DNA of 33,776 bases from a virus (IMGVR_UViG_3300036779_000276:1-33776), one strand, 5' to 3'. Positions 1 to 33,776 are shown, numbered from the stretch's first letter. Made by a program: numbers and translations. Notes: generated by a model not told the origin, from the sequence alone.

Positions 1-573
1 TCAGACTGCAGGTGACTCCGGCCAGTCGATATCAGGCGCAGTGCTGACATCCACACGACTCAGGAGGACACGGTACGTTTTCCAGGCCCTGAGTTGCTGT
101 AACTCTTCCTCCGTTGCCATCTCAATATCTGATGCATCCTGCAGCGGCACTATCACCTTTGCGGCTTCATCAAGCAGTGCTGATTTGGTTTTTTGAGCCT
201 GCGCGATAAGCTCTTCTTTCGACCAGGTGCGTGGAACAACTTTTTTACCGTCGAATACCCATTCCCCGCGCCTGATGCTGAAGCCCTCCGGCAATTTCCC
301 CTCAATTTCCGTAACGCTCATCCCCTCGGGGGAAAACATCGATATGGCATAAATGTTGCCGCGTTCCGGTACAGGCTTATCAATGACGGAGCGAATAATA
401 TTCTCGCTGTCGTACATGATTTTTATCGTGTTATCCGCAAAAAGCGACTGGCACTCATACCAGTCCTGTCCGTCTTCTGACTCGAAAAAGCGTATAGCGG
501 CAGCGGCATCGCCGTACTTTTCAATATCACGCTCGGTTGGCTGTTTAACCCTGAAATTTTTAATATTTTGCAT
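1..573 (-). CDS. Tail fibre assembly chaperone (Tfa/Caudo_TAP family)
   Basis: C-terminal 'LQDASDIEMATEEELQQLRAWKTYRVLLSRVDVSTAPDIDWP' is typical of Tfa; directly follows the tail fibre gene. Confidence 0.9.
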   Translation of the reverse strand: MQNIKNFRVKQPTERDIEKYGDAAAAIRFFESEDGQDWYECQSLFADNTIKIMYDSENIIRSVIDKPVPERGNIYAISMFSPEGMSVTEIEGKLPEGFSIRRGEWVFDGKKVVPRTWSKEELIAQAQKTKSALLDEAAKVIVPLQDASDIEMATEEELQQLRAWKTYRVLLSRVDVSTAPDIDWPESPAV

Positions 574-575
574 GT

Positions 576-1871
576 TTACCCCTGGGCATTAACCCACCCA
601 CCACGCGTCCAGAACTGAACGGGTTTGTAGCGAACATAAGACTGATTGTCGTTAAAGTCGCCGCCTGTTAATACATACCCTGCAGGCGCGTCACCACCCG
701 CGGCGGGCCACCAGGTGGAAATCACCGCGCCCAGCTGCACACTGGAAACAAAGTTCTGTAACGTCCAGCTCTGAACCTCATCTATACGCTGATTCACCCA
801 TTGCCATGTCGAGCGGGTGTTAATATTGTCATCCCGCGCGGCAAGCTGACCATTTGCCCAGTCCCATGTGGCACGGGTATTGATGTTGTTATCCCGCGCG
901 GTGAACTGATTAGCGAGCCATGTGCTCAGCCAGCCGCCCCATATTTCGCCATTGATATTACCGCCAGGCTCGAAAATTGCCCCGCCTGCATAAACGCTGG
1001 CACCTGCGTGAATGGAGCCGTTCGCGGTAAATGAGTTATCATTGGGGTTAAACATCCAGATATGGTCGCGCCCCTGGTCATCGAGAATATGAATACAGCC
1101 GGAAGGAAAATCATTTTTTCCGGAGACCAGCACCCCGTAGCTGATGGCGGCCTGATATCCGGTACCCGTCGTCTGCACGGTCGCTTTGGTCATGGGCAGA
1201 TACACGTTCCCACTGGCGCTGTAACCGGCGGAATAAAACAGGGCACGCCTGTCAGCCAGCTGGCTCTGAAAAGCACCACCACCGGGCCACGCTCCCTCTT
1301 TTGTTGAATAGTGATCCGCATTATCGAGCCAGGCCACCTCGCCACCCGCTGTGGGTACGGCCCCGACATCTGCGGCAGCCAGTGATATATCACCGTCCAG
1401 TTTCTTGTTATTTACCGTGCGCGTGACCGGCACAAACTCTTCGGCATCATGCGTCGCAATATCCCCCAGTCCGAGGTTTTTACGCGCCCTGGCTTTATCC
1501 GGCACATCGGCCAGATTGCTTGCTTTAAGCAGGCGCGTCCCGGCATTCTCATTCGCAGCAGTCCCCGCAGCGACAGCGGCCTTAACAGCTTTTGGTGTGG
1601 CGGCCAGCTCTTCACTGGTGCTGTCTGTGGCGCTGCTAAGCTGAACAAAACCTTTGTTGTTTAATGTGGCGTCTGGATGATTTCTGGATTTGATGTGTTC
1701 CGAAAGAGCCTGACTGGTTTCCTCCTGTTTTTTCTTTAAAAACCGGGTTCTGTTTGCCAGCTGGCCTGATGCTTTATTGGATATCCCCTCCGGGCCACCC
1801 AACACCGGGTCTGATGTTTCCAGTTGGTAGACTGTTTCTTCCCACTGTTCATTTTCGTTAAGATTTCCCAT
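576..1871 (-). CDS. Tail fibre protein
   Basis: N-terminal baseplate-attachment segment 'QLANRTRFLK'; 'HPDATL..KGFVQLSSATDSTSEELAATPKAVKAA' tail-fibre repeat; lies between tail protein I and tfa. Confidence 0.92.
   Translation of the reverse strand: MGNLNENEQWEETVYQLETSDPVLGGPEGISNKASGQLANRTRFLKKKQEETSQALSEHIKSRNHPDATLNNKGFVQLSSATDSTSEELAATPKAVKAAVAAGTAANENAGTRLLKASNLADVPDKARARKNLGLGDIATHDAEEFVPVTRTVNNKKLDGDISLAAADVGAVPTAGGEVAWLDNADHYSTKEGAWPGGGAFQSQLADRRALFYSAGYSASGNVYLPMTKATVQTTGTGYQAAISYGVLVSGKNDFPSGCIHILDDQGRDHIWMFNPNDNSFTANGSIHAGASVYAGGAIFEPGGNINGEIWGGWLSTWLANQFTARDNNINTRATWDWANGQLAARDDNINTRSTWQWVNQRIDEVQSWTLQNFVSSVQLGAVISTWWPAAGGDAPAGYVLTGGDFNDNQSYVRYKPVQFWTRGGWVNAQG
786..920. repeat. 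Degenerate 60-bp (20-aa) tandem repeat, about 2.3 copies, inside the tail fibre
   Basis: 781-840, 841-900 and 901-920 align in register; protein 'QFTARDNNINTRATWDWANG/QLAARDDNINTRSTWQWVNQ'. Confidence 0.85.
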
Positions 1872-1873
1872 GA

Positions 1874-2434
1874 TTAACTGCTCCCGTGGTTATATTTCCC
1901 GTCATAACGGGCTGTATTGTTATAGCGAATTGCAACGGACGTGAAATCCAGAGAAGCAAGCTCGCAGCGGGCTGGTGCAAATGCCGACAATGTCTGACGC
2001 AATAAGGCAGCCTGGTCATTGGTGACGGGTTGCGATAACCGGATCTGATAGAGTGCCCAGCGCGTCTCTGGCGGATATTTTTCAGCGATGTGCGGGTCAA
2101 GTTGCTCACCTCCTTCAATAAGAACGATTTCACCGAAGCCAAGATTCCTGATTACCTCGCGAATGGCCCATGGCGTGCCCTTAAAACGATGTAACTCAAT
2201 GGCTGATTTAATAAGCGCTCTTCGGGCCGGGTCAGACTCTGCCAGTTCCCATCCATCACCATATAAAGAGAACTGCTCACCCAGCCATGGCAATGCGGAG
2301 CTGTCGACGATATCGACGAGGTAGACCATCAGTACGCTGAGGTCGATATTGTCCAGTCGTGCGGCCAGCTTCCCCAGCGTTCTGAGACTGATATCACCCT
2401 CAAGCGGTGGTGGGAGTTGTAGCGGCTCAGCCAT
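1874..2434 (-). CDS. Phage tail protein I (P2 gpI-like baseplate wedge)
   Basis: 'LPWLGEQFSL...RALIKSAIELHRFKGTPWAIRE' motif; lies between baseplate J and the fibre. Confidence 0.9.
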   Translation of the reverse strand: MAEPLQLPPPLEGDISLRTLGKLAARLDNIDLSVLMVYLVDIVDSSALPWLGEQFSLYGDGWELAESDPARRALIKSAIELHRFKGTPWAIREVIRNLGFGEIVLIEGGEQLDPHIAEKYPPETRWALYQIRLSQPVTNDQAALLRQTLSAFAPARCELASLDFTSVAIRYNNTARYDGKYNHGSS

Positions 2435-3530
2435 CAGACACCCCGGTCATGTTGAGCGTGACAGAGGTGCAGTTCGCCCACTCATTTTCAGCAACGACCC
2501 GCAGTTCCGGCGTCACAAGCTCGACCTGATATACCCCGTCAACAGACAGCACGCTGATAATCTGGCTGGGAACAATATCCCGGCCCAGTAAAGCGGTGCG
2601 GGATGCCACCTGGTTCTGTATGGCACGGTTTGCCGCGTCTTTGACCGTGTTAGCATCCTGGTCACGGTAGACGGTAATGTTGGCCACAATGGTGTAATCC
2701 ACCTGTACAGGCTTTTTAGCCTGCACGGTATCAGTGAGCGGCCTGACTTTCTCATCCGAGCAGAAGCGCTCAACCAGCGTAAGGATGCTGTCGTCCGGCA
2801 GGCCGGTGCTGAGCAGCGGATACAGTTCCACGGTGCCCGGAACAGGAGTGAGTACGGAGACATCGACAATGCCGGGGTGGGCCTGCAGGGCATGAAAGCG
2901 GTACGCCATACGGCTCCCGGCGTTGGTAAACGACTCCGGGGCCAGCTTGATTCGTTCACGCAAACGGTCATTGCTTTCCTGCTCTGAACCACCCGCGCTG
3001 GCCGCCAGACTGGTCACCTGCAGGTCGACGTTATCAATCTCATCAAGCAGCTGGCTGACCTGTGCCGGTTGCCAGCCGTTGCCAGCGGCCCCCGGCCCGG
3101 TACAGGTGGCTGTGACGTTGACCAGCAGTAACCCGGCCTTCAGCACCACGTCCGTATCGGTGGCAAAAATGATGCTGTCCGAAGCGCTGACGCGGGTACC
3201 TGCGGGGATCAGCACATCAATGGCCAGTTCCTCATCCACGGAAAACTGGAGCGTGGTGGTGGCAGGCTGCGCGGCAAGGCGGTAAACACCGACCAGTTCA
3301 GCGAGATAATCAATCATCGGCTCACGGGCAAAAGCGACCAGATTCTGTCTGGCCGCTTCCTGTGCCGCCACCCTGACCAGCATTTCCCGGTACGCCCACA
3401 GGTCAATCAGCACGCGCTCGACCTGTGCGGGGTACAGCGTTTTACCGGTTGCGGCCTCATACTGCGCAATCATTTCAGCTGTGATTTTACCGGCATCGCG
3501 TTCAATAAAATCGGGTTCTGTCAGCGCCAT
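2427..3530 (-). CDS. Baseplate J-like wedge protein
   Basis: 'GGSEQESNDRLRERI', 'AGSRMAYRFHA' and 'VRPLTDTV' motifs of the P2 gpJ family. Confidence 0.93.
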   Translation of the reverse strand: MALTEPDFIERDAGKITAEMIAQYEAATGKTLYPAQVERVLIDLWAYREMLVRVAAQEAARQNLVAFAREPMIDYLAELVGVYRLAAQPATTTLQFSVDEELAIDVLIPAGTRVSASDSIIFATDTDVVLKAGLLLVNVTATCTGPGAAGNGWQPAQVSQLLDEIDNVDLQVTSLAASAGGSEQESNDRLRERIKLAPESFTNAGSRMAYRFHALQAHPGIVDVSVLTPVPGTVELYPLLSTGLPDDSILTLVERFCSDEKVRPLTDTVQAKKPVQVDYTIVANITVYRDQDANTVKDAANRAIQNQVASRTALLGRDIVPSQIISVLSVDGVYQVELVTPELRVVAENEWANCTSVTLNMTGVSDG

Positions 3531-3868
3531 AGCAGCTCCTGAGTCCGGGTCTGTCCGTCTGAGCCTTTCCAGCTCACCCGGAGTGTGAGATGTTCGCCGT
3601 CGACGGTGGGTTTAACCGACATAAGCTGGCAGCGAGGCTCCCAGCGACGGATGGCATCGACGGACTCGCGCACCACATGTGGGATGGCCCGGTCAATGGG
3701 CCAGTCGATATAAAGGTGCAACTGGCTTCCGAACTCCGGGCGATGCGGGTCGCTGCCGCGGGGAGTGCGCAGGATGATTTGCATGGCCTGCCAGATATCA
3801 TCCAGCCCCCGGACGATTTCGCCGGGAGCCTGCAGGGCCGGTTGCCAGAATACGGAGGTTGTTTTCAT
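3521..3868 (-). CDS. Baseplate wedge protein, GPW/gp25 family
   Basis: 'ILRTPRGSDPHRPEFGS...AIRRWEPR' signature. Confidence 0.92.
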   Translation of the reverse strand: MKTTSVFWQPALQAPGEIVRGLDDIWQAMQIILRTPRGSDPHRPEFGSQLHLYIDWPIDRAIPHVVRESVDAIRRWEPRCQLMSVKPTVDGEHLTLRVSWKGSDGQTRTQELLWR

Positions 3869-3874
3869 GGGGGC

Positions 3875-3917
3875 AGTATTGCCCCTGCGCGGGAACGCCG
3901 ATATTAAAGGCGTTTAA
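3875..3917 (-). promoter_or_regulatory. Late promoter 1 (TTAA-N6-TTAA box plus -10 AATACT)
   Basis: TTAA at 3904-3907 and 3914-3917, 23 nt from the -10 at 3875-3880; same geometry at three other late intergenic regions. Confidence 0.72.
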
Positions 3918-3923
3918 GAAGGT

Positions 3924-4520
3924 TCAGTGGGAGTGATGGTTGGAGTTCGCGCCGTCTGACAGCATACTGCCGGTTGAGTGGGCGTTCCCTTCAATCTCGA
4001 CGTTGCCCTGAATTGTCGCGGCAGCACCTTCGCCGCCAGAGCCTGCCATGCCCCCTTCATAGGTCAGTTTACCTCCGACCAGAAGGTTGCCGGTGATTTC
4101 GGTCTCAGGGGCATCAATCGTGGCTTTTTGCGTTTTCACCATCACGCCAGCGTTACATTCGATAACCATGTGTTCGATACCCCCCCGGATTGTGAGCGTT
4201 TGCGAAGCGCGGTTATAGCTGAACTCCGCATCATCCGCATATTTCGTGCCCCGGACGTTTTTGTCGCTGAACGGCGGTTTATCAACTTCTGAGTACACTG
4301 CGCCCAGAATGACACCGTCCTCGCCGTTGGCATCGAGCAACACCTCAACCTGCTCCCCCACGTCAGGTAGCCAGTAATCCTTGTTGTTCTGGGTATTACG
4401 CTGCAGCACGTTAAGCCAGTTGGTACGCATATTGTCGCACTCAGGCAGGCGAACGCGGGCCTGAACCTTGTCGGCATCTACGGCGCTGATCGTACCGACC
4501 TGACGGGTTACACCTGTCAT
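3924..4520 (-). CDS. Baseplate assembly protein V / spike
   Basis: 'LPDVGEQV...GVILGAVYS' OB-fold segment and C-terminal HxH ('NHHSH') iron-binding tip. Confidence 0.92.
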   Translation of the reverse strand: MTGVTRQVGTISAVDADKVQARVRLPECDNMRTNWLNVLQRNTQNNKDYWLPDVGEQVEVLLDANGEDGVILGAVYSEVDKPPFSDKNVRGTKYADDAEFSYNRASQTLTIRGGIEHMVIECNAGVMVKTQKATIDAPETEITGNLLVGGKLTYEGGMAGSGGEGAAATIQGNVEIEGNAHSTGSMLSDGANSNHHSH

Positions 4521-5677
4521 TTTTTCTTCTCCTTTATTACCGTTGAGGTGCTGCCGTCCGGTTTGTAGACGGTAAGCGTCCGGGTCTTGCCGGTCTGGTT
4601 GCCTTTTTTCGCCTTGCCCTGCGTCACCGGCCCCCGCGCCACGTCCAGCTCCGTCACATAACCGCTGTTGCGGTCAAAAGCGTGTCGGGCTGTGGTTATC
4701 AGCCATGGCCCGGATAACTGCCCAAAGTCCACCAGTTCAATTTTGTTGCCCGCTGTCAGCTGTGGCGTGCCGATTAACGTCAGGGAGCCGCTCTGCTGAT
4801 ATTCGTTATGGCTGGCCAGTGCAGAGTCCGCCTTGATTTTTGCGCTGTCAGGGTCGCTGACGCGGCTGTTGACCTGAAGACGGTCGGCGCTCGTGACCTT
4901 GCCGCCTTTGGCCTGTTTTTCGCTTTCGCTGGTGCCACCGTCAGCCTCGTAGACGATCAGCTTTTTGCTGCTGCTCTTCTGGTGTTTTACCTTAGCGGAC
5001 TTGTAGACCCGGTTGATGGTGTCGCGCAGAGAAAAGCGGGTCACATCCTGCGGTTTCAGCTGCCTGACCGGCTCCTGACCGCGCAGCGTGGCCAGATGGG
5101 AGAAAATCAGCTGGTCACTGACGACCTTCACCGCATAGCCATACTCGCTGGCCAGTCGACGCAGGAAACCGACGTCCGTTTCAGCGTACTGCGTTACGCG
5201 GTCAATTTTGATGGATTCAATGCTGCCAACCAGCTTCAGCTGATGTTTTTTGGCGATACGTCCGGCAATAGCTGCCAGCGTGGTGCTTTCAAAGCCGCGA
5301 CTGAATTTAGTCCGTAAGGCGTTGTTAACCGATGTGGCCACGCCCCGGATAGCGACAACGGACGCGGGCGAACTCACTTCGATCTCGTCTATCGAGAACG
5401 TACCGCAGGACAGCAGTTTCTCGCCCTGATAACCCATCTTCAGCGTCAGCGTGTCCCCCTTGCCCGGATACCACTTATCCAGCCAGCGGCCAGCGGTGTC
5501 GTCCAGCTCCACTTCAATGGTGTCGGACTCGCTTTTGATGTTGTCGCTCCAGGTCACGCGGGTGACGTATGGTGCGATATCACTGGTGATATTCTTCTGC
5601 AGATACCACAGGGTGAACATCGGACACAGCACCTCACTGACACCGGAGAGGGCAACCGGCGCTTTTACCTCAGCCAT
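4517..5677 (-). CDS. Phage late control D family baseplate hub protein
   Basis: 'SDTIEVELDD', 'QYAETDVGFLRRLASEYG'; lies between tail X and gpV. Confidence 0.9.
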   Translation of the reverse strand: MAEVKAPVALSGVSEVLCPMFTLWYLQKNITSDIAPYVTRVTWSDNIKSESDTIEVELDDTAGRWLDKWYPGKGDTLTLKMGYQGEKLLSCGTFSIDEIEVSSPASVVAIRGVATSVNNALRTKFSRGFESTTLAAIAGRIAKKHQLKLVGSIESIKIDRVTQYAETDVGFLRRLASEYGYAVKVVSDQLIFSHLATLRGQEPVRQLKPQDVTRFSLRDTINRVYKSAKVKHQKSSSKKLIVYEADGGTSESEKQAKGGKVTSADRLQVNSRVSDPDSAKIKADSALASHNEYQQSGSLTLIGTPQLTAGNKIELVDFGQLSGPWLITTARHAFDRNSGYVTELDVARGPVTQGKAKKGNQTGKTRTLTVYKPDGSTSTVIKEKKK

Positions 5678-5877
5678 GGCGGTACATCCTCATCTGATGA
5701 AACATCTTCAGCCTCAATAACCGGGATCAGCAACACCAGACCGGAAGGCAACACCGGCGTGATGGCCACATGCGGATTGGCGGCGATAATCCGGGGGTAG
5801 CCCATCGGGTCGCCGTAGTAGTGCCATGCCAGAGAGTCCCAGCGCTCCCCCTCGCGGGTAACATGCTCAAGAAACAT
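5665..5877 (-). CDS. Phage tail protein X (LysM-like)
   Basis: 'TREGERWDSLAWHYYGD...IIAANP...PPW'; ATG at 5877 overlaps the upstream TGA. Confidence 0.9.
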   Translation of the reverse strand: MFLEHVTREGERWDSLAWHYYGDPMGYPRIIAANPHVAITPVLPSGLVLLIPVIEAEDVSSDEDVPPWLR

Positions 5878-6761
5878 CACACACTCCTCGCCAGTATTCT
5901 GGCTGCCATGGTGCTCAATCCCGGCGACATGCGGGTGAAGGTGGTGCTGGCTGAATTCAGCTGACCAGAGACGGCATCCAGCGACGCTGCGATGTTGCTG
6001 CCGTCCACGCCGTTTAGCGAAGACTGCGCCTGCTGCACATACGTGGCCGCATCACTGGTGGCCCTGGCCAGACTGATGGCATCAGGCATGGATTCGGAGA
6101 GCGCATTAAATGCCGGAACGCTTTGACCCAGCGCCCCGGACACGTTTCCCAGACCGCTCATCAGACCCGGCACGCGGGTCAGCGCGACAGCTGGGCTATC
6201 CTTCATCTTCTGCGCGACCCGAACGGCGCTGATGGTGGTCTGGAGAACGGACTGCGCCTGTTTGGCATAGTTGACGCCGTCGCGGACGTACTGCGCCACC
6301 CCGGAAGGTGAAGGAACGGCACCGGAGACCGCCCCGACGCCGGGAACCTGCGTGCGTATTGCAGGTGGCTTCAGCGGATTCTTCGGGTCGCCGGTATACT
6401 CCCGGAGAGACGCAGTGGCATTGACGGCCAGCACGTTGCCGGTGCCGTCGGTTTGCTCGCTGGTCGCGGTCACGTCGGTAATAACGAACCAGCCGCGATA
6501 GTCACCATTCCCGAAGACCAGCGCCAGCGCCTGATGGGCTTTCATGGCCGTTCGCAGTCGTGCCAGCTCCACGTCGGGCACACAATAATGCTGATGGAAG
6601 ACCAGGCTTATCTGGATTTCGTCCAGCTTGTCGCCGACGAACTGCAGGCCGGGCTTTCCCTCAATACGGGGATGCTCGGCATAATCGACGCCGAATGTGG
6701 CCTCGAAGCCGTCCCAGTAGGTAATCAGCTCAAACTCAATATCACCCAGGACTGCGAACAT
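5877..6761 (-). CDS. P2 GpU-like tail tube initiator with long Ala/Ser-rich C-terminal extension
   Basis: N-terminal 'MFAVLGDIEF...YAEHPRIEGKPGLQFVG' is GpU-like; directly follows the tape measure gene. Confidence 0.82.
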   Translation of the reverse strand: MFAVLGDIEFELITYWDGFEATFGVDYAEHPRIEGKPGLQFVGDKLDEIQISLVFHQHYCVPDVELARLRTAMKAHQALALVFGNGDYRGWFVITDVTATSEQTDGTGNVLAVNATASLREYTGDPKNPLKPPAIRTQVPGVGAVSGAVPSPSGVAQYVRDGVNYAKQAQSVLQTTISAVRVAQKMKDSPAVALTRVPGLMSGLGNVSGALGQSVPAFNALSESMPDAISLARATSDAATYVQQAQSSLNGVDGSNIAASLDAVSGQLNSASTTFTRMSPGLSTMAARILARSV

Positions 6762-9238
6762 CAGTCATACCTCCGCCGTTGCTGCTGGACCATAAGGCGT
6801 TCCAGCATCTTCTCAAGCTCACGCATGCTCAGGTTCAGCGCACCGGTTATTCCAGCTGGCGCTGCGGACTCTTTGCCGTTGAGGTAAATCTGGGGATTAA
6901 AGACAACATGAACGCCCGATGCCGCACCGCCCCCTGTGGTAGCTGCGCTGCGCCCTGAATATCCCGTAGCCATGATTTCGGGTGACGGGATTCGGGGAAC
7001 ATCCGGTGTCATTTCGGTGGCCAGACGCTGGCCCGCCAGTGCGGCCAGTGGTGTGGTACGCTGCAGGCCGATAGTGGCCCCCTGGGCGATATTGTCACCG
7101 AAGCCCATAAATACCCGGCTCGGTGAGTGAATGCCCAGTTTTTCTTTAAACCAGCCGCCGATATTGTCGCCCAGATCACTGACGGTGGATTTTACGCTTT
7201 CCCATTTGTTTTTAATGCCGTTGACCAGCCCATCGATAAGGTAGCCACCGAAGTCGGTGAACTGCGCAGGCAGATCAACACCCAGAAACTTCAGCGCCCC
7301 GGCAAAAGCTTTATACAGCAGACCAGCCGGTGACCAGTTGAGCAGCAGTTTGCCGATCCCCACAATGCCCCCGTTAAACGCCGTTTTAATGTCAGCCCAG
7401 CGCTGTTTGAACCAGCTGCTGACAACCCCCCAGTTGCGATAAATTAGGTAAGCCGCCGCCGCGACGGCAGTGATGGCCAGACCGATAGGGTTCATCAGCA
7501 GCGCCCGGCCCATCCAGAGAACAGCGCGAGCCGCAATCATAATGCCGCGAACAAGGTTACCGGCCAGAACCTTACTGAGTTTAAGACCGCCGCTGGCCAG
7601 TCGACTGAACCCGGTAGCGAGCCCGCGTAATTTGCCGCCTTCTCCGAGTGCCGTTGTCAGCATTAACCAGTTTGTACGCAGTAGAACAACGCTTTTCCAG
7701 ACACTGACAAAGGGAGAAATAAGAAGGTTCAGCCCCAGCTTGAGACCGATGGTCGCTATCTTAAAAGCAATGAGGGCACTGATGACCTTAAAAGCCCCGC
7801 TGACAAATTGTGGGTGAGCTCCAATCCAGCGTCCGGCTCCCTGAATCAAAGGGATCAACTCTTCAGTCAGCGAGATAAAGGAAGGGGTCAGTTGATCGCC
7901 CAGGGTTATGGCCAGATCGCGACTGTTGACCATCAACGCTTTGGTGGCTTCAAGAGGCGATTTCAGGCGCTTATCGTATGACTCAGCCAGCATGTCATTA
8001 TCCGCCGCCTTCAGCGCACCGGCACGGATTTCACGATACCGGTCCATATTGGCCAGCATAGGGCGAATAAAAGACATCACCTGCATATCTGCAAACATAT
8101 CACCCAGAGCAAAATTATTCGCCAGCTCCTGCAGTACCTCATCCCTGGCAGTTTTATCCTCAATCGTCATGGCGGACTTAAATCCCGACAAGGCCTCCGG
8201 GTTTTTAGCCTTGAGGTATCGCTCGATGACACTCATCATGCCCTCAACAGGCGATATTCCAGCGGCTTTGTAATTCGCAATGGAACCCTGCAAATCAATA
8301 CCCAGGTCGGCAAATTGTTTCTGGGTATCGCTGGCGAAAAGTTTACTGAGGAAGTTTTTAAAGTTATTAGCTGCCTCATCAGGCGAACCCGCACCGATTT
8401 TTGCTATCTGAAGGCTGGCTCCGATTTCAGCTATCGCCTCTTTGCCACTGGCCACACCTTTCATCATCGGGGCGATAGACTGTATCCACTTAACCTGATC
8501 CGGAATTTCAAATGAGCCCTGATCACCGGCGTAAGCCATAATATTCTGGACGGCACCAAAATCTCTGGAGGCACCTTTCAGTGAGTTTTGCCAGACCGCA
8601 GCAACTTTGGCCCAGTCCTGACCCGATGTGCGTGTCGCGGTTGCCGCGCGGGCAATATCCGGCATTAAATACCCAATATCAGCGACATTATCGATATTGT
8701 CGCTGATGAGTGACCCCACTGCATCCTGAAGGTCATCCTGATACTGGTTGTATTTCAGCGCCCAGCCCTTTATCTGCGCACCCAGATTATCCCTGGTCTT
8801 GTCGTCATATTTCGCAGTAATAGACATATCGACCATTTTGTCCCTGAAGGACATTGACTGCTGCACTGCGGGAGAAACCGTCTGGTATACCGTCTGCGCC
8901 ATGGCATATGCTTCCACTCCCTGACCATAGAGTGCCATACGGTTAGCCTTCAGGGCATCGCTGGTAGAGGATGCAGCAGACAGACGGCGCTGTTGACGTT
9001 CGATCTGCGCCATTGTCCGCCCCACGCGCAGAAGCTCGTTGTTCAGTCGCTGCATGGATGAAGAACCGAGCTGTCCGTAACGTTCTGTGGCGCGGGTTAA
9101 GGCACTCTGGCGCTCCTGGAGGCGGCGGGATGTATCATTCAGGGAGTCCAGGGCACGTCGGGTGCCGCTCACCGCTGAGCGGAAGGTGCTGCCAACCATG
9201 CCACCAATAACAACACCGACTGAAAACTGACCCGACAT
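6761..9238 (-). CDS. Tail tape measure protein
   Basis: Long Ala/Gly-rich helical ORF with 'NPIGLAITAVAAAAYLIYRNW' and 'LGIHSPSRVF'; start reset to ATG 9238 behind a GGAGG RBS. Confidence 0.93.
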   Translation of the reverse strand: MSGQFSVGVVIGGMVGSTFRSAVSGTRRALDSLNDTSRRLQERQSALTRATERYGQLGSSSMQRLNNELLRVGRTMAQIERQQRRLSAASSTSDALKANRMALYGQGVEAYAMAQTVYQTVSPAVQQSMSFRDKMVDMSITAKYDDKTRDNLGAQIKGWALKYNQYQDDLQDAVGSLISDNIDNVADIGYLMPDIARAATATRTSGQDWAKVAAVWQNSLKGASRDFGAVQNIMAYAGDQGSFEIPDQVKWIQSIAPMMKGVASGKEAIAEIGASLQIAKIGAGSPDEAANNFKNFLSKLFASDTQKQFADLGIDLQGSIANYKAAGISPVEGMMSVIERYLKAKNPEALSGFKSAMTIEDKTARDEVLQELANNFALGDMFADMQVMSFIRPMLANMDRYREIRAGALKAADNDMLAESYDKRLKSPLEATKALMVNSRDLAITLGDQLTPSFISLTEELIPLIQGAGRWIGAHPQFVSGAFKVISALIAFKIATIGLKLGLNLLISPFVSVWKSVVLLRTNWLMLTTALGEGGKLRGLATGFSRLASGGLKLSKVLAGNLVRGIMIAARAVLWMGRALLMNPIGLAITAVAAAAYLIYRNWGVVSSWFKQRWADIKTAFNGGIVGIGKLLLNWSPAGLLYKAFAGALKFLGVDLPAQFTDFGGYLIDGLVNGIKNKWESVKSTVSDLGDNIGGWFKEKLGIHSPSRVFMGFGDNIAQGATIGLQRTTPLAALAGQRLATEMTPDVPRIPSPEIMATGYSGRSAATTGGGAASGVHVVFNPQIYLNGKESAAPAGITGALNLSMRELEKMLERLMVQQQRRRYD

Positions 9239-9284
9239 AATGGTTAACCTCCGGGGTGAATGAAAATATGTGGGGGGATAATGC

Positions 9285-9307
9285 AAAACAGCCGCCACTG
9301 GCGGCTG
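9285..9307 (-). terminator. Probable intrinsic terminator/attenuator between tail chaperones and tape measure
   Basis: 8-bp stem CAGCCGCC/GGCGGCTG with a 3-nt loop, followed by TTTT on the minus strand. Confidence 0.6.
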
Positions 9308-9313
9308 CTCGTA

Positions 9314-9520
9314 CTACGATTTGTCGCCGTACTCGCTGGCGATCTGCTTTTCAGCCTGTTCCAGCCACATTTCCAGATCGTCAGTATCGAGAGCGTCAAT
9401 TTCCCCCGGCTGGAACCGGAACCACCTCGCCAGCAGCCCCTGTGCCTGTGTCAGCGTCTTCGTCGCCTTTGCCCATCCCCGTGACGAGCTGAAATCGACG
9501 CTGTAATTGCAGGTAATCAG
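9314..9520 (-). CDS. GpE'-like tail chaperone extension, probably reached by programmed frameshift (not in the ORF track)
   Basis: Open frame encoding '...TLTQAQGLLARWFRFQPGEIDALDTDDLEMWLEQAEKQIASEYGDKS*', overlapping the chaperone 3' end in the +1/-2 frame, with no ATG/GTG before the conserved-looking core. Confidence 0.75.
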   Translation of the reverse strand: MITCNYSVDFSSSRGWAKATKTLTQAQGLLARWFRFQPGEIDALDTDDLEMWLEQAEKQIASEYGDKS

Positions 9521-9737
9521 CTAAATCCATATTGTCCAGGTCCTCAGGCGGTAGTCCGGTACTGCGGGCAATCAACGGTTCATCCCAGTCTGCAGGGTCT
9601 TTACTGATTTTTCGCACCTGCTTAAGATCTTTGACGGTGAGACGCTTCAGCTCAATACGTTCAACTCGCGTGCCTGCAGCGGTAGTAAATGGGTGAGTCA
9701 ATGTGAAAACAGCGGATTGGGTCTGTGACATGTTCAT
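9396..9737 (-). CDS. Tail assembly chaperone (P2 gpE / Mu gp41 family)
   Basis: 'LKRLTVKDL...GLPPEDLDNMDLADYLQL'; lies between tube and tape measure; AGGAG RBS. Confidence 0.9.
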   Translation of the reverse strand: MNMSQTQSAVFTLTHPFTTAAGTRVERIELKRLTVKDLKQVRKISKDPADWDEPLIARSTGLPPEDLDNMDLADYLQLQRRFQLVTGMGKGDEDADTGTGAAGEVVPVPAGGN

Positions 9738-9758
9738 GCTCCTGTGTGGTTTCAGAGC

Positions 9759-9801
9759 AGTATGTCCAGTTGAGGGGAAAGCGGATATTAAAGGGGGTTA
9801 A
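9759..9801 (-). promoter_or_regulatory. Late promoter 2 (TTAA-N6-TTAA box plus -10 CATACT)
   Basis: TTAA at 9788-9791 and 9798-9801, 23 nt from the -10 at 9759-9764. Confidence 0.72.
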
Positions 9802-9827
9802 GAAGAAAGGGAACCTTGCGGCCCCCT
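9800..9827 (-). terminator. Probable terminator after the tail tube gene
   Basis: Minus strand AGGGGGCC-GCAA-GGTTCCCT (GNRA loop, two G:U pairs) followed by TTCTTCTT. Confidence 0.55.
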
Positions 9828-9836
9828 GAAATATGA

Positions 9837-10358
9837 CTACCCGCCAATATTGATGCGGTAATCGGTCAACTGGTCAACGCCGCCGACGCGGAAGATGTTG
9901 GCCAGGTAGTCCAGCTCCAGTAGATCTTCACCATCCAGCACCTGCTTGATGTACGTGCAGGTGAAGCTGCTGGAGAACTCTGCGTTCTCATGCTGTTTGA
10001 ATGTCCCCAACGGGTTCTTCTTGAACATGATCGTCAGGAAGGTCACCAGCGGGATTTCATCAATCCGCCCCTGTGAGCTGTAACGCTGCACGCTGGAGCG
10101 GCACTGCAGAGCCAGCGATTTATACGGATTAGCGGCAGACAACATCGCGTCGCGATAAAAGCTGTTCCACTTGATCTCGCCCTCAAGCTTGTCGAAGCCT
10201 GCAGGGAGTTCCACCTTACCCACCATACCCAGCGCTTTATGCTCCTGCATGGTCATCGACACGTCAGGGAGTTTGACCTCCTCGGCCCGGCCCAGCAGGT
10301 TGGCGCCATCGAGATAGATGTTGGCATTGGTGATACGGTTGATCTCAATCTTGGCCAT
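9837..10358 (-). CDS. Major tail tube protein (P2 FII family)
   Basis: 'EVKLP...GMVGKVELPAGFDKLE...ELDYLANIFRVGGVD'; follows the sheath gene. Confidence 0.93.
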   Translation of the reverse strand: MAKIEINRITNANIYLDGANLLGRAEEVKLPDVSMTMQEHKALGMVGKVELPAGFDKLEGEIKWNSFYRDAMLSAANPYKSLALQCRSSVQRYSSQGRIDEIPLVTFLTIMFKKNPLGTFKQHENAEFSSSFTCTYIKQVLDGEDLLELDYLANIFRVGGVDQLTDYRINIGG

Positions 10359-11785
10359 CAGCTGGTCCCCTTCAGGGTTAACAGGTATTCCGAGGTGATC
10401 TCAGTCTCAAACGTCAGTCGCTCCAGCGGCGGCGGTGGTGTGTATTTATAGCTCAGCAACAGGTGACCGGCGGCCAGTTCCGTCTCTTCGTTACGGGCCG
10501 GGTCGAACCAGCATTTAAAGCCCTGCAGCGCACCGTCACCAATCAGCTTACGACCGTAAGCGTTGACCGACTCCGTCAGCGCATCAATCAGCGCCTGGGT
10601 AATCGGCATGTCGATGTACTGCTGGCTGAAATAACGCAGGGACTCGTTGATCACATCACCGGTACGGCGGACGTTCTCAAAGTTGCGCATATGGGTGACC
10701 GTTGGCCATGCGGCAGTGCGGTTCCCCCACAGACGCAGGCCGCTGCCATAGCTGCTGAAGACCGTGGTGATGCCCTGTTCGTTAAGCAGGTTCACCTCGC
10801 TCTGTGGGTCGTCAATCATCGCCGACAGCTGGCGCTCCACGCCGGTGATGCCCATGATTTCCTGGTTGGATGAAGACCACCAGTAACCCTTGTCCAGGTC
10901 GACTCTGGCACGCAGCCCGGCAGCACGCTGACTCAGCGGCTCCAGCCTTTCGCTGTTGGTGGCCGCGTCGTACACCTTGACGTGCGGGTAGCACAGACGG
11001 ACACGGTCGGAACGGGTGTTGAAGTTGATGGTACCATCCGGGCCGCGCCCCGCCAGAGCCTGCGCAAAAGTGGTACCAATCGGCGCGTCGATGTAGGTCA
11101 CCGCACCCAGCTTCTCAGCCATGGCGATAAGCTCAACCGAGACGCTGTTCTGGGTGCAGAATACCGGGGCAATCAGGATTTTGGCGAAGTAACCAAACAG
11201 GTTGAAGCTGTCGTTAAGCAGCTTCATGCCGGTACGGTTGCCTGCGGCGTTAACGGCACCGATGATATCAGCCGGGGTGACTTTGGTCGGATCAGCATAG
11301 TTATAGCTGGCCTTCACCGTTGCATCTGCAGTAATGCTTTTACCAAGGTTAGTAATCACCCCGGTCTGCGCATCAAGCGAGTAGTCCTGACCTTCCACAT
11401 AAGGCTGACCGTCGCTGTCCGGTTTCAGTACCAGCTGCGCGACCACCGGATTAGCCAGCTGTGCTTTACCCGTCGCTTTGTCGAATGTCACATCCTCATC
11501 TGCCACTGCGGTTTTATGCACAGCCGGATCAAGCACGTTAATGACCAGAACGGTGCCTGCACCATGGTCGTAGATCGCATCCAGCGCCTGCGGAAGGGTA
11601 AAGCCGGTTAACTGGCTGCCAAAGACGGAAGCATCTTTCTCAGACAGGCACTGCACCAGCGTATTGACGTCACCCATCGGGGCGGTACCAATCAGGCCAA
11701 TAACGGCAGATTTTACTGCTTTAATCGGGCGGGCACCGTTTTCCACCTCAATGGTTTCAGCGCCGTGCAGATAGTTAGCTGGCAT
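10358..11785 (-). CDS. Contractile tail sheath protein (P2 FI family)
   Basis: 'YLHGAETIEV', 'SAVIGLIGTAP', 'LNEQGITT', 'GLRLWGNRT', 'TPPPPLERLTF'. Confidence 0.95.
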   Translation of the reverse strand: MPANYLHGAETIEVENGARPIKAVKSAVIGLIGTAPMGDVNTLVQCLSEKDASVFGSQLTGFTLPQALDAIYDHGAGTVLVINVLDPAVHKTAVADEDVTFDKATGKAQLANPVVAQLVLKPDSDGQPYVEGQDYSLDAQTGVITNLGKSITADATVKASYNYADPTKVTPADIIGAVNAAGNRTGMKLLNDSFNLFGYFAKILIAPVFCTQNSVSVELIAMAEKLGAVTYIDAPIGTTFAQALAGRGPDGTINFNTRSDRVRLCYPHVKVYDAATNSERLEPLSQRAAGLRARVDLDKGYWWSSSNQEIMGITGVERQLSAMIDDPQSEVNLLNEQGITTVFSSYGSGLRLWGNRTAAWPTVTHMRNFENVRRTGDVINESLRYFSQQYIDMPITQALIDALTESVNAYGRKLIGDGALQGFKCWFDPARNEETELAAGHLLLSYKYTPPPPLERLTFETEITSEYLLTLKGTS

Positions 11786-12026
11786 GGGTGTTCTCCGTTT
11801 TCACATCGCCGTCGCCACCGTTCCTGCGCTTTGGTAACTGAGGCGCGGGTGTGCTGGCGGTTTTGGTTTCTTCAGGCACCGGCGTCAGATGCTTCAGCGC
11901 CACCAGTACCTTCACATAGTCATGCTCCTCCGGCAGGGTGACATTCTTCCCCCGCCAGAGCAGGATTTCGGCCCCAGTCGACAGCGTGACGCCGCTGGCC
12001 GGGCCGGAATAGCGGTATTCTTTCAT
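11775..12026 (-). CDS. Small hypothetical virion-region protein
   Basis: Overlaps both neighbours in the late operon; position before the sheath is like Mu gp38. Confidence 0.7.
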   Translation of the reverse strand: MKEYRYSGPASGVTLSTGAEILLWRGKNVTLPEEHDYVKVLVALKHLTPVPEETKTASTPAPQLPKRRNGGDGDVKTENTHAS

Positions 12027-12490
12027 CGTTCGCTTTCCTCATAGTTCACTTCGGTTAACAGCGGGCCGGACGGTAAATCGCTGTCTTCGATAAAGACGCT
12101 TTCAGTTGCCAGGTCGAGGGCGTACTGCCACAGCCCCTTGACCTCACCGATAAACACTTCACGGGTCAGCCAGATACGGCGGCGGCAGTTCGGCGGGGTG
12201 TAACCGCCGAGGATACGGCGCACCACGTCGAGCACATCCACCGCGCCCTGTTTACCGTTGAGCTGCCGGAAGATCACCGTGACGCACAGCTGGATGGTCT
12301 GGGCCTGGATCACCGCGCTGGTATCATTGGGCTTGTCGAAGCGCGACCCGGCATAACTCACCAGCAGCGCACCCTTCGGATGGTTGAGGCGGTATTCCGC
12401 TGGTTTCTCCGGGAAATATTCCACTGCAAGCGTCGGGAGTTTTTCCTTAAGGCGGGCCACAACCGCATCAATAACGGGCAGAACGTTCAT
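12023..12490 (-). CDS. Mu Gp37-like neck / tail-completion protein
   Basis: Follows the gp36-like gene; size and beta-rich pattern typical of tail terminators. Confidence 0.75.
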   Translation of the reverse strand: MNVLPVIDAVVARLKEKLPTLAVEYFPEKPAEYRLNHPKGALLVSYAGSRFDKPNDTSAVIQAQTIQLCVTVIFRQLNGKQGAVDVLDVVRRILGGYTPPNCRRRIWLTREVFIGEVKGLWQYALDLATESVFIEDSDLPSGPLLTEVNYEESER

Positions 12491-12936
12491 CAGTACTTCT
12501 CCAGTAAGCCATCGCGACCACCAAAGGTGGGACGGCGTACCCGTGCCCGGATTTCACCGGACTCAGGTACATCTTTTTGGGTCGACTGCAGCCCCAGCGT
12601 GAGTTTCCCGTCGCGGATGGCTTCCAGCTGACGCCGGGCCTCTTTGTTGTCGTCCTTAACGGTATCCGGGAGGTCACCTTCAGGTCGGCGGGCATAGAGC
12701 CGGTAGCGCGAAAGTGTGATGGCGATATCCCGCAGAACGGTCGGCACCTCCATCAGCGGCAGGGTATAGCGCCCACGCAGGTGGGCATCTATCAGTTCAC
12801 CGGTGTAGCGGATACAACTGTCCACCACGGTCGCGTTGACCGGGGGCTGCTCATCAAAGCCAACCGACTCATTGGTCAGCTCAATGAGCGTCCTTTCCGG
12901 TACCTGCTCCAGCAAATCCGCCTGGGTGCAGTACAT
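12490..12936 (-). CDS. Mu gp36-like head-tail adaptor (DUF1320)
   Basis: 'MYCTQADL...IDAHLRGRYTLPL..VP.VL...YRLY...LEAIRDGKLTLG'; start reset to ATG 12936. Confidence 0.88.
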   Translation of the reverse strand: MYCTQADLLEQVPERTLIELTNESVGFDEQPPVNATVVDSCIRYTGELIDAHLRGRYTLPLMEVPTVLRDIAITLSRYRLYARRPEGDLPDTVKDDNKEARRQLEAIRDGKLTLGLQSTQKDVPESGEIRARVRRPTFGGRDGLLEKY

Positions 12937-12937
12937 G

Positions 12938-13294
12938 TCACACCCCGCGCAGAATGCGGATAACGTCGCCTTCGGCCAGTGCCTCATCCAGCGCAATCCC
13001 GGCAGAAATACCCGCCGGGGCATCTTCCGTCGCGGCTACCTGAGGAATGGCGCAGGCGTTGGCATCGGACTGTACGTTCTGGCCTTTTGTGACAGCCGCA
13101 CCGACTTCGACGGCGACGATACCCAGAACGTTGACCGGCGTTAAATCACCGGCAGCGGCATCGACTTCTGCCACACCGAGTGCCACAGCACCGGCCTGAC
13201 AGGGGGCATTGTCGGCTCCGACAAAACGCTGCTGCGTCAGTGCGGCGGTAGCCGTCACGGTAGTGGTCAGAATGACCTGCTGAGTTGCACCCAT
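12938..13294 (-). CDS. Capsid cement/decoration protein (DUF2190-like)
   Basis: Small Ala/Gly/Val-rich beta protein ending 'GIALDEALAEGDVIRILR', directly after the capsid gene. Confidence 0.8.
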   Translation of the reverse strand: MGATQQVILTTTVTATAALTQQRFVGADNAPCQAGAVALGVAEVDAAAGDLTPVNVLGIVAVEVGAAVTKGQNVQSDANACAIPQVAATEDAPAGISAGIALDEALAEGDVIRILRGV

Positions 13295-13304
13295 GACCGT
13301 CTCC

Positions 13305-14258
13305 TTATTTCACAATGTTGGTGATGAGATACCCGGCATCGCCACCAACCACGGCGACTTTGTAGATATCGGTATAACGGCAGTACTTCACCTTGCCGCC
13401 GACGCCGTCATATTTGTCCGCCACCGGCATGCCCTTACAACGCAGGGTATAGCCGAACGACGGCTCATTTTCATCGGCACTGTCGGTGCCCGGCTGGGGT
13501 TTGCCGACGTAATGCAGCATCAGGTTATCGGCCCAGATATCGGCAGGGGTTTTGTCTTTATCCTGTGCATCCTTCATGGAGGCCATGGAGACCGGCTCGC
13601 CGATCACCACATCCTGCATCTGGAAAAGGTCTTTCAGAATGTCGATGGTGATGCGTTTGCGCTCGTTGGCCCCAATCGCGGCCTGGATCGCCGGGTGGAA
13701 TTTCAGCAGCGACATGACGCTGGCACCCATGGTCATCAGGTTCGGACGGAGGCCGGTTTTGTTACGCACCGCATCAATACCGGCTTCGATAATGGCAATC
13801 GGGTTGCCCTTGCCATCCACCCAGCGTTCAGCGGCTGCCAGGGCTTTAACGGAGGATGCCGGGTAGACCTTTTTGTCCTGTGCCAGACGGGCCGCATACA
13901 GCTCACGCCGGAGATTGACACCACTGGTTGCTCGTCGGGTGGCTTTTTTCTCTTCGTTGAACATCGATTCCACCTGTTCGCGGTAGTCTACAGAAACGGC
14001 CAGATCGTGCTCATTAAGAACCAGATCCAGTTTGCCGGTTTTCTCACGTACCAGGACGTTGCTGTCAGCTCCCACGGCACGCTCGGTGTCGTACTCCACA
14101 AAAGCCGATTTGCCGAAGGTCGGCACACTCACGCCTTCTTTATCCGTCTGGACAATCGGGAAGATGTGCTCACCGATGAACGCGGCATTTTTATAACCGC
14201 GTGCGATGCTGGTCAGCACCGGGTCAACGACGCGCTTACCCTTTAAATAATCAGACAT
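13305..14258 (-). CDS. Major capsid protein
   Basis: 317 aa directly after the protease/scaffold; 'VDPVLTSIARGY', 'GLRPNLMTMG'; AGGAG RBS. Confidence 0.88.
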   Translation of the reverse strand: MSDYLKGKRVVDPVLTSIARGYKNAAFIGEHIFPIVQTDKEGVSVPTFGKSAFVEYDTERAVGADSNVLVREKTGKLDLVLNEHDLAVSVDYREQVESMFNEEKKATRRATSGVNLRRELYAARLAQDKKVYPASSVKALAAAERWVDGKGNPIAIIEAGIDAVRNKTGLRPNLMTMGASVMSLLKFHPAIQAAIGANERKRITIDILKDLFQMQDVVIGEPVSMASMKDAQDKDKTPADIWADNLMLHYVGKPQPGTDSADENEPSFGYTLRCKGMPVADKYDGVGGKVKYCRYTDIYKVAVVGGDAGYLITNIVK

Positions 14259-14271
14259 GTTCTCTCCTTAA

Positions 14272-15369
14272 TTACAGGCAGCGTGAGACAGCAGCGTCGT
14301 AGCTGATGCCTTCTTTTTTCGACAAATCGAGCGCTTGTCTGTGCAGCGCCAGACGCTCTGGGTCGGCTTCAGCAAACTCTGCTGAAGACGTTGAAACACC
14401 GGTATCCACACGGTCTTTGGTTGCGTGCTCGCTAAAGTTCAGCACCGGTGCCGAGCTATCCAGCAATGTCTTGAACGCCGTGGCAAGCGGTGTGCGGGTG
14501 TCGCCTTCGGCAAATTCCACCGGCTTATCGCCAGCAGAGACCGCATCCAGAATGGCGACAACAACGGGCTTCGCTGCCGGGGCCAGTTGACCGCCGCTTA
14601 CCAGCTTCTCAGCGTAGGAAACGTTGTCAGTGTGCAGCTTCTCCTGCTGACTCTTTGCATCCAGCTCGGCTCGCTGGGTGGCCTCAGCCTTGAGACGGGT
14701 GTTTTCCGCCTGAAGGGCTTCAATTTCTTCTTTGGTCATCGTGTCGTTCTCTTGTTGAGGGTTAGGGTTTGGTTCGCTGAAGTCCGGCACGGCCTGCACT
14801 GGCTCGCGGTACGCTTCTTCGCGCAGGGAATCAACCTGCCATGACGGAAGTACCTTGTCGGTTTCATCCAGCCCGAACTGACCAATCAGAAAGTCACGCA
14901 GCCGCCCCCAGAGAGAGGCATTGGTGATATCGCCCCAGTCGGCAAACTCGACGACGCCTTCTTCCGACTCGCCAAATGACACCTGCTTCAGCCCCTTAAT
15001 AGAGGGAGGCTGTGCCCCCAGAAAACCAACGTGGCGCAGGTAAAGCGTGCCGGGTTTCGGGTTGCTGGGTGAGTCAGGGAGATAGAACGAGGCGGAGACT
15101 TTCTTGAAACGCCCGCTGCCTACCAGCTCGGCAAACTGCGGGTCGAGCTGTTCAGGCTCGGCCAGCAGGTCAGCGCCGCTGAGTGACAGGGATTTCACCC
15201 AGCCCCACGCCGGGTCTTCTGTTTTAGGGTGACCAATGACGAGAGGGGCTTCGTGGACGGATGGATCGTAGGCTTTGACGCAGGCGGCAAGGTCGCTCTG
15301 CGTGAACGGCAGTCTCAAACCGTGCATATCGGTATGGTGACCTGCTTTAAAAATATGAATGGCTGACAT
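14272..15369 (-). CDS. Prohead protease/scaffold (Mu gpI-like)
   Basis: 'APLVIGHP...AWGWV...FKKVSASFY...LRHVGFLGAQPP' protease domain followed by a coiled-coil scaffold; start reset to ATG 15369. Confidence 0.9.
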   Translation of the reverse strand: MSAIHIFKAGHHTDMHGLRLPFTQSDLAACVKAYDPSVHEAPLVIGHPKTEDPAWGWVKSLSLSGADLLAEPEQLDPQFAELVGSGRFKKVSASFYLPDSPSNPKPGTLYLRHVGFLGAQPPSIKGLKQVSFGESEEGVVEFADWGDITNASLWGRLRDFLIGQFGLDETDKVLPSWQVDSLREEAYREPVQAVPDFSEPNPNPQQENDTMTKEEIEALQAENTRLKAEATQRAELDAKSQQEKLHTDNVSYAEKLVSGGQLAPAAKPVVVAILDAVSAGDKPVEFAEGDTRTPLATAFKTLLDSSAPVLNFSEHATKDRVDTGVSTSSAEFAEADPERLALHRQALDLSKKEGISYDAAVSRCL

Positions 15370-15399
15370 TTTGCTGTCCCACGTTACGTTGTCGGAGAC

Positions 15400-15442
15400 A
15401 GTCTGCGGAAAAGCACGCAATGGCGCTTTTAATCTGCTTTAG
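15400..15442 (-). promoter_or_regulatory. Late promoter 3 (CTAA-N6-TTAA box plus -10 CAGACT), equivalent to Mu PI
   Basis: Box at 15429-15442, 23 nt from the -10 at 15400-15405, upstream of the protease gene. Confidence 0.68.
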
Positions 15443-15514
15443 AAAAAAATGGGGAGGAGAAGCACAGTGAAGGGAAACAGGGATGATTAAAGCGGTAAAC
15501 GAGGGGGCTGTAAA

Positions 15515-15565
15515 CCTTTATAAAGGCTCCGGGGCGGGTAACGCGATAAATCACCCGCCCCGGAG
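15515..15565 (-). terminator. 13-bp inverted repeat plus adjacent 12-bp palindrome after gpG
   Basis: CTCCGGGGCGGGT (15527-15539)/ACCCGCCCCGGAG (15553-15565); CCTTTATAAAGG at 15515-15526. Confidence 0.55.
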
Positions 15566-15573
15566 GGTTAAAT

Positions 15574-16032
15574 TCAACGGTGGGCCGCTGATTCAAGATG
15601 CCGGACAATCGTATCCAGAACCGAGGCTTCCGCCTCCGGTTGCAGCTCGCCGTCACCGGTCAGCGGCAGATAAGGGCGGGCTTCCAGCTCAACGGACTGA
15701 TTACGCCCAGCCTCGCCGCCGAACTGGTGAATCGGGCCATACACCACGTTGGTCCCCACGGCAGCCTGACGATGATCGTAGTCAGTGGTGACAGACCCCA
15801 TCAGCCGCCCGGTCGCCTGCAGCGTTTGCCCGTCACGCTTAGCTGCCGCCAGCGACGGCGTCCAGGACGGACGCCCCTCGTCCATAAAGTTGAGTTGCGT
15901 TTCCGTCAGCAGGGTCCCGGCGATTTTACGCATCGCGGGCGTGAGGTCTGTCGCTGCCAGCTCCAGCGCACGGAGGCTCTGGCGCAGGGACTCATCGTTA
16001 ATGATGATGTTGACCAGATTATCGGAAGCCAT
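15574..16032 (-). CDS. Phage virion morphogenesis protein (Mu gpG-like)
   Basis: 'LQATGRLMGS...VGTNVVYGPIHQFGG...ARPYL' signature. Confidence 0.92.
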   Translation of the reverse strand: MASDNLVNIIINDESLRQSLRALELAATDLTPAMRKIAGTLLTETQLNFMDEGRPSWTPSLAAAKRDGQTLQATGRLMGSVTTDYDHRQAAVGTNVVYGPIHQFGGEAGRNQSVELEARPYLPLTGDGELQPEAEASVLDTIVRHLESAAHR

Positions 16033-16034
16033 CG

Positions 16035-16856
16035 TTATCCTCTCAGTTCCTGCTGTGCCAGCGGTTGTAGCGTGCCCTGATAGCGGGCAAGGTCAGGACG
16101 GTAAGCCGCGCCCGGCGCATAAGACCAGCCGACGTCGGTGGCCACCTTCGTGGTACCGGTGTTGAAGGTGGCGACGTTCTGCATCTCGCCGGTTTTCTCC
16201 GACACCAGCTTCAGTTCCCAACCCATAGCGGTGCCGGAATTCACCACCTTCAGACCACGGGCGCGCACATCTGCCGCGCTCAGGGCAATCACGCCGCAAC
16301 GACAGTGAAAACCATTCGGCGGGTAGAACGCCTGCCAGAACGGATCATCATAGCGCAACACCATATTATGCAGACGCAGATGTACCTGGCGACTGTGGCT
16401 GTCATTGATGCCGGTATACATCCAGTACGGCCTGTCGTCGACGTTCTCCATCTGTTCGGCCCAGCGTCCGGCGCTGTAGAGCACGGACATATTGGTACGA
16501 AAGATGGTGTCGAGCCGCCACGGGCTACCCTGCTGGATAGTCACCGGTTCACCCGTTACCGGGTCGGTGGTGTCACGCGGCCCCCACCATCCCTTGCGCT
16601 GCAGCTCCGGCTCCAGCTCCTTTCTGAACCAGCGGCCTGTCTTCCCCTCGTCCAGCGACTTCTGCAGGGCGCTTCGGATATCCTCCAGAATATCGAGGCG
16701 GGTCACTTTGGCGACAGTGAACGCACGGGCATGCGCATCCTGCCACATCTCCTCCCAGTCCCGGGTGATTTTATACCCTTTGGATTTCAGGTAACTGATG
16801 GCCCGCTTCGGGGGCAACGTCATGCAGTACGCCAGCTCAGCCGTTGTCACGCTCAT
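16035..16856 (-). CDS. Head morphogenesis protein (Mu gpF / SPP1 gp7 family)
   Basis: 'AFTVAKV', 'RLDTIFRTN', 'DDPFWQAFYPPNGFHCRCGV'; start reset to ATG 16856. Confidence 0.92.
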   Translation of the reverse strand: MSVTTAELAYCMTLPPKRAISYLKSKGYKITRDWEEMWQDAHARAFTVAKVTRLDILEDIRSALQKSLDEGKTGRWFRKELEPELQRKGWWGPRDTTDPVTGEPVTIQQGSPWRLDTIFRTNMSVLYSAGRWAEQMENVDDRPYWMYTGINDSHSRQVHLRLHNMVLRYDDPFWQAFYPPNGFHCRCGVIALSAADVRARGLKVVNSGTAMGWELKLVSEKTGEMQNVATFNTGTTKVATDVGWSYAPGAAYRPDLARYQGTLQPLAQQELRG

Positions 16857-18330
16857 GCAGACGCCCCCAGAGTGTTGAGACAAACAGGATACGGGCCAGC
16901 CGCTCCTGCAGATCATCCGCGTTCATCTGCGGGTACAGTTCGGCCAGCGCACCCAGCAGCTCTGAGGGGTTAACACCGCCTTCAACCTGCTTAAACAGCG
17001 GTGCCAGCACAGGCTCAAGCACGCCATTTAACTCGCCACCGTTCATCAGAATATCCAGCGCATCATCCAGGCTCTGCTGAGCCTGAATATCGGCATCAAT
17101 CGCCTCGGCGAACGACAGCGGCAGCGTGTTGTTCTTCTGTGACGGTGGTGTCTCGTCAATATCACCGTCCAGCAGCTGGTACTCGCGTTTGAAGTATTGC
17201 GGCGTGAAGACCACACCGGCGCGGCTGAGTTTCTCATCGCGGGTGGCCTGCGTATCGTCGACCGTTCCCTGTTCCCACATCTTCCAGACGGGGCTGGCCA
17301 CATCGCCAAAGTTCAGCGAGACGGCCTGACGGATAACCTGATTCACAGCACTCACCACAATCCCGGCGTCGGCATCGCGGATATCACTGGTGACTTCCAG
17401 CCCGGCCTGTGCAGAGGCGCGGTTGCTGTTCGCCTCAGTGGTCTGGTTCTGCCCCAGCAGGGCAATAGAGATTTCACTGCGGGCGAGCGTAATCAGATTC
17501 TGGTAAATATCGCTGCTGTCGGCTTTGCCTGCGGCCTCTTTGATTTCGATAGAGGAATCATCAGGAATAGCCGCCACGGCGTCCTCGACCATCGCCTCCA
17601 TGGAATCCAGCAGCAGGTCAATCTCGCCCTGAGCCGTACCGCGTGGATGCTTACCGATAACCCACGGCGAGCCAAATTTCTCGGCAAAGCGCACCCAGAA
17701 CTTCATCCCGCCTTTCTTGAACGTCACAGGCCAGAAGCACATCGACAAATCAGGGAAGCCATACGGGTTGTCGTAGGTCGCATCCTGACGCGGCACCACA
17801 AACTTATTCAGCGGTACCGGCTCACCTTCCAGCCCGGCGTCTTTTGCCCGGAAGCGCAGCAGGTTGTCGTTGTCGAACTGGAACCATTCGGGCGGCTTGC
17901 CCACGATATTGGTGACTGCCCAGGACTTAACCGAACGGCCCCACATGATTTCGCAGGGCTGGTACCCGTAGAGCACGGCATCAGTCATCTCGCCGATGAT
18001 GCGGGAGATATCGAGGTCGTCGAGCATGTCATTAATAAAACTGAACACCCGCTCCGGGGCATGACCACGCTCAAGCCCGCGCTCCAGCGACTTGACCGCC
18101 GCTTTACGTCTGCGGATACAGCCACCAACCAGCGGGTCGGTACGCAGCTCGCGATAGATGCGGATATCCCGGCCCTGTGATTTGAGAATAGGATCGGGAT
18201 TTGGCAGGTACATCCCCAGACCAAAGAAGTCGATGGAGCGGCTGCGTGATGCAATCTGCTCCGTCAGCGTCTTGTTCGGCTCGGCAAAGCTGACAAATTC
18301 ATTGGGTGAAACCCAGAGTCCACGCGGCAT
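16837..18330 (-). CDS. Portal protein (Mu gp29 / DUF935)
   Basis: 497 aa directly after TerL; 'DAVLYGY', 'FAEKFGSP', 'EISIALLGQ'. Confidence 0.92.
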   Translation of the reverse strand: MPRGLWVSPNEFVSFAEPNKTLTEQIASRSRSIDFFGLGMYLPNPDPILKSQGRDIRIYRELRTDPLVGGCIRRRKAAVKSLERGLERGHAPERVFSFINDMLDDLDISRIIGEMTDAVLYGYQPCEIMWGRSVKSWAVTNIVGKPPEWFQFDNDNLLRFRAKDAGLEGEPVPLNKFVVPRQDATYDNPYGFPDLSMCFWPVTFKKGGMKFWVRFAEKFGSPWVIGKHPRGTAQGEIDLLLDSMEAMVEDAVAAIPDDSSIEIKEAAGKADSSDIYQNLITLARSEISIALLGQNQTTEANSNRASAQAGLEVTSDIRDADAGIVVSAVNQVIRQAVSLNFGDVASPVWKMWEQGTVDDTQATRDEKLSRAGVVFTPQYFKREYQLLDGDIDETPPSQKNNTLPLSFAEAIDADIQAQQSLDDALDILMNGGELNGVLEPVLAPLFKQVEGGVNPSELLGALAELYPQMNADDLQERLARILFVSTLWGRLHERDNG

Positions 18331-19922
18331 CAGTAACCCTCCAGCATGCGGGCCGACTGGCGACGACGGCGTGAGCTTGCCTTCACCGGCCCTTTGTTAA
18401 TTTCACGGCTGGCAAAGTATGCCAGCGCCAGCGAGATAGCCGAGTCCCCGTGGCGCTTGCCACTGTCCGACTTCGCTTTTGACCGCTGTTCCGGTACGCG
18501 GGGAACGCCGTTAACCACCTGAACGGCCCGCAGGTCATCCAGCGTGTCTTCATCCTTCGGCAAATCAATCAGGTTGCCATCCTCCAGCGCTGCCTTGACC
18601 GGCGGCATATGTTCCCGGTACCAGCTCTCGGTAGGCATGACCTGCTTCACCCGGCTGGAGCCATAGCGCTGCATGGCATACTCCGCCAGATAGGAGCCGT
18701 TACCTCGGGCATCAAGTGCCGCACCCGTCAGGTTTGGCAGGCCGTCCATCAGGTACCAGGTGATTTGCTCCTGCTGTTTGAACGGCACATTACGCAGCTC
18801 CATCACGAACGGGACGCGGCGTACCAGGTTCTTCTCCTGCAGCAGGGGATAGTCCACCGACAGGTCACCGCTGCGGCCAAAGTCGCGCCCCAGGAAAGAA
18901 CGTGCGTCAGTAGGCAGCGCTTCCAGCAACGGTTTGAGGTGTTCGTCCAGCCAGTCCTGCGTTTCACTGAAGCGTTCTGCGTCAGGCCTCAGCTCGTAAC
19001 CTTCCGGGCAGGTCAGGCGCAGCACCGGAGTATCGGGTGACATACGGGACTCAATCAGAGCGCGGGACAGCCAGACACCACCGCCGTTGGCCGGGATACA
19101 GTCAAGCTCTTCGGATGCGCCGGTGCCGTAGAACTTGTACACCGACGCCATCCACGCCTGTTCAGCGTTCTGCGTCCATTCCTTTCCGGTTCGCAGGCAG
19201 ACACGGTGAAACAAACCCTGCGCAACGGCTTCTTTGAAGGCAATTCGCTGTACGCTGCCCCCCTGGCGTCCGGCACGGATATCGCCAATAAGCGTATTGA
19301 ACGGGTTGTCGTCACCGTCATGGGTGGAGATAACGCGCACCTTACCGCCCCAGATAAGCATCGCCAGTGCTGCCTTCAGCAGTTCATCCAGTTGCTCATG
19401 GAACGCGGCCTCATCAATAACAATGATGCCCTGACGGCCACGCAGGTTAGACGGACGACTGGAGAGTGCGACAACGCGGAAGCCGGAATCGGGGAACCTG
19501 ATGGTGTAAGTTTTAATATGTTTGTCGTCTTCGTCCTCTTCCCAGAAACCTTCTTCAATCTCGCTGGCGGCGTAGTTGAATGCCCGCGCCCACATGGCGC
19601 AGGCCTGGATATACTCGACGGTCATGTCCTGGTTATAGGCAATGTAATAGACGTTCATGCCACCCGCAGGTGCTGAAGAGGCAGCGGTCAGCACGTTATC
19701 GGACGCCTCTGCCCAGGTAATACCGGTACGGCGGCTCTTCTCAATCACCTTGAGCGGAGAGGTATCTGCCACCCAGCGCTGCTGGTAAGGCATCAGAACA
19801 GCGGGCACATCCAGTGCCGAGGTATCAGGCAGAACGGGAGCAAGGTTATTCGTCCCATCCATGGGACTCACCCCTTCAGGGCCGCCAGCGGCGTTCAAAA
19901 TCACTCCAGATGATTTTGTCAT
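18330..19922 (-). CDS. Terminase large subunit (Mu gp28-like)
   Basis: 'LMPYQ' adenine-binding motif, Walker A 'KSRRTGIT', Walker B 'IIVIDEAAF', nuclease 'GRDFGR' and 'HGD'. Confidence 0.95.
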   Translation of the reverse strand: MTKSSGVILNAAGGPEGVSPMDGTNNLAPVLPDTSALDVPAVLMPYQQRWVADTSPLKVIEKSRRTGITWAEASDNVLTAASSAPAGGMNVYYIAYNQDMTVEYIQACAMWARAFNYAASEIEEGFWEEDEDDKHIKTYTIRFPDSGFRVVALSSRPSNLRGRQGIIVIDEAAFHEQLDELLKAALAMLIWGGKVRVISTHDGDDNPFNTLIGDIRAGRQGGSVQRIAFKEAVAQGLFHRVCLRTGKEWTQNAEQAWMASVYKFYGTGASEELDCIPANGGGVWLSRALIESRMSPDTPVLRLTCPEGYELRPDAERFSETQDWLDEHLKPLLEALPTDARSFLGRDFGRSGDLSVDYPLLQEKNLVRRVPFVMELRNVPFKQQEQITWYLMDGLPNLTGAALDARGNGSYLAEYAMQRYGSSRVKQVMPTESWYREHMPPVKAALEDGNLIDLPKDEDTLDDLRAVQVVNGVPRVPEQRSKAKSDSGKRHGDSAISLALAYFASREINKGPVKASSRRRRQSARMLEGY

Positions 19923-20461
19923 GTGGCAATCCCCAGGATTTCACGTCGCAGTGCCTGCACGGCATCCGCAGACAGGCCACCCTTGCGGGCAATCTTCTCG
20001 GCAGCATCAGCCGCCTGGCTGGCTTTTTCGCGCACTTCGCTTTGAAAGCGCTTAAGGTTGACGGAGGCGCGGGTCAGCGTGGCAATATTTTTCGATGCGG
20101 TGGCCAGCAGCTTCGCGCGTTCAGAGGGATTTTCATTATCGCCAACCTGTTGCAGACGCATCAGAATGTCGATCATCTCGGTCTGGATCAGCGCCATCAG
20201 ACCGGCAGAACGGTCATCCGCGTCGTCCCCGGCTTCACGCGCCATCAGTCTGGCGGCTTCCGTTGCCGCGCGTACCCGTGCCAGCTGCTGCTCCATTTTG
20301 TAACCGAACCGCTGCAGGGATGAGCGGGTTATCAGATAGCCCTTATCACGCAGCAGAGCCTCCAGATCGGCATAGCCACTAAAGTTATTTTCCGTCAGCG
20401 CCCGCTCCAGCCAGCGGCGTACCTCCTGCGGCAGGGTATCAATGCTGCTACGACGTCCCAT
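19919..20461 (-). CDS. Terminase small subunit (Mu gp27 / DUF3486-like)
   Basis: 'MGRRSSIDTLP...ITRSSLQRFG...GLSADAVQALRREILGI'; ATGA overlap with TerL. Confidence 0.85.
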   Translation of the reverse strand: MGRRSSIDTLPQEVRRWLERALTENNFSGYADLEALLRDKGYLITRSSLQRFGYKMEQQLARVRAATEAARLMAREAGDDADDRSAGLMALIQTEMIDILMRLQQVGDNENPSERAKLLATASKNIATLTRASVNLKRFQSEVREKASQAADAAEKIARKGGLSADAVQALRREILGIAT

Positions 20462-20463
20462 GG

Positions 20464-20775
20464 TTATTCACTCCAGTACTTTGCCGGACGGGCGATACCG
20501 GGGCCGCATTCAACGGTGTACTCCACCAGATCGACACCGAGGCGGGTCAGGTCCGCAAACCAGCTACCGGATGGCTGCTTGTTCAGCTCCAGCATTTTGC
20601 GGTCGGCCAGGTAATCCAGCTCACGACGCAGCTCCAGCGCGGTGGTGTCCGGGTAAATAGCGCAGGCCACGTCCAGCAGCAGCGTTTCGCTGGCGGTGTA
20701 CGGACGGGTTTTATTGAGAGCCACAAGCAGGCTCCAGCGCATTGATTCGCGGCGTACGCGGGTGATATCAACCAT
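20464..20775 (-). CDS. Mu gp26-like winged-helix protein
   Basis: 'ELRRELDYL...LTRLGVDLV...PGIARP'; lies just before TerS; start reset to ATG 20775 behind GGAGG. Confidence 0.75.
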   Translation of the reverse strand: MVDITRVRRESMRWSLLVALNKTRPYTASETLLLDVACAIYPDTTALELRRELDYLADRKMLELNKQPSGSWFADLTRLGVDLVEYTVECGPGIARPAKYWSE

Positions 20776-21100
20776 GGTGACCTCCGGTAATACGGTGCTG
20801 CTGCACCACTTCAAGCTTGTTATAGAGCGCGTCCAGTTTGGCCTCAATAACCGTCTGCCCCCGGATATAATCCTCGCGGCGCACATAGTTCAGGGGCAGC
20901 TCGGCCCGGAAGCGCATAAATTCTTTTTCCAGTTCGCCCCAGCTGGAGGCGGACTGCTGCAGCGCCTGCTCAAGCGAGGCAAACCGCGCCGCCTGCCGGT
21001 CTTCTGCCTTACTGAACAGCCATTTGGCGATCCCCCCGGCAAAGCTCATAAAGGTGATGAGGAAGCCCACCACCGTCCAGAATTCAACCTGCAACGTCAT
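20768..21100 (-). CDS. Membrane-anchored coiled-coil protein (Mu gp25-like, lysis-associated)
   Basis: N-terminal TM 'FWTVVGFLITFMSFAGGIAKWLF' then coiled coil; lies between spanins and gp26; start reset to 21100. Confidence 0.7.
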   Translation of the reverse strand: MTLQVEFWTVVGFLITFMSFAGGIAKWLFSKAEDRQAARFASLEQALQQSASSWGELEKEFMRFRAELPLNYVRREDYIRGQTVIEAKLDALYNKLEVVQQHRITGGHHG

Positions 21101-21750
21101 TTTTCTGCTCCTTCCCGCTCGTCCAGCAGCCCGTTTATCTGGCTTCGCCAGACGCGGCAAAGCCTTGCGTTGTCGATAACATTGGCGAGGACGTCACGCT
21201 GGGAGACGCCTGAGTCGCGTAGCCGGGCGTCAGCGGTTTGAGGTTGCCGGGCCGCTTCGCCAGCAACGGTGCCAGCGGCGGTAGCGCTGCCTGCATGACC
21301 GCTGTCGACGGATGCGTCGTCATATCCGAGTGCAGCGTTGTACTGGCGCACGAAACCGCGAGTAAACACGCACTCAATGGGATGACCCTTGCCTTTTTCA
21401 TCAATCCAGCGCTGTGTGACATCATCAATTTTCTCTTTCAGTTGTTGGTTCTGGTTTTCAAGCAGCGATACCTGCTCAAGGTAAGTCACCCCTGCCTGAT
21501 GGCCTGCGGCTACCTGTTCCTGATAGCGCTTAGCCCAGGCCTGCAGCGCAGCATTTTCCAGTTCAGTCTGTTCGCGTCGGTACGTATCGAACTGAGACTG
21601 CAACTGACTGAGTGAGGCATTCCCGTCACGCTCTGCGCTGTCGTGCCCCTCCCGGTAACCCCAGTGGTAGAGGCCATACAGCCCGCCCGCAACAGCAACG
21701 GCCAGCAGCATGCCGCGCCACGGCAGTTTTTTTATCAGGCTAGTCCACAC
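21097..21750 (-). CDS. Inner-membrane spanin (Rz-like)
   Basis: GTG start behind GGGGAGG; N-terminal TM followed by a long coiled coil; directly after the endolysin. Confidence 0.78.
   Translation of the reverse strand: MWTSLIKKLPWRGMLLAVAVAGGLYGLYHWGYREGHDSAERDGNASLSQLQSQFDTYRREQTELENAALQAWAKRYQEQVAAGHQAGVTYLEQVSLLENQNQQLKEKIDDVTQRWIDEKGKGHPIECVFTRGFVRQYNAALGYDDASVDSGHAGSATAAGTVAGEAARQPQTADARLRDSGVSQRDVLANVIDNARLCRVWRSQINGLLDEREGAEK
21135..21401 (-). CDS. Outer-membrane lipoprotein spanin (Rz1-like), fully embedded in the i-spanin
   Basis: 'MKKARVIPLSACLLAVS-C' lipoprotein signal and Pro-rich mature part, in an alternative frame of the i-spanin 3' half. Confidence 0.72.
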   Translation of the reverse strand: MKKARVIPLSACLLAVSCASTTLHSDMTTHPSTAVMQAALPPLAPLLAKRPGNLKPLTPGYATQASPSVTSSPMLSTTQGFAASGEAR

Positions 21751-22462
21751 AGCTGCCGCCTCCCCAGATGAGATAGCGCGGGGCCAGTTCGTGCAGGATG
21801 CGCTGCGGATAATGACGGTTCTCCCGCCAGTTGGCAGCGCTGCGCCCGGCATTCACCGTGGCGACATGACCAAACCAGCGGGTGCTGTCCAGCCCCTGCT
21901 GCGAGGCCAGCCGCTTGTCCCGCTGTACCCAGCCCAGACCGCCGTTATAGCCCGACAACGTCATGGCCATACGCTCGCAGCCGTTGGCGGCGCTGACGCG
22001 CTGCCACAGCCAGCGGTCATAGCTGACCAGCGCCCGGATAGCCCACGCCGGATTGAACGGTTCGCGGCTGTTCAGGCCCGGTACCCGCTGGCTAACCCAG
22101 TCGGCGGTGGCGGGCATAAACTGCGCCAGCCCCTGAGCGCCAACGGGTGACACGGCATCGGGTCGCCAGCCGCTTTCCTGATGCAGCTGCGCGGCGAAAT
22201 CGGCCACCGGGGCAGCCATTCCCCATTCAAGCCGGGCATTTCGGATCACATCGTCGCGATACTGCAGCGCGGGCTGCGGAGGCAGGGCTGCGCGGGCCTG
22301 ACTGAAGAATCCGCCACACCAGAGCAGCCAGGCAATCACCAGATTGGCCGTAAACGACCACCAGAAGCTGTATTTATCATCGCGTGGTTCGCCATGCTTA
22401 ACGGCTGATACGCCCAGACCAAAGGCGAGCAGGATGATGAAAGTGATTTGAGGCCAGTTCAT
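21740..22462 (-). CDS. Endolysin: SLT-family lytic transglycosylase with two N-terminal hydrophobic segments
   Basis: Catalytic 'QES', 'GAQGLAQFMPATA', 'YNGG'; follows the holin. Confidence 0.92.
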   Translation of the reverse strand: MNWPQITFIILLAFGLGVSAVKHGEPRDDKYSFWWSFTANLVIAWLLWCGGFFSQARAALPPQPALQYRDDVIRNARLEWGMAAPVADFAAQLHQESGWRPDAVSPVGAQGLAQFMPATADWVSQRVPGLNSREPFNPAWAIRALVSYDRWLWQRVSAANGCERMAMTLSGYNGGLGWVQRDKRLASQQGLDSTRWFGHVATVNAGRSAANWRENRHYPQRILHELAPRYLIWGGGSCVD

Positions 22463-22464
22463 GG

Positions 22465-22815
22465 TCACAGCCCCGTGGCCACGGCCAGACAGACTGCGGC
22501 AACAATCAGCGCACGGCGGATTAGCGCGGCGGAAAACACCAGGTGGAGGCCGGTCTGGACGGGGAAACGACCGTCAGCCATCAGCTTTGCATCATGTCTC
22601 AAATACTGACCGGGACGGGCTTTGGGAAAGAGCGATCGGTCAAGCCAGTAACCCAGCACAGCTGCCAGCGTGATGAGTGACAGCTTGTAGACAACCACCG
22701 GCAACTGCTGGGGCGAGACAAGACCAATAGTGCCGAGCAGCAGCACAGTGGTCAGCAGCCAGCCGCTGAGGCGGGGCTTTTTAACAGGGGGAATGAATTT
22801 TTTAATGGCTTTCAC
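22465..22815 (-). CDS. Putative holin (2-3 TM)
   Basis: Three hydrophobic segments and 'LGYWLDRSLFPKARP'; first late gene, with AAGGAG RBS and GTG start. Confidence 0.85.
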   Translation of the reverse strand: MKAIKKFIPPVKKPRLSGWLLTTVLLLGTIGLVSPQQLPVVVYKLSLITLAAVLGYWLDRSLFPKARPGQYLRHDAKLMADGRFPVQTGLHLVFSAALIRRALIVAAVCLAVATGL

Positions 22816-22841
22816 GGTGTGTCTCCTTATGCAGTGGAGAC

Positions 22842-22884
22842 AGCATCACAAATGGTTGGGGAAAGGGATTTTAAACAGCGTTAA
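22842..22884 (-). promoter_or_regulatory. Late promoter 4 / Plys (TTAA-N6-TTAA box plus -10 GATGCT)
   Basis: TTAA at 22871-22874 and 22881-22884, 23 nt from the -10 at 22842-22847. Confidence 0.72.
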
Positions 22885-22928
22885 TAGTGAGGATGCAGAC
22901 GTGAACCGCATGATGGCTTTGAAAGAAC

Positions 22929-23063
22929 GACCAGCCCGGTGCACTAACACCGGGCTGGTCATCAACCCACAGGTATGCACTGTGAGCCGACCAGGGTTCA
23001 GTCAGTCTCGCGAGACCTGATTAGCCTGCCATATTTTCACTGATTGCAAAAGGCTTACGGATA
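22929..23063 (+). promoter_or_regulatory. Structured 5' leader of the methyltransferase gene
   Basis: Perfect 13-bp stem GACCAGCCCGGTG/CACCGGGCTGGTC (22929-22960) without a U-tract, followed by further hairpins. Confidence 0.55.
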
Positions 23064-23834
23064 ATGAAACAACACTCTCTGCCCATCGTCCCCTGGATTG
23101 GCGGCAAACGTCGTCTGGCTAAACATATTTTACCGCTGTTCCCACACCATACCTGTTACGTGGAGCCGTTCTGCGGGGCAGCAGCGCTTTATTTTCTTAA
23201 AGAACCCAGCAAAACCGAAGTCATTAACGATATCAACGGGGAGCTGGTGAACCTCTATCGAGTGGTCAGGCATCATCTGGAAGAGTTCGTCCGCCAGTTC
23301 AAATGGGCGCTGGTCAGCCGTCAGATTTACAAATGGCTGCAGGACACGCCGGAAGAAACCCTGACCGATATCCATCGAGCCGCCCGGTTTTACTATCTGC
23401 AAAAGCAGGCGTTTGGGGGCAAGGTGGCGGATCACACATTTGGCACGTCCACCACCAGTGCGCCTCGTTTTAACCTGCTGCGTATCGAAGAAGAGCTGTC
23501 GATGGCGCACCTGCGCCTTTCCAGAACGCTCATTGAGCATCTGGACTGGCATCAGTGCATAGAGCGTTATGATCGCCCGCACACGCTGTTTTACTGCGAT
23601 CCACCCTACTGGGGAACGGAAGGCTACGGCGTGGAGTTTGGGCTGGAAAACTATGCGCAGATGGCAAAGCTGGCGCGGACCATCAAAGGGAAGATGATTA
23701 TTTCGGTGAACAATATCCCGGAAATGCTAGACGTATTTAAGGGACTAACTATCAAAAACGTCGATATCAGTTACAACCTTAAGGTCACCGGCAAAGCCGT
23801 ACGTCGCTGCGAATTGATTATTTGTAATTTTTGA
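23064..23834 (+). CDS. DNA adenine methyltransferase (Dam/D12 class)
   Basis: 'PWIGGK', SAM-binding 'YVEPFCGAA', 'INDIN' and catalytic 'DPPY'. Confidence 0.95.
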   Translation: MKQHSLPIVPWIGGKRRLAKHILPLFPHHTCYVEPFCGAAALYFLKEPSKTEVINDINGELVNLYRVVRHHLEEFVRQFKWALVSRQIYKWLQDTPEETLTDIHRAARFYYLQKQAFGGKVADHTFGTSTTSAPRFNLLRIEEELSMAHLRLSRTLIEHLDWHQCIERYDRPHTLFYCDPPYWGTEGYGVEFGLENYAQMAKLARTIKGKMIISVNNIPEMLDVFKGLTIKNVDISYNLKVTGKAVRRCELIICNF

Positions 23835-23933
23835 ATCAATAAGGTAATGCGGGATAAGAATGGCTATAAATTTCTCGCGGCTGAGTCGTCTGAGCTTCCA
23901 TTTATTCCTTACTTATCCCGTGCTAACTTTTTA

Positions 23934-24890
23934 TCATGTGATCGTTTTAGATACATTATTGGTAAAATAATCAGGATCTAATTTGAAATTAAAGTTGTTG
24001 TGCTGCGTATTAACACTGTCCAGCAAAACCGACTGACAGGTTTTATTCGGAACCTGTACGGTGCTGCCATTGGGCTTAACAAGCAGACTGCAAGTAATGC
24101 CCAGTGAACCATAGCCTGCGGGAATGCCAGCTCCCACTGGAATACTAAACCGTATGGTATAACCGCGTGGTTTTGTACTCCATTTTACTGATACCTCCCT
24201 GAATTCAGCGGCGTACTTATCCAGACCGGGAAATTCATGGCGGATCGCGGGAAGGACTTTGTGTATGAGTGCATTACGGGCGGTTAGCGTAAATTCTCTG
24301 GATGGCTTTATCTGATTGCTGTCAGCAAGCGAATTTTCTGACGGAATAGCCAGACCAATGCCGATCCCAGCCATCAAAATAGCAAGCAATGAACAGTAAT
24401 GTTTCCACCGGGGGGCTGTAGGGATGGGTAATGACGATTGCGTTTGCTGTCTGGCAAACGCCAGCGCTTGTTGCAATTCCTCTTTTTTCAAATTTAGCAG
24501 CCAGGAATCACCAAATTGTAGGCGGCAGTAATCTTCAATAATGCCTTTATCCAGTTTTTTCCCCAGTGTCAGGATATCACCCACCAGAGATTTACGGGAT
24601 TTAGTTTCAAGCGCGGCGGTTTTCATTCTGATTAAGCAGTGTTCTGCGGTGCTGTACTGACTTTTGGTAATTTCGTCGATACCATCAACACCCAACGCAG
24701 CATGTACTCTTAACCAGATAATGGCACCGTGCTCACCGGTTATATCAATGGTTTCTTCTACCAGCTGGTTCAGCATTTTTCGCTGAGACTTTGCCAGTGG
24801 CGGATCATCTGGTGGTGCAACAGGCAATGTTACATTGAAAACATCGCCACCCGCGACAACGCCAGTGTCACCATGAAAAGATTGCGTCAT
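23934..24890 (-). CDS. Accessory single-pass membrane protein downstream of the repressor; function unknown
   Basis: ATG 24890 behind AGGAG; N-terminal Gly-rich motif, helical domain, TM 'CSLLAILMAGIGIGLAIP', and a C-terminal domain with two Cys; visibly more AT-rich than the late genes. Confidence 0.85.
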   Translation of the reverse strand: MTQSFHGDTGVVAGGDVFNVTLPVAPPDDPPLAKSQRKMLNQLVEETIDITGEHGAIIWLRVHAALGVDGIDEITKSQYSTAEHCLIRMKTAALETKSRKSLVGDILTLGKKLDKGIIEDYCRLQFGDSWLLNLKKEELQQALAFARQQTQSSLPIPTAPRWKHYCSLLAILMAGIGIGLAIPSENSLADSNQIKPSREFTLTARNALIHKVLPAIRHEFPGLDKYAAEFREVSVKWSTKPRGYTIRFSIPVGAGIPAGYGSLGITCSLLVKPNGSTVQVPNKTCQSVLLDSVNTQHNNFNFKLDPDYFTNNVSKTIT

Positions 24891-24963
24891 GTTCACTCTC
24901 CTTGAACCAGCCCAGAACATCCTGCTACCCAGTGAGTACTTCTGTGCGCTGCCTTGAGCCAGC

Positions 24964-25392
24964 TTACTGTTTTTTCTTACCACCTACGTTGAAGGTCACA
25001 CCTTTCTCATAAGTTGCATCACCCTTGATTACCTGACCCACACTCCCGTGAAAAATTTGTTCAGCCCTTTCATTTGAACCACCGGCAGTTAATGCAGCAA
25101 GGGCTGCGGCTTTAACTACCAGAGGAGCCTTCCGGTAGTGTTGCACCAGCTCTGATTCATCTCTCGATAAAGCCACACCACCTGATTTTTCGCCGGTAAG
25201 AATATATTGAATATCGGCCCCTGCTTGCGCGAAAGAAACCAACACATCTCCTCCTGGCACTGCTATACCACGTTCATACTTTCCCCACATTTCCCGAGAA
25301 ATGCCGCACATGCTTGCTAGTTCATTCTGTTTAAGGGACAGGCGGGTGCGTTCTGATTTAAGTCGTGCCGCACAAAGAGAATCAAAGTTCAC
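24964..25392 (-). CDS. Prophage repressor (XRE/Cro-CI HTH) without peptidase domain
   Basis: 'RLKSERTRLSLKQNELASMCGISREMWGKYERG..PG...GADIQYILTG' HTH; divergent from the early operon; GTG start at 25392 is inferred. Confidence 0.92.
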   Translation of the reverse strand: MNFDSLCAARLKSERTRLSLKQNELASMCGISREMWGKYERGIAVPGGDVLVSFAQAGADIQYILTGEKSGGVALSRDESELVQHYRKAPLVVKAAALAALTAGGSNERAEQIFHGSVGQVIKGDATYEKGVTFNVGGKKKQ

Positions 25393-25431
25393 AAAAACCC
25401 CATTGACAATGAGAATTAAAGTTCTCATAAT
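25377..25431 (+). promoter_or_regulatory. Early promoter with two repressor operators
   Basis: TTGACA (25403-25408), 17 nt, CATAAT (25426-25431); dyad ATGAGAA-N6-TTCTCAT (25409-25428) fills the spacer; second copy GAGAATCAAAGTTCACA at 25377-25393. Confidence 0.85.
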
Positions 25432-25476
25432 CTAACACATAAATTATTCATTACTTCGATCAACAGGAGACAGACC

Positions 25477-25668
25477 ATGACCCCCGAGCAACTCAAAGCA
25501 CAATTCCGTTCAGAAGGTAAAACCTTTAGTCAGTGGGCTAAAGATAATGGTTACAACCCGCTTGACGTTTACCGCGTTACCAACGGTCTGACTAAAGCCA
25601 AATATGGCAAAGGTCATGAGATAGCTGTGAAGCTTGGCCTGAAGCCAGACAGCGACACTTCAATATAG
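25477..25668 (+). CDS. Ner/Cro-like DNA-binding protein (BcepMu gp16-like)
   Basis: 'MTPEQLKAQF...GKTFSQWAKDNGY...KYGKGHEIAVKLGLK'; first early gene; AGGAG RBS. Confidence 0.88.
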   Translation: MTPEQLKAQFRSEGKTFSQWAKDNGYNPLDVYRVTNGLTKAKYGKGHEIAVKLGLKPDSDTSI

Positions 25669-25726
25669 CCATTATTCCGTTTTCAACCAGTGTAACAGCG
25701 TTTCACCTACAGAAAAGAGGGAATGA

Positions 25727-26044
25727 ATGAATCCGTGCACATCATCAAACGCCTCCTCATCCATAAAACGGGCTTTGCGTGTCATGAAAGCATTGAAGGG
25801 GCACTCCCTGAGTGGAGTTTCTAACGGTGAACTGGCCGAAGCTCTGCATGAGTCACCAGCCAATATCAGCCGCACCCTTAACACTCTGGTCGAAGAAGGG
25901 ATGGCTCAACGCCTGGAGTCTGGCCGGTATGCCCCAGGCATGCAGCTGTTGCAGATTGCCCAGTCATTTGCCAGTGAAATGGCCGCGACCCAGACCAGAA
26001 TTGCTGAAATGAACCAACGTGTGCTGAGCGGCAGCAGAAATTAA
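25727..26044 (+). CDS. IclR-type HTH protein
   Basis: 'RALRVMKAL...GVSNGELAEALHESPANISRTLNTLVEEG...GRY' winged HTH. Confidence 0.85.
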   Translation: MNPCTSSNASSSIKRALRVMKALKGHSLSGVSNGELAEALHESPANISRTLNTLVEEGMAQRLESGRYAPGMQLLQIAQSFASEMAATQTRIAEMNQRVLSGSRN

Positions 26045-26055
26045 GGAGTTATTCA

Positions 26056-27000
26056 ATGGCGCGTCCAAAAAATACCACTTCCACAACGATTATCGAAGAT
26101 GTGCAGCTTGCTGGAGATCTTACTGCCAACCTGAACACCTTGTCGGTACTGCAGGCTGAATACAACGATGAGCGAGATTTGCTCAATCAGCTATTAGGGC
26201 AGGCACAAATGGCGGAGGCTTTTGGTAAATTTTCCCAAACCGTTTGGAGTTCGAAACTGTCCTTTGTAAAGGAAAGTAAGCTTTACCAGTCACTTAAGGG
26301 TAAGAGGACTCCAAACGGTTTGGAGTTGAGTGGCACATGGGCTGAGTTTTGTAGCTTACTAGGAGTTTCTGATGAAAAGGCAAATCAAGATATTGCTAAT
26401 TTGCATGCCTTCGGCGAAGAGGCCCTGGAATCCATGTCCCGCATGGGTATCGGCTATCGCGAGCTGCGTCAGTTTCGCCGCCTGCCTGAAGACCAGAAAA
26501 GCGCGCTTATTGAGGTCGCCAGAGATGGCGATAAAACGGCACTGCTGGAACTGGCCGAAGAGATGATCGCCAGGCACGCTAAAGAGAAAGAAAACCTCAA
26601 AACAGATCTCGAAATCAGCCGTCAGACGCTGGCCGAAAAGAAAAACGAGATCAATGTTCTCAAGGACCAGACAGACGAGCTGAAGGCCAGGCTGACGCGC
26701 CGCGCCACAACCGAGACGCCGGATGAAGAAGGTATGGCCCTTGAAACAGAAGCGACTGGCTTCAAAAGCGGTGTGCTCAGCGCCCTGTTAAACCTGAAAT
26801 GTGGATTTGACGCGCTGGCAGCACATGAAGAGCGCACCGGAATAAACCATACGCCGCTTATGGCCGGGTTACTGGATGATGTTGAGGCGCGTGTAATCGA
26901 CCTGCGTCAGCTGTTTGACCTGCCGGAGTTCCGCGAAATCAACACCATTTCTGACTGGGCGAAAGACGCCATAGATAGCGACAGCGGATTACAACCATGA
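26056..27000 (+). CDS. Conserved transposable-phage early protein (DUF3102-like)
   Basis: 'GTWAEFCSLLGVS' segment plus coiled coil; directly precedes the transposase with ATGA overlap. Confidence 0.75.
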   Translation: MARPKNTTSTTIIEDVQLAGDLTANLNTLSVLQAEYNDERDLLNQLLGQAQMAEAFGKFSQTVWSSKLSFVKESKLYQSLKGKRTPNGLELSGTWAEFCSLLGVSDEKANQDIANLHAFGEEALESMSRMGIGYRELRQFRRLPEDQKSALIEVARDGDKTALLELAEEMIARHAKEKENLKTDLEISRQTLAEKKNEINVLKDQTDELKARLTRRATTETPDEEGMALETEATGFKSGVLSALLNLKCGFDALAAHEERTGINHTPLMAGLLDDVEARVIDLRQLFDLPEFREINTISDWAKDAIDSDSGLQP

Positions 27001-28793
27001 ATCCGGTGCTGACGCTACGGCTCGTCAGCATAGCCGCCGCTGCTGACGCAGCCGGACACGGTGAAAAAGAGGCGGTATACCAGGCGGCATGTGACGAACT
27101 GCAGGTGTCACGCGCCACGTTATTGAAAAAGCTGAAGGGGGTGCGGGTGAGTAAACCACGCAAACGTCGTTCCGACACGGGTAAAACCACGTTGACTCAC
27201 GATGAGATGCTGGCCATCTCAGGTGTATGGCTGGCCTCTCCCCGCCCCGGCAACGGTAAAAAAGGCTTTAGCCTGGAGGATATTGTGAATGGATTACGTG
27301 ATAACGGCCTGATTATTGCCGGACGCAATGACACGGATACCGGGGAGTTTTTCCCACTGTCCGTTGACGCCATCAGCCGTGCCCTCAGACAGCACCACCT
27401 GCATCCTGACCAGCTGCGTGCCCCGGCCCCCGCGCTGGAACTGGCCAGCCTGCACCCTAATCATGTCTGGCAGCTGGATGCGTCCATTTGCGTGCTTTAT
27501 TACCTGAAAAACCCGGCCAGGAAGGTGAAGGGAGATACCGGCCTGCGTGTTATGAGCGCGGCGGAGTTCAACAAAAACAAACCGCGCAACCTTGACCGTA
27601 TTGTCAATGATCGCGTGTGGTCATTTGAGATAACCGACCATACCACTGGCTGGATTTACGTTGAATACCGTTTCGGCGGCGAGAGTGCGATCAACTTTCT
27701 TGAGGTGATGATAAATGCGATGCAGGAGCGCGACAGCGCCGATGTATTGCACGGTGTACCGCAGATTTTGTTTACCGACCCCGGTTCAGCGCTGGTCTCC
27801 GCTTCACTGCTTAATATGTGCCGGGGAATGGGTATTCAGACCCTCCGGCATAGAGCGCACAACGCCCGCGCCACCGGTTCTGTTGAAAAAGCCCGCGATA
27901 TTATTGAGCGCAAATTCGAGGGTGGCCTGCGTTTTGTCCACGTTAACGATATTGATGAACTGAACCGACTGGCGCGGCTCTGGCGCATGAAGTTCAACCG
28001 CACAGCAGTACACAGCCGCCACGGAATGTCGCGCACCGATGCCTGGCTGAAAATCACGGAAGCGCAGCTGGTTAAGGCTCCCGTTCCCGAAATCTGCCGG
28101 GAGCTGGCCGTTATGGCACCGGAAGAGCGCACCGTCACCGGTAAGCTGCGCGTCACTTTCCGGGGGAAAGAGTTTGATGTTTCCGGTGTCCCGGATGTTT
28201 ACGTCGGCGATAAAGTGCTGGTTGCCCGCAACCCGTGGTCAGACATCGAGGCGCGGGTGGTCACCGTCAATGATGAAGGCTTTGAGAGCTTCCATATTAT
28301 CCACGCCGTACAGAAAGACGAATTGTGGCAGTACAGCACCCGTGCGCCGGTCATTGGTGAGGAATATCGCCAGCTGCCACAGACCATCACGCAGAATAAC
28401 CGGGACGAAGTGGAACAGCTTACCTGGGGAACCGCCAGCAGGGAAGAAACCGACGCGGCGAAGAAAAACAAGGCCCTGCCGTTCGATGGACGTTTCAACC
28501 CTTATCTGGATATCGAGCGTGACGATCATCCTGCTTATCTGCCAAAACGCGGGCAGGCGTCAGACGTGCGCGGGCCACGTATTGAGCAGCGTCCGCTGAC
28601 CCATGTGGAGGCCGCGAAAGCCCTGCGCGAGAAGTTCAGCGCTGACGGCCATACCTGGACGCCGGAACATTACCGCCAGTTAACTGCGCAGTACCCGGAA
28701 GGCGTACCGGAAACTGCGCTGGATGAGGTGATGGTCACCCTGACCACTCCGACCCGCAGCAGCGTTATCAGCAGCATCGTTAACGGCAACTGA
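26997..28793 (+). CDS. DDE transposase (MuA-equivalent, integrase core)
   Basis: Catalytic triad in 'WQLDAS', 'LFTDPGS' and 'GSVEK'; N-terminal HTH. Confidence 0.94.
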   Translation: MNPVLTLRLVSIAAAADAAGHGEKEAVYQAACDELQVSRATLLKKLKGVRVSKPRKRRSDTGKTTLTHDEMLAISGVWLASPRPGNGKKGFSLEDIVNGLRDNGLIIAGRNDTDTGEFFPLSVDAISRALRQHHLHPDQLRAPAPALELASLHPNHVWQLDASICVLYYLKNPARKVKGDTGLRVMSAAEFNKNKPRNLDRIVNDRVWSFEITDHTTGWIYVEYRFGGESAINFLEVMINAMQERDSADVLHGVPQILFTDPGSALVSASLLNMCRGMGIQTLRHRAHNARATGSVEKARDIIERKFEGGLRFVHVNDIDELNRLARLWRMKFNRTAVHSRHGMSRTDAWLKITEAQLVKAPVPEICRELAVMAPEERTVTGKLRVTFRGKEFDVSGVPDVYVGDKVLVARNPWSDIEARVVTVNDEGFESFHIIHAVQKDELWQYSTRAPVIGEEYRQLPQTITQNNRDEVEQLTWGTASREETDAAKKNKALPFDGRFNPYLDIERDDHPAYLPKRGQASDVRGPRIEQRPLTHVEAAKALREKFSADGHTWTPEHYRQLTAQYPEGVPETALDEVMVTLTTPTRSSVISSIVNGN

Positions 28794-28802
28794 GGAGGAA
28801 GC

Positions 28803-29963
28803 ATGCTGGTACTCAAGCTTCAACTGAAAGAGGCCCGCATCCCGCAGGCGGTGGTGGCAAGAGCCGTTGCCGTTTCCGAGGCCCTGCTTGCCCAGATTGT
28901 GAACCATGACGCGTGGCCCCGCACCAGCCCGGAGGAAGTGCGCCAGCGTCTGGCGTCTTATCTGGAAAGTCAGGGGATTGATACAGCGAAGAGTTTTGAT
29001 GCTGTACAGGATGAAGTCACCCCGCACCCCGTAGCCAATGCAACCGAGGATGAAAATATGTTACTGACAAAACAAATTCTGCAGCCAGATACCCGAAAAT
29101 GGTTTGGCCTGTTCAGGAACCCTTTCAGCGATACTGCCGTGCAGAGCACTGACGATGTTTTCAGCAGCCGGGATATTCGGTATGTCCGGGAAACTATGTT
29201 CCAGACAGCCACTTACGGGGGCATGCTGGCAGTCTATGGTGAGTCCGGTTCAGGAAAATCCACGCTGCGCCGCGACCTCATTGAGCGCCTGCATCATGAG
29301 GCTCCCGGCACCCTCGTTATCGAACCCTACGTGCTGGCCATGGAGGATAACGATCATGCGGGGAAGACCCTGAAATCCGCCAGTATTGCCGAGGCCATAC
29401 TACGAACCATCGCGCCCAAAGAGCGTGCCAGACTGTCACCCGATGCACGTTTCGCCCAGATACATCAGGCACTCAGGGGGAGTGCGGAGAGTGGTGGCAG
29501 TCACGTTTTAATCATCGAAGAAGCCCACTCACTGCCTGTGCCTACCCTGAAACATCTCAAACGCTTTCTTGAGCTGGATTTCGGGCACAAACGTCTGCTG
29601 TCGATCATTCTGGTCGGCCAGCAGGAGCTGCGGGAAAAACTCAGTGAACGTAACCCTTCGGTACGTGAAGTGGTGCAACGGTGTGAACTTGTGCAACTTC
29701 CGCCCCTTGATAATGACCTTGAAGCGTTCCTGGCATTCAAATTCAGCCGGGCGGGTAAGCCTGCAGGCGAGGTGATTGATGAATCAGGGATACAGGCCAT
29801 ACGGGGACGCCTGACTTACCGCTACGGAACAAAGGACAGCATCAGTCTGCTATACCCACTGGCCGTGGGTAATCTGGTGACTGCTGCCATGAATGAGGCC
29901 GCCGGTCTTGGCGTGCCGGTTATCAACGCAGATATCGTTAACAGTGTGGGGAAACAGCAATGA
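28803..29963 (+). CDS. Transposition ATPase (MuB-equivalent, ExeA-like AAA)
   Basis: N-terminal HTH, Walker A 'GESGSGKS', Walker B 'LIIEEAH', 'ILVGQ'. Confidence 0.93.
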   Translation: MLVLKLQLKEARIPQAVVARAVAVSEALLAQIVNHDAWPRTSPEEVRQRLASYLESQGIDTAKSFDAVQDEVTPHPVANATEDENMLLTKQILQPDTRKWFGLFRNPFSDTAVQSTDDVFSSRDIRYVRETMFQTATYGGMLAVYGESGSGKSTLRRDLIERLHHEAPGTLVIEPYVLAMEDNDHAGKTLKSASIAEAILRTIAPKERARLSPDARFAQIHQALRGSAESGGSHVLIIEEAHSLPVPTLKHLKRFLELDFGHKRLLSIILVGQQELREKLSERNPSVREVVQRCELVQLPPLDNDLEAFLAFKFSRAGKPAGEVIDESGIQAIRGRLTYRYGTKDSISLLYPLAVGNLVTAAMNEAAGLGVPVINADIVNSVGKQQ

Positions 29964-30223
29964 AAAATATACAAATAAAAGAAACACAATCACGCAGGGT
30001 GCACCTCCGTTACAGGGAGATAAATATCTGCCTGCATTTTATTGATGATTATTCAGCATGCGTCAGCGGACGCAACCCTCGCTGGCTGGTCAGGTTATTG
30101 CCGCACCAACGTTGTGCCCGCCAGCAGAGGCCGTTGAGCAATACTGACCGGTTCTTTTTAAGCCAGCTCCTGCCGCAGCTTATTTCTGGAGAGTGGTGCG
30201 AATTAACATTCACAATCCGCTGA
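29960..30223 (+). CDS. Hypothetical early protein
   Basis: ATGA coupling to the ATPase gene; fills the operon. Confidence 0.65.
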   Translation: MKNIQIKETQSRRVHLRYREINICLHFIDDYSACVSGRNPRWLVRLLPHQRCARQQRPLSNTDRFFLSQLLPQLISGEWCELTFTIR

Positions 30224-30237
30224 TAAGGATAACTATT

Positions 30238-30507
30238 ATGAAATCAATCATCGATATCAACCAGCAGATGAACAGGGTGCAGTCCGCCATTATGGCGCTC
30301 AACGCCATGAATACCACCGTTCAGAGCGTCATGATTGCTGGCAGTAAGCCGGTTATCCGTATCACCCGCAACGGCCACTGTGCCCGCCTGCTGGCGCAGG
30401 GTAAAGCGAGTTATACCCATGTTGGCCATGACGGTTCAGGGCGCTTCCGCCAGGGCGTTTTTGAATTGCATGGCTGCCGTATTACCTGGTCAGAGTCATT
30501 ACATTAA
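30238..30507 (+). CDS. Hypothetical early protein
   Basis: ATG 30238 behind a TAAGGA RBS; ends 'GCRITWSESLH'. Confidence 0.75.
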   Translation: MKSIIDINQQMNRVQSAIMALNAMNTTVQSVMIAGSKPVIRITRNGHCARLLAQGKASYTHVGHDGSGRFRQGVFELHGCRITWSESLH

Positions 30508-30589
30508 CCATGAGGTGAGCCGAGATGAGCGAAGTAAATAATCAGATTCAGTCAGATAACTGCCGGATAAGCCGGGAGGTCAGATAGCG

Positions 30590-30808
30590 ATGGCGATAAA
30601 AATTGAGGCACAGTTACAGATTTTACCCGACGGCATTGACCTGAAACTACTGGAAGACATGACCGACGATATCACTGAGGGTGAGCTGAATATTCTCAAT
30701 AAATTAAAACCCGCGTTTCGCAACTTCATTATTGCGGAACTGGAGCTCAACGGCATTATTATCACAGCGACATATAAAGATAACAGCACGGTAAAATCAC
30801 TTCACTGA
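30590..30808 (+). CDS. Hypothetical early protein
   Basis: GGAGG RBS; in-operon position before gam. Confidence 0.7.
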   Translation: MAIKIEAQLQILPDGIDLKLLEDMTDDITEGELNILNKLKPAFRNFIIAELELNGIIITATYKDNSTVKSLH

Positions 30809-30821
30809 GAAGGTTTAAAAA

Positions 30822-31343
30822 ATGGCTAAAAATTTAACGCGGCTAAAAGCTGCGGCGGCTCCCTACGTCCCGCAGTCACGCGAACAGGTTATTGACGATA
30901 TTAAACAAATCGGCGATATACAGCGCGAACTGACCCGGATTGAAACGGAGATTAATGACCGCATCGCGGTGCTGACTAATAAGCACACACCGGAAATAGA
31001 GGCGATGAAAGCCCGGCAGGCCTCTTTGCAGAAGGGCGTACAGACCTGGTGCGAAGCGCACCGTACCGACATAACTGACGGCAATAAGACCAGGACGGTG
31101 AAGTTTAATACCGGCGAAGTGGCCTGGCGGAGGCGTCCCACCTCTGTGACGATAAAAGGCACTGATGTTGTGCTGAAGGCGTTAAAAACACTCAGGCTTG
31201 ACCGCTTTATTCGTATTAAAGAAGAAATTAATAAAGACGCTATTCTGGCTGACAAAGAAGCAGTGAAAGATATTAAAGGAATAACCTTTAATAAAGATAA
31301 AGAAGATTTTTCAATTACGCCGTTTGAACAGGAGATCCAGTGA
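30822..31343 (+). CDS. gam: Host-nuclease inhibitor Gam (Ku-like DNA end protection)
   Basis: 'GVQTWCEAHR...KTRTVKFNTGEVAWR.RP.SV...FIRIKEEINKDAIL...EDFSITPFE' matches Mu Gam. Confidence 0.93.
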   Translation: MAKNLTRLKAAAAPYVPQSREQVIDDIKQIGDIQRELTRIETEINDRIAVLTNKHTPEIEAMKARQASLQKGVQTWCEAHRTDITDGNKTRTVKFNTGEVAWRRRPTSVTIKGTDVVLKALKTLRLDRFIRIKEEINKDAILADKEAVKDIKGITFNKDKEDFSITPFEQEIQ

Positions 31344-31534
31344 TGGCTATTAATTGCATGCAGTGCCGGCAACCGGTGGCACAACTGAATCTGAAACAGG
31401 CAAATGTTTTGCAGACGCCTGAGTTCAGCGACTGGATTGTAGATATTATTCTTGTCTGCCCTCATTGCCGTCAGCAATACGGGATAACGGTTCCTGCTGG
31501 CGAACTCCGGCCAATGGAGGCTGCCCATGGATAA
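31340..31534 (+). CDS. Small zinc-ribbon protein (CxxC...CxxC)
   Basis: CMQC and CPHC pairs; overlaps both neighbours. Confidence 0.72.
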   Translation: MMAINCMQCRQPVAQLNLKQANVLQTPEFSDWIVDIILVCPHCRQQYGITVPAGELRPMEAAHG

Positions 31535-31805
31535 GGCGGCTTTGTATCAGCAGGCCCTGCGGGTATGGGATTATGACCAGCAATTGTGCAGGCTGGGTGA
31601 AAAGGCCAGCGAGCTGGCTGCGGAATCCTGCCGCATGTTAAATCATCAAAGTCCTGAGCGCCGCCTGGCCAGCGTAATGGCCGATGTGGAGATTATCATC
31701 GAGCAATTCCGCCACAACGGGCTGGCCGGGTTAATTGATTATCAGAAGCAGCAAACGCTGGAACGGCTGGCGCAACGTATGGGGGGAACTTATGTCGCAC
31801 AATAA
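31527..31805 (+). CDS. MazG-like all-alpha NTP pyrophosphohydrolase-fold protein, apparently degenerate
   Basis: 'LGEKASEL...SVMADVEIIIEQ' resembles EExxEL...ExADV; GGAGG RBS. Confidence 0.6.
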   Translation: MDKAALYQQALRVWDYDQQLCRLGEKASELAAESCRMLNHQSPERRLASVMADVEIIIEQFRHNGLAGLIDYQKQQTLERLAQRMGGTYVAQ

Positions 31806-32481
31806 TGAAAAGATTCTGGATAAACTAAAGAAACTCCTGTCGCTGTCAAAATCCGATAATCCCCATGAGGCAGCACTGGCCCTGCAAAGGGCCAGAAAGC
31901 TGATGGATACCTTCGGTATTACGGCTGACGATATCGTGCTTAACGATATTGGCGAAGAAATAAGTGATTACTGGCCAACGGGAACCGTTAAACCGCCCCG
32001 TTATATGCTGGGGCTGCTTACCATCATCCAGGACGCCTTTGGCGTCAAATCCCTTATTTTGCAGGGCCTGAATAATCGGGTCAGCTTCTATGGTCTGAAA
32101 GAGCGAACCGCGCTGGCGGCGTACACGTATAACGTTCTGGGGCGTCAGCTCATTCGGGCACGTCGTGACTACATTGGCCAGCAGAGCAAACGGATTAAAA
32201 CCAGCACCAAAAGCCGTCGCAGCGATAAGTTCGCTGAGGGCTGGATTATTGCTGTACTGGGGGAAATCGAAAAGCTGGCGATGACTGCCCACGAAGAAGC
32301 GCTCTGCCAGCGGTGGCTGGAGAGAAAATACACACGTTGCGAAAGCATCTCCGGGCGTGATGCACAGAATGTGCGTGGTGCCGATAAGGCGCTTAACCAG
32401 GGGTATCAGGAGGGGCGGCAGGTTCAGTTGCATCAGCCGGTATCCGGGCAGGAACAGCTAAAGACTGGCGGTGCATCATGA
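31792..32481 (+). CDS. DUF2786-domain protein
   Basis: 'KILDKLKKLLSLSKSDNPHEAALALQRARKLM' signature; start reset to ATG 31792. Confidence 0.85.
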   Translation: MSHNNEKILDKLKKLLSLSKSDNPHEAALALQRARKLMDTFGITADDIVLNDIGEEISDYWPTGTVKPPRYMLGLLTIIQDAFGVKSLILQGLNNRVSFYGLKERTALAAYTYNVLGRQLIRARRDYIGQQSKRIKTSTKSRRSDKFAEGWIIAVLGEIEKLAMTAHEEALCQRWLERKYTRCESISGRDAQNVRGADKALNQGYQEGRQVQLHQPVSGQEQLKTGGAS

Positions 32482-32570
32482 TGATGGAATATTTTGTCCC
32501 GGGTGCATTCTGGTACGGTTTCGTCGGCTTCGCTGGACTGCCGGGCAATGGGGACGATATCGATGACTAA
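32478..32570 (+). CDS. 30-aa mini-ORF, possibly a gene remnant
   Basis: MMMEYFVPGAFWYGFVGFAGLPGNGDDIDD*; overlaps the upstream stop (ATGA) and the downstream start. Confidence 0.5.
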   Translation: MMMEYFVPGAFWYGFVGFAGLPGNGDDIDD

Positions 32571-32988
32571 ACAACAATTAACCCGGCTAATTCATATCGC
32601 CCGCAATAACCTGAAAATGGACGAAGATACTTACCGCCAGATGTTGCAGGGACTGACTGGCACGGCTTCAACCAGGGGGATGGATATCCCCCAGCTCACT
32701 CAGGTGCTGGAGTCCATGAAAAAGAAAGGGTTTCGGATTAAACCTGCCGGGAAAGTGAAACCAGGTCTTCCGCTGGATAACCATCCGCAGTCGAAGAAAA
32801 TTCGGGCGCTGTGGCTTGAAATGGCTGCTGCTGGCATCGTCCGTGACAGCTCTGAACAGGCTCTGGCGCTCTGGATTCACCGGGAGACAGGTATCAGCGC
32901 ACTACGCTGGCTCAGTAATGAGGAAGCCAGTAGCGTGATCGAGAAACTGAAAAAATGGCAGCACAGGGTAACGAGGGTAAAACAATGA
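32563..32988 (+). CDS. gemA: Mu gp16/GemA family protein (DUF1018)
   Basis: 'LIHIARNNLKMDEDTYRQML..TG..S...KKIRALWLEM...VIEKLKKW'; start reset to ATG 32563. Confidence 0.88.
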   Translation: MTKQQLTRLIHIARNNLKMDEDTYRQMLQGLTGTASTRGMDIPQLTQVLESMKKKGFRIKPAGKVKPGLPLDNHPQSKKIRALWLEMAAAGIVRDSSEQALALWIHRETGISALRWLSNEEASSVIEKLKKWQHRVTRVKQ

Positions 32989-33371
32989 GCGACATGAGCC
33001 AGTTTCGTAGTAAGGGGCCAGAGCTGCTGCTAGAACTGGCGCAGCACACCTCAGAGACCGTCCGCGAGATTATTGATATTGACCCTGCTTTTGCCGACCA
33101 GATTGGCCAGGCGGTCGCAAACCGCATGATGCAGGTCTGGGGCGGGCAAAACGTCTATTTCCCGATGGGGATGGTCTGGCGAGTCAGCCAGCGCGACCGG
33201 GAAATTTTTCAGGCGTTCGACGGCCGCAATCACCACGAGCTGGCCCGGAAGTTCGGCGTCTCGCTGCAGTGGATCTACAGCGTGGTGAAACGGGTCAGAA
33301 AAGAAGAACTGGATCGGATGCAGGGGAAACTGTTTAATAGTGAGCCTGGTGATGAGGAGTCATCGCGGTAA
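32985..33371 (+). CDS. Mor/C-family transcriptional activator
   Basis: 'WGGQNVYFP...RDREIFQAFDGRNHHELARKFGVSLQWIYSVVKR'; last early gene. Confidence 0.93.
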   Translation: MSDMSQFRSKGPELLLELAQHTSETVREIIDIDPAFADQIGQAVANRMMQVWGGQNVYFPMGMVWRVSQRDREIFQAFDGRNHHELARKFGVSLQWIYSVVKRVRKEELDRMQGKLFNSEPGDEESSR

Positions 33372-33425
33372 ATAGCCAATGCCAACGCTTGTTAAAGTAC
33401 TTTCAAAAATCCTCGAAATTCTGAC

Positions 33426-33456
33426 AGCACGGTAGACCCTTCACCGTGCTTTTTTT
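33426..33456 (+). terminator. Intrinsic terminator of the early operon
   Basis: AGCACGGT/ACCGTGCT stem followed by TTTTTT. Confidence 0.8.
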
Positions 33457-33497
33457 ATTCTTACAGCATACACAGTTATCCCTAAAGGAAAATACTC

Positions 33498-33776
33498 ATG
33501 TTTGATGTGTCGCTGTTGAATTTGCCCTGGGCGACCCTGGTTACCCTCGCCTGTGGCTATATAGGCTATTTCATTGCGAACGTGGGGCTGAACGAGCATC
33601 ACAGACCGATCGACGTCATGTTTTCCACACTGGTTTTTGGGCTGCTGGCGTCGCTGTTCTACAGTCTGACGCTTCACCTGTACGTCGGTCACTTTCAGCA
33701 GTATCTGGCCACTTTCTCTGCGCTAGCCTTTGGTGCTGGCTCAGGCGCATTCTGGTGCAAATACGCCCGCAAGTGA
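33498..33776 (+). CDS. Multi-pass membrane protein, possibly truncated
   Basis: AAGGA RBS; three hydrophobic segments; stop falls directly after the last TM helix. Confidence 0.7.
   Translation: MFDVSLLNLPWATLVTLACGYIGYFIANVGLNEHHRPIDVMFSTLVFGLLASLFYSLTLHLYVGHFQQYLATFSALAFGAGSGAFWCKYARK

Follow-up and report, generated by a model that had tools for sequence, protein, structure and literature searches.

The window, that is, the whole stretch of 33,776 nt that was analysed (IMGVR_UViG_3300036779_000276:1-33776), is a phage contig of 33.8 kb with a gene order of the BcepMu/B3-like transposable phage type. The head, tail and lysis genes are encoded on the minus strand and the ner-like, IclR-type, transposase, gam-like, gemA and mor-like genes on the plus strand; where no family match exists, some of these early and structural gene names reflect what we take the genes to be. 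The two arms are separated by three genes, for a D12-class adenine methyltransferase, a 318-aa protein (the partner) and an XRE repressor (Table 1). The methyltransferase gene (23064-23834, plus strand) is convergent with the partner gene, and Klebsiella phage KP12 is arranged alike. At the contig end, a hydrophobic ORF (33498-33776, plus strand), which has no significant Pfam match, follows the mor-like gene.

Table 1. Features of the repressor-partner region of the window.
Feature	Position	Strand	Remarks
First early genes, ner-like HTH and IclR-type HTH	25477..26044	+	phrog_925, phrog_1368; Pfam HTH_IclR
Divergent early promoter, TTGACA-17-CATAAT	25403-25431	+	near-consensus; points into the early genes
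Two similar imperfect palindromes, candidate operators	25372-25396 and 25406-25430 (region 25372..25431)		repeat and sequence analysis
XRE/HTH_3 immunity repressor, 142 aa, likely GTG start	24964..25392	-	Pfam, PHROG, position
Repressor tail motif QIFHGSVGQVIKGD, residues 112-125	25018..25059	-	then a spacer, TFNV and a basic C-terminus
Partner gene, 318 aa (P0002)	23934..24890	-	ATG with upstream AAGGAG; phrog_5825, phrog_6521, phrog_10002
Partner N-terminal motif QSFHGDTGVVAGGD, residues 3-16, then VFNV	24843..24884	-	AlphaFold2 monomer pLDDT ~50
Partner cytoplasmic Flk-like domain, residues 25-159	24414..24818	-	NCBIfam PRK10715, E 2e-15
Single predicted membrane helix of partner, ~residues 165-183	24342..24398	-	hydropathy peak 2.0
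Partner C-terminal alpha/beta domain, ~residues 200-305	23976..24293	-	phrog_10002, E 1e-30; tblastn to Klebsiella phage KP12

The repressor matches HTH_31 (E 3e-7) and HTH_3 (E 7e-6) in Pfam as well as PHROG repressor families. As is characteristic of immunity repressors, this XRE HTH gene is divergent from the early operon, here the ner-like and IclR genes, and a pair of palindromes covers the early promoter and the likely repressor start. The palindromes may act as operators, and the ner-like and IclR-type early genes would be under repressor control. The GTG at 25392 is the most likely start codon because the longer ORF crosses the divergent promoter, and the alignment of homologs was also used for this choice. 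The Pfam search gives HTH families only and no S24 peptidase domain in the repressor, in agreement with the initial annotation, and a lambda-type self-cleaving cI, which needs such a domain at its C-terminus, is ruled out.

The partner gene starts 73 nt past the repressor stop on the same strand, and the two genes are likely co-transcribed. The downstream product had been described as a membrane protein, and this is borne out by one hydrophobic segment near residues 164-184, where the AlphaFold2 model places a helix at residues 162-179. The Flk-like domain is modelled as two three-helix bundles (pLDDT >90) and is related to ORF6C and to the GemA N-terminus; among 50 members of the partner family, weak GemA matches were found in 8 and weak ORF6C matches in 6. 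The C-terminal alpha/beta domain is probably periplasmic, and it is variable or missing in some relatives and a separate gene in others. In KP12 (L008:2396-2929) and at one further locus (L045), this phrog_10002 outer domain stands by itself behind the repressor as a predicted secreted protein, and it thus resembles a mobile moron domain that became joined to the partner in the window.

Used at full length, the partner matched only itself in a word-indexed search and nothing in a scan of viral contigs; its relatives were obtained by an exhaustive search with residues 1-152, which returned 77 matches. A look-up of RNA holders for this region gave none. The ESM Atlas yielded no usable match, Foldseek against PDB and BFVD gave nothing at E <=0.001 (the best viral row is an ORF6C protein, E 2e-3), and a profile search of solved structures returned nothing meaningful. 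The top VIA-align results for P0002 were the Sak C-terminal domain, NinB and the Red-beta C-terminal domain (Z 7.2-7.7), and a soluble partner (L019:2945-3607) reached Z 9.6 with an rmsd of 1.6 over 66 residues; small helical bundles can be expected to give values of this order, and the likeness is a weak lead only. The Sak and Red-beta C-terminal domains bind other proteins, including the SSB tail, which is a faint hint of what the partner domain may sense. In a class-wide sample, a Flk-like alignment was present in 1 of 400 genomes, namely the centre genome of the sample, so the module is uncommon outside certain families; in the family samples it was present in 10 of 301 (E <=1e-30), and phrog_6521 in 4 of 301.

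The initial annotation had pointed to a 14-aa motif at the C-terminus of the repressor that recurs at the N-terminus of the partner, and both copies were recovered on the minus strand with 8 of 14 residues identical. Local alignment of the last 40 residues of the repressor with the first 40 of the partner gives a score of 40 (p = 1.5e-4, both sequences shuffled, 20,000 shuffles), and when all 61 junctions between neighbouring ORFs on one strand of the window are compared, this one ranks first (45 vs 31 for the next). Five of the eight shared residues are encoded by different synonymous codons, as had been noted, nucleotide identity over the motif is 20/42 (8, 8 and 4 by codon position), and the repeat finder detected no DNA repeat linking the two sites. 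The statement that both motifs are then followed by FNV holds, but the two FNV are out of register, after one intervening residue in the partner and eight in the repressor. Complex prediction with three repressor tails and three partner N-termini scored 0.02 against a mark of 0.32 and counts neither for binding nor against it, and in the AlphaFold2 monomer of a multi-repeat partner the motif region has a pLDDT <50, a value of little weight because the alignment is poor there.

The pairing is not confined to the window. Loci were collected by repressor-head alignments alone; 306 carried an entire repressor with 500 nt or more of sequence behind it, a cut at <80% identity left 137, and 134 of these had a callable next gene. 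With a match defined as a score >=35 and a shuffle p <=0.05, and with the repressors sorted by a filter that considered only the composition of the tail, the N-terminus of the next gene matched in 55 of 82 repressors with a G/V/N/Q-rich tail vs 5 of 52 others, the filter being crude in that by eye about six non-motif tails were admitted and several real ones missed. Later ORFs matched the tail in 4 of 238 cases, and all four are separated or second partners. The 27 tailed repressors without a next-gene match include some with sub-threshold motifs or more distant partners, and by eye roughly nine have no visible partner motif at all. A tail with no visible partner within the fetched flank is found in Komp_PAO1_1 (L003) and at L102, L120, L318, L322 and L374, and therefore the tail can persist alone; at such loci the partner may lie elsewhere or have been lost, or the tail may also self-assemble. 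Partners with a similar motif also stand beside repressors lacking one (L073, L127, L207). When the search was started from the partner, with a query alignment that included the motif columns, an upstream repressor was found at 9/9 new enterobacterial loci, eight intact and class-matched and one broken. A broken repressor is seen at L236. The Collinsella loci (L141-L159) encode unrelated HTH proteins that scored below the head-score filter and were set aside.

Early genes of the B3/BcepMu-like type accompany 29 of the 55 matched loci, and many others flank a P2-type integrase, as judged by eye. From 203 repressor and 4 partner matches, eight regions of named phages were fetched, and seven of them contain a tailed repressor. 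In six, namely BcepMu, phiE255, phiE202, KS5, RSA1 and 520873, a motif of the same type opens the downstream partner, although in RSA1 a transposase gene lies between the two and in Escherichia phage 520873 (L007) the partner gene is broken across frames. The fetched Komp_PAO1_1 region has no motif-bearing downstream partner, and that of KP12 has neither tail nor partner motif. The accessible sections of the KS5 paper annotate the pair as repressor and membrane protein and carry no comment on the motif (PMC3091744).

Tails score 52.0 with their own partners vs 29.9 +/- 1.6 with permuted ones (maximum 36.4 in 20,000), a contrast that is inflated because the 55 pairs were picked by their own score. 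The own partner is top-scoring in 20 of 55 cases, and in 39 of 55 it does better than the partner that belongs to the repressor with the most similar head; these figures are inflated by the same selection. Motif class agrees within all 55 pairs, under a two-class pattern that was defined by eye after the data had been seen. The class changes nine times on the repressor-head tree, with only three well-supported independent pairs (p 0.25), and twice on the partner-domain tree (29 rows). Therefore, the tail travels with the partner and not with its own head, moving as a cassette block, and much of the class agreement is linkage. The expectation that tail and partner motif would co-occur and covary across Mu-like prophages is thus upheld for co-occurrence and matching by type, and extends to P2-like prophages, while much of the class covariation reflects linkage. 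The stronger argument for specificity is the large number of unlike motif variants, each matched between repressor and its own partner, even where the partner bodies are unrelated (L088, L063, L130, L205, L319/L345, L372/L360, L300/L371, L026 and L025). The match also persists where genes or an IS intervene (RSA1, L056, L351, L360).

The proposal that selection acts on the peptide, and that the match is not a recent DNA duplication, was examined in 41 pairs, three of 44 having been dropped (two spurious matches and one duplicate). Identical residues share their codon in 170 of 404 cases vs 166.9 expected from local codon use. Synonymous sites are thus at chance. Neither a recent duplication nor gene conversion that is still under way is compatible with this, and it is the protein sequence of both peptides that is maintained. 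Recent DNA duplication is rejected on three grounds, i.e., the saturated synonymous sites, the lack of a joining DNA repeat, and third codon positions that are the least conserved. By these comparisons, the motif pair of repressor tail and partner is a real, widespread and selected feature.

The proteins that carry the N-terminal motif are diverse. Among the 55 matched partners, 35 are Flk-like and 20 are other proteins, including types with a zinc ribbon and two helices and short helical proteins with two helices; a membrane helix is predicted in 47/55, and soluble partners without one also occur (L024, L314, L371). In some cases, one tail has two matching partners (L019, L333, L371). At L209, the only locus at which this adaptor form was seen, a tail-less repressor is followed by a 71-aa ORF ending in a motif and then by a membrane protein that starts with the matching motif. 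At L062 (2958-4484), tandem XRE repressor genes precede a single Flk-like partner; the first has the matching tail, and the second resembles the tailed repressor of phage 520873.

In other cases, head and helical domain are joined in one chain. The cI of Pseudomonas phage Gregale (L431:1540-2343, phrog_17822) combines the repressor head (HHalign E 7e-13) with the helical domain (E 1.6e-6), and 200 homologs were found. Head and Flk-like domain are both present in 120/120 of those listed (P0168-P0287), a motif-profile match in 1/120, although the linker is nonetheless G/N/V-rich, and a hydrophobic peak in 7/120, so these fused proteins are mostly soluble. The soluble split partner of L019, in which the matched motif replaces the head, is 30-41% identical to 30 aligned fused proteins. 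This all-in-one XRE-ORF6C-GemA-like family is large and belongs to D3112-like phages; its members have the same head and helical domain as the split pair and differ from it in being fused, mostly soluble, and without a motif-profile match in the linker. No description of the regulation or induction of Gregale-type cI was found in the literature searched. Judging from the fused family, head and helical domain would act together, and co-repression would fit this as well.

A second class of repressors has a helical C-terminal domain and no beta tail (L068, L073, L075, L077, L127, L132, L137, L206, L207, L209, L217, L432). The next gene at these loci encodes a short amphipathic N-terminal helix and, further in, a G/N/V motif. 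This arrangement points to coupling with the repressor through helices, the motif being retained for assembly further on.

The layout recalls the amyloid signalling pairs. BASS1-10 (Bell/NLR) and HET-S/NWD2 are likewise encoded by adjacent collinear genes with a C-terminal motif and then an N-terminal one, and BASS motifs are likewise G/N/Q/V/I-rich and P/L-poor, ~50% identical within pairs and pseudo-repeated in some; the accessible part of the BASS paper gives a pair identity of 43-56%, a depletion of P, L and K and a length of ~20-25 residues (10.1101/2020.01.06.895854). The matched phage motifs contain G 14.9, N 12.2, V 10.3, Q 6.6, I 6.3, K 3.4, L 1.1 and P 0.9%, their median pair identity is 56%, and some partners hold two or three pseudo-repeats. 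A terminal motif shared between adjacent genes and a composition of the BASS/FASS kind are thus both found, with a median aligned length that is slightly short (18 residues vs ~25 in BASS), the amyloid likeness here being read from sequence. According to the accessible part of the same paper, two-component and all-in-one forms both occur in fungal and bacterial amyloid signalling (10.1101/2020.01.06.895854), as they do in the phage repressor family. The carriers are different: the C-terminal motif sits on an XRE repressor, with no Bell/HeLo, TIR, CHAT or similar effector, and the N-terminal one on a membrane or ORF6C-like protein of proteobacterial prophages. No NLR (NB-ARC/NACHT) or TGP receptor was matched by Pfam or NCBIfam in P0002 or the partners scanned, and the model is of small helical bundles. 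Pfam profiles for RHIM, HET-s and sigma motifs gave nothing at E <=1 in the repressor and partner of the window, a search in which short motifs can escape the HMMER filters, and nothing at E <=0.05 in 11 partners including the QIG/QMG-type L130. Membership in BASS is therefore rejected on both carrier domains and membership in RHIM for want of a Pfam match; of the initial annotation's amyloid comparison, the layout, the composition and the existence of fused relatives stand, whereas the RHIM-like label falls.

Closer to phage biology, the Bab/Agp pair (BASS11) of E. coli is likewise a prophage-borne gene pair with a common terminal motif, but its output is cell death via a Bell-like domain and its receptor a TPR-GreA/B-PIN protein, neither of which the phage pair has (10.1101/2024.11.07.622273). 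In the full text searched, which covers few subscription journals, no description of a motif common to a phage repressor and its neighbour was found. The word 'phage' does not occur in the accessible portions of a 2026 review of signalling amyloids (PMC13506858), nor in those of the grammar paper and the BASS paper (10.1101/2020.01.06.895854).

The most economical reading of these comparisons is that repressor and partner are physically coupled through their motifs, which we consider probable. The tail of the repressor and the N-terminus of the partner would bind each other as a matched peptide pair, possibly as stacked beta-arches of the amyloid-signalling type, a form proposed because some partners carry two or three pseudo-repeats and suggested also by composition and pair identity; the chance of this particular form is somewhat short of even. 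Clustering of the partner, set off via its membrane, outer or helical domains, would nucleate the stack, and the membrane-anchored partner would capture the repressor, so that the operators lose it and induction follows without RecA cleavage. The trigger probably differs between phages, because the partners vary widely. Motif-to-motif co-assembly of this kind, probably with sequestration of the repressor, has in our estimate close to an even chance of being correct. The fuller version is more doubtful, in which interchangeable membrane sensors of Mu-like and P2-like prophages nucleate a cross-beta stack that converts and inactivates the matching repressor tail without SOS, two-sensor, adaptor and all-in-one versions exist, and Flk shares the domain of the phage family. 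An irreversible amyloid sits awkwardly with a repressor that needs to stay soluble.

Qtip, an antirepressor of phage VP882, works by sequestering its repressor. The output proposed for the partner would be alike, in that the repressor is captured and prophage induction needs no cleavage by way of RecA; the partner differs from Qtip in being much larger, membrane-anchored and encoded directly after the repressor. To our knowledge, no common terminal motif has been described for Qtip and its repressor.

The partner may instead belong to the repressor itself. The motifs would then rejoin non-covalently the head and the ORF6C/GemA-like domain of a split holo-repressor. Repression would be reinforced or anchored by the partner, whose release or loss would lead to induction. 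The fused family in the cI position of phage Gregale argues for this, as do the soluble split partners close to the C-terminal part of that family and the position of the partner within the presumed repressor operon, owing to which it would be made in lysogens. We regard it as fairly unlikely, since the Flk-like domain is missing from 20 of the 55 matched partners, some tailed repressors are partnerless, and the partner of phage 520873 is broken. The accessible part of the report on ECA41, a BcepMu-like prophage with divergent IclR and DNA-binding genes that is described as resistant to chemical and physical induction, gives the XRE gene ECA3708 as essential by Tn-seq and the next membrane gene ECA3709 as non-essential (PMC13566846). 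A second prophage shows the same pattern, its XRE gene being essential and its next membrane gene LLE50_05060 non-essential; for both, the correspondence with the window is one of gene order and annotation (synteny) only. A dispensable partner suits an inducing or modulating input over an obligate co-repressor, and sequestration is therefore ranked first and co-repression second. In the accessible part of another study, exposure to hydrogen peroxide is followed by a 2- to 10-fold rise of the early genes of BcepMu, the mechanism being called unknown by its authors (PMC2830190), and therefore a damage-linked route may exist.

Sequestration also has to be set against readings in which signals run the other way or the motifs do not meet. 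If signalling starts from the tail of the repressor, with the membrane protein as its effector, a displaced, aggregated or incoming related repressor would nucleate a toxic or excluding membrane assembly, as in abortive infection or superinfection exclusion. Many partners are small with two predicted membrane helices, PHROGs lists phrog_6521 under moron/host takeover, and in the Bab/Agp system of an E. coli prophage the common amyloid motif switches on a killer protein that targets the membrane (10.1101/2024.11.07.622273). Yet PADLOC 2.0 assigns no family to P0002 and one weak match among 8-9 other partners (L073, E 2e-4), soluble partners exist, and in the known pairs the N-terminal motif is on the receptor, which is the position of the partner here, so we hold this reversal to be quite unlikely. 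It seems equally improbable that each protein self-oligomerises by its motif, or that a single host factor, for example a protease, recognises it on both; in either case the match would have arisen by duplication and been inherited as a linked cassette. The C-terminal tail of the Mu repressor is regulatory and protease-linked and would be a precedent; the cassette is indeed linked, and tails without partners and partner motifs without tails occur. On the other hand, one host factor would be incompatible with so many variants, the unlike motif types match within their own pair with saturated synonymous sites, and the match survives intervening genes, an IS and unrelated partner bodies. A functionless relic of a recent small DNA duplication, or a coincidence of composition, would be easiest to credit from the window, where the match is short (14 residues, score 40); it is largely refuted and very improbable, given third codon positions that are least conserved, synonymous identity at chance over the 41 pairs, and a pairing that recurs in 55 non-redundant loci.

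A self-cleavage domain is missing from the repressors of many Mu-like and P2-like prophages. The comparisons made here provide a strong case for coupling between repressor and partner. The matched peptide pair is a precise and cheap handle, as its deletion, swap or overproduction should alter induction or immunity. Should the assembly be amyloid, amyloid signalling would extend from immune cell death to the control of transcription in the life cycle of a virus; otherwise it would still be an undescribed homotypic coupling of phage repressors with varied membrane proteins.

The domain of the partner has a chromosomal counterpart. Flk (Fluke), a regulator of flagellar secretion, has a homologous cytoplasmic helical domain and, like the partner, a C-terminal membrane anchor (PMC13344023). 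The partner has one copy of the domain and scores 57 bits against a cut-off of 353 (PRK10715), and it is therefore rejected as a Flk equivalog, the homology being at the domain level only. The motif profile, built from loci that include close kin of the phage-type relatives, matched 0 of 11 chromosomal Flk proteins vs 52 of 60 phage-type relatives (>=5 bits), and no repressor is adjacent to the chromosomal flk gene at L225. The repeated helical domain of chromosomal Flk is nevertheless common to the phage partner family (window 24414-24818; L225), and a phage origin for Flk, or the reverse, is a possibility.
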